DNA of 63,936 nt, the filler included, from Porpidia crustulata (lineage: Eukaryota), in assembly GCA_964255105.1 (NCBI GenBank). It is 3 parts of 3 records of this genome, joined end to end, with 100 filler letters (N's around TTAATTAATTAA, not from the genome) between each part and the next. Parts side by side here need not be neighbours in the genome. Positions count along the whole stretch, not along the records: positions 47,617 to 63,936 come from CAXUWE010000261.1; 2 more parts are not named here. One strand, given 5' to 3'. The notes beneath the pieces are model-generated. The model saw only the letters and a list, made by a program, of their open reading frames with translations, made no database searches and was not told the DNA's origin. This document shows positions 1 to 63,936 of this stretch, piece by piece. Positions within the stretch are counted from its first letter, which is position 1. Every line of letters starts with the position of its first letter. The position numbers were made by a program, and so were the translations under genes.

Positions 1-57
1 GTTCAGCCTAGATGCTATCTCTAGTACTACTTGTTTCCCTATCTCCATATAACCCGA

Positions 58-642
58 TCAAGGGCTTTTGGCCCTGTGGTCCCCGATTCCTTTGCCCTCC
101 TGTACATCGTCCCCTTCAGCGTCATCTCCTTCACCATCACGTCGCTGAGCATCGTCTCTTGGAGAACCACCTTCGTTGGTGGTACGATTGGATGAGATCG
201 GATTGTGTTCGACGACCGTTGGCCATACTTTTTGCCATGTTCTTTGAGTCGAAATGTCTCGGGGTCGTAGCTTGTGCCTTGGAATGCCCGACGACGAGCA
301 ATGCGATTCGTAGCCTCGGACAGACTCGCCCTTTCCGTCGGTACAGTTTCTACTGTCGACTGTTTGCTCTGCAGACTTCATATGAACGAGTGAACCAAGT
401 TTTTGAGCGGGTGACTTGGATTCTGTAATGGCGCTGGCGCTCTTGGCGGAATTGACGGATGATAGTGTCTGTGTCGATGGTAGGAACGGCGCTGGTGGGG
501 CGACTTGAGTTCTGAAAGTCCGTCTGAGAGCTCTGCAAGGGTATTCGACCTGGACGTGGCCTTCGGGCAGTCTGGATTTGTTGACGCCGATGCTTTCATG
601 GTACCTTTTACGAGCTTGGCTGAGGTTGTTGAAGGCGCGCAT
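58..642 (-). CDS. Hypothetical protein (194-aa ORF, acidic C-terminus); the true frame and 5' exons are uncertain
   Basis: Longest ORF in the region, with no recognisable domain. A minus-strand GTAAGT donor near 975-980 and a CACAG acceptor near 692 suggest a spliced transcript. Confidence 0.3.
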   Translation of the reverse strand: MRAFNNLSQARKRYHESIGVNKSRLPEGHVQVEYPCRALRRTFRTQVAPPAPFLPSTQTLSSVNSAKSASAITESKSPAQKLGSLVHMKSAEQTVDSRNCTDGKGESVRGYESHCSSSGIPRHKLRPRDISTQRTWQKVWPTVVEHNPISSNRTTNEGGSPRDDAQRRDGEGDDAEGDDVQEGKGIGDHRAKSP

Positions 643-1307
643 CGTTCATCGAGTTTTGGTGGTCGTGTGAAGTACGCGAAATGTAAGGAAGCTGTGTGAG
701 GTGTTGATCGATCTCATGTTATTGACTCTGCTGAGTTCTCTGTTTACTAGCACCGTCTACCGCATCTTGATGTAGCCAGACAGAAAAGTAAATAGGAGAA
801 TGTTCAAGGACACTTTGTGCATGTTCCAAATCTCAAACGGAAGCTCGAACAGTCTTCATTTAGCCAAATACAAAACATCCAAACAACGCAGCAAATCAGA
901 AAACATGGCTATCTCGTATACTCTGGGTTGATTTGTGCTCCTTTGTAGCTGCGAGCCGTGAAACCAAACAGGGACTTACCAGGGAACCAATGTCCAGAGA
1001 AATCGTTTGAGTGGTTTCCTTTTGCACAGCGCAATTCGACGCTGTTTTGCGGCGCCTAGTGATTGTAACTCAGCGCGACCTCGAGACCATCCGGTCAATC
1101 AGAAGTAAATATTGTGGCTAATGCAATTGAAGCTATCAAAGCGACGGCGCCATAGTATAAGCTTTGACAGAGATCTCCAACGATCAATTGAAGTGGTTAG
1201 TTATTGTGACATGATCATAAACATACGCGCTCAGTCCTGGCCCCACTGGCCCCGTTGGGTCAAAAATATTATCAGATAATGTACAGTGACGCTGCATTAC
1301 AATGCCT

Positions 1308-4300
1308 TCATTTTTTGGCCCTACCCTTGCTCTTCGCAGTGCCTCTGCCCTTGATCGATTTGACGTCTTCCTCATTTTCCTCATCTTCATTTAGTTCGTC
1401 CTCGCTGTCATCCCTAGCTTTGTGTTTTCCATTCCCCTGCGCAGACGCCTTCTTCGAAGCGCTCTTCGCCTTCTTCTTAGAGGCTTTGACATATTTGTCC
1501 TTCTTCAGATCCAGTGGCTTATCATCCTCATCGATGTCTCCATCAGCATCGTCGTCCACGATCTCGTCGCCGTCATCGGCGTCATCTATCGCCTCCTCCA
1601 GATCTGGTTTATCTCTCTTCGCCTTTGGGGCAACAACGGTTCCCGCTTTCATGAATGGCAATGGATGCGAGCGTGTGTTGTAGGTCCGGGTGAATGTGGA
1701 CCGGACTTGTGTAGGGATAGAAATTGACTTCTCGTCCATGGGACCAACTCCCAGTTCCAAGATCGCGTCCCAGTCGTCCTTGGTGAGGAAATAGCTGTCC
1801 ATAAGTTCGATGATCTTTTCTATACCGTCTTTACCTTGAGCTTCGAGCTCTTTGATGATCTTGTACCAAAGGAGCGGAAGATATTGCTGTCTGATTTCAT
1901 GGCGGTCGCCAGATGCTCGAAGGCGCATGTGGCCTTGGATCTCTTTGATGAAACGCATCAGCTTGCCTAGATAAGAATGTTAGTGCACAAGTGATGGACT
2001 AGATGTATGAGTTGTAATACCTTGCTTGCTATTGTTGCCTAACCACGACGTGAACCGGGTCTGGCTGCCGGCTTGGCTGCCGGATACAAAGCTTGCAGGC
2101 CTAACGAAGCCGAAGACGGCGTGGGTCGGCATAAGACTCCACTGTTGTTGCGAGCCATGGATCATGCGATCCACGAGGTCGCCGTCACTGATGCTCTCAG
2201 CAGCTTTGTCCGTGAGTTCCAAGAGCTTGAGGTTCTTCTCTTTTCCCGTGTAGGTGTTAGAAAGCATGGGATTGGTGCCGAGATAGTTCTCCTGCAACAT
2301 GAGCGAGCTGAATTCATGATCGTTAAAGTAGAGCTCGATCTTATCATTCAATGTCGCCTTGCTGCTGGATGCAAACATCCCTCCACCAAGAATCTTGCTC
2401 ACAATATCCCAGGGCTTCAGGATGACGTGCTTCTCCCACGACTTGGACATCTTCTTCCCCTTATCAAAATCCATGGCTTGCTCATCAAGTTTGGCTGTGG
2501 ATAGCATGTTGATGACCTGTCGAATATCCGCATGACTTCCTTCGATCAGAGCATTGGCAACCTGCGGAGAAACCTTTAAGTTCTCGCGGTAGCAGATTGT
2601 CATAATTCTGGATCTTATCTGGTCGACGGTAGGCCTTCTGAAAGGTAAATCATAGGTAACGTTATCGAAGGGTCTCATCTTCGGTAGCTTGCGGTCGTTG
2701 CAGATAAGTATCATGGGTATGTTGGTCTTCTTGCAGACAGCTGCAAGAGCTCCAACGCCACCCCGGTCACCAGCTGACATTCCGTCGACCTCGTCCATGA
2801 TTAAGACAAGTTTCTTCTTGTCGGCATCGACTTTCTTGCCGTCTCCGGCAAAGTAGCCGAGTAAAGAAGTAGTGTCAAGCACGCCTCTGAGGCCAGTCTC
2901 GACCAATTTCTTACTCCTCGTATCACTAGCATTGCTCTCAACAATATCGAAGCCTTCCAGCTTTGCTGCAAGATGAGCTGCCGTGGTCTTTCCAATGCCA
3001 GGCGGACCGTGTAGCATCATGGCTCGATATACCCCGTGACCGTCCTTTCCAGCTTTTTTGAATTTGGTCTTTGCGTTGCCATGCCATGCTCGAAGCCAAG
3101 CCTGTAATTTCTCGACCTGGCCTTTATTACCACATATCATGGTGGTGGCAGTTGGAGCATATTTGACCGTCCACAAGCGGCTGTCAACATCACTCGGACT
3201 GCTCTGGTTGTTTTGACGAGCTCCTGCCGTGATAGCTGCGGATTGCGCCCTTTCCTTGGCCTCCTTTCGCTCTTGCTCTGCCATCTCTTTGGCTTGATCT
3301 TCAATTTTCTTCTCCTCTTTCCTCTGCTGGTCTTTGTATTGTTCCGCAGCCTTGCCGTCTCCACCATGTGCGGGGAGCCTACGGATCAACTCGAACAAAC
3401 CGTCCTCGTTGATAGACTTCAGTTTGTGCTTCTCTATGGTCTCGAGCTTCTTCGGACCGGCGTCATTGCCTAGGACCACATAACTGGTCTTACCACTCGG
3501 AGTCGTGGTAATCTTGCCGCCGTGACGTTTCACTAGCTCTTGTCCCTCTTCACGTCCTAATGCATTCAGTATGCCAGTGAAAACAAATGTCAACCCCGCC
3601 AAACAATTCTCGGCGCCAACGGGTAAGTCCTTAGTACCAGCAGCAGGGGGAGGTTGTGCCCGCGCACTTGCGTTTGCATGGAAGTTGAATTTCTTTGACC
3701 CGTTTGCTGATGGTGGTGTGGGTGGTTTGACCGTTGGTATGCTGTCTAAAATATCGTCAACCGCGGTTTTTAAGGGTGTGCTCTCCTTTCTTTTTTTTGC
3801 CGCAGGCTTTTCGCCTTTGGGAGTCGCCTTGGTGTGATGTTTATTCGCAGGCGTGAGTCGGTCCCCCCCCTCCTCCACCTTCTCCTCATCATCGTCAAGT
3901 TCCACGGATTTTCTTTTGCGGCTTCTCGAAGTCTTTTGCTCCTTGGGAAGCCTGTAATTTTGTATTTCCTCCACATCAGACTTATGCTCCGTCAGATTCA
4001 AGCTATCATCAACTGCTTTCCGCTTCTTGACGGCAGATGGGCCCTTGCGATTCGCTGCAGAAGGACGCTGTGGCAGGATGACATCGTCATTGCTCTCGTA
4101 ACCATCGTTGTCTGCGACACCGTCTTGCTCTTTTTCATATGCTGCTTTGAAGATGTCGTCTCCCAAATCGTCGTCATCCTTTATAACTCTCGAACCTGGT
4201 CGGCTCTCTATGTTGCCTTTCTCGCCATCGTCCTCACCGTCCTGAGCTAGATAATCCGGTTTCGCTTTTTTGCACGAAGATTTGCGGTTATTACTTTGTG

Positions 4301-5043
4301 GCTCTGGTATTGTAGTGACTTTGTTCCGAGGTGGCGTGTTTATAGACGCCGGTTGTAGGGGAATGTCAGCAATCGTTCTCTTGGAAGGGGCCTTGGGTTT
4401 TGTTGGAGTCGAACGCATGGGTTTTGACTTGCCACTGGAGGCGAAGTAATCTGAAGTCGTAGTAATTTCCCCGACTGGCGATTCTCTTTTGCTATAGGAC
4501 GGTACTGGTATTAGCGGTCAGAAACTTGCGGTTCTACTCCGAACACTCACATCTGCTTCTTTGCCGTGGACTTCTTGGGCGGGGTAGTCTTCGCCCTGTT
4601 GAATATCAGAATTGGTGACCCCAATGATCATAGGAGAGCCCATACGACTGTTCTCGAATATCGTCGTCGCTATCGCTTAGGATCTTGCGTTTTCCTACAG
4701 GACCTTAGATCGAGACCATTGCATCTCAAGGTTGTGCTACCTTACCCCTACCCTTTGGCTTTGCTGCTGGTGTCTGGAAATAGTGGGCAGCTACGTCAGC
4801 TTCTGTATCTAAAGAACGTGCCAAGGCTTGGTAATTATGCAAGAATATTTGATATGAGAAGCGGAACATGAGCTAGAAAATAACTGCAGGTGGCAACAAA
4901 TGACTTTGAGGGCGCCTCAAGGAGTACACAGTGAAGTAGATTCATGGTATCACACATACAGCATCCATAATTTTCGGCCTCTCTTGGCTCTGGAACGCCC
5001 TCTCACTAGCCTTTCCACCAAAGAAGCTTCTGATATCCGGCAT
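1308..5043 (-). CDS. RFC1: Replication factor C large subunit (clamp loader), multi-exon
   Basis: Start MPDIRSFFGGK at 5043. BRCT domain (GAENCLAGLTFVFTG), Walker A GPPGIGKT, Walker B MDEVDGM and RFC1 C-terminal domain. Four 5' introns can be traced, and the last intron 1967-2020 (GTATTA..CTAAC..CTAG) joins ORFs 1980-4418 and 1308-1958. Confidence 0.96.
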
Positions 5044-5280
5044 GGTTACTAGCGACAATTGAAGACAAGTCAACGTGTCACCTAGAGAGTAGCCTTGGAT
5101 GCTGTTGAGAGGACCAGCAGCGACCAAGTCGTGGCGCCCCTCAGTCAATGGTTGTAGGAATCTAAACGCGCTCCGCGTGAAATAGCGGGTAGGCTCGGTA
5201 GGGCAGGCTGCAAGCTTTGATTTTGCCCAATCGAGGAACACCTGTGTCAACCTCGCTGGTCGACGTCCATTATTCAAGTC
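5044..5280. promoter_or_regulatory. Compact bidirectional promoter RFC1/MRPL16 with MCB/SCB-like CGCG elements
   Basis: 237 bp between divergent ATGs. AAACGCG at 5164-5170 and CGCGTGAAA at 5174-5182. Confidence 0.55.
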
Positions 5281-6085
5281 ATGCAACCCCGAACATGGCT
5301 TCGTTACTCCTTAACACCTCGAAGAAATGTCTCAAGCCTAATCTGCAGTCGTAGGGCATACCGACTCTGTGATCCATCTATGACGTTTGCTAACACGAAT
5401 ACATACGCAGGCGTTCCTAGCTACGCCTTTCAACCAACAGTCCGCTCTTTCTCCGCAACATCTGCCTCCCGCAGCTGGCTTATTCCCAGGCGTGGCCACT
5501 CCCAGAAAAACCGCAAAGGGCGCCCCCAAATCAATACCGGCGGCAGTGTCAGAGGTACAACCGTAGTATGGGGTGACTACGGTCTTCGAATGCGCGATCA
5601 TGATCGAAGAATTTCCTCTGCGCAGATGGCCACTGCGTATGAGGCAATTAAAAAGCGACTACGAGGTCAGCGGTATCGGTTCTACACAAGAGTGTGTGCG
5701 AATATTGGGGTTTACAAGAGTGGAAATGAATCTCGTATGGGGAAGGGAAAGGGCAGCTTCGATCATTGGGCCAGTAGAGTGGCGGTCAGCAGGATTATTT
5801 TCGAGTTAAAGGGAGACTTGCACGAGCAGATTGTAAGGGATGCATTCCGGTTGGCGGGAAACAAATTGCCTGGTGAGAATTCAATAACGAATCATATGGC
5901 ATTCAGAGCTAACAAGTACAGGATTGTACGAATTTGTGAGGAAGGGAGACCCTCCGGTCGTGGGAATCACGAAGATGACAGCGGGAGTCACACTCGAGGA
6001 TATGAAAAGGCCTCGCCTGAGTCCTCCTCAGAAATTGCCGATGGACATTAATGCTCGTCGATTACCTGCTACGACATCTCCGTAG
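5281..6085 (+). CDS. MRPL16: Mitochondrial ribosomal protein L16 (uL16m)
   Basis: Arg/Ser-rich presequence, GGSVRGTTVVWGDYGLR and RMGKGKGSFDHW motifs. Intron 5873-5921 gives ...KLPGLYEFVRKGDPPVVGITK, stop TAG at 6083-6085. Confidence 0.93.
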
Positions 6086-6142
6086 CAATGACCTTTACTT
6101 CCTACTCTTTGCGGGCGCGGTAAAATCACGTGATCCGTAAGC

Positions 6143-6660
6143 TCAAGCTCCAATCCCCGAACCTTCGCCATAACCTTGCTCTCGCCTGGTCTCTTCAGCA
6201 TTATCCTGCCCGCTTCCTGCACTTGTCGACCCAAATCCGGCTGCTGCACAATGAGTACTCACGTCGTCATACACTCGCGGACTTGACCCGTACGACATAC
6301 CTTGGTTTGCATTTCCACTTGAGGTTGTGGTTTTACCTCCCATGCCTTGCTCAGATATCGCCTGCCCGTACCTCATGTTTGCCGCGGTTCTCTCACCCTT
6401 CTCAGCTTTTGCCTCCTCTTGCTGTGATGGTACAGCGTCTGGCTGTGTTTCTTCATCTAGAAGACTGTCAGTGCTTCCTAGACGGTGAGCGGAGGATTGA
6501 AAATACCAACCTCCGAGCTGGCCCCCATCTTTTGAATGCGGCTTTGTTACTGTTTCTATGGACTCGTACCTGAGTCGAGCGTAAGCGATGACGCAACTTG
6601 AGCTGTGCTGTGAGTCCGGGTTTACTGAGTATTTTCTCCACCTGGCGAGGTGTTCATCAT
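6143..6660 (-). CDS. Small hydrophilic Gly-rich hypothetical protein, about 110 aa, 4 exons
   Basis: Three GT-AG introns splice in frame to MMNTSPGGENTQYESIETV...DEETQPDAVPS...RYGQAISEQGMGGKTT...RREQGYGEGSGIGA*. Confidence 0.65.
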
Positions 6661-6942
6661 TCCGGAAAACATCTTGTCGTGTGTGTACAATAAGGGTAAT
6701 TTCTACGTCTTCTGGGCGACAATAGCATCAAATGGGTGCATGATGGTTATACGATGGATTGTACCGAAATTTCTGTCGATAACGTGAATTAAACTTCGGC
6801 AATGTATGACGTAGCTTGCATCTGGACGGTAAATCGATATTTTGAATAAGGTAGGCAGGAGCATACTGCGTCCTTCAGCACCAGTACCCGCGCGACGCCA
6901 AGCAGACATCAAACCTCAGATCTCAAGCCAGGCCTAGCTTCG

Positions 6943-8250
6943 TCAAAACTCCATACCCATGAGGTAGCTACACGACCGTCAGCTTTAGTGAAACATTCGC
7001 GGAAGCCCCACAGACCTTTCGAATATTCTCATGAATTTCGCAACGAAAGCCTCGAGGTGGAATATGTGTTTCTGGGATCGTTAGGTTAGGACCAACTACC
7101 GTGGGAGGTACTTACACTGCCGAGTCGTATGCGATGTTCGTAGAACGCGGACCACTTGACCACGTCTGCCTTCAGTGCATCGTCGATTTTTGCGACGAGC
7201 TTCCAGGTCAGGGTCTATGGACTGTTAATTACCGGGGATATATTTCGCTGCAGGCCTGCTTCCACACCTTCAAAATTGTTGTCGGTGGTATACAATGGCT
7301 GAGCAAGTCGTAGAGTTTTGCGCGAACTTGCAATATCCTCGCTGGTGTATGTTCATCTAAGATCTCATCTGCGATCTGCGCGACTAATTCTTCCCAATCT
7401 GGTGGCGGTACTGGTGTTTTGTCTGTGACCTTCTCGCTGCAAATTTGTGTCAGCTCTATTGCCTCAGAGGCGGCCGAGCACTGTCCCTACTTCTGGGCGT
7501 GCACTGCCTCAAACATTAGCAGAGCACGTCGTAGGTTTCTCCCGCTATCCTTCGCAATCCTCCTGTTCAGTCCTTCCGCTTCTGACCAACCCTCTGCAGT
7601 CCCAACTTTTTTAAGTACTTTGCATATGTCTGCCTCCGTCGGCGCAGCGACTCTGACTAATAATGTTCGCGATCGGATAGGCGCTATGATATTTGAAGTG
7701 CTGTTCGCCAGCAATATCAATCGCAGATTAGGGCTGTATTTCTCCATTGTCCTCCTCAGAGCGGCTTGGGCATCCCGAGTAAGGTGGTCCGCCTCATTGA
7801 TAACTACAACCTTGAATCGCTGCCTTGCTGATTGATCAACTTGTTGCGTCTGCGCAACTTCCTTGAGCAGATCTTGAACCACGACTCTATCAAAATTACC
7901 AACATCCGAAGGGGTGATTTCAAGATGATAGACAGACGCGACGATGTTAAACTCAAGCTTCCGGTTTGACGTTGTTTGGAACATTCGGGAATCAATCTTG
8001 ATTTTCTCCACGCCGGGGCCATACAATTCTCTCAATGTTGCTACTGTGCGTGTCTTCTTTCCTGCACCGCTAGGTCCATACACCAAGAGATGGGGAAAGT
8101 CTCCGCTCTGCGCCTGGTCAATAGTTTAGTACTGGAGACTGTTGCTAGATTGTAGTGACTTACGAGAGTCCTGAGCCGCTCTGAGAGATCTTCGTGATAT
8201 GTCAACGCCTCCAGAGTCCTAGGACGATATTTGTCCACAAGCAGAGCCAT
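6943..8250 (-). CDS. RFC5: Replication factor C small subunit 5 (yeast RFC5, human RFC3 orthologue)
   Basis: Start MALLVDKYRP, Walker A GPSGAGKKT, VINEAD, SRT motif, and C-terminal HIFHLEAFVAKFMRI...YLMGMEF* after short introns. Confidence 0.95.
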
Positions 8251-8505
8251 AATGTCCGTGATCAATTGTTAATTCTGCGAGATGTTCAAAGGTATCGCGT
8301 CGCGCATTTGAAAAGAAAGTTTCATTTCCACCCCTCATCGGTCTACTGCACCTAAGGTTAGGGCTGTACACCCTTGAAACCCTAACCCTAGATGTAATGG
8401 TCCGATGAGGGGTGGAAACGAGTAGATTGACTCAGCCCTATTGGTACACAATATATCGTTTACGTCGTACATTGACCTATATTAAAGGAAAATCGAGTTG
8501 TAAAA
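8251..8505. promoter_or_regulatory. Bidirectional promoter RFC5/COX11 with an MCB-like doublet and inverted telo-boxes
   Basis: TCGCGTCGCG at 8295-8304, CTAAGGTTAGGG at 8352-8363 and AAACCCTAACCCTAG at 8377-8391. Confidence 0.55.
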
Positions 8506-9444
8506 ATGCCACAGATCTCTTCGATTACACCCAAGAAATACTCCGCATCCTTGCCATGGATATGTGCTTATTGTATTCGAACCTCTCGCCAGCCTGGCCT
8601 TAGATCCCCGCGGGCTATCCGACACCGAAGGCAAATATCAACCACAGATCGTACGAGATATAATGTTGCTCCAACGATGGAGCAGCTCCGGCAGCCGTTT
8701 TACCACAAGAACAATTCAATACTGTAGGCCCAAGTCTTGGTATTTTATCAGCTTCCTGTTGACATGATCAGCTACTACACCATCAGCGTTATCCTCGGAA
8801 CGGTAGCATTATCGTATGGTTCGGTGCCTATGTATAAAATGGTAAACTTCACGTTCGACGGTGGATCTCGATGTTGATGGAAGAACCTAGATATGTCAAC
8901 AGACCGGCTGGGGCGGTCAACCCATCAAAGCCTCCATCCATTCCAACGCTGAAGACCCTGCAATGCGACTCCAGCCAGTGGCTAATCACCGACGCCTTCG
9001 TATCACCTTCAATGGATCCGTTTCGGACGTTATGCCCTGGAAGTTTACTTCTCAGCAGCGTGAGGTTCGAGTATTACCAGGGGAGACCGCCCTCGCGTTT
9101 TACACAGCGACGAACAAAAGCGATGAGGACATCATTGGTGTTGCGACTTACAGCGTTACCCCCGCTCAAGTGGCACCATATTTCAGCAAGATACAATGTT
9201 TCTGTTTTGAGGAACAAAGGCTGAATGCGGGTGAGACTGTTGATATGCCGGTTTTCTTTTTTATCGATCCGGATTTCGTCAATGATCCTACGATGAACAA
9301 GATTGATACAATTACGCTTTCTTATACCTTTTTCAGTACGTACAGCCTTGCTGGCTCGCTTTACCTCGTGAGAGATGCTGATGTCTTGCTGCAGAAGCTC
9401 GATACGACAAGAACGGAAACCTATCCCCATACCCCACAGCTTGA
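8506..9444 (+). CDS. COX11: Cytochrome c oxidase copper chaperone
   Basis: TM segment YYTISVILGTVALSYGSVPMYKM, CQQTGWGG and the copper-binding CFCF motif (KIQCFCFEEQ). Three introns, stop TGA at 9442-9444. Confidence 0.96.
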
Positions 9445-10321
9445 TCAACAAGTCCAGATTCTTGTATGCCAGCGTGTTTTATGCAAAGTACTATTAGCCG
9501 ATGAGGGACGCTATGAATGACCAACTCGTGTCTCAAGACTGCACGATTCTGTAGTTTTCAGGACCTCAATTCAGCATAGGTCTTGCCGTATCATTCAGCG
9601 GTACATACAAATGAGTTACTACTCAGACCTGTAGGATCGCTCTTCTCTCTTAGGCTGACAGTATACAATATGATAGTTGAAGCCCAGAGCTCAAGCCACA
9701 TTATGTACATGATAAAATGTATAAATGCAAGGGAATGCTCAAAGCCGCAGGTTATGCTGCAAAGTGCGGCGAAAGGTCCAATTACTATCCGAACTGACGG
9801 ACGCGGCGATGCCATGCCTCAATTCCCGCCTTATACCGCCCGCGCACGCAACACCGGTGGCAGGTGGCAAGCTCTTAAGATGCGGCTGACCCTTGGTAAG
9901 AAGTTGACCTTGAGAATGATAAGGATGTGGCCAGGTTTGCGATATGCCATGCGGCATTACTCAGAGGCTTTGAGCACCCTAAATATTAGATAAAGTCCAG
10001 TTGAAAATACTGTATTGGAATTTACATTTTGAGCTTTCACTGGGGAACAATCCTCTCAGAAATGCTTGATCTAAAACGTCATGGGCAATGGCCTTCGTCC
10101 CAATGTGAACCTTGGTGTTCTGGTTGCTCGATAGTTTTGCCACGAAATTTGGTTGGCATCATCCAGTATACCACCTGAACCATGGTAGCGGTAATTCCCA
10201 AGGATAGCGCTATGAGTACAATCGTGGACCATTACTATCCATACAGCATAGGTATAGTACAGTGGTTTCTCGCCGCAAGCGTTTTATTACCTCGTACGTG
10301 CTCTTAATTGCTCTGCCTCAT

Positions 10322-12179
10322 TCAATCTAGTACCCTTTGCAACAATCGCCCCAGCAATCCCCTGACCTTCTGGGGGTTTTCTTGAGCCATTGTGAACAGC
10401 ACCGCTATACTCGTCGCAAACGCCAGTCTCTCCCGCCAAAAGTACTAGTACACCATTAGCCCCTGCTACACATTGAACCTTCGCTTCACCTAGGCACGAC
10501 CAACCTTTTCCTCATACATTCTAGGCAATAGTGTAGCCACCGCTCTCGGTGCCACGAACATTGCCACCTCTTGCCTTTTCTTCTCGGCTTCAATCAAGAT
10601 GGAAAAGCCACACAGTGCACAGCCTGCACGGATACACAGACCTTGGTCCCACATCATGGGGCTGATAATCTTAGGGCTGACTAACTTGTAACCTACCTGC
10701 GTGCGAGACAGACAAACGCCGTAGTAGAAGAGACCGATGAAGGCACCCAAGAAGGCCGACGAGCGGAGAGCTTCTTTGCAAGCTTTCTGCAGGGCTTTGG
10801 TAGAAATCGTCCCTCCACGGGCCTTTACCAGAATCTGTAAAGGGAGGTAAGTCGCGAAGGCGAATTTAAACGCTCTGGCGAAGCGAGATACTGCGTGGTA
10901 GTGGCATGATTTCCCAGTACCCATGTGCACCATTTCGCAAGGTAGTGGGATTGTGACTGCCGGATCGCCCCATGATAGGGGCCAGCCGTATTCCTTGCAC
11001 ATGCTCTGTAGGATGGGAGCCACTCCTGTGTCCTTGCCGTAAACGAATTCGCCCCACCGGGCTTTCCTTAGGACTTTTAAAAGTCGATGATCGACTTGAG
11101 CGGCTTCTTGGATCCATTTGTTGTAAGCTCTTGGGAGGCGGTCAGGAACGTATATCCAGGCCCACATCACAGTGCCGGAGCTGATCGCAAAGACGCCTGC
11201 GTCTACAAGACGAGAAATCGCTGCCTCGGTGGACGTCCATCTACTGTTGGCCACTCGTCGAGCTTTATGGCATGACCACAAGTCCCCAACCACGGCTTCT
11301 ATGGCGCGAGTGACGGCGAAGAGAGTTAAGTCCATCGACCTGCCAGATAATAGGGGTGGTAGCGTTTTCGTAGGCCTTGCTACGTTGCGGCTGTCAAATT
11401 TATCATTGGCAGCAGTAGCAGCTACCGCGTTGGGCTGCGGTTGCTTTGCCTGTGATTGACCGCCTCTTTCTCGCGGATAATTCAAGAGTTGCAGGCTGAA
11501 CCAAGCTGAAAGAAACGCGGCAATAGCGCGAGACGCTTGAAGTGAAGTGCTCAATTTGAAGTTCCGTCTTCGGCTTTGTAGAGTTCCTCTTGTACGACCA
11601 AGCAATATTTTCAATGGAATCTGTAGGAATGTATATCCTCCTGCAAGTGCGGCACAGAATGCAGGAAGCTTGTGGAGGGCCATAGACCCGACCAAAATGC
11701 GGTAGAGCTTGAACGATTCGATACAAAAGTTAGTAGAATCCGATGACATAGAGATTTTCAAGGTCACATGAGCGTTCTTCAATGGTGGCTCAGCTGCTTC
11801 TCTGTCCTTTGGATTTAGGGCTTCTGGGGTTGGGCTAATAGATCTTGAACGAGAGGATGTGCGTAGTGAAAGCCCACTTACCGACGCCAGGACATGTGCC
11901 TGATCAAGGCTTTTAGCATAGCAGGAGAACAGTAGGCTTAGCAGCCTCGGACCAGTAGTGGACGCATACGCTAGCCCATATGCTCGCAATATCCTAGGGG
12001 AAAAGAAGGTCAGTAAGATCAACGGCATCAGGACCAGCTTTGCAGCGAGCTTCTGAATGTACGAGCCCAAGGAACAGATTAATATGGAAGTCTTCCGAGG
12101 ATACTCACGGTTTGAGCAGCGCTGAAAATTGTTTGACCGAAACGACAGTCAAGGCCAGGGTCTCATCGACCGCAGCCAT
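10322..12179 (-). CDS. Integral membrane protein, TMEM135-like (probably peroxisomal)
   Basis: Multiple TM segments and GRSMDLTLFAVTRA, PDRLPRAYNKWI, PCEMVH and RSSAFLGAF motifs. Introns at both ends of ORF 10490-12070. Confidence 0.75.
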
Positions 12180-13041
12180 GGTAGCAGACGGATAGGGCTT
12201 TGAAAACCTGCTACCACATTGATTCTTGTTTTCAGCCCGGAGGAAGTAAAGGTCCACTGCCACAACGGAGGTCCATTCTTTGATAGGAAAATTAAATTAG
12301 ATTGGCCATCTTCACCAATATGTAAGTACTGTCATTACCACGGACGATTTAAGAGAAATCTATCGAAAGTAGACCAGAACATAGGTAGCAAACAAAATAG
12401 ACTCAAATGACAAAAAATGAGAGCAGACTAACGAGTGAAAGAATCTTGTATACTAAGCTATCCATTGATCACGTGCGTATCATGCAGCAAGGGTCGGCCC
12501 GAGCATCGTATTAGGCAAAGTAGGCATACTATATCCCTGCTAGTTCTGCATCACCCCTCATCCTGTCGAAAACGGACTTGGCTCGAATTGGTTTAGTTCC
12601 TTTCGAGGGCACGAGGGACTCGATTTGATTTAGGATTTCTCGATTTTGCATGTGATTCCATATACTATTCAATCATCAGAGCTCAAGTCACCACATATGT
12701 TTCTGCTTCTTTCAAGGTCCTACACCTTCATATACTCACTTCATGCCGTAAAGAAGCACTATACTCCGTATTCCTCAGCTACACCCTACTGATGTGAAGA
12801 TTACCGTGCCGAATTTCCCTCTCTCAAAATCTTCCCTGAATTTTCTCGATTCGTATACCAAGTTATACAAGGACTTCACGAGGAAGCTGAAGTCGCCTGG
12901 ACCACTTCACTGATTTGGCTAATACTACGAAAGCACCACGCGAGTATAAATCGTAGCTGTGGCATGATATGATTTGGGCCCTGCAAGAAGGCCGCAGATC
13001 CAGGGAGATATCGATATTGATTTTCACATAACACTCCGAAG

Positions 13042-14460
13042 ATGGACGCTCCGTCACATATGCAACGCCCAACACATTTGTTTGGATATGGTAAGCCGCT
13101 TTAATCCTCGTATCAAGTGTCGTTATTGATTCATAAGTTAGACCCTAGAAGTTTAGACATGTTTAACGGTCCGCCTACACCTCCGCCTGCTCCTGATTCT
13201 CGAACCCGCATTCTCGACGGCGACGATCTCTACAACTACGATCATTTCCTCGATCATTTCGATTCAGGCATGGCAACCTATCAAACTCAATATGCGCCTA
13301 CAGACTCCTTACCACCGGATCTCTGCGCATATGCGACACCGGCACATCAGTCTAACGTTGAAGCCTCCTCTGTCCCTTGGTCACACAATCCCTCCCTCTC
13401 CGTTCAGGACTCTACACACCCTATCAGCGATGGCCAAGGTCTGGAAGGCTTTCCTGATGATCAATGGCTTGAAAACACCACGAACCCAGCCCATTCGGAA
13501 CAGCGCTTTCAGTACCCCTCCGGAAGCTATAGCTCTAGACCTTTTGATACGCCGGCGAACATAGGGGAATTGAACCAACGCCATCGTCAGTTGTGTCACA
13601 GCAATGTCGCCGCATCTGGACGTCTCCACAGCTCCCACCACCCATTATCGCCGCAAGTAAACGTTATAGAAACGAGCGATGTGATAGATCAGATGTTTGG
13701 CGTCATGACTAATTCCTCGGTAATGCATACAGGGTTTACTACGCCGAGGGTGTTTCCCTATGGTTCCGACTCTGGGTTCCGCGAGGCCGGTTTTATCTCG
13801 CCAGCGATCCAGGAGGCCACTTCAAAGCGTCAGAGAACTATGATTGAGACTATGAATTGCTTGAGGCCGTCAGATAGCGCTGCAAACACCCGTCCGTCCA
13901 GTCCGATCGTCAAAAGACGAAAATTGTCGGCAGACCTTGAAGCAACGAGCTCACCTGTTGCAGATGTTGCCAGAGAGGATAAAATTGGACGTCATAAGAC
14001 GAAGGTGAAGGCTGGAGCAGTCAAGAACGATGTTGATAATCCAACATCGAACACGAAGAGAGATCGATCGTCCTCGACGAGAAAGACGAGGATCAGCAAG
14101 AAAGTATCTATCGACTCCGTTTCCTCGGAAAGTGGAAGACCATGTCCAGGAGGTCGAAAAGGCCCTCGGCAAAATCTCACGGAAGACCAGAAGAAGAAGA
14201 ATCATATCGGTTCGGAGCAACGGAGAAGGGACGCAATCAAACTTGCATACGACAGACTCAAGGAAATTGTACCAAGCCTAAGGACAGAAGACGTCAGCAG
14301 ATCCACGCGGGTAGATCGCGCCGTACAGTGGTTGGAGGAGCTTCTAGCAGGCAATGAAGAATTAAAACGACTCCTCTCCGCAGCTGGAGGCTCGACGGCT
14401 ACATCGCAGGATGGAATGACGGATGACTACCTAAATTTTGATACCCCGGTACATCAGTGA
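13042..14460 (+). CDS. bHLH transcription factor (fungal Ino2/Ino4-like type)
   Basis: C-terminal bHLH RQNLTEDQKKKNHIGSEQRRRDAIKLAYDRLKEIVP...RAVQWLEEL. ATG at 13042, intron about 13091-13141. Confidence 0.8.
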
Positions 14461-15031
14461 GCTGGTTACCAAGTTGTTTGATAAACGTTCCCAGAAAGGG
14501 TCAGGATGGTGTTGATGAAGGAATTGAAGGGGGTTGTATTGCGTAATAAGGCGTGTATATATTTAGATGACTATGTTGCTCACTGATGAGGACTGGGTTC
14601 CTTCTTGCCTCGTTATAAATACAGAGACTTCCACAATAATATATTATGATGATCATGAGTACCTTAGGCTGGGATCACGCATGCTTGTCGCGGACATCAG
14701 CCCTACATGCATCATAACCAAATAAAGTAATAAGCCCTCCAACGGGCAGGCAATCCCGGCACCAGGGGGTGTCAGAAGTTATTGGACCACTTAAGGATCA
14801 CTTGATCGAGGCCAATGACTTTAAGACTTGCTGGTCTCCTAGTGCTAGCAGTGTTGTTGACGGCAACGGGTAATTACATATTAGCCCTAACCCTAGACAG
14901 GTCTTTCTCAAGCATTAGGTGACTTTACGCGATTAGAGCTTTCGAACAAAGAATACGTAATTATAAAGCACATCATGCCATTGCCACGAAGTTGACGTCT
15001 AAATCCTTGAACAAAAGCTCTGAAATTTGTA

Positions 15032-16337
15032 ATGGTAAGTGGGATCTTACCATTTGAGAAACGCATTTAAGGGTTGTCTAATACCCTTCGTGATAGGCCA
15101 AACGGAAGAGTATCGTGGGAATCGCGAAACGTCGTAGGCCAGCTCCGCCAATCTCTCGTTTAAGCAAAAGCAGTTCGAAGCTTCAAATCGCAAGCCTGTC
15201 TCCAGAAGCTCAGATACGAGGCTCGCGTGCGCCTCAAACCCAGAATACCACTTTGGCTTCTCAACTTCCAAAGAACCGTAAGAGGGACACTAGTGATGGT
15301 CTCCAAACTGACGGTACCGAATTCTACAAGTCAATAGGTATTGGGACCTGCTGATGGGATCCTAGGCGGAAGATTGGGAAAGCCAATTGCATCACTTGAG
15401 CCGCAGCTTCTACATGTAAGCCAGAAGGTTATACGATCGACGTGGAAGACTCTTTTAAAGTCTACAGAAGAAAAAGCCCAACAAGTTCTCCAGGCAGTTG
15501 AGAGGCCAGTTATTGCAAGGCATATAGGTGAAACAGCGCAAATTGGGGCGCAGGTGACGATCCGTTCAGTCACAAAAATGCACGTTTTCCGGCTCCTTTC
15601 ATGGACCGCGTGCAGGCGTTTGGTTATTGACAATTGAAAAGCTTGGGCAAACGCCTGCGACGGATGCCATTCCCGCCCAAAACAAAAGAGGCACACTTCG
15701 ATTACGAAGCGCTCCTCAAAGATAATGTATGTCGACGGATATCGATTATTGGTCGGTACGATCGTTAACACTGATGCAGCGAAGACTTGAACGTCGATTA
15801 AACGCAGCTATCATTGCAATTGCTTCCCTCAAGAATGAGATCGACAAGCATGAACAATGGCTTGCATCAGAGAGTCTTAATCTCGAAACACTCGAGAAGG
15901 TTTGGGAGGCCGAAGAAGCCCGGAAGAAGCGGAACAGTAGAAAGGTTGGTCATGGATGCCCGTATGGTGTTATGGCTTTGATATGAGATTTGACTCGATT
16001 TTCGACACAGCACCAACATCCACTGCGGCTAGATGACGGAATCGAGCAAGGCAGTAGCCTCGATCTCATCAAGCTGACAGTACTGAAGTATGGCCAGGTG
16101 CAGCACCTCGAGGTGCGTGCGGTTGTGTATCCACTTCAATCAAGCATGCTGACAACGAGCAAGCAGCAGCAGGATGACCAAGACTCGGATTTGCGACATT
16201 TGACTTTACGGATCCAAAACCATCTAGATAGTATGCAGGTCAACAAAAATCAGGTAGTTGGGATCGATGAAGCACTGCTGGGAACGAGGTCAAGATTGGA
16301 TGAGGTTTTGCGCCATCAAATTTCAAACAACACGTAA
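15032..16337 (+). CDS. Inner-kinetochore CENP-Q / Okp1 / Fta7-like protein
   Basis: Spliced product has HVSQKVIRSTWKTL, AVERPVI and LGKRLRRMPFPPKTKEAHFDYE followed by coiled coil. First exon is ATG only (ATG|GTAAGT), and one GC-AG intron lies at 15580-15641. Confidence 0.7.
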
Positions 16338-17033
16338 TATGGCCTGGCCTGAGACTCTTTGGCGACATATCAGAATGTAATAGCAGCACAGCACACTAGT
16401 ACCAAGTAGTCGCTCTGCATAGAACTCAATGGCGGAGTGTTCCGAAAGCTTCTACTGTGAGCTACTTCACGATCGACTGGTCACACAGAGCGTGTATGAC
16501 ATGAACAGCGAGTTGATCACCAAGTAGGTCGACAGGTAGGCATCCTGGGGAACACCCGAAGGCCACTTAGTGCCTACCTACCTAGGTACCATCTCTACCT
16601 ACTTAAATCGCCCCTGTCACTCGTATTCCATAGTCATCTCTGCTCTTTCACCCTCGACTAGTCACAGAAGTTCGCACGGCGTAGATGAACACGCTATCCT
16701 ACCTGCCTTGCCCTGTCCTCTGCAGATTCCATACGACGTATACGAGTAAGGATTTGAGGTGATAGGCGTTCTTTGCAGCAACGGGGAAGGCGAAATTAAG
16801 GTAGGCATGTATCCGTTGATGCGCAAGCGCAACACTGCAGCCGTTGGCGATCATGGGCGATCTCTCTGATCTCAGCCCTTTGGGTTAGGACCAATTGGTA
16901 CATTCTACGTCGCTCAACAATCTTGAAACTCCTAGAATTATTTCCACCTGCGCCATTGAAAGTTCCTGCTGCACCCGGGGTATGGAAGAACGAATCATCG
17001 GTCAATCTGTCATCTAGAATATTATGGAGATCA

Positions 17034-18934
17034 ATGGAAAAACCCAAAGCTCAACGGGCGCTCACGCCGCAGAACGAGGACGCTGCTTCAGGCACCACCA
17101 CAAGCATGAGCCCGAAGAAACGGCGGAAGGTAAACCACGGTAAGTGAGTTCTTTGTGAGGGAACTAGGATTGTGTCCCTCGACCTTCGAATCATGCGCTG
17201 ACACACCAACCATGGGCAGCATGTATCTACTGCCGGCGCTCGGTGAGCCACTTCCCAATGCTACACAACAGTTCCCAATTTGAGTTTGGCGGATATGTGT
17301 GGACTGATCAACGGTGATGCTACTCCAATGATAGCACATGACTTGCGACCTGGTAAGGCTTGTCATCGCATTGGTGCCTAACAGCGCGTCTCGTTTAGTA
17401 TGGCTCTACTGATATCATGGGCCCCATTGGTTATAGGACCGACCTTGTACGAGATGTGTCAAGCGTAACATTGGCCATTTGTGCCACGATGAACCTCGTG
17501 AGCCCGTGCGGACTGCGAAGAGCGAGCCGGAAATTGCGTTTGGGGACAGTGAGGGAGGTTCCAAAGCGGAGCAGGTCCACGGGAACGGATTGCATCCATC
17601 CATCGACCAGCGTTCGGCAGAGCAGTCATTGATGCAAGATACCGCAGTAAGATTGATCCCGAGTGCAGCTCCAACGGAGATCCAAACGACCTCTTCTCAG
17701 GCAGCGCAGTTGTCCCCCGTTTCTGGAACTCAGAAACAGGAACCAAACGGTAACAGTGAACAGTGTAGGTCATGTTGGGTGTCGTTGGGTCCCACTCCGA
17801 TCATGCTAACATCGATCTAGTCTTGGGTTACAGCGACTGGGGCAATAATCAATTCCAGGATATGCACAGCTTTCATCAATCATACATGTTCAATGAACCA
17901 GAAGTGAGTAGCGAATACAACCTCTTCAACGATTTTCTCAGCACCAGCCTGCTCGACGACGGAGCAATATTCCAACGCGACGACAGTCAGGGTCTCTATT
18001 CCGATCCGTCCCTGATCAACACAGTTGCGGCCAGCAGCAATACGAGCGGTGCACCGTACCCGTCAAGCCAGCAGCAGATCCAAGCCCTAGGCCTCTCACA
18101 GCCTGGTATATCTCCAGCGAGCAGCATACCGCGTCCAGCGAGCATCATGCCGAACGATAAAGCTCGCGAAACATATTACATGACAGCAGCCGATCCTTCG
18201 GGCAGCGATACTCCCGAGGAACGCATGAACAAATTGCTCAAGGCCAAATATGACGCTGGCATGCTCCGACCGTTCAATTATGTCAAGGGATATGCTCGTC
18301 TGAATCAATACATGGACAAGTATATGCAGCCCACATCGCGCCAAAAGATCTTGAAGCAACTAGACAGATTCAGGCCAAAGTTCCGCGAGCGCATGCAGAC
18401 TTTGACGGACGTTGAGCTTGTACTGGTCGAGATGTGGTTTGAGAGGAGCTTGATGGAGTATGACAGGGTGTTTGCAAGCATGGCCATACCTGCGTGCTGC
18501 TGGAGGAGGACCGGCGAGATATTTAGGGGTAATAAGGAAATGGCTCAGTTGATACACGTGCCCGTCGAGAAACTCAAAGACGTAAGCCTCAATAGCACGC
18601 AGATTAACGACAGTCAATTCTTACCCACCTGAAACAGGGAAAGCTAGCTATTCATGAGATCATTGCTGAGGACCACCTCGTCAGCTACTGGGAGAAATTT
18701 GGCGCCATCGCGTTCGACAAAACACAGAAAGCGATGCTGACAAGCTGTTCCCTGAAGAGCCCCGATCCCACATCTACCAGCGCCGAAATCCATTGCTGTT
18801 TTTCTTTTACCATAAGACGAGATACGCACAACATGTAAGTTCTTCGGATCACGACTCAAAAGCCTTCTGACACTCTAGACAGTCCTTCTTTGATAGTCGG
18901 TAACTTTCTACCCGTGAAGCCCAACAAGGCGTAA
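17034..18934 (+). CDS. acuM: Zn2Cys6 gluconeogenesis regulator of the AcuM/Rds2 family with C-terminal PAS-like domain
   Basis: Spliced zinc cluster KKRRKVNHACIYCRRSHMTCDLDRPCTRCVKRNIGHLCHDEPRE, plus YYMTAADP, LRPFNYVKGYARL and PACCWRRTGEI motifs, ending IVGNFLP. Confidence 0.88.
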
Positions 18935-19296
18935 CAAAGCTTAGTCTTGTTTTCCTGTGTACGATAAACTGTTACATCGCCTAATCGCGATGCCTAAGAT
19001 CATAGAATACTAGCTACCTTCTTCATGGCAGGCTCATTGCTTTCTGGCAACTCATACACCTGTAAATTCCGAGCGATTTCTGTCCTAGGGGCAACATGGC
19101 AGTCTTGACTTCAAACTTTCGACTTGCTGAGACGGCGTCCTCCATCGAAGCTTCTGTATCTCCTAGAAATTAACTGTCGTAATACTTTTCTCCTTCGTTA
19201 CTGTGACACTATTTTCGGCAACTACCGTCATGTCATCAGCCTAGTGTGCTGAACCTTCTGATCCGACTGTAACATAGCACTGTCCCGGCTCTAGCA

Positions 19297-22200
19297 ATGG
19301 CGCCTGGTGCACGGCGCAGTGGAAACGAGACCAAAGTGAACGCCCTCCTTGGTCAGCCACCAGCTCCCATGGAATCTGTCCGTGTATTAACGTCCTAGCT
19401 CCAGATTTTGCGATCAATTTGGATCACAGTCTGAGCTCCGACAACGTTCCTGACTCGATGATCGCCGAACTTTATAGACAGGTGGATCGCGTACTCACAA
19501 TACACGATGCAGACCTTACGAATCGCTCCCATGACATGGACATGCAAGGAACAAAATTGTGGAACCACGCTTCGAAAGTCAACAAAGGCGGTTCGATCAG
19601 CGCAGAGCTGGGTTGTCTAGGTGGGTCGTTGCACAAATGAAGCTTGTGGAACATTCGCTTACACATGTAGTGCGAGTCTTCGCCTGCATGTTTCTCGACT
19701 GCGCGCAGAGGAGCTCCCATCTTACTGGGTCAAGTGAGGTCCACGATAGCGAGACGGACAAGCCATAGGTTCCTGACGATGGGCTTAGATGACGTGCGAG
19801 TCTTGAAGACAGTGCTTAGGACGGCTAAGTATTGCCTAGGTTTGCCATGTTCCCATTCGCAACGCCCTTGATGAGCTGGCTGACGATAACATAGATCAGC
19901 GACAACTCACTTTGGCCGAAAGAGTCATTGAAAGGGCGGCTTTCTATGAGAAGAGGCTTGCAGGAGGCAGCCACCCTGAAGGAGAACATGGCTCTCGGAT
20001 TCACCAATTATCGAAGGAATACTACATCTTGAGGGTAGCTTTGGTGCGCTCTCTCATCCAGAGTCAAATTCCTTAATCATCAAATTTTCGTTCTGACTAG
20101 GTGGAAGGCATGGCGACAAGATCGTCTTGATATTGCCGAACTCATACTTAGCAAAATAGGCACGAACTCAGACGAACTCAGCCCTATCTTAGCAGAGCAG
20201 CTTGCTGACCTGCTCTTTGAGATTGCCAGCCACCAAGCGAAGGGTTCTTTACACACGAGTGTGGTATGGTGGCTTGAGAAAGCACGTGATATCCTCGGGG
20301 CTCAGAGCCAGGAGCAGCTGAGTAGCGATGCTGGAGAACTTCGGCTCAGCGTAATGTATGGGTTGGTCAAAGCTTTGATGCAGTCCGGAGGGGACGAAGA
20401 TAAGAAAAGAGCATGGAACATTGTTGCCGACCTAGAGGTTGAATCAGCTGATAGGTTGGCTGTGCTATTGCTGAAGCTTGATCTATACGACACCGAACCA
20501 AAGTCTTCACCTCAAGAATATTGTGATGTTCTTCGGCGAATTGTGCGCTCGGTACACCTTACGGACTCCAACGTCAAGACAATCTTGCATCACGTACATA
20601 AGTTGAGGCTTCGGAACTCTCGGCTAGCACATACCTTGCTCTCCACCCTTATCACAGAAAGACTGCTGGGAGCGGAGGAGACTGCCTGGCTAGAGAAAGC
20701 GCTGATCACAGTTTTCTGGAACTGTACAACATCGCCCGATCTTGGTGATGCCTTGGGGCTACTGAATGGCATCATTCATACCGTAGCCACTAGCCTAGGC
20801 AAGCCTTTGAGTCCTTCAGCTACATATGCCGCACATATTGTATGTGAGCTTTCTGCGTCTAGCAAGTGCCATTGAGTAGCAAGCGTAAGGACTAAAGATA
20901 TCACAGCTCCTGTGGAAGCGCATAGAGACGACTTTCAATCGTGGGGAGTACGAGAATTCCGAAGCTTGGTGCAATCTCTCATTGCATGTCATCTTTGGCA
21001 ATACTGGTGAGAATAATATAGGGAAATTGCAACGGTGAAATGACATTCCAAGTACTTTATATTTGGTCTCTAATAGAAGAGTAGGAAGCTGATACTTGCT
21101 GCTCTTGCCTCGTCAGATTCTACAAAAGCCCGCGAGACCCACAGTCGAATGTCAGATTCGAATCAAAAGCATCCCCTGACCAAGTACCTACTCTACAAAT
21201 TGGCATTAGAATGTAAAGACGCGGAGTTAGGTGCGCAGTCTTCTTCTCTTGTCTGACGGCTGTTGGACTAACGTACGAAGCCACGGAGTGTCTAGATGCA
21301 ATCTGTAGTGTTTCTACGGAAGACGTTACTCTACTCTATGCATGTGTCTTAGAGGCACAGCGTGTGGGAGATCAGACACAGACGATAATCGCTTTGCAAC
21401 GCGTACTCGACAAATACGACTACTGTGCTCCCCACGGCGTTCATCTGCCGGCTCTTCTTCGGTACGCTATTTCCGCCATAGTTGAAAGGGTTCTTCGCTG
21501 ACTGGTTGTTAGCTGCACTGCTCGTCTCCTTATACACCAGATGAGCAGCTCTGAAACGCAGTTGCGGGATGGTAACAACGAGATATGCAAACTCTTCGAG
21601 GGAGGTGCGTCGTCGAGTCCCGTAGACTTTCGGATCATTAAGTTTTGAAAGCTGCTGTCCAGGCCAAAGTCGCCAGACGGGACTCGAAAGATAGTCTCTT
21701 CTCGCTCTCGGAGCTCGACTGGTTCTCTAGAAATAGTTACAATCTGGCGCTTCAATTCTGCATGACGTGGACTCCTCCACAAACGCTGCGCCTTGTGCAA
21801 GCTTGTTTGAAGGTTCTTCGACGCCATATTTACAACCATGGCAATCTGCTGATCGGTTCTCAGCTCCTCGACCTGTATCCGAGTGACATCGAGGTCAGTA
21901 TAATCGAAGATTTGTCATTGCGAAGGTTGTTCTGCGAGTTTTTGAGTGCCTCACTCCTCATCGTGGTAGCGCGAGGAGAGGACATAATAGAGCATGAGGT
22001 GTTGTCTCTATCTCGTCAAATGAGCTTACTGAAGCTGAAAATGAGCAGCTGCAATATTATCTTGGTGTACGCAAAGCCACCAGCAGATTTCGTATACCGC
22101 TACATGAGCAGCTTAACAGACTAGCAGGCGGTGCTAGAGCAGACATCCTGAGCAAATACTCGAGCATTCTAGCGTTCGATTTTGAGGGAGCCGCAAGACT

Positions 22201-22909
22201 CAAAGCGTGGGGCAATTTTGAACAGATTGTCGATGTACTATAACTATTTCCGCATCTTCAGGGCCATCCATTAACGCCTCCTTTATAGGAATGCCAGTAC
22301 TGCGAAGATCCGAAGATTTATGGGGCATTAGCCGATGTCCTTCTTTCTTGCGAAGCCCCAAACGACAGTAAGAATGATTCAATTGAAATGCTCATATTGG
22401 GGCTAATATCAAATAGCTAAGATTGCGATATTGCAGGTATGCGACGTATTGTAGAAGATACCTGCAGGAACTCAAGCCAGATAGCAAATTGTGAATATCG
22501 TCTGGCGCCTCGATAGCAACGACATCGCAAAGCTCTCCCGCTGGATCAGATGCCTATTCTCCATGGCCAATACGACGAAAATCGAACTAGCGGAGCACCT
22601 CCTCGACCAAGTCGTCACCATCGCCGCAGACGCCAAGAAGGTTCTCCTCTCTTATTTTTTTACTTGGACCTACGTTTCTAACGCCACTTATGTATGATGC
22701 AGAAAGCAACCCCTTACCCCCCCGAGGAAATTGCCTGGCTCTCGTCCACAGCCTTCAACCGCGCCGTTGACTTCTACAGCTCCTCCCAAGATGAAGCGTG
22801 CAGGCGGTGGGCGGGAAAGGCGCTAGAGATTGCGAGTCTGAGCGACGATGGAGGAACCTTGCAGGATTTGCTGCAGGAGAAGTTCATGGGGCTGACGTGG
22901 GATCATTGA
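19297..22909 (+). CDS. SPO22: Meiosis-specific TPR protein SPO22/ZIP4 (ZMM group), many introns
   Basis: GTKLWN, VRVFACMFLD, YYILRVALAWRQDRLDIAE, ELDWFSRNSYNLAL, KLSRWIRCLF and YPPEEIAWLSSTAFNRAVDFY motifs. The 5' exons I traced splice in frame. Confidence 0.85.
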
Positions 22910-23714
22910 CAAGGTTGGGATGGGTTTGGATCAGCGAGTTGAGAAGAGTTTCGACGCTTTTGCTTTCGGCTTCTGGTCATGGACTCCCAAACTATTTATT
23001 TCGATGCATGCAGCTCCTAAGCCTCCAAAATGCTAAGTTGAAAGTATTTCGGTCCCTATTCTATTTGAGTATGCTGTTTTACGGACCTTATTATTCTTCG
23101 CCATTGAAAATCTACAAATACTCCATGATGCGAGGCTTCACAATACCTTAGGGGTGGTGGTATCCGAGCATACATTCATCTCGTCGTCGATAGACGCTCT
23201 CACCATATTTTGCCAAAGGTGTTCTCCTTGTAAATTGAGGGACCGTGTTGTTGGCGAATCAGGTGGCAGCAATTAGGCAATTGGTCAACATGAAGCATTT
23301 ATTATGGTGATCATACATGTGGTTTATATTGATGCAGATGGTATGTACGAAAGGGGGTCTGGAGAGGTAAAACTCTGCAGTCCCACTAGCGCTAAATAAG
23401 CGAATGTGATAGGGCTAGCTGGGTAAGGCTAGCCTGGTAGGGCCGGAAATTACCAACCCAAGGAAATCAGCACCATGGGGTGCTGGTATGCCAACACGTG
23501 TATGGCATTCCAATACGTCATGATGCACCAACACCATAATTCCGCGCGGGATTTCCATTCAATATCAGAATCTTCTTCGCTTGCTTCGGCAGCACCCTTT
23601 CGCACACGATAAAATCTGAACCTCTAGCTTCCGGCCCAACGGCACCTACGAGGCTAAGCTGTGGATGGAAAGCGGGGGGGTGGGAAAAGGGTGGAAGACG
23701 TTTCGGTGTGGGAT

Positions 23715-23814
23715 NNNNNNNNNNNNNNNNNNNNNNNNNNNNNNNNNNNNNNNNNNNNTTAATTAATTAANNNNNNNNNNNNNNNNNNNNNNNNNNNNNN
23801 NNNNNNNNNNNNNN
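23715..23814. other. Assembly gap / artificial linker (N44-TTAATTAATTAA-N44)
   Basis: Exactly 100 bp. The central 12-mer places stop codons in all six frames. Confidence 0.97.
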
Positions 23815-24509
23815 CTTGAAGCGTCCGTTCAGTCAATGTAAAACTCACATCTATATATACCGGATCCAGCGCGAGCACGAGTGCGGTTGCGGACCTTAGA
23901 TTATACGGGTTTTGGTGATGTATGTGAGGACGGATCGATTGGACTCGGTTTGGATTTTTCGAGGGTGAAGGAGGTATGGGGGAGGCTAATCCGCCGACAT
24001 AATGGATTTTTATCGTCCAAGAGTTCTTTGGGATGTGTCTTTACTAGCTCCTCAACCCTTTACCATATCTCCACTACGACCAATCAACAGCCACTCACCG
24101 CCTATCACATCACATCACGCACAGCATCTCAAAGGCCCTTTTCCCATAAGAAGCAAAATATTCATAATTTTTTCAAAGAAGCAACCTAGCAGCTACCTAA
24201 TCACCCTTTTTCCCATTTTGTTCCCATTTAGACGACCGATCGCTATGCAAACCCTCACCGAAAGGACAGAAAAGTCGAAAATAAAGAATACACAGACGTG
24301 CCACACCGCAGGGTATCTGGCAAAAAAAAGCATATGCAAGGACGCCGACTCATGAACAAAGTTACAGATGTTTTTTTAAGTCGTGATGGTGGGATGATGG
24401 GGGGTCGTTGCTGAGAATACTTTGGTCGTTGATGAGGTTTTTTGAACCGAAGGTCGAGGTAGGATGTGTAAGAGATATGGGAATGCGACGTGGAATGAGG
24501 AAGCAAAAT

Positions 24510-27500
24510 TTAGTCGTCAATGACGTCCATATCTACAACGGTATCGTGGGGGTCAGAAATTTCTTTTCCGTCGGCATTGACGACGATTCGTCGGCCCCGT
24601 TTGGATTCGGAAACGCCGTCTCGCGCAGCACCGAAATCGAGGACCTGGGGTCAGAACGTTAGCAAGAGATGCTTCATGTTTCGAGATCTAAACTTACCTC
24701 GATATAAGTGAAGTTGTTCCGTTGAACGGCGGCGACGCATCGACGATGATCAAACTTGACTTGCCACACCCCACTGAGATCGGTCAAGAGATCTTTCACG
24801 AGGTCTCCAGTTGCAACGTTCCACATCTTGAGGGTCCGATCGGATCCAGAGATAACTTTCTGTCCGTCGTGCTGGAAGCAAGTGATGGCACCGGTATGGG
24901 CGGTGAGGATGCTTTTGCAATGTCCCGTCTCCGGATCCCAGATACGCAGAGTCGAGTCGGCTGCGGCAGAGACCAAGCGATCCCCTTGAAGATCCAAAAG
25001 CCCAACGAGAGAATGATGGCCTTCGAGGTTGTACAAGACCGAGCCGGTGTCGAGAGACCACACCTTCACCACATTGTCCATTGAACCACTGATGCATCGA
25101 TTTCGCTCGTAGTCCAACACAACACTGTAGACCTTTTGTGTATGCCCTTGTAACCGATGAATAGTCTCTCCGGTTGAGATCTTCCATACACGTACATTAC
25201 AATCATAGCTACCGCTGACGAGTGTATCGGCATGTGCGGCTATAGCTCGCACCGAGTGATGATGACCAGTGAGGACTCTGACGAAATATGGGCAATCTGT
25301 GTCATCCGGAGGTGGTCCTGCTTGGAAGAATTTTGGATCACCAGGCTTGGGTAATTTCCAGACCCGGAGATTGGAATCACGAGAACCAGTAATTATCAGT
25401 GGCTGCTTCGGCATCATAATTGCTTTTCCGTCGGCAGTCTTGCCTACTTGTGTCGGCATGAGTATCTGCAAACACCGTACAGTAGATGTGTGCCCCTGAA
25501 AGACTTGCGTGCATATTCCCTTTTCTATATCCCAGACTCTTACTGATCTATCCGTAGAGCCGGACACCAAGACGTTGCCTTCATACTGAAGGGCCCATAC
25601 ACCTCCTTCATGACCTTGCAATCTAGCTCGAAGCGCTCCGGTTTGGGTGTCATAGACGTTGATATTGGTGTCATCGCTGCCAGTCAGAATCTTGTCAGTG
25701 TCAAATTGCAGACAAGTCACAACGTGACGCTGATGAGCTCTAAAAGCTATGTGCCGAGGCTTGGTGTCGTTCTGCATCCAGGTCTTCCGTATACTATGGT
25801 GTCTCTGATAAAGGGACTTGAAAAGATGTAGGTTCTTGAGGCTTGGTAAACCAACGTTAGGGGATGGAACAGCAATTGCGGCAGCAGTAGCGGCAGCGTA
25901 AGGCCCTTCAGTCTGAGAAGCATTGTCCATCCAGGAATCAGTATCAGCGTGATTTGCAGAAAGAGAATTTGAGCCAAGTCTTTTTTGTTGCTTACGACTC
26001 TTATTCTTGGTTTTAGGCGCTTTCCGCTTCCGCTTATTTTGGGTTGCTGCCACATCACTGCCTGGAGTCACAACGCCATTCGATTGTCCGGCGTACGCTG
26101 GCGAAATCGCCCACTCAGTATCTGATGTAGTCCCTACCGAAGCGCTAAGGTCTTTTTCCCAATCGTTTGGATCAGATGCATGTTGCCATCCCCAACCCTC
26201 TCGAATCGCTCTGGGCAATTCACCATCCTGTAAGACATATCCATCAGCGTCGAAGAGACGCTTCCAGGCTTTTTCGTCAGAGTCTACAATCTGTCTCCAT
26301 TTCTTAGACACCCGTGCTGCACTGCAGAGTGACTTGAGATCAAGATGGCTGGTGATGTTGAGACCAAGTTCAAGGGGAAGCAATAACAAAAAGTCGCATT
26401 TCAGCGACGGATTGACAACATCGGCAACAAAATGCAGTACCGGTTTTGGGCAGCGACGTAGAAGCTGATACATCACGTAGCTCTTCATCGCCGTGGGCAT
26501 GTTGCCGAAGGAATCTAGCATGGTGGGTATGCTCATCATATTCTGGTTCTCAGACATGCGATCGCTTAGGTCCATCTTGCCAAGCTCCTGCGTGGCTGTG
26601 GTTGACGGTAAACCTTCAGCACCTTTGAGATCTTCACTAGGACTCTCGCCGCTTTGGCTATGATGATAGTTGAAGCTTGTGGTATTGCTAGCCTCTCCTA
26701 AACTTGACCCTTCGAAGTAGCCCCCTCGCCGGCTCTGGAGATTCGCCGCCGCCGTGACTGGGGAAAGGCTAGGGCTCGGAAGGCTAAGATCCTGCGCAGC
26801 TGTTGTATCCAAAGCACTTGGGCGAGGCCGCGGTCTATGCTGGGCATGTTGAAGTGGTGGAAAATTGAGATCAAGGTTCTCCTCTGCACGAGAGGGAATC
26901 GCGCCATCCGAGACATCTGTATCATGCCAGGGGGTACGCATTCCCAGACTTGTAGCTACTTCGTTCCCACCATGAATAGGCTCCTCCTTGTAAGATCGCG
27001 ATTTGGTATTTTGGACAGCACCACTGCTATCAAGACGAGGAGTTACTGGTGTCGACGTCTGGCAAATCTGTAATTTCGAGGGTAAAGAGCTTTGCACAGT
27101 CGGTACAGAGTCCGCAAAGCTTGAAAGTGTTTCCTCACGGGTCACGCGCCGCCGCTTGCGAGCTCCACGTTGACTAGCGAGCTTAGCAGCTTCTGATATT
27201 GATACTGGTGATACCGGCTGTTTCCTGGAAGTCGTAACGCCGGGTGTCCGATTTAGCCCACACTTGCTTAGGAGACGTGACGAAGAAAACTCAGCACTCG
27301 GTGTTTCGAATTTTGTCTCGAATTCGGCAACAGATCGTAGAACACCGCCTGACTCTTGCAAAGCCTTCTGTTGTTGTTGGAGCTATTACACATTAGCAAC
27401 AATATCGGCCAAGAACACAGTGCCGAGAGTCAAGACGTACATCCTCTAAAGTCTCCGATGTGTCGTCCGCTTCATGGAAATATGTTGGCCTTCCTCCGAT

Positions 27501-27902
27501 ATCGAAGCATAATCTCTTTATGGATCGCGGTGTTGGGGAAGCAGCCAGTGGGTAGAGCTTCGAATCGAGTTCGTGTAAGTGATGAGGGGCTTTCATAACG
27601 AGAGGGGGAAAACTCGTTGTAGTGGTAGTCGTCGTCGTTACGACGGTAGTTTTGGTGGCTGGGGCGAAGGAAAATTGGCCCAACATATCCCCCGGGTTCG
27701 GTACTTGCACCAGGGAGCTTCCGCCCAGCGCCTTTTTGGATTCCGAGCCTGATTCACCTTCATGATGTTCGCCAGTCGTCAAAGTTGATGAGATTTCTGC
27801 GAAATTCAGGGTCGAGAAGGTGCTGGGGGGCGCTTGCATGGTGTTATCCACGCGTACTGCAGGTATGGAATGCTTCGACGAATTCTTATGAGGAGGATCC
27901 AT
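24510..27902 (-). CDS. CDC4: SCF F-box/WD40 substrate receptor Cdc4 (Fbw7 family)
   Basis: F-box DFLLLLPLELGLNITSHL and WD40 repeats (HVVTCLQFD, GHEGGVWAL, GHTSTVRCL). Three exons, the last ending EVLDFGAARDG...DVIDD*. Confidence 0.93.
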
Positions 27903-30900
27903 ACTGTTGCAAAGTTATGCAAAAAGGATCAAGTTTGAACACGAAGATGACACGGGAGGGGGCGCGTTTCCAAACAGGATGTGTCCGCAAAGACGTTGCG
28001 GTACCTCGTCCTACTCAGACTGGGTTTGGGAGAGGCACCGGAGTCATTAGCAGTGCTGCGTCAACTCTTTACAAAAATAGCAGAAAGCTTCTCGTGGCTG
28101 GAATAGCTGAAGGTTGGTCATCCAGTCACCTTAGTGTCAGCGTTATTTGGGTTACTAGAGAACGTTCTGCAGGCCACATAATACCCAAATGAGCGTTTGA
28201 ATGCCTGCTGGATAGGGAGTTGCTATAACACTGTGGTGTGGAGGTCGGGAGGTTGGATTCAAGTGTCTGTATAATCTTGGAGAAGTGATGCTGCCAAACG
28301 CATGTGTTGGAGGCGGAAAGCAACCAATTTGGTACAAGCCCCTCCTAAGCTCGCTAAGCATCGCCTTACGGGATAACGGCACGAGGCAGATCAATTTTCC
28401 TGAGAGGCAGACTAATTACGCTTGGTGACCAAGTGACTTGATAACTACTTCTGTCCACGAACAACAACAATGCTGCGTTGCTCTGACATAGGCTGTACGT
28501 TCACATTTTTGTCTAGCCGTACTCGTTGACATTGCACGATCTTTATCAGACGAAATGGTCGACGCAGTGCTCGTCTCAAGGGGTTCGCCCATGGCTTTAA
28601 ATTATTTAAGGCATGATGCTTCTCGTTGCACAAGTACTTGGGATGGATCTTGTCGGCTGGTACAGGACCTGTTGTTGAACGTAATACAAACCAACCACTG
28701 AATCACTACTATCGCGGACGGTCATCCATGATTTACAAGAAATCAACATAAGTTTACCTATTCGATAATTCTCTACTTTGCAGCGCTTCTCTTGAATTTT
28801 GTCTCTGGAGATAAAACCTTTTTTGATAAGAGCGATCGCGAGATTGGGATGTCTTATGATGGTCGCTGTGCCGAAGAGCTTTAGGAAGGCTGGCTTATGG
28901 ATACCTCGGATTCGGCGCTGTCCCCTGACATTGCAAAATTGCTTTGCCTTGAAAAAATCTCTTCACGATCTTGAGTTCCCTTCGGACTTTTCTCTCACAC
29001 ATATTCGGCTGAGCGTTTTTGCATTCCAAAATATTAATGGCGATATCAACAATCTGGGGCTGTGATGAATGCAACCTCCGATTGAAAAGGCAGTGGCTGG
29101 GAATTCTGGTGAGTTGGTCCATAGGTTGTAAATCGCTTGGAACGGTTCTGTTCGAACATATGATTCACTCAATGACGAACGATCCTTCACGCCTACGATG
29201 GCATATCTGATGAGACCGACTCCACCCTAAATCTCTACCTTCTCCAGATCTGGAGGACGGCTTGAGGTTGATCACTATCAGTCTGCTACAAGGTCACAAT
29301 ATACGCCATCTTCAGATATATCGGATATATAATGATCCGCCAATGCAGCACAAAATCTTGCCATTGAAACTGTCATGTCAACAGCGTTACGGAGATTAAG
29401 ATTATGAAGAAGCAGGTTCTAAACGTTGCAATCGCCAATACATTCTACAAAGAGGCGGTCAATTCGGGTTCGAACCTCTAAGGTGGTAGCTACCTTAGGC
29501 CTTCCCTCCTCTCGTGGTCTAGTCTACATCTACGCCGAATAAAAATACTAATCATCTGCTGGGTCCGCGGATATGGTCTTCATCTTCCGAACCTCAAATA
29601 ACGCCTTGACCGTATGATGCCCAAACTCCTCTACTAGGCTAAATTTGAGATTTTCAGTGACACCATGTGAGCTTCCGATGCTTTCCGACTTACATTTTTA
29701 AGTTTGTGTGTCAACGATACACATACGAGCTTTGGTATCAAACTTTGAGAAGGATATATCTTTGGCGACAACCCAGTTTGTCACAAGCGCTCTGTGAATT
29801 GCCGATGTTATTTTAAAAAGGCAATATATAGGAATAGGTCAAGTATCAAAGTACTACCATATTGAATGATTGTATTTGTTGAATACTCCTTGCACCTGAG
29901 CTAGTCTGCAGCATCAATGGCTACGGCTGATCGGTCAATCGTTATGAAAGTTCTGTAGGCAACGATCTCATCCGGAACAGGAACAGAAGAATTACTTATT
30001 CCAAAACCCCCCGAAGCCCCTTGAAAGACGTTCCGGCACCCTCTAAAGAGAACCACCGGCCGTCGCAGATTTTTGGACTATATTCTGATTTTTGACTTCA
30101 CTACTACGACAGCTCAACAGGGCCATATATTGATTACGTGAATGCGAATTTTCCTTTGCGAAACTTATATATTTTCAACTAGCATGTGGACTTCGGCAGG
30201 ATCTAAAGGGTCACGCTCCTGAATCTGGCTTACTTGGACCCCATAACCAAGTGCTTTGGTGGGTATAGCAATTTCATGTGGTAAGGCCAAATTGGAGACG
30301 TATTCCATCTTCATACGTACTCGGTGGCACGTTTTCATATTTGTCGTCATGGAAGAACATTTATAAGTGTGAGGGGCAAAGAGAGAGAAGATGAGCTTAG
30401 TAGCGAGATTGATATAGGGCTGTATCCCTTAACCCCTGCATTGCCATGGAAGTCAACAGACAGACAACTACGGTACTACGAAGAAAGGGGGGTTATTCCC
30501 CTTGTTTTGGCAAGCCGTTTGCATATTTTTCGTCTCTTTCAAAAACAAATTAAAGTAGACCATACACTTTGTCAAGCCTAAGGAAGGACAGCTGGTAAGA
30601 GAAGACGAGAAGTCACTCATGTCGTACAGTATCCACGGAACAGTAAAAACTCGTCCACATGCTCAAGTAGATGATCTTGAAGGAGAGTATGTATGAATAT
30701 GAAGTCGTGGCTCAAGCAATACCAATGCACTCATCAGGAAATGGTTTCTTTCAAATAGCTATGAGTAATGAGATGTAGATCCTAAGCTGTAAGGTTTGAT
30801 GACCGAATAGAAACGCTCGAAATGTGAAAGATTTTCAGTTGTGAACAATTCTTCCCCTTGTTGTGTTCACATCCGCATAGTTCTATGTGAGGCGAGAAAG

Positions 30901-31146
30901 ATGCTTCCACCAACTTCTAATCGTGTATATAGACACAGGGGCACTGGAACGAGTGTGAGCTCTTTACCTTAGGTAGGTGTATTAGCTGTAGAATATGTGC
31001 TATTGCCCAGTTGCGGAGCACTTGAAAGAAGACTTGGTGACGAAGGCTCTCAAGCAACCTCGGCTACCTTCTTCGTCTCTGTTACACCTTTACGGGTTCA
31101 CCATAGCCACTTTCATTTTAAATCACATCACGCTTCTTACTTTTAG

Positions 31147-33446
31147 ATGTCCATCATGGCACAGGTCCAACCTCGTCGTAAGCTTGTGGAGAAATCCATA
31201 CAGCAAATGGTGCCGGAACAGACTACTTCTGTAGAGCAGGATCAAATCGTCAGTGAGCAGCAGAGCTTTGCCATGGTGCAAAGGACCCTTCAAACATCTG
31301 TAAGTCCTTTAGCAGTCCAACAGGTGGGTTTCTCTGCCGGTCTGATAGAGATATGTTTAGATGGCGATAGTTGCATTTCTGAGGTAAGGTGGAGCTGACT
31401 TCGTTCTATTGTAAAGCCGACGTATTGACATAGCGCAGAAATCTTTTACCTGAGCGGTGCTATGACTGGATCGATTACAATTCAGTGGTGGGACAGGGCG
31501 GCTCTGCGAGCGAAGCCTCCGTTGCTCGCTCACCAAAACGGCCCAATCCAGCCAGCCATAAAGCAGGATTCAGAACGATCGCTCGAGGTCGAGCAACAAG
31601 TAGCGATCAAGTACTAGACTGGTTGGTGAGTTTTTAAGCCTTACAAGGACGGGAAAAGTCCATGATTGTTGACGCTCACCTTGTAGGATACCATTCTGGA
31701 CGGGGTTCAAAAGCACGGCATAGCTGCTGTCCAATTTTGTGTCTATCCGGACAAAGACAAGCCACTGAACATCATCGAATTCTACCGTTTTACCTTTCAA
31801 TATACCCGATCGTCTGGAGATACGAGTCAGCGACTTGTGGGAGTAGCACTCACTGCTTCTAATGGAAAGTCAGCTAGTGTTGGATGTGCTATGTCTCGCC
31901 TGAAGAATATCCACGATTGCCTATATAATATGAGCAATTTCGCCCCTGACCTACCAGGTATATACTCGGTGTCTCGCGGATAAGGAGTTTTTTGACCTTT
32001 GCCCTGAAGATACTAGATTCCTAATGTGCCATTTGCTCCACACGCCAAAATATTCTCCAGAGATCTGGCCTTTGGGGTTTCAGCAATGTAAAGACACCAC
32101 AATGTTTGTTCCTGAGAGCGGCTTGTGGCACATGGAGGAGAGAAACATGGGCGAGATGAGCTCAGGATTTCATAGGTACTTACGTTCATTACTACCACAA
32201 TCATGCAAGTGGCTGAAAATCTTAGCGTAAGCTTGAGCATAGGATACATGGCAATCAAGGAAGGCGCAGGAGAAGATTCCGAGGGATTGTTAGAAATACC
32301 GCAAGAGTTCGAAGAATCTAGACTGGTTCCGCGATTCCCCGATCTTGCGAGGATTCTGGATATCGAAGAGAAAGGTGCAAGTGCTGTACCTACCCCAGAG
32401 AACGATAGGATTGAGATCCGAGCAATGGAGTCTCATAGTAGGCCCCGGTCACGAGGTAGCAGCTCTTCTGAGGAGACAATGGATCTTGATAGTGGTATTA
32501 CGAAATTGACTCCAGCACAATATACTGCGACATCAAATATACGGGAGAGTCGTTTTATAAATGAACCAGTAAGTCCACGTTACTATGTCGTAGTCACAGC
32601 TGATGGCCCTTCGTAGAAGCAAAATCAATGGCTCGGTCAATCGTACGACGACGACCTGATTGTGACTCAAAGGCTCAGCCCAAGCTCTCAAGAACATAAC
32701 ACGAGGCCGAGAATGAGACTATTACGGTGGAAAAGGTTGCAAATGATAGCTAAAAGGGAACAATTAAGAGCAGACCGCTCCGAATCATCGAATTTGCAAG
32801 CTGAAGCAGTGATGCGTTGCGAATGCAGAGTCGACAAGAAAAAAGTCAACTGTGTAAGATCAGAACAAAAGGAAAATGAGCGCGCCTCCGTTGATTGTGG
32901 CTATAGATACAATGCAACTGCTGCGAGACGTTACAGCATACTCACTGTTACGGTTTCGCGACAGAAATGCCCAACAACGAGCATTTTTGCTACTCCTGCC
33001 TTTTCGAGGACTCTGAACCTGGCCGCTTACAGGATTTGGAGCGGCTTGTGCAAGTCAGACGAGCAATCTGGCTAGCATATCGAGATGACTACCCAGGAAG
33101 CTTGAGAAAGTTCGCGAAAGTACTATGTCAGTGCCTTCGTTCCCTCAAGCAGTCATTTCACCTTCTGATCTTCAGTAGACTACAACAGGGCGATCGAAAG
33201 CGACGTCATACAACGGATGAAGGACGAAGGATATCTCGTCCGGAGTAATGGTTCGCAATTCTACCGCGAGGACTCAATCGAACAAGTTCAGAAGAGGGAA
33301 CGTGATTATTTGGATCCGATGACGCTCGTCGGCCATCTTGTAAGCGTTGCCCTCGAATGAATACAGATGATTACTGATATATTAGGCAGTATGAGGCCGC
33401 TGAGGGGGATGAAGCACGGCCGTCCAAGCGAACGAAAACTCATTAG
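31147..33446 (+). CDS. HOP1: Meiotic chromosome-axis HORMA protein with PHD finger (Hop1-like)
   Basis: Exons splice in frame. HORMA features (QQSFAMVQ..FLRNLLP, NIIEFYRFTFQY, PDLP..RFLMCHLLH..WPLGF, SGFHSVSL), PHD (MRCEC..IQCNCCETLQHTHCYGF..HFCYSCL) and a winged-helix-like region ending YLDPMTLVGHL. Confidence 0.8.
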
Positions 33447-34427
33447 AAACCAGGAGCTCTCTCCAAGTCGCCGAGGCACAGGCAGATACTTACAGTGAGT
33501 ATGAGTCTTGTTCGGGGTGACCGTTCTTCCAATTCGATATGTGTTGAGTCGTGGCTACAGTACTTCCACTTTGCGAGTTGTTTCTGTTACTCTATCTGAT
33601 CTCGGTATCAGGAGCAAGGGTATCTTGTACAGTACTACCAAGGCGCTAGTTCTAGGTTGCAGGCAGCCACTTCCGGCACTTTAATCACCGTGGGGAAGGC
33701 CCGAGACCCACCACCAATCCACAATTACCCTTTTCGTCGTTCCTGACCCCTGAGTTGAGTAGAACTATGGCCGATATGGTGGTCACCCATGATTTGAAAT
33801 TGGGAGATTGAGATGGCGCAACGCAGTATTGAAGATTGGTGGCTAGATCTGTAGATGCGCACTATAGTACTTGGACTAGTGACAGTAGTCAAGCAGTAAA
33901 GCGACTTATGTGGGCGGGAGATTTTCCAATTCTCCGAACGCAGGCGCATGGAAGGAAAAGGGTGAGAGAGGAGCGTTCCTAGATGATGGGACGACCCGAA
34001 AAAGTATAACCCTGCATGTCCCCATGTAGAGACCGGCCTGTCAACCAGCCAATCAGAAATGCCACCATTGTTGGTAAGTTCAGCACGCCGTGTACTCGAG
34101 TAGCTACGTCGTACAGTACGTATGGTACGTATCGTATCTTGGAGGCAGGAGTCGTCTTGGACCTCTAGGTTATTCATCTATCCTTCCGTAAATCTATCAT
34201 GCTCCTAAAAAAGTAAACAAGTAGCGTCTTCTTATTTCGATATTCCACAGATCGTTCCGTTGGTGGAACGCGCACCACCTAGCTTTTCAGCTATGGCCTG
34301 CTCGAAGCTGGTACGAGCAGTTTTTTGGCACCGCAAGCTGATTTGAGGGCTTCTACCGCTAATTGCCACGGGTCTCTTTCGTACTACGCCTTCCATTTTT
34401 AGGAAGTCGGGAAGCGCAAAGCCCATC

Positions 34428-36815
34428 ATGGCTCGAAAATTCAAGTTTCCATTCCCTCTCACAAATTGGAAGTCAAGCACCGAGAAACAGCCCGTTGCAG
34501 CAGATAGCCGCTGTACGGATGACTCACCTATGTTCGATCCGGGTGAAAAGGCTGGAAGATTACTAGGAACGTCAGAGCCAAACAGTCCCGGGTTGAGGCC
34601 GAAAAAATCGTGGAAAGCGAGACAGCTGAAGAAATACCCAAGCTTCATGAGTATCACCATGCCGGACATCGATGGCGGTTCCGTTGAGAAATACGGGAAT
34701 ACTGCTATGCCAGAAATGACGGCTGGGCAGGACATGGACCGACGGCCTCCGCAAACGCTTCGCAATAAACCTTCATCGCCCTTACTCGGGCGGCACTTCG
34801 TTGATGGCTCGGCATTATGGGGGAGCGTGACCGATGCTCCTCGCCCCAAAGCTCATCGATCGGAATCGTCTTCAACATTGCAGTCACATTACGATCCTTC
34901 CAAGTCTCCGCTCGCCATCTCGCAGCAGACTTCAGCTTCGTCGGCTCGGGATATGGCTTTGAGAAAAGGCTGCAAGCCAATCGCCACTCCTCTCCGGCAA
35001 GATCTTCCCAAGGTCACCGCTTATCCAGCAGCGGCTGTTACGAGGAAGACAGACGACCTTATTGATCCCCAAGAGAGAAATATACAACCACTGGATGTAT
35101 CGAAATTGTTCCCCCTGCCCCAACCACCAAACAACGGGGTATCTCCGGAAATATCAATTGTGAAATCCCCTTCGCAGCTGTCTCTAGCTTCAAGCAGTCA
35201 GCAATGGATTTCGACAAACCGTGTTGATTGGATAGGCCAAGGTGGATCAAAGCAGACCGATCCCGCCGTAGTAGCCGACAAACTGGACCTTAAGGAAACG
35301 CTACGCATGGAAGGAAACAACGTTAAGCCCAACGGTAAAAGGCTGAATAAGGCAACAAAGAATTGGTTTGATGGGCTCGGGGACGAAGGTAATGAAGTTA
35401 TTGGAGCACTTCATGGTGGTAGCTCAGCACTCGCACTTCCCGAGGATCCTAGAGAGTCTGTGAAAATCGGAATCGGTGAGGTCTCGAAAGACTTGCGCCT
35501 TCGGCAAAGGAAGAGCAGCCTCAGTGACCCCCGTCGACGTCCGTCCAGCTCCCGCCCGACCCTAAGCTTTCAGCTTGAGCCTGCGGTGATCTCTACGAAC
35601 GATCCTCGTGGAGGAAACCTGTCACAATCGTCTGGTCCTAGGAGCAGCGAAGGCAGCATCAGCCGAAAGAGTACGCCCTCGCACCGTCAAAGAGTTGATC
35701 TTTCTGCAATGGATTTGGTCAACCAAAGTGTTCTGCTACTGTCGTCATCGGACGAGGAGTTGAACCCCCCTACGCCTCGCCGACGTGCTCGAATCCGTGA
35801 CAGTGTTGAAGTGGCTGATGCAGGTGATGAGCCTTTGGTCTACAGTGCCGAAACCATGAAGGCTAGCAAACCAAGACCAATTGTAAAAATAGTAACAAGC
35901 AGACCTTCGACGCCAAAACGCCAAGTAGAAGTACCACCTGTTCCCAAGGTGCCTGAGACACCGCACCTTTATCAGCGAACTCCGGCGAAAAAGTGGGGTG
36001 CCGATATTAAGTCAAAGATAACGAGCATGAAAGTTGTAGATCATAGGGACGTCAAGCTCAAGCTAGCATCTATGCAGATTTCAGATGGCCCAGTATATGA
36101 CGCGGAAACTTCTGCTGCGTCACGGACTGCCACCAAGAACCTGCGATCTACTCCAGTCAGATCAGATCATGTTCGCAGTAGCAAGATGATGGCCGTGACC
36201 GAAGAGGAAGAGAAATTGCTGGAGGCAATGAGAAAGAAGAGAGCTAGTATTCGGAAAATCGATTTCGCGGAAGGGTACCATAAGGCCTTACAGTTTCACG
36301 GCAATACCGAACCCGAAACACGACCAAAGACTTCGAATGTTGACGGCCGTCCTGAGTTCTTCGATCTCGAAAGAACGACATCCCCCTCCCTGCTTGGCCA
36401 TGGGCTCAGGAGTTCTTTGACCGGAGCTCCCTTTGCTGCCTCCACAGACGATCTAGTACCGGCGGAGTCATACCCATTTCCTGAAACGACTCAGCAGTGG
36501 AGCAGAACCATCAACACCATACCCCCCCATGACCCTTCTCCAAGTCTGAGTTTCAGCCCCTCTGATATTCTACCCTCTTCACCATCCAGTTGCCTGTCAC
36601 CTAGGACACCCCCATCAGGGCATGGATTTCTTGAAGTCTACGCAGGAGGCACAGGGATATCTCCATCACGACAACTGCGGTTTTGGGATCCAAACCGGCA
36701 TGATAGAATACAATCTGTTAGCAGTGGGGTTCTCACACTTTCTTCCGGGGAACGCAAAGCTCGAGACATGGATAGTGAAGATGGAGTTGCTGGCTGGGCG
36801 ACGGAGAGATGGTAA
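34428..36815 (+). CDS. Intronless Ser/Pro-rich fungal hypothetical protein (795 aa)
   Basis: Long single ORF, mostly low complexity, with ordered-looking islands HYDPSKSPLAISQQTSASSARDMALRKG and MMAVTEEEEKLLEAMRKKRA. Confidence 0.8.
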   Translation: MARKFKFPFPLTNWKSSTEKQPVAADSRCTDDSPMFDPGEKAGRLLGTSEPNSPGLRPKKSWKARQLKKYPSFMSITMPDIDGGSVEKYGNTAMPEMTAGQDMDRRPPQTLRNKPSSPLLGRHFVDGSALWGSVTDAPRPKAHRSESSSTLQSHYDPSKSPLAISQQTSASSARDMALRKGCKPIATPLRQDLPKVTAYPAAAVTRKTDDLIDPQERNIQPLDVSKLFPLPQPPNNGVSPEISIVKSPSQLSLASSSQQWISTNRVDWIGQGGSKQTDPAVVADKLDLKETLRMEGNNVKPNGKRLNKATKNWFDGLGDEGNEVIGALHGGSSALALPEDPRESVKIGIGEVSKDLRLRQRKSSLSDPRRRPSSSRPTLSFQLEPAVISTNDPRGGNLSQSSGPRSSEGSISRKSTPSHRQRVDLSAMDLVNQSVLLLSSSDEELNPPTPRRRARIRDSVEVADAGDEPLVYSAETMKASKPRPIVKIVTSRPSTPKRQVEVPPVPKVPETPHLYQRTPAKKWGADIKSKITSMKVVDHRDVKLKLASMQISDGPVYDAETSAASRTATKNLRSTPVRSDHVRSSKMMAVTEEEEKLLEAMRKKRASIRKIDFAEGYHKALQFHGNTEPETRPKTSNVDGRPEFFDLERTTSPSLLGHGLRSSLTGAPFAASTDDLVPAESYPFPETTQQWSRTINTIPPHDPSPSLSFSPSDILPSSPSSCLSPRTPPSGHGFLEVYAGGTGISPSRQLRFWDPNRHDRIQSVSSGVLTLSSGERKARDMDSEDGVAGWATERW

Positions 36816-37599
36816 AGGCATACTCCGGAGAATCTTGGATATCACCAAAACAAGTAAAGTGGGCGCAATATCCTAATTCTTTGGATCCTTCGAGCTCCGC
36901 TTACTGGAACTCACCTCCTTTCTCGAACATCAGCACCTCCACAGTGGTCCCGCGTATGATTAATTATGTCTTATCTAAGATCACATTTCCTTACTGGCTA
37001 TTTGAATCGGTATCAGCTCCGACAAAAAGGAACCAATCGTGGGACGATAAGTGCAACAGCGTGCTGATATATATGCAAGATTATAGATGGTGGACTTAGT
37101 CACATCAATATGTCATTACTACTCTCGTTATATAGGTCTAATGCAGTATACTCTACAAGAGAACCTGTTTCTTGTCCATATGTGCAGTCTCCCCGCGTGA
37201 CCTGCCTTTCCACATCTGAAGTCGGCGTAGCTGGAAATGAAACGTCTCATTATGATGGGCAGGCCATGGTTCAACGTGTTAAGCATGACAGCCATCAGAC
37301 TCATTCAGCTGATATCGTTGATGAGATAATGACTGAGTTGTGATCATTGACTATAAATTCAGGGGTAGATTCAATGCAGGCCTAGTGCTGAGGCTGAATG
37401 GCATGACGTAGGGCTGAGGCCAAGAATGCTTGGAAGGAGAAACAATGCCTCATCCCACAGATCACCGACACTCCTTTCGATCAACTTATATTCACTCCTT
37501 GATTTCTATATTTGAAACGTACCCACCGCCACTGTGTCCTTTCCTTGAGCACCTCAAAACAGGCGGCTGCCGCACCCATCCGCGCAGAGAGCATTCATC

Positions 37600-39298
37600 A
37601 TGGGGTTGGGCGAAAAGCCCCGGCGCACGACCGCAGACACCTGGTATGGCTGGTCTTTGAAGAACATCTCTTTGATTACAGTAAGTACCATGTGGTATCC
37701 TTTTGCAGTGGAAAGTTCTTGGTTTACAGAGGGAGCTGACTTAAGATGCGCCAGCTCACGATTCAAAATTCGGCGCTCATTCTCGTATGATCACGCCCTC
37801 CTACAGTCTTCGCAATGGCTTGCTGTTAGAAAAGCACAGACGTTTCTAATGGCTGGACTAGATCCTCCACTATTCTCGGATTATGCCGCTGGTTGGCGGG
37901 CATAGATATTTCACATCCACCGCAGGTAAGCAAGTAGCAGTCAACAATCACCATGCGAAGGCGTTCTCAGATGGTGGAAGGCTTTTCAAAGTTACAATGC
38001 TTCTCCAACACATTTTACGGCTCTACGTGTCTGCTGTAGGAATGTGTATGCTAACTTGGAAACCTGACAGTGTTCCTTAATGAAGTCCTCAAGCTTACTG
38101 TGTGCTTAACGGCTGCCCTCTACGAAATGTCACGAACAATCTCCCCTTCGATGCCTGCGACTTCTCTGTTCAGTGGTGTAATGAGTGCAGTTTTTACAGG
38201 AGATAGTTGGAAGCTGGCGATACCGGCGGTCCTCTACGTGATGCAAAATTCTTTGCAATACGTTGCCATATCCAACCTCGACACGGCAACTTTTCAGGTT
38301 ACGTATCAATTCAAGACCCTACCGACTGCGATATTTAGTGTTGTACTTCTGAAACGAAGTTTATCTATCCGAAAGTGGGTCGCCCTTGGCCTTTTGATGA
38401 TTGGGGTAGCTATCGTACAAATACCAACTACAGAATCAGAGGCCTTTGCTTCTATCAAAACTGCCCATCATGGAATATTTCTTCCAAGGTCAATGCACGG
38501 ATGGCGCAACCTTGGTAGCACTCTATCTAAGCGGTCTGCAACTTACGAAGGTATTGAGGAGGATGACATACTGGCAAATCCACATATGAATGCGTCACTT
38601 GGCCTAAGTGCTGCTCTGCTTGGGTGTGTTTTATCTGCCGCCGGCTCTGTATACTTCGAGAAAATTTTGAAGGAGTCGGAGATCCATGTTTCGCTATGGG
38701 TTCGGAACGTCCAATTGGCTTTCTATTCTCTTTTCCCGTCGTTCTTCATTGGAGTCCTGTTCGTGGATGGAGAGCATATTGCAAGGAGTGGCTTTTTCGT
38801 TGGATACAACTGGGTTGTGTGGACAACAATTGCCGTTCAGGCGGTTGGCGGAATCGTTGTCTCTCTTTGCCTCAATTACGCGGACAATATCTCGAAGAGC
38901 TTCGCAATGAGTCTTAGTATCCTGCTAAGTCTGTGCGCAAGTATCTGGTTTTTCGAGTTCAGAGTAACCGCAAATGTAAGCATAGCAATGACGAGGAAGC
39001 CTAGGCTCTACTGACCATCGCTGAACAGTTTCTTATCGGTACCTCTGTCGTGCTATTTGCAACATACCTCTATAATAGCCAAGATCGTATAGCACGTCCG
39101 CCACCAATACAGATACACGGCTACGAAAAGACTATAATTGACCCCCGTTCTGCACGTGGAAAGGACACTCTCATCAAGCTACCAACTACACCGTTGAAGA
39201 ACGAAGGTCTCTCCACGTCTAGGCCTGGTTCACCAGTCCTTCACCACGCAAGGACTGGATCTTCTAGAGGATACTTTGGGAAGCATAGGGATGCGTAG
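37600..39298 (+). CDS. Golgi nucleotide-sugar (UDP-galactose) transporter, SLC35A/Gms1 family
   Basis: TIQNSALILILHYSR, STAVFLNEVLK, WKLAIPAVLY..QNSLQY, FQVTYQFK, VYFEKILK, SLWVRNVQL and YADNISKSFA motifs. Four introns. Confidence 0.9.
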
Positions 39299-39742
39299 AG
39301 TAACGGTTTACTTCTTTGCAAACGATGTGCATAGTTACTGGGTTTTTATAGCATTTTGGAGATGATGGCATACACGATGGTGCCCCGGAAGTTTCCCAAC
39401 CCTGGGAGGCAATTTGCTCTTGATGCGGGCGTTTGAACGACAGCAATATCACATTTGAAGGCAAGTATGGTCCAGTGGATAGCGAATGTCCTTATGCAAG
39501 TCGATGAGTCTCAATTTCAAGTGTAAAAGCTCAATTCCTCCAATTCCTTAGAGAGTCATGTAATTATCGAAAGATTCGCTTAGTTCGGATATTCCAGAGC
39601 AGTCCATACTTACCAGCATCCATTACAACAATTTCTCTCATTCGGGCAGTTTGCTTCCCTATACGTACAACAAGATAGCGCAGACTTCTACTCCGGCTGT
39701 CTTTCATTCTTGGGCATAGGCCCATATTCATTTTTGACCGTC

Positions 39743-42700
39743 ATGGACAGCGACGAGTCCAACGTTGACATATTTCTCCGTGAGGTGACAGATTACCCCA
39801 GCAATGAGATTTCATCTCGCAATACCCACGAAAGGCCATACAGTCGACCAATGCTTGCGAACTCTCACAGCCCTCCAGCAAATCTCTATCAGACTCAAGC
39901 ACTGCCTCAGTATCAACTGAACTACGCACCACCTCTCTTCCAAGCCCAAGCTTCACAACTTTCGGTTCCACATGCGTACGACAGGCAGGATGCTCGACTG
40001 GCATTGCACGGTAAGCTGTATAAATTGGCTCTCCATACTTTTATCACTGATGTATTGCAGATCACCATCAAGTTGCAGGCGCTCAAGGCCTTGTAGATGG
40101 CATGAGCCGAAATAACCAATCACAAAGCTCCCAATTTTTCCCCAGCGAAGCCTCGTATTCCTCGAACCTCGCAGTTCAACGGGAGCCCCCAGATTCTCGC
40201 AGAGGTCAGTCGATGGTATTGGAGTCGCCTAAGCTTTCACTGAGGTTATTAGTACCACCGCCTTTGGAAAAGCCCAGGATCAGTCTACGTAGGTTGTTCT
40301 TATAATCTAGCTTCGTACTTGAAGTTAACATTGAACAGCTCGCAATCTATTCACACCGCCTCCTCGCCAGCTGGCTCCTCGTTCATCCCCATCTGCTCGT
40401 CTTCCGTCCAGCCCAACTGTCGCTGTCAGTCAACGGCGAGCGTTCCAAGATTACTATCGCAACGAGTCTAAAGCTCGTCAAGAGCAACCGTCTCCTCCTT
40501 GTCCTTCACCCACACGGCCCCATCCAAGGGCTTTACTAAAGAATAGATACCATCACGAGACTCCGAATACTTTGAGTGAAAGTGAGCACGGATTGATTCG
40601 AACACGTCATGAGCCTTCGGCTCCTTCGCAAGTAGCGCCTTATGCAAATAATAACAATAGTGTAATTGCTCTCAGCCATGCTCCACCAACGGTGCAGGGC
40701 ATCCAGCTCGTTTCTCCCAACGAAATGCCTGATCGTTTCCGATCAGTCTTTCCTTTCCCACTATTCAATGCTGTTCAGTCAAGATGCTATGGTACCATAT
40801 ACAAATCCAGTGAGAATCTTGTGCTTTCTGCGCCAACAGGCAGCGGCAAGACGGCAGTTCTAGAGTTGGCCATCTGCCAATTGGTCTCCACCCTCAAGAA
40901 TGACCAATTCAAGATCGTATATATGGCTCCTACAAAGTCACTCTGTTCGGAAAGGCAGAGAGATTGGCAAGCAAAATTTTCATCGCTCGGCTTGCTCTCT
41001 GCAGAACTGACTGGAGACACCGATCAAAATCAGCTTCGGGCCGTTCAGAATGCAAGTATCATTATCACAACGCCAGAAAAATGGGACAGTATGACAAGGA
41101 AATGGAAGGACCATGCAAAGCTCATGCAACTAGTTAAGCTTTTCCTCATCGATGAAGTACATATACTGAAAGATGCACGCGGTGCTACCCTTGAGGCGGT
41201 TGTGTCTCGTATGAAATCTGTGGGGTCCCACGTACGATTTGTAGCATTAAGTGCCACGGTTCCTAATTCTGAAGATATCGCGGCTTGGCTTGGAAGAGAC
41301 CCCATCAGGCAGCATTTACCCGCCCACCGAGAAAAGTTTGGAGAAGAATTTAGGCCAGTCAAACTCCAAAAATTTGTCTACGGTATACCCTACACGGGAA
41401 ATGACTTTGGATTCGATAGGGTTTGTGATCCAAAGTAAGTTGTGGATATTCTACCTGGTCCTGAATCGAGTGACTGCTCAACGCAAATAGGCTGCCTGAA
41501 ATTATTGCGAAGCACTCTCAGAACAAACCTCTCATGATATTCTGCATGACGAGAAAATCAACTGTCACTACAGCAAAGGCTCTTGCCAACCTATGGGCTA
41601 CAAAAGGGATTCAAGCTCGCCATTGGCCAGGACCAAGCCAAAGAATTACTGTACACGATCCAGACCTCAAAGGTTAGGTTAAATCCCCATACGAGACCTC
41701 ACGCACTGACCATACCATTCAGAAACGATAACTTCGGCCGTGGCCTTTCATCATGCTGGGCTTGATATCTCCGACAGACAAGCTGTCGAAAAGGGGTTTC
41801 TGGAGGGCCATGTCAATGTAATCTGCTGCACGTCAACGTTAGCTGTAGGAGTCAACTTGCCGTGCCATTTCGTCATTTTGAAGGGAACTGTAACCTTCTC
41901 GGAAGAAGGTCTAAAGGAGTATGCAGATCTCGAGATGATGCAGATGCTTGGGCGTGCAGGAAGGTACCAAGTCTCAACTGCTTAGGGCGCGCCGGTACTT
42001 ACAACAAGTAGACCTCAATTCGAGGACAGTGCGATAGCCGTGATCATTACAAAACAAGACAAGGTCAAGAAATACGAAGCGATGGTTTCAGGGGAGCAGT
42101 TGCTGGAAAGCTGGTCTGTACATCCGAAACGGAATCTCACCAGAGCTAATAATGTGTCAGCCTTCATTTGAATCTCATTGACCATCTTGTATGTGCTATC
42201 CAACTGAATATTTGTTTTACTTATTCAGGCTAACACTACCTACAAGAATGCCGAAATCGGGCTTGGGACAGTTTACGATATTCGTTCGGCTAAGAAGTGG
42301 CTTGCAGGGACGTTCCTCTCTGTCCGTCTTGAAAAGAATCCAAATTATTACAAGCTCGATGGCGATGCTCCGGAGCATGATCTGGATCTTAGGATCGAGC
42401 GAATTTGCAAAAGGGACATCGGCCTTCTACAAGCAACCGACCTGATCACTTCTGCCGACAGATTGAGCTCTACGGAATTTGGAGATGCAATGGCTCGCTA
42501 CTATGTCAAATTCGAGACAATGCAGGGTCTTTTGAGCCTCACGCCTCGCTCTAAGATGTCTGATATTGTGGGTTTTCCAGTCTTAGATGATCGCATAGGC
42601 TCACCTGTTGCAGTTATCTGCCCTGGCTGGAGCTGAAGAATTCCGTGACGTCCGGCTTCGAGGTAACGAAAGGAAGCTATTTAAGGAAATCAACAACGCC

Positions 42701-45161
42701 GATGGGATCAAATATCCAATCAAGGTTAATCTCGCTCTTTCAGCACATAAACGGACTCTTATTATTCAAGCCGAGCTTGGAGGCGTAGAATATCCCACAG
42801 ATGAGCAATACGTCAAGCACAGAAAGCAATTCAACCAGGACAAAGCAATCATCTTTTCGCAGATCCATCGTCTCATACGGTGCGTTATCGACTGCCAGAT
42901 ATATCTTCAAGATGCAGTAACCGTGAGACATGCCCTGGAGCTTGCTCGAAGCTTTGGTGCCCGCGTCTGGGATAATTCACCTTATCAGCTGAAGCAAATA
43001 CCGCAGATCGGACCGGTAGCTATTCGTAAACTTGCAACAGGGGGTATCAATAGTATTGAAGCTTTGGAAGCGGCGGAGCCACATCGTATTGAGATGCTGA
43101 CTAGCAAGAATCCTCCATTTGGGAACAAGATCTTAGCAAGCCTAAAGGATTTCCCAAAGCTGCGGGTCTCTATAAAGATGATGAGCAAGGTGGGTGGCAG
43201 TTATTCCAGAGTCCATGCGGGGAGTGCTGAAAGCTACCTATAGGATGTTAAAGCAGGGCATTCAGTAAAGGTCCGAGTCAAGGCTGAGTGTGGATTCATG
43301 AATGAAAGGGTACCGATGACATTTCTAAGGAAGCCAATATACGTTTGCTTTTTGGTAGAAAGATCCGACGGTCGCCTTGTCGATTTCCGACGTATCAGGT
43401 ACGATCAAGCAACCTTCGACTTCCAAATACTGACCATTTCAAGCTCGAGAAAGCTGAACAATGGTCAAGAAATCCTTTTGACCGTGGAGTTGCTCAGCAA
43501 TACTCAATACATCACTTCCTACGTCATGTGCGACGAGATTGGTAAGCTTCTCCCGCTGCAGGCGTGGGTTGGTCTCCCTACTGAATTTCAGCGAAGCTGG
43601 TACAATGCGATACGCCGAGTTGAGATTTGATTTACCGGCGTCCTTATTTCCCCCTGCGCCAGCCCCACAACTCTTAGACCAGCCAGGAACGTACGGATCT
43701 CACAATATCATTTCACAGAAACGTACAAATGGTAGGAGTGGTGGGAAAGCCAACGATAATGGTGGCGACGAGTTTTCGGACGATGGTTTGGACGATCAAG
43801 ATTTGCTAAATGCGGGTTAGTTCATACTAGTCTATGCAAAAAGGGCGAGGCTAATGGTATTAGCCGACGAAGATAACTTTCATCATATTGATACATTTGA
43901 CCGGAGGTCGGCGATCACGTCCGATCAAGTATTTCGAGACACCGGTGGCGACGACGAGAGCTTGTGGACTCCGAAGCAACTCGAGAGCGGAAAATGGGCA
44001 TGTAACCACAAATGCAAGGATAAGACAGCGTAGGTTGACTTCCGTTTAGGTGACGTATCTGCTGACAGAGGTAGTTGTAAGCATTTGTGCTGCCACGATG
44101 GGGTGGACAAGCCCCCGAAGCCTCCAAAGAATCTCACACTATCTGGTCCCACTCCCATAACCAACAATGCTAGCAACCAGAAAAGCTCCAGAACTCCGCA
44201 AATGATCCAAAAAAAGCTTCCATTAGGCAAACTGAGTAAGCCTGGCCCCCTTTCAAGAATCCAAGGTATAGACTTAGCGCAAGACGGAGCTCGCAACGAC
44301 TATGCAAGATTTGGCCCTCGAGACTACAGAAAATTACATCAACTCCATGAGAGGGTTACTAAAGCATCTCCAATCCCAACAGTTGGTCGCACTGAGCCAT
44401 CGCATTCCTTACCTAAGAGCGAGCATTCCTTTCTCGGCCAAGCAGCTAACCTGGTGAGCTCACATGAAAAGATATCCAGTGATTACGACGACAGCTGGAT
44501 GGACGATCTTCCTTCACCATCTGTGCTTCTGGGATCGAATGCTTGTGTCCAAATAGCTGCTGCTAGAGACTCCACTAATGCTGCTGATAGTCTAGTCTTT
44601 GATGAGAATATCTCGGACATCGAGGCTGATATGGTTGGGTTGAGTGATTCGTTTTCTTTAAAGGAAAATTCAGCAGGACAGCATAATAATAATGCTACCT
44701 CTGGCGCGGAAGAAAAATTCGAGACCAGCACTCGTGGCCTGGAGTACGACGACATTGTCTGGAGCGTTCCGAGCTCAAATTCTCCACCACGGGTCAACGT
44801 CCAGCACTGTGTACAACAGCAGGCGAATTACACCATGTCACTAGGGAGCTCCGAAAAGTCAAGCCCACTTTTCATGAAACGGAAAGCAGCCACATTGTCA
44901 GTGGATGATGATTTCCCATCATCACCACCTCTAGTATCGTCGAAGAAGCCCAAAGTCGACGAAGTAAAAGTTGCTCGCGCACAATCCCCGACTGACGTCA
45001 CCCAAGTCTCCACAGCGGACTTGTCTCTTCCTTCTCCAACCACTGTGAAGACTACGGGGTCACCCTCGATACCAACGATCAAGGCAGGGCACCCGGCCTG
45101 GGTGTATGATCTTGACCCTGTATTCGTTGCTGAATATGAAGACTATGTGGAATTTGTGTAA
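39743..45161 (+). CDS. MER3: Meiotic DExH DNA helicase Mer3/HFM1 (ZMM group)
   Basis: SAPTGSGKT, DEVH, ALSAT, AFHHAGL, TSTLAVGVNLP and QMLGRAGRPQF motifs, a Sec63 domain and the C-terminal zinc site CNHKCKDKT.CKHLCC typical of Mer3. The N-terminal exons are less certain. Confidence 0.92.
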
Positions 45162-45717
45162 ATTATGGCAGTTCAATGTTTGCTTTTAATTTTGCTCGAG
45201 GTATTGTTATCTTCTCATTCAAGATACCATGTGGCTTGTGGATTTGTGTTCAGCTTTGGTGTACCTAGCTCGCTTGCTTATCAACATATAGTCCTCGACA
45301 GCCTCATTTGGTGCATTTCAACCTCGCGCTATGTGAACTGCAAATATCCAGAATGCTTCAGTGCCAACAAATCTAAATCTACATTCCAGTAATATCACTT
45401 AGCCCCCAAAGTCTCTAAGTTGGACTATAGACAATGTTCATGCCTCATAGGGTATAGTAGGTGCCAATTCTGTTGATTCCCAGACAAGATTCTTTCTGAT
45501 CGAATTGATCACGTTTGTCAACTGGTAGCTGCATAAGACTCGGGCATATCGCGGCAAACACCCTAACCTTCCTCTTATTGACGGTTGTGACCATAAGTGC
45601 TTCGGAAAGTTTCTCTCAACACTTACAGTGAGTCACTCACGCATCAATTGGAAAATTTTCGTCAGGCCGTGGTCCCTGAGGAAGACATTATCTGCTCAAA
45701 GTCCATCACAAGTCAGG

Positions 45718-47516
45718 ATGGGAAGGCTTAACTACACGAATGTAAGAGCTACTGCTGCTTACTACATGCATCAGCAGAACAGTGAATAATATACGAAACA
45801 GCGGAAGAGTGAGGGGTTGAAGCTTGGGCAAGTTGTAGCAAAGGACTTGGTTAGAGAGACCATTGTCTAGCAAGAGAGTAAAGACTAAGGCATGAGCAGT
45901 TGAAACGAATCCCGCCATGCGTAGGCTCCAAAGCTGCGTTTAGAGACCCTGTCGTGGAATTAGATGTCTCCGGGAGAGCTTTGACAAGTGAAGGTTTCCT
46001 TGAGGTCGCCAGAGCATTGGTCAAATCAATCGCATACAGTGGCGATCACGGCAGAGTCGTAAGACTGGAAGAGATCTGCTTAAGACAGAACAAAATCAAC
46101 GCAAGGTGTCTGAAAGCTTTGGGTGAAGTTGTCAAATCGGCCGCAGGCGACCTTCGAGACTTAGATCTGTCCGACAACTTTCTGACAATCACGACGGATG
46201 AGGAGGTGATCGCATGGGAAGACTTTCTTACGTCTTTCTCTAGGTGTTGTGTGCTGAGGAGGATAGATTTAACTGGCAATGCACTGGGCCCTAGAGCGTT
46301 TGAAGTGCTGACAAGAGTTTACGGAAGAGAACCACCAGTCGATCTTGTGTCATTAGAAGAAGCGGATCCAAGCGTACACCATGACGTTTCTGGCATAGGA
46401 ATTATGCTCTCCGACTCGGTTTCGCTCGAGCAGCAAATCAGAGCATCGAGCATCATGTCGGAATCAGATGTATACACCGATGGCGATAAAGCTACTCGCG
46501 CAATACCAGAAGAATCGAAACGCTCACGCCATGGTTTGTTTACATCTTTCAGTATTCGCAGCTGATTCAGCTGAATATGGAATGGCAGATTGTAGGTCGA
46601 CTGACAAAGGCGTAGCGCACGCGGAATTCCAGCTCTTTTACGCCTCCACGCGTGGCTTGCGTTCTATTCCATATCTTATATTGTCTAATACGGCAATGAC
46701 GGATACTTGCGCGCTGCATCTTTCCTACCTAGTCGTAAACCACAGCAGCCCAAGACAGCTACTCAGTCGCGTGCCTCCAGCAAAGGCTGGTCCCCCTATG
46801 CAGCAATTATCGGCGTATGATGACGAAGATCATTGTCGAGGTATTATTTACTTCCCAAATACAGACTTGGGTAACGCGGGAATGAAAATTTTAGAGCTAT
46901 CTGAAATATTGCGGAGGTACATTGCAGAAGAGTTGGCTAAGGAGGGACCGTCTTCACCTACGCCAGCCCAGGGCTCATTTCTGGTCAATGACATGGCAAG
47001 GCGGGCTTCTGAAGCTCATGTGAGCTCCGGATCCAGTGCAGCTGCCAATCGACGACGTAGCACGCCTACAATCATACGCAGCCAGCATCGGGGACAAGAT
47101 AAGACGCATGTGATAAGCCTCGAACTGGAGAAAGCAAGACATCGGGTCCAAGGAGATACCCTGCGAGACGCTGGGCAGCAAAGTAACCATCTCTGGCGAT
47201 CTTCATTAAAAGTGCTATCTTTAAGTCAGGCAATCTACCTAGCGCCAAGGAAAGAGAGGCAAGAACGATCCCAGTATCGAGTGAAGTATGTGGAAGGTGT
47301 TCAGCCGTCCGTATCGCCAGAGAGACCTTATCTAAAAAGCAAACACTCGGATGATGACTTTCATTTCCCCGCGCTGCCAAATCCTCTATCAAAACCGCTT
47401 AGAGCTCTCACGACAACAACGGCTCTTGCACCAGGGAACCCAAATCAACCACTCAATCGGAAATTTCATCACGTCGGAAAAGACAAAATTACCTTCCTCA
47501 CCCCTGTTTCTTCGGC
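45718..47516 (+). CDS. Leucine-rich-repeat (RNI-like) protein, 3' end lost in the assembly gap
   Basis: Start MGRLNY, then LDVSGRAL, LEEICLRQNKI, LRDLDLSDN and LRRIDLTGNALG repeats. The ORF runs open into the N-run. Confidence 0.75.
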
Positions 47517-47616
47517 NNNNNNNNNNNNNNNNNNNNNNNNNNNNNNNNNNNNNNNNNNNNTTAATTAATTAANNNNNNNNNNNNNNNNNNNNNNNNNNNN
47601 NNNNNNNNNNNNNNNN
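47517..47616. other. Assembly gap / artificial linker (N44-TTAATTAATTAA-N44)
   Basis: Identical in layout to 23715-23814. Confidence 0.97.
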
Positions 47617-48586
47617 CCCAAAAACCCCCAGCCAGCGCAAAAACCACTTACATCCCATCACTCCCGAGCGTCCAGTCGCTCGCCCCAAACCGTCTCAGCT
47701 AAGTACGACGAGCACAACCTCACGCGCCTGCCCTTTAAAGCAACCGAATCACCGCGCGGATCCATCTTTCCGATCCTCAAGGACGCATACGATTTTATCG
47801 ATACCGCCCCTACTGCCAGAAAAATGCATAACTTGTCCACCGCAAAGCCGGCAGCAACCGCTCTGGCGCTGTACTCACTGCTCGTGACGATTTCCCCCTT
47901 TTCCTGCTTCCCCCTCCCCACCAACAAGGGGTTCTCTTAAATGACAGCAACCACGAAAGATAGAACGCTCCGAGGCTCTGGCACTGGCGCACGAGAAGAG
48001 AAGGATTATGCTTCTAGAAGATACTTTTATAGACTGGCTTTGGAGCGGGGAAGTATGTGGCTATGATCCGTTTCAAGGGCGTGAATAGAATCGGGCAAGA
48101 TGAAGGGGCGGATCAGGTCCTGGAAGGTAATGCAGGCTAGGTTGTTGGAAACGAAGAAGTATGTAAGGAACAAAGCTATGCTGTGAGGATTGACCTTAAG
48201 ACATAACCAGCCTTCGGTCAAGAAACTCATAAACGTGCGCGCAAGACGATCAACCTGCCGCACCAGCGGCTATGCCAAATAACACTACGATTGTTGTATA
48301 ACATGTATCAAGAAACATTTTCCAACTTCCGTTCTGCCTAATAAGGACACAAAACCTCCACTCTCACACTTCCAGAGTAACTCAGCATCGTATCACGTGC
48401 TCAATACCCGCATAAACGCATGCGAGTAAGCCAACAAGGAAAGAAAAATTCACGCCAACCGAAGGGTGATTTTCCTTTGAAAAAATCATGGCCAGCAGTG
48501 CAATGTCCAATTCTTAGGGGTCTCCTAGCACCATCCCAACCACCCCAACATCAGGCCACTGGATTAACACGACCCTCCAGCTCAGC

Positions 48587-50523
48587 TCAGCCCGAACTCT
48601 CAGAAACGTTCCTCCGACTCAGAGTCGTACTGCAGTCGACGACACCATATTGTGAACCCGTGCTCGTAATTCTGGAACGAGAGATGACTGGAAGAGCTGG
48701 AATGGTCATCTCATCTTCCTTGCGATGATCATTGGTATTGGTGCCGCCGAGTGAATCATCCCGTACACGGGCAGGCGGTATAATTGGGACCCTTTCTAGC
48801 GATGGCAAAGCACCGTCGAGTTGTGGCCGTTTCTTGGTCAATTTTCGCGGACTGGCTCCTTTCTCGGCCTGGTCGCTGGTAGAGGCCTTGCGCGCTTTGG
48901 AAGCTAGGAAAAAGCGAGTCCAGCGCTTCTTGGCAGTGGTATTAGATGACTTCTCTGGCATCTTCTGATCGTGCTGTCCTCGGAATTTCCTCGACCTTCG
49001 CCATCGCTGGAGCATGACCAGGCCAATAGCTGAAAGGACTAGGAATACAAACATGCCACAGACGGTGTATATAGCGATTTGTTCCTTGGTGACTGATTGT
49101 CGACAATGTTGCGCAAGCATTTTCTTATTTGGTGGCAAGCACATTCGGCAATTATGCCTCGTAACCCTGTCTAAGTTGCTCAAGTCTCCCCGGCACACTT
49201 TCTCCAGATCCCTTCGATCTTTTGTGTCACCACAAGCATCTCTCATACAATTCTGATTCTCTTCCGTTACCCATCTCAGCGTTCGAGGAGCCAAGGAATT
49301 GCGGATCTTACCGATCTGCGAAAGGGTTTTGGGGAGATAGTCCACGACTGAAGCAATCGTCTTAATATGTGGAAATTGCATGTCTGCTTGAGCCACTGGC
49401 CTTCGAGCCTGATCTCTACCATCGCAGATCCCGAGGTTCTTCGCTAAAGGGAGAGACGTTGGTACGATGTAGAATCCAGGAGCATCAGTAGAGCTACTTT
49501 GAATTTCGAGATGCTCGTCTACATCTGACGATAGTGTCTCCAAATCCACGGCCTGAGCGACAGGTTGGCTCAAGGTTAAGACCGTTAAACTTCGGTCCGA
49601 CAATTCCTGACTATCATCCAAATCAGGTTCTATGAGTTCTTCCGGTCCAACTTGATGTTGCGTGAGTTCGAAAGGATTATCAGGGCCCCTTAGTGTATCG
49701 GAAATCAAAGAGTCTTGGAAATCTAGGCACTGGCAATTTCCAATGCCCTGATTAGTACTGACTTTTATCGCACATGAGAATTCGAACAGGGCGTCATTCC
49801 TAGGAATGATATCAGCCTGGCATGGACGATAATGGCCATATGAATGGTCGAGAGCGATGACCAAGCACCTGTCCTTTACCAAGGTGGTCTCTTCTACCGG
49901 ACAAAAACAACCCTGGCCAGAATGGGCTTTACTATCAATGCACATCACGTTATTGCCGACCAGGGAACTTGGATCTAGATCAACTAAGTCGGGGTATATG
50001 ATCCGGCAACCATCGATGACATGCAGATCTGCGGTCCCCTTAGCTGATCCTTGATGTTAATTGGCTACTACTTACCACAGAACTGCCTCAGTGTATCGTT
50101 ATAGGGGGAGCTCGATTGCAGGACCTTGACTTGGACTGAATCCGAACCTATCGAAACAAGCGAATACCATTCATGCTGATAAAGGCGTTGTGGAAATAAG
50201 TCAAAATAAGATGCATCGCCGAAAAGGACGAACATAAGCACGCCAAAGAGGATGATGGACAAGACGAAGCAATTGAGTGACCAGCACAAGCGATGGAACT
50301 GGCTGTGAGACGGACTGCGCGTCCTTCTCCGATGCCGGGCAGGTCTCCTACGCTGCTCTCGGGCTCGGCTATCGGCAACATCATTACCGTCATTTGGCAG
50401 CTCGCCAGCACCATCGTACCCCGGAGGTCGAGGTTGTGTCCGACCATCTGTATCGAGATTCTGCATCTCGTGGCCATCATGTGATGAGTCTCTCACTGGT
50501 GAGGGTAACACAAAGCGCACCAT
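48587..50523 (-). CDS. Hypothetical two-TM membrane protein with a large Cys-rich luminal/extracellular loop
   Basis: Two ORFs joined in frame by a GTAAGT..GCTAAG..CAG intron at about 50029-50075. TM1 CFVLSIILFGVLMFVLF, and TM2 IAIYTVCGMFVFLVLSAIGLVML followed by basic residues. Confidence 0.7.
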
Positions 50524-51693
50524 CGCGCACACTGGTCAAGGCTGACTGTCTTTGATAGCCTATGATATTTGAAAGATGAGATATCAGTATGAAGTGTAGA
50601 AATGTTGGATTGGAGATGTGTGCTGCTACAAGCTTATCGGACTGCTGAGAATTAGGGAACCTGGAGTTCTGAGAAAATATCGAGAAACAAGTTTACAAGC
50701 GGGAAGGAGCAGTGGAAAGGTTGGAAGGTGCTCTCGAACAGTAGAGTACTAAGGAGAGAACGTAACCCATGCATAAGGGCAAACACCCATTCATATCGAT
50801 TGGTCTTGGTGGTTTAAGGAGCACCTCTCCACCATCAAGTCTTGTCCATCGCACCAAATCAAAACTTGATGTGCTTGGTGAACGAACTTTGATATGCTGA
50901 CATTATTTACATCTTCTATCATTTATCATGATAGTTTTCAAGGGCTCCTAAAAAAGCAGCAGCAAAGTCTCGTAGGCCAGCTTGAATTACTAGGCCGAAT
51001 TGCGGTAGTAGAGCTGCAGTGCCTATGATTCTAGAGTACAGCACCCCACGAGGCAGTGGAGTCATGTCAACACATCGCTATTTTGCCCTATTATTCGACA
51101 GGAGACCTGCACTGTTTGGCATTCTTCGCTGTCTGTGAAGCTGACACGCGTAACGTCTGTATGCGCTTCATCGATTGGCAATTGACAGATCAGTGTAGAT
51201 CTGAAGCCCTAGATACCGTGATACCTTACTAGAAAGAGTAAAAGTCACTGAAGACCAAAGCTCAGAATCTCGATACGATGTACTAGTTCATCGGATTCAG
51301 CATGAAGTTATGGCACTGAAATAGATGCCCGCCATTTATTGAGCCAGAGTACAGCTTTGAGTCTTTCTGCCTGGAGAAAGGCTCCGAGCACTGTTCTAGT
51401 GGACCATTATTCGCAAAAACTGTTTACGTTGAGATCATTTTCTGTGGCAGCTCCACCGAGAGGTTATAACCCTCAAAGCAAGTCAAAATGGTTGGTGGGA
51501 AAGCTGAGCCGAAAAATGGACGCTGTCTCCAAAATTCAAACGCCTTCAAATGCTGATCCCGTACATACGCTAAATGCAACGTCAAAACTCCATATCACTT
51601 CTGCGCAGGATTGACATATCAGGCTGAATCGCTTAATGACCCGATCAAGGCATCGCACACCGATGAGACACGTAATACTAATTTCTGGGCTCA

Positions 51694-54453
51694 TTAACCA
51701 AGGGCAAGGCATGCGTCGACAGCCAAAACGACCCTACATACAATCTATTAGCGGCCGTGGCTTCGCAATAGTAGCATACTCCTAGTCATACTACGTACCT
51801 GCCCTGCTTCTCGCGTACAACATCGTCTATGATGTCTTTATCCAGGTCTGGGAACATACCAATGAGAGTTCTTGGGATAGTAGATTAGCGCAGGCTGAAT
51901 AGGCGATGAAAATTCAATACTCACTCGACAACATTGTTGTGCTCGACTCTCTGTAATCGTTGAGCCTCTGCCGCCTCAACGCTGGCTTGCCTTGCCGCAT
52001 CATCTACACTAAGTCCAACACTTTGTCTCCCGCCACCGTCAGCTTCTCTAGGTCGGTCTTGGGATCGTCTTATCTCGTTGCTGTTCCGAGGGGGGTGAAA
52101 TACGGCAGGAGACAATCGAGTCGGACTCGACTGCGATGCTGGTAGTAGCTGGCTAGTAGCTCCCGGAATATGCGAATCTTGAGGATCATCGGAGAACATC
52201 CGCCCTAAACTAGACAGAGGCCGCTGGATGTTACGCAATAGACCGCCCACGGCAGAATTTTCGTCCGTTCCGTTGATACCAGCAGAACTTTCAGTTACGT
52301 TGCGAGAGGATGTGGACCTTCTTGGTGTTGCATATTCCACTTCTACAGAGCTCTGAGGAACAAGTTTCGGCTCACTAAGTGCCGACTTTTCAGAGACGTG
52401 TGGGTGACGGGAGTTTTGCGCCACATCTTCTTTATGGCGCTCTGCAATCGCGGAGACCGCTGCTTCGACGTTTCTCTCGAATTCTTCGTCAGATACTGTC
52501 AATGAAGTTTGATCGAGGTTCTCAATGAACTGAATTGCGCCCATCTAACAACGATTAACATCGATCCATGGAGTCAGCTGACGATAATAGCTTCTAAGTA
52601 ATGCTTACTAGTGAAGATAAGTAGTAACCTGCTTCGCCACCTAATTTGTCTTGGTTCCTGAAGCGAAGTATATACTGAACATTTGAAACAAGGTGCTCTG
52701 GATTAGCTTGTAGTACAACATATATCAGCAGCGGCACAAAAGAATCCGCCGATGTATCTGCTGACTTAGAATTACGTAGCAATCCTACAATGATTAGCCT
52801 TGTCTACCGTTTGAAAGGGCTTTCTAACCAAAGATCACTTTGCAGCAATTAAGAACACATATCACCTTGTCTCGAGGAGCTCGATAGGTCTTGATCTTCA
52901 GAAGCTCTAAGGTCGAATGAGCTCTCAGTCTATTGCATGGAATGATAATACAGTAGCAGACCTTTCTGAGCATGAACCAAGAAAGTCCTTCCACTATCGC
53001 CGACGGGCGCAATATCAAGATGTTCCTCCTGCACCCATCCATAAATACGAACCTTCTGCTCTAATATTTCGTCTCTCTCAATATCTTCTTGATGCTGACC
53101 TCTTCTCCCAGGTCCCACGAGCTTCTCTATGTTTTTCCGCTTTCCTTTACCTCCAGGAATGGGTGCCGGGGGCGCGATAACAGGTGAAAAGGTCTGTGAA
53201 TATAGTCTGTTCATGACAAGCTTCTCCATACCTTCCTTCGCGTTCTCAAACTCGGCGTCAGAGACCCCACGCCACACATCGCATTGCGCCATTTTATTAG
53301 CGATAAAGTTTAGAAAATCACTGATGATTTTCACTTGTTCGTGAACCATCCACTGCTTCTTACCGAATTCGATGAGGAACGAACGTAGGAACTTCGCTAC
53401 TGGATCTGCTGTGCGGTGACGAAGCTGTTCAAGAAAGCGATGAAAGTCAAAAGGCAGGTCTGGCTCGGGGTCTGGCTCTGGTGGAAGCGGTTTATGCAAA
53501 GATGCTGGCGATTGAGGGCCGAAGACATCATTGGTGCTATAGTGGACAGATTGGGGCAAGCTTGAATTTCGCACAGAGTATGACTTAATGGAACTCCCGG
53601 GACTAGAATTCTCCAGTTTCTGAGACGAAGAAGGGTTGAATGGAGGCGAAAATGCACCCCTCTCTGTGGAAAATTCCTCGGCCGTTGGGCCTGTATTGTC
53701 TGGGGGCTCTAGACTCGATTTCCTCGGAAGATGCTGCGCGGAATTTCCTAGGAGCCCACCTGCAAATTCGAGTCTTGGTGACATAATTTTTTCTTCATGC
53801 CCGTCTCCATTTTCATCAAATTGGTCCATAATGCTCTGTATCTCGGACGCTGAACTGCCATGTGATTGTTCTTCAGCGGTCTCGGGTTCCTTAGTATCGA
53901 ATTCCCCGTCTGTTGATGTCCTCGAAGATGGGACGGGAACTTTGTCGTGCTCTTCTGCTTCGGGCGGAGAAAGGAACAGACTACGTTGGTGGGCAAGTAC
54001 TCGAGAATTAGATGCCAAAGATCCTGTAGCTACCAGTAAGGACTCAGATTGTAAATTGTCCAGCGGAGGCGGTGTTAAAGAATCCTTGCCAACCGTAAGA
54101 CATTTCGAGGCATCTTGAGTATTTGCCGCTGACAAGGCTGGAGATGTGAATAATCGGCCCTGTACCTTCTCGTCGAGCTCGATATCATCTTCCTGGGACG
54201 TTTGAAGGTCCTCATCATGTGCTCCTTCATGAGCAGTCCTGATGACAAGGGTCGGATCTGGAAGCAGCTTCGAATTCTCTAAGCCTTGCTCAAGTTGACC
54301 CTTGTGTTCCTCCTGGGAAGACAGTGCTCCATCCACAATCTCAGCGTATCTGCCAACGACTTTCGTCCCAGAATATCCTCCTACATCTTTGTTGTTGGTT
54401 TTATCATGTTCTGATGCCGCGGTTGAATTTGGCAGCCCTTCTTTGGAAGACAT
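51694..54453 (-). CDS. VPS9: Rab5/Vps21 guanine nucleotide exchange factor with CUE domain
   Basis: FDFHRFLEQLR, EGMEKLVMNRLY, PRDKVICVLNCCKVI, SADSFVPLLIYVVL and GEAGYYLSSL motifs, plus C-terminal CUE (GMFPDLDKDII..AVDACLAL). Confidence 0.94.
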
Positions 54454-54910
54454 GAATCTGCGTGCATTTGGTCAAAATACTCCTATAATCTATGCAGAGA
54501 GAATTCTCGCAACAGCATCTCCATCTAGCATGCGGTGGGCTTTGAGCAAGCCTACCCTAAAAATGGGAGCGTGAAGGTTTCTAGGGTATCATTTGAACTG
54601 GAGTGGAGGTGTCGTCTCGTGTACGTGTATCGGAGCTAACGGAGCTAACATTCGATTTGGGCAAGATGGTCACGTGGTCTCGTTCCGGCCAGTTGGGTGA
54701 CCCTCATATCAACAAGCAAGATCCTCGAAAAAAAGCAATAGCTGCAGCGAACAGTCAAAGTACTTTTTTCAGAACATGTGGATCTGATAGACTTCTCTAT
54801 CTCCCCATGTTTGAGAAGCTCTTCCCAACCCAGGAGCAAGCTTAAAATCTCAAAATAATTTTCCCTTTTTGAATGATTCCATCTATGTCCTACACCATCT
54901 GTCACAAAGG
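54454..54910. promoter_or_regulatory. Bidirectional promoter VPS9/ASNSD1-like with a Cbf1-type E-box
   Basis: Divergent ATGs 457 bp apart, with GTCACGTG at 54669-54676. Confidence 0.4.
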
Positions 54911-56742
54911 ATGTGTGGCATTTACTTTTCGTGCAGCTACCAGGAACACCTTGCTCCTTCTTGTAACGTATTGGAGTGCCTCGCTAGGCGTGGGCCAGAT
55001 AGCGAACAGGTCCTTCAACGCAAGCTTGAATCATCCAATAATGTTGATACCACTTTAGAAAGTGTCCTTTATATTACCTTTGTTTCCACTGTTTTGTCGC
55101 TTCGAGGTGATCAAGTTGTGCGTCAACCACTGGAAGACTCATCATCTGACTCAATTCTGTGCTGGAATGGAGAGGTCTGGAAGATCAACGATAAGGGCAT
55201 TGATGGCAACGACGCACAATTAGTATTTCATCTACTTCTAGCAGCCACAAAGTCTAAGAGTATGGCCAATCAGGATACAATGATTGATTATACCGAAACT
55301 TTACAAGCAGTAATAAATTTCATATCTACTTTATCAGGACCCTTCTCTTTCGTTTTCTACGATGCGGGCCATCAACGCATTTTCTATGGCAGAGACGCTT
55401 TGGGCCGCCGCTCACTGCTATCAAAGCGTTCAGAGAATGGTATCATGCAAGTCTCGAGTATCTGTGATGGTTGTACTTCGAATACATGGGAAGAAGTGGA
55501 AGTCAATGGCATATACATGTTCGACCTTGCAACAGATTCATATTCCGGTGTGGAGGAAAAGTACCTGCTTAATTTAATACCATGGTCAGGTGGGAATATG
55601 GGTCCATGTTCATTTCCTTCATTAGTTCGACCGCCTTATTGACTCGCGCGATAGTAATTTTATTGACCAGCCTCCAGAGATATCCATTTCCAACGCTAAA
55701 CAAGAATCAACCCCACTTAGAACCGCCTCGATTATCCCTCGAAGCGCCAGCCGTGGCCGAGCTCGTAAGCATGCTGTTGCTGTCGTTAGCCATCCGAGTA
55801 CAACATATCCCCATTGGCCCTGGGTCTCCCAGCACATCAGTCCGCATTGCTATCCTCTTCTCTGGCGGTCTTGACTGTACCGTCCTAGCGCGGCTCGTCC
55901 ATGATATCCTCCCCAAAGAACATGACGTTGATCTACTCAATGTAGCCTTTGAAAACCCTCGAGTCATCAGCGCTGCGAAATCTAATTCTTCGTACACTGC
56001 CCCTAGTGCTCCATCACCCTATCACCACTGCCCAGATCGCAAGACCGGTGTTTCTTCGTACGCCGAACTTCTCCAGATCTGTCCCGGGCGAACATGGCGA
56101 TTCGTCAGCATCGACGTTCCCTATTCCGAAACACTTGCCCACCGCTCTCAAGTCATATCTCTCATGCATCCCCATGACACAGAAATGGATCTATCCATAG
56201 CCTGCGCCCTCTATTTTGCTGCCCGCGGGTGTGGGACGATATGCAATATGGTTACCGGAGCAGTTATGCCCTACGTTACGCCAGCTAGGGTCCTTCTCTC
56301 CGGCCTTGGCGCAGACGAGCTGTTTGCAGGTTACACCCGCCACGCTACGGCTTTCGAACGACGAGGATGTCAAGGTCTTCTAGACGAACTCGAGCTCGAT
56401 TTCTCGCGGCTGGGAAAACGAAACCTAGGCCGTGATGATCGAGTAATCTCGCATTGGGGTCGGGAAGTGCGGTACCCATACCTCGATGAGGATGTGGTGA
56501 GCTGGGCTCTCGGGCGGCCATTCTGGGAGAAGTGTGGATTTGGGGAGGATGACGCCGCCATAGGAGACGATAATTTGGTACTAGAGCCGGGGAAAAAAGT
56601 CCTGCGACTGGCAGCGTGGAAACTTGGGATGGAGGGTGTGGCCATTGAGAAAAAAAGAGCGATTCAATTCGGAGCAAGGACAGCGAAGATGGAGCCTAGA
56701 AAGGCGAAAGGGACAGACACGCTCTCTGACCGCCCTTGTTGA
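54911..56742 (+). CDS. Asparagine synthetase domain-containing protein (ASNSD1/YML096W-like)
   Basis: N-terminal MCGI nucleophile, STVLSLRG, LCWNGEVW, GRDALGRRSLL, LFSGGLDC, SGLGADELFAGY, RNLGRDDR and KKRAIQFGAR motifs. One intron near 55625-55677. Confidence 0.9.
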
Positions 56743-59700
56743 CCAGGCAATCCAGCAACGTTCAATTAAGGAAGACAACCCCAAATTCATCGCCAATCAG
56801 TTGATTCCTTTCCAAACCACTGCTGTAAAAGATGGACCACAAAGGGATGCAAATTAAACAGCGCTGATGTGCTCATAAATAATCCTCTTGCAATGATGAC
56901 CGGACCGGTGTATGCTGGTCCTACAGATACTGCTGAGTCGCATCTCAATCTCACGGTCTTTCTCTAGAAGCTCTGCTCGCCACGCGTTTCTGAAGTTCTT
57001 CGGAGCAAGATGTAACCGGGTTATGGCAGCGCTTCGAAATTATTGACTATGAAGATGGTGGTGTTGACAATGATGCAGTTAAAGGCAAGTCTGAGCTGTT
57101 TTGACGGACTGAATGTTGACGCATTGATGGGACGACGGCGAACTTATTCGGAGAGAAAACTGATGGGATTTTGGGGTGAATTATGGCTAGGGTCAGGCAC
57201 ATCATGATGGAGCGAAATTACCTGCGGACAGCTATCCGAGGATCAATCGGTCACTTTGACTTCCCAGACAGTTGGAGAGGGAAGATGTCAAGGATCTGGA
57301 GAAACCACGTCGAGCAAATTACAGGAATAGCAATCGATGACGTGCAATAGGAATCTCTCTGATATTTCAAATCGCGGGATGTTACAATATATGGTCTTTG
57401 ATGCAGGATACAAAAAATGTTTAAGGCCATCGTCTGATATTCTTCGAAGAAAGTGAGCAGCATAGCGATAGCTTTCGAGGCTTGCTGTATCGATGCTGGG
57501 TAACAGAAGAACCTGACTTGACACTGCGCGAAACGTCACCGAAAGAATTAATTTGTGTCGCTTTAAGACAATCGCACTAACGATTTTTTTGACCTCTTCA
57601 CCGCTTATTGATTACAATGGAGGAATACTTGATTTGGATGCGCCGTATCACAACCTTGAGAGATCTCAACCTCCATACCAAAGATCTGGGAAATAGTTCG
57701 AGGGCTCATTTGGTGCTTCTTGCGTACGGCCGTACAAACCGTCTGTTTCAAGGTTATTCATTAACTCGATTTGTTCCTCCTGACTCAATCGGCGGGTAGA
57801 CTGATCGGGCACATAAGGCAACTGGAAGTATTGCAGATACTGATCGCCGATGACACCCAAATTATGTTCTGGACTCTGTTGTACTGGCGCTGTCCAAAGC
57901 TGCAGATCAGGTAAATTCCATGAAAAATGATTGTGCGTCTCGTTTAGGCCAAATGGCGTGGTGGAGAGAGAGGGCCACGTAGTATCGCTTCGACCAACGT
58001 CGGAGATGCCCGAGCGAGGGAGAATATGTTCTAACAATGACAAAGAATTGTTTACATTTCCTAATGGCATGTGGTTAGCCTGAAGCATGACGCTGGTAGG
58101 TATCGAGCGATCGCTATCATGGTCAGATGAAGTAGAAACTGCAATAATCGAATTACTGGAGGGCTGAGGATATGTGGAGAAGGTCTCGGGGTCCTCATGC
58201 AACGACTGATTTGAAGACGATCTAACCAAACGGAACGAATCAGTCTCAGAGTCGTAGATTTTGAGACAGGCTGCTCCCAGATGGCCGTAGAGTGCCAGGG
58301 CTGATTTGACACCAGGCCAGCGCTCTGCAGCCAAATAAATGCCTTCATGTGAAGTTCGTAATAACGTCTGTAGCTCCTCCTTTGAATGCTCCTTCTGCAC
58401 TTGTGCATAGAAAATGCTCCACAGTATGATATTGAGCGCCGCAAACAAAGACTGGGTAAAAATCCATGTAAGGTCAACTGATTTGGTCGCGATCTGCTGT
58501 CTATGCATCCGAATGTTGAAGCTGGCGGCATAGAAGCAGATTTGTGCTGAAGATACTGATGGTTCTGGAATTTGAGGGGATGGCCGATATTACAGAATTG
58601 TCATGATGTTATATCTCCCTTGAGCCCTGTGGAAAATTTTCAGAACTGTGTATGGTGTAGGCAAAGAATACCGCTCTGAAATAATTATTTCATACGATAA
58701 CGAAAATAGTCCTATTACTCGTACTGTTCTCTCACCTGACATATTTGGATGAAGTGGACTTACCACAGCTTAGTGAGGCCGCTCCCTACATCATCTTCAG
58801 GAACTCCCGAAAACCAATCCCTCAATTTCTGCTGCATCGCCACAAACCACGGGTCGTGATCATTATTCGGTTCTGGTCGCTTCTTCAAGTAAAGCTTGCG
58901 CCTCATCTCTGCTTGAAGCAGTCTCATTTTCATGAAAAGCATAGAAAAAAGCTTTTTATTTGAAGATGGACAGTCTCTCAATATACCAGATGAGCTGATG
59001 AAGCAGTCATCTACAAGTTCGAAGAACTTTACGTTTATATGATCGCAGCTTGTGCCGAAAGCACTTGGTCTACCAAGGCTGTGCGCAAGTCCCAGCTCCA
59101 TAGACGTGATAATCCAAAACAGACGTCGACGCAGGTCCATTTCGAGCGTATTGAACGGCGGCCGTCTAGAGACAATTCCAATGGTGGCCTCTTCTGTGAC
59201 TCCTATTTCCTGGCATAGCCTACTGGCTAATCCAATGACATAGTACGAAGCTGTTCGGGTTGGAGAGACCAAAGAGTATTGAGCAATCAGCGCGAAGCAC
59301 TGCAAAGTATTGAGGTTTAGAGGTTTTATGGTAAGCGAAAGATAGGGCAAAGCCGCGAGATAGTAACTGTCCGCTAGACTAGCGAACTTAGTATCGAGCT
59401 TCTGCATACTGATAGCTAAGACTATTCGCAGGGCAAAATTTTTATGAGCTTCCGTAGACCCATTGTAGACGTCTTCAACGTCGTTCTGGAAAGTAGGCTC
59501 GTGGAGCGTCGGAAGCAGGTACTGTGCTATTAAGCATCAGCCATGAGCTTGAAGCAACCCAGCGCGGGTGCCTAACCAGTATTATTGAAGATACCAATGA
59601 GCTTCTCCGTCAATTCGCGGGTGAGGAGATCGGGAGCGGCAACATTACTGATCAAGGGATAGACCTTTGACGTAGGCTTAGAGCTCTCCTTCGTAAAGTA

Positions 59701-59951
59701 GTCCTTGATCTGCTGAGCTTTCATGTCTGGTACTATTTCCTTGATACATTTACTTAGGGTAGTTTGCTTTGCCAACTCCATAACCAGACGGGTCAAGGCA
59801 ATTCCTCTCGAAGGTCCTTTCACAAGGGCCATAGCGGGGAAGCCGAGGATCACATTTGCTCTTCCGCTAAGACTTGTAAGCGGACAACCAATACGAGGTC
59901 AAGCCAGGGAAGGCCATTACCTTCCTACATCTTGTGCAAGCGCTCAATGTA

Positions 59952-60063
59952 CTCGTTCCCACCCCCAAACGGTCCGCCCTACCTAGGGTTAGGGCTACAA
60001 CATAGGGTTAGGGTTATATTGACTAATCTTAACTAGCGCGGACCGTTTGGGGGTGGGAACGAG
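59952..60063. mobile_element. 112-bp non-autonomous MITE (Tc1/mariner-type TA duplication) with a telomere-repeat core
   Basis: Perfect 26-bp TIRs CTCGTTCCCACCCCCAAACGGTCCGC (59952-59977) and its reverse complement (60038-60063). TA on both sides (59950-51 and 60064-65). Removing the element plus one TA restores the host reading frame. Confidence 0.9.
59984..60016 (+). repeat. Interstitial telomeric repeats (TAGGGTTAGGG twice) inside the MITE
   Basis: TAGGGTTAGGG at 59984-59994 and TAGGGTTAGGGTTA at 60003-60016. TTAGGG is the usual Pezizomycotina telomere repeat. Confidence 0.85.
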
Positions 60064-61006
60064 TATGGGCCGATCGCGAGTCTACGTCATTTGGACTTTC
60101 GCGATGGGATTCGTCTCCCTCCAATATTTTGTTTGTAGGCTTCAATGGGCTCGAAAGACTGGACGAGGTCTGGGAAGCCTCCATGACCAGATAACCCACA
60201 GGGTATGTCGCGTGACTCAGGAGCGTTCAGAGCATGTGCGTGGACGCTTCATCCTCCACGAGTCTCGTCTATAATCGACGATCATCGTTAGGGTAGGACC
60301 TACCTCTACAACGATTAGGAAGGAACAAATATTCATGTTGTCGAGGATGCCTGTAAGACTTAGAGGCTCGGTTGGAACTTGTAGTGCATAAGGTAGCATG
60401 ACGAGGGGAGACCCTTGCACGCCTTGTCAAAACGCCTCCATATGTCCTGTGGCGACGATGACAACTTCTGTTTACTATTACATTTCATTCAAGCTGTGAA
60501 TGACCTTTATAATTTGGACAATTCATGGGTTATAAACGCGCCGCTCATCTCTTCCTCACTTCGAGCAAGCACATAGTATCAATGCATACGGTGGACTGAG
60601 GCATGGAATATCTAGCGAGCTAAATATCATGTAGAAATCCCAGTTAGATATTCTGACAATAATCCGGCTGGAAAAAGGTGGTCTTTATCTATTATTATCA
60701 TTGCAGTTTACCTACTTCAATTCCCTGGCTCCTTCCTCTCGAACATCCCAGCCCACACATACTAGTCTTTGGCTTGAATATGAGTGTAGCGATTCCTTGC
60801 TTACTGAGCCCTCCTTCCATTGCTGTTCAATTTCTGCCGCTAGGTGCGGACTTATTTAATTGGGGTACATGATCCACATAGCGTCATATCACATGGTCCA
60901 AAAGAACAAGATGTCTCGTTGCCCAAAAAAGATTAGATTTCAACTTACGTTGTTTGTGTAACAAATCCTTCATTCGATTGTTTGGCCCCCTCCTAGTCTC
61001 TCGATT

Positions 61007-63000
61007 ATGTCTACTGAAAGTAGACTCAAGACCCCATTATTGCGAGTCAGTCGGTCGATTTCTGTGAGTACACAGTATCCTGGACCGGCGAATCCTGGGA
61101 ATTCTTAGTGACTCTGTGTCTTTATTAGGCATGTACAAGATGTCGGATGTCAAAGATAAAGTGTGACGGCAAATTGCCTGCCTGTTCAGCCTGTGAAAAA
61201 TCTGGTAGGACTCGGCAATGCTCGAACGCGAACGACGAGTTTGTTAAAGGAAAGGAACGAAGTTATATTGCCTCCCTGGAAGCCCGGCGCGGGAAGCTAG
61301 AAGAGCAAGTTTCTCGAGCAAAGGCCAGAAGAGCCTCTGATCCTGTGCTCGCTATTTTGCCAACTAAGGCTACGATGTCTTCGACCAGCCGGGTTTTCGA
61401 TCATAGTCGTAAAATCCAAACAAAGGAAGCTTCAGATATAGATGATCTAGTATCCGATTTTGGTTTCCTGCAAGTGTTTGGCCTGAGTAAACCATTATCT
61501 AATCTTTAATAATTCAAAATCTAGGTCGGTCAATGCTACAGCAAGAGATTTCTGGGGATTCAAAGACGTTTAATTTGCCCGCCTAGTCCTCCAATCGGCA
61601 ACTCGCGCTGAACTGCCTAAATTTAACACTGTTGTGCTACCTCCTAGACATGCAACTACTGCTTTGATTCAACATTACCTCGAAGATATCTTTGTTTTAT
61701 ACCCTTTCCTAGACGAACTTAGGCTATTTGGATCGTTAGATGCAGTCTACCACGATGGGGGTCGCTATGCCACTCCAATGGATCACTGGACATTGAGACT
61801 AACTCTTGCAATTGCACATGCACCACTCTCTTACCAGCACGGCGATACGCAATACCAGGACGCTGTACAACTTGCCGCGTCGGCGCTTCAGCAGGCGGAA
61901 ATAGTAATCCAGCCCGGCTCTTTGCAAGGAATCCAGGCAATCCTCCTCCTTGCCCAATACGCAATGTTGGATCCTCGTCACTTCAGCGATTGGTACCTGA
62001 TAGGGGCAGCATCTCGTGCCATGTTAGATCTTGGGCTGCATCAAGATCCCCAATTCATCACGCGGCCCCGAGATCCAAGTCTTGTTCTACAAAGGCGCAT
62101 ATATCACGCTATTTACACTCTTGACAGGTCCGCTTCATTTTATTCCCTGGCCAATATTTACTTGGCTGACGACCACATAGGTCCGTAGCTATAGTAAATC
62201 TCAGAGCTTTCTCGTTCACGGATGACTCTGCAAATGTTGGGCCTTTGAGCGGCCAGCAGTCTTTATCTCCTATCCAGTCGAGCGCTGAGCAGCGGCTTTT
62301 CCTACACACGATTATTCCAGCTACACATCTTATAGAACTTCGGCAACTACAGTCGCGCTCGTATCAGAAACTTTACAAGTCTAGTCTTCAAAGTCTAAAA
62401 GAGCCCTGGCCAGCTATATTCGCATCATTGATAAAAGTGCATATTTGGGCTTCAAATCTACCCGACACAATGAGAGAGTCAGCCACGAGACTCATGCGCT
62501 CAGACATGCTCTACAGTAACATTGTACTCCTTTCACCAACGGGCACAAACTTTCTCCAATCCGAATATGTTACGGCACTGATCTTCAAATACGCCACTGG
62601 CTACGCAGACTGTGTATCTTGGGCGGAAGAGAGCTGGACCAAGTTCACGTTTTGGACATATCACGACTTCCGGCGCACCACTTACGTATTCCATAGATTT
62701 ATGGATATCCTAGAAGCGAGTTCCATTTCACTCTTTAGTGGTGTTACGCCAAACGCTCCTTCGGGTTATGAAATGTCCTATGCACTGCCGAGTCTTAGTG
62801 TGCGTAGTCCAGAGGACATGTGGAAAAGGGCAAAGAGCTGTCTTGATTCTCTGAGAGTTAGGGTGGAGTACTTTAGGCTTAGGTTTGGAAACCTGGACTT
62901 ATGGGAATTATGCAGAGCAAGATATAATCAGATATCGCAGAAATTGCAGGCTGATGAGATAAATTGGAGCAGCTACTCTCATGGTGCTGCAGACGCCTAA
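61007..63000 (+). pseudogene. Zn2Cys6 / fungal_trans-domain transcription factor with a premature stop (probable young pseudogene)
   Basis: MSTESRLKTPLLRVSR..ACTRCRMSKIKCDGKLPACSACEKSGRTRQC..GKERSY. After the GC-AG intron 61470-61524 the frame reads SVNATARDFWGFKDV*FARLVL (TAA 61571-61573) and continues into DLGLHQDP..RRIYHAIYTLDR..RAFSFTDDS. Confidence 0.75.
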
Positions 63001-63499
63001 GTAGGGACCAATGTCAAGGGCTCGGCTCGAATGAAAAATGCTCAGAATTGGAACTTGATTTATGTGTTCCGATTGTTGGATGTACCAATCTGAGCTACAG
63101 CGGTAGGGAAATTTTGCCATGAATGTTCAGGCACCATACCGTCTGAAAAGGACGAACTTAAGATGCATATTTGATTTCGTTTGCTTATAATAGTCACGGG
63201 GCTATCTCCATCCTATGGGATGTTGGTATGCAGCGGCAGAGCACATAATTTCATCTTTCGAACTATACAGAGGCAGATTTTCCAGTGACACATCGACCAT
63301 AATGCATTTTAGCAGCTATTCACAGTGTTACCACGCAGATTTAAGGCGGAACGTGTCTGTTAATCTTAAGCGACCAGCGCTTGCGCGTCTGAGCGCTAAC
63401 TCTACGTGACATTTCCAATCAGTTGCTCAAAATCTCACTGCGAACGTAGGATTGTTCCTGATCAGTGGACGAAAGCTCAAATAGACTTACACAACAGTA

Positions 63500-63936
63500 A
63501 TGACGAAAAAGAAGAGGCCTATCGATAATTTAGGCACTACTAGCCAGATTATAGGAAATGAAACTATATTTGACCGGCATTCCATTTTTCCTTCCAAACC
63601 TAGTGAAAATGGTTCCGTATCAACAGGCAACTTTAAGACCACCGCACCCACTGCATCCGCTTTAATAATATGTCGGAACAAGCATTGGAAGTATATATCG
63701 TCATATCATGGTCCCTGGCTTCAACTACCTCCAGAAGTCTTGGACTCTTTGGCCTATAGCAACTACGTCTCCCCACGCCCTCGCCCAATCGACCCCGCTG
63801 TCTTCTTTGATCTGATCAAGATCCGTCGTCTGGTAGAAGACGCGACTGACCTCGCGGTTCGAGCTTCCAATGGTACGACATCGTCATCCTTAAACAACTC
63901 GCTAAATGCTGGCAATGGTCTGCTTGGGGGAGGAGG
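63500..63936 (+). CDS. Conserved fungal hypothetical protein, 5' part (runs off the window)
   Basis: Open frame from ATG 63500: ...SALIICRNKHWKYISSYHGPWLQLPPEVLDSLAYSNY..PRPIDPAVFFDLIKIRRLVEDATDLAVRA. Not in the ORF track because it has no stop in the window. Confidence 0.75.
   Translation, partial: MTKKKRPIDNLGTTSQIIGNETIFDRHSIFPSKPSENGSVSTGNFKTTAPTASALIICRNKHWKYISSYHGPWLQLPPEVLDSLAYSNYVSPRPRPIDPAVFFDLIKIRRLVEDATDLAVRASNGTTSSSLNNSLNAGNGLLGGG

Follow-up and report, generated by a model that had tools for sequence, protein, structure and literature searches.

A 112-bp sequence with perfect inverted ends, hereafter E1, interrupts a Zn2Cys6 transcription-factor sequence in a 63,936-nucleotide stretch of Porpidia crustulata DNA (the window). 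We put at about three in four the probability that E1 is a MITE from a TA-targeting family of a few dozen copies, mobilised in trans and carrying an inherited telomere-like box. E1 would then be a non-autonomous cut-and-paste DNA transposon, moved by a DDE/D transposase that targets TA and has its gene at another genomic locus, and the TA duplication suggests that this transposase would be of the Tc1/mariner–pogo type. According to this model, the element went into the codons for His and Thr that shortly precede the zinc cluster in a Zn2Cys6 regulator gene, bringing an in-frame stop with it, and its telomere-like box would have come with the family rather than having been acquired at the E1 locus.

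Anatomy and target-site duplication of E1

With its flanking TA dinucleotides, E1 spans positions 59950–60065. The left TA (59950–59951) and the right TA (60064–60065) were placed by reading the sequence and by excision models, and contigs of other copies of the element diverge just before the one (four contigs) and just after the other (four). Inside them lie the 26-bp terminal inverted repeats, the left at 59952–59977 (plus strand), with an exact match on both strands, and the right at 60038–60063 (minus strand), an exact reverse complement of the left, so that the termini are complementary at 26/26 positions. The 26-mer has two exact matches in the window, one per strand, against 0.00 expected from 100 shuffles, and a repeat search extends the arms imperfectly to 43 nt (88%). 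Sequence, repeat search and folding together delimit a 60-bp non-coding core at 59978–60037. This core contains a 19-nt tandem repeat (59981–59997 versus 60000–60016, 88%), at the unit centres of which sit two telomere-like blocks, each TAGGGTTAGGG. Block 1 (59984–59994, plus strand) starts 7 nt inside the terminus, counted from CTAGGG; block 2, in the second unit (60003–60013, plus strand), lies in direct orientation 8 nt away. The window holds four exact matches to TAGGGTTAGGG, compared with 0.01 expected. The right arm has only a decayed telomere-like box (7/14), and the element has no coding capacity, with stops in the frames read. The original prediction had described these coordinates, perfect 26-bp termini and a 60-bp core with two TAGGGTTAGGG blocks, all of which are present in the sequence.

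Folded as single-stranded DNA, the 116 nt reach −41.7 kcal/mol (z = −9.08), a stability that none of 200 shuffles equals. A transcript of E1 would form a long, near-perfect hairpin, a likeness to the MITE-derived hairpin microRNA precursors catalogued in Rfam. An Rfam search of 59945–60067 returned only sub-threshold hairpin microRNA matches at 36–40 bits: MIR6445 (40.4 bits against a gathering threshold of 100), MIR6440 (36.5 against 95) and mir-4433 (39.6 against 77). We rejected membership of these families because the scores lie far under the curated thresholds and reflect a match of shape alone; what E1 shares with such precursors is a hairpin shape, not a family.

We then scripted five excision models, removing 114, 112, 116 or 118 bp or leaving the sequence unchanged. 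In only one of the five, the removal of 114 bp (the element with one of its TAs), can the frame be read without a stop from the ATG at 60184 into the zinc cluster. It also recreates the motif A-H-T-L-S-A-C, which aligns with A-H-T-L-T-A-C in all six full-length orthologues compared (P0021, P0030, P0038, P0040, P0053 and P0054). Models with a 3-bp or a TG duplication were rejected, as stops result. The 3-nt flanks of E1 are unlike each other (GTA versus TAT), and the duplication is therefore 2 bp. Given that the 114-bp removal restores both the frame and the A-H-T-L-(S/T)-A-C motif, E1 is a genuine insertion that duplicated its TA target, and the same model puts that TA in the codons for His and Thr, with the first zinc-ligand cysteine three codons further on. 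Both the 114-bp excision figure and the TA duplication of the original prediction are thus correct, as is its description of a MITE-type insertion flanked by TA and interrupting conserved coding sequence at this point.

E1 has the features by which MITEs are recognised, namely inverted termini, a reconstructable empty site, a small non-coding size and many copies sharing its ends. A 2-bp TA duplication marks the Tc1/mariner–pogo superfamily, and E1 has the TA dinucleotide duplication of its Stowaway-like MITEs. No transposase domain was found in any of the 91 window ORFs of at least 110 aa at E ≤ 1e-5; with no autonomous element or transposase in the window, the superfamily assignment is drawn from the TA duplication and the terminal repeats alone. 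The lack of a transposase among these 91 ORFs, together with a terminal sequence that matched no named autonomous element, would leave room for a MITE of another superfamily (PIF/Harbinger, hAT or CMC), for example one in which the TA belongs to the terminus and the duplication is different or absent. We regard this as highly unlikely, however: restoring the frame needs exactly one TA to be left behind, with removals of 112, 116 and 118 bp all giving stops; the differing 3-nt flanks leave no 3-bp duplication; and a TA at both ends is common to the other copies detected in the sequencing run described below.

The interrupted Zn2Cys6 gene

The sequence that hosts E1 is a Zn2Cys6/Fungal_trans transcription-factor pseudogene at 57666–60184 on the minus strand (PF04082, E = 6.7e-19). 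An ATG at 60184–60182 opens a minus-strand frame that runs into E1 and stops inside it. We aligned the P0030 orthologue to 57001–61000 and compared the result with other orthologue sequences, which revealed three lesions besides E1. First, TAT (Tyr) replaces the fourth zinc-ligand Cys at 59831–59833 (minus strand), giving LPRYGPC here versus LPRCGPC in the orthologues. Second, about 68 codons (P0030 residues 65–132) are deleted with a frameshift; at the junction (59813–59819, minus strand) the matched stretches abut in different frames, and the lost segment includes the sixth Cys, the linker and the coiled-coil region. When the lost 68 codons were sought in the rest of the window, the single match was weak (E = 0.029, 30% identity) and was rejected. 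Third, in the P0030 alignment an in-frame TAA replaces a Leu at 58590–58592 (minus strand) within the strongly conserved G-R-Y-N...Y-R-P-S-P-Q block. An 18-codon alignment gap with the ends GTAATG...TTAG points to a 54-nt GT...AG intron in the zinc-cluster coding region (59867–59920, minus strand), and a second probable intron, at about 58627–58763, keeps its GT...AG ends. What remains of the Fungal_trans domain is 66–73% identical to the orthologues.

A functional Zn2Cys6 protein has six zinc-ligand cysteines in an open frame, which the host gene lacks; with three lesions in addition to E1 (Cys to Tyr, deletion plus frameshift, and TAA), it is a pseudogene. The original prediction had placed the insertion in a coding exon. 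This holds for the ancestry of the sequence but not for a hit on a live gene, as three further disabling lesions are present, and the pseudogene context corrects the impression of a live regulator that was recently knocked out. As judged from one genome, E1 may have struck first or may have been added late. The perfect termini would argue for youth, but 52 nt are too short a clock to be sure.

A second Zn2Cys6/Fungal_trans gene, apparently intact, lies at 61129–63000 on the plus strand, head-to-head with the pseudogene and about 950 bp from its start codon, so that the two form a divergent pair of paralogous-type regulators. The best named protein matches come from lichen-forming Lecanoromycetes (Mycoblastus, Letharia, Lasallia, Xylographa and Teloschistaceae) at 58–69% identity, and for a sugar transporter in the window, relatives reach 85–89%. 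Judging from the named matches at 58–69% identity, the host is probably a Lecanoromycete-like ascomycete.

Other copies and the telomere-like box

To place E1 among its relatives, we used one public sequencing run, X1, in the form of contigs (Logan). X1 holds 0.90 of the sampled words of 59700–60400 and may be the same sample from which the window was assembled, so it is not fully independent. Aligning its contigs to 59400–60700 at a likeness of at least 80% yielded 74 matches, 38 of which fit both arms. Depth was 12.4 in the left flank and 9.29 in the right, compared with 294 and 461 in two bins wholly inside E1, that is, 24–50 times the depth of the flanks. Among the matches listed, loose ends leading into unrelated flanks lay at 59948–59950 (1 + 2 + 4 contigs) and at 60065–60068 (4 + 2). 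As these loose ends begin at the TA-flanked tips, other copies resemble this one through to the flanking TA, and outside it their sequences are different. Six records (2–7) are such copies, aligned across both telomere-like blocks with 0–1 gaps. Three contigs leave the alignment after the first block and enter sequence resembling that which follows the second, indicating that one-block copies also exist. Variants present in at least 10% of the X1 copies aligned to E1 fall at 59980, 59995–59998, 60000–60001, 60031 and 60033; none at this frequency lies inside either telomere-like block or the termini. From the summed contig depths, and allowing for contigs that fit both arms, we infer some 20–35 E1-like copies, a figure that is not a count. 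Only two full copies, E1 and the diverged E2 described below, were read directly, the others being deduced from summed depths and loose ends in X1. Depths and loose ends together point to a few dozen family members whose boundaries are the same. The original prediction had made its case depend on there being other copies and on their sharing the core; in X1, the element is multicopy, with copies ending at the same tips, and records 2–7 carry both blocks.

The window consists of short contigs joined end to end, and no Logan contig spans the whole element, which would be consistent with an assembly artefact, a hairpin or chimeric join at this locus. Specifically, no X1 contig bridges 59979–60010 from unique flank, so it is the window assembly that supplies the exact core sequence of this copy. 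Against an artefact, both junctions occur in the X1 contig build, albeit one that may be the window's own source: record 1 (5,845 nt) matches the left flank and the element as far as 59978 without any difference, and record 8 (3,794 nt) matches from 60011 on and through to the right flank with a single difference, so that the joins between flank and element are both supported. No empty-site joint was reported among the X1 contigs at the locus. Taken together, these observations make an artefact barely credible. Runs X2 and X3, from other organisms in the same study, gave 0 matching contigs, which is not evidence either way. Metagenome scans with both tip boxes separated by a 60–90-nt gap, or with one arm plus the telomere-like box, each returned 0 matches.

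Within the window, a blastn-short search and an nhmmer profile found two further sites besides E1. The first, E2 (8319–8424), to which a search with the telomere-like 11-mer had also led, is an older, diverged family copy with one telomere-like block per arm, in inverted orientation with 16 nt between them, and a TA on the right only. Its arms of 42 nt are 83% complementary; the right tip is still the family tip, with TA outside it, and the left has decayed, with four changes in the last six positions. On its two sides E2 has an ORF with an RFC-subunit domain (minus strand) and one with a Cox11 domain (plus strand), and thus sits in a divergent intergenic region, less than 300 bp upstream of a start codon. 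The second site is a solo 15-mer at 14882–14896 (minus strand), identical to 59983–59997 of E1 and with no terminal repeats around it. By our own arithmetic about 1e-4 such matches are expected by chance, and the solo 15-mer may be a copy relic or an independent host site. At 23715–23814 and 47517–47616, N-runs (about 44 N) stand on either side of a 12-nt all-frame stop linker, with a middle part of 23,702 nt. These linkers join the parts of the window, so neighbourhood across them is not real, and E1 and E2 are on different contigs.

Comparing the left arm of E1 with the right arm of E2 revealed alternating conserved and scrambled segments. The 14-nt tip box agrees at 13/14 positions and the next 4-nt spacer at 1/4; CGG and CC are kept; a 7-nt spacer agrees at 1/7; and the box CTAGGGTTAGGG plus two flanking bases agrees at 13/14. 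In three arms (E1 left, E2 left and E2 right), the telomere-like box is offset from the terminus by the same 7 nt. The family end is thus bipartite: besides the 14-nt tip box it has a telomere-like box, CTAGGGTTAGGG, whose start lies 7 nt inward of a 24–26-nt terminus.

This arrangement bears on the origin of the box. The telomere repeat of this fungus, as in filamentous ascomycetes generally, is taken here to be TTAGGG, and the blocks in E1 match about two units of this canonical repeat exactly. Telomeric repeats are also reported at sites of double-strand-break repair in vertebrates (PMC8537989). The core could accordingly be telomerase-made or repair filler captured at this one copy, an alternative raised in the original prediction. 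A telomerase-added interstitial repeat should be private to one locus, however, whereas this block recurs in E2 and in other copies. It stands at the same 7-nt offset on both arms of the diverged E2, and the blocks are present in the other X1 copies (records 2–7), where no variant within them reaches 10%. Because the same block occupies the same offset in E2, it is an inherited family module rather than filler captured at E1, and we consider the filler explanation no longer tenable beyond a very slight chance.

Both the tip box and the telomere-like box are conserved between the two diverged subfamilies, represented by E1 and E2, and the spacers are randomised. Conserved boxes between randomised spacers are what is expected of cis-sequences needed for mobilisation, and our preferred reading is that the telomere-like box is a predicted subterminal protein-binding site used in transposition. 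The conservation among young copies is weak evidence of constraint. As for what might bind there, a helix-turn-helix domain of the transposase is a putative candidate to which we give nearly even odds, because the 7-nt offset is fixed in three arms. The right arm of E1 has no good box (7/14) and yet its subfamily has amplified, which indicates that the box is not needed on both arms; being dispensable on one arm weakens its reading as a transposase site. A somewhat less likely binder would be a Myb protein of the host that recognises TTAGGG (Tbf1/Teb1/Tay1 type) and serves as a cofactor. Its candidacy comes from the exact telomere sequence, from the retention of two blocks per element despite differing orientation and spacing between the subfamilies, from the solo 15-mer, and from the reported binding of Tbf1 to clustered TTAGGG in Saccharomyces cerevisiae and to a TTAGGG-N6-CCCTAA palindrome in Candida albicans (PMC2834713). 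That the box is a neutral passenger seems unlikely.

A different emphasis would make the family mainly a carrier of host regulatory sites, its TTAGGG pairs being kept for predicted Tbf1/Teb1-type Myb binding and not for transposition. Both subfamilies keep two blocks, direct and 8 nt apart in E1 and inverted and 16 nt apart in E2; the solo 15-mer lies outside any terminal repeats; E2 is situated between two ORFs pointing away from each other; and clustered or palindromic TTAGGG pairs are what Tbf1 is described as binding in yeasts (PMC2834713). The paired sites of this family resemble the Tbf1/Teb1-type promoter sites of that report in being clustered or, as in E2, arranged as a TTAGGG...CCCTAA palindrome, and differ from them in spacing, with 8 nt (direct) or 16 nt (palindromic) here versus N6 in C. 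albicans (PMC2834713). The fixed 7-nt offset in three arms speaks instead for a positional role in the transposon end, and we judge it somewhat unlikely that carrying regulatory sites is the main role. A bolder reading, in which paired telomere-repeat sites are the cargo of a MITE and a host Myb protein of the Tbf1/Teb1/Tay1 type would serve as a transposition cofactor or chromatin shield, is an unlikely but conceivable description of the family.

Relation to known elements

The mimp elements of Fusarium are reportedly TA-duplicating MITEs of filamentous ascomycetes. TA duplications also define the commonest class of fungal MITE families, including 8 of 13 families in Zymoseptoria tritici (PMC4522978). 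Given that MITEs are routine in fungal genomes and that TA families are the commonest, E1 as such is ordinary. It resembles the TA-duplicating ascomycete MITEs (those of Z. tritici and mimp) in being short (<200 bp), non-coding and multicopy, with inverted termini, a TA duplication and a location in gene-rich DNA. It differs from them in having a conserved telomere-like box at a fixed subterminal offset and a terminal sequence without a match in print.

The closest structural parallel lies in ciliates. The TBE elements of Oxytricha belong to Tc1/mariner, and the telomeric repeat of their host is found in every one of their terminal inverted repeats (PMC4724952). The likeness consists in a host-type telomere repeat that is built into the inverted ends and conserved across subfamilies. 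TBEs carry the repeat at the very tip and are described as autonomous, with three ORFs, an ANT duplication and a ciliate host (PMC4724952). In E1, by contrast, the repeat starts about 32 nt inside the end of a 112-bp element with a TA duplication and a fungal host. To our knowledge, a telomere-repeat box at a fixed position across subfamilies has so far been documented among Tc1/mariner-type elements only in these ciliate elements.

Searching published full texts for the terminal repeat strings returned unrelated bacterial primers only, and no fungal MITE with a telomere-repeat core was found in the literature covered, the main articles of mostly non-subscription journals. The suggestion of a possibly undescribed family is provisionally borne out, with neither the terminal repeat nor a comparable core appearing in the literature searched, and we provisionally regard E1 and E2 as members of a new family of a well-known kind of element. 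Its conserved subterminal telomere-like box is an unusual and well-supported structural feature with a putative function. Small DNA transposons of lichen-type fungi are barely characterised. An in-depth survey of a lichen fungus counts four MITE families and leaves their structure undescribed (PMC8773270).

Against this background, E1 provides a clean case, open to dating, of a MITE that interrupts conserved coding sequence in a lichen-type fungus. Whichever binder the box may have, and even if it is a passenger, each copy brings two canonical telomere-repeat sites into gene-rich DNA. Should the box recruit a Myb protein with which the host binds telomere repeats, the family would spread such sites naturally and would offer a handle on the host factors that assist eukaryotic cut-and-paste transposition. 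If, moreover, the paired sites are its cargo, amplification would seed Myb-binding sites in the promoters and genes of a lichen fungus, and the telomere-bearing elements of ciliates would have a miniature equivalent in fungi, one by which Tbf1-type regulons may be rewired.
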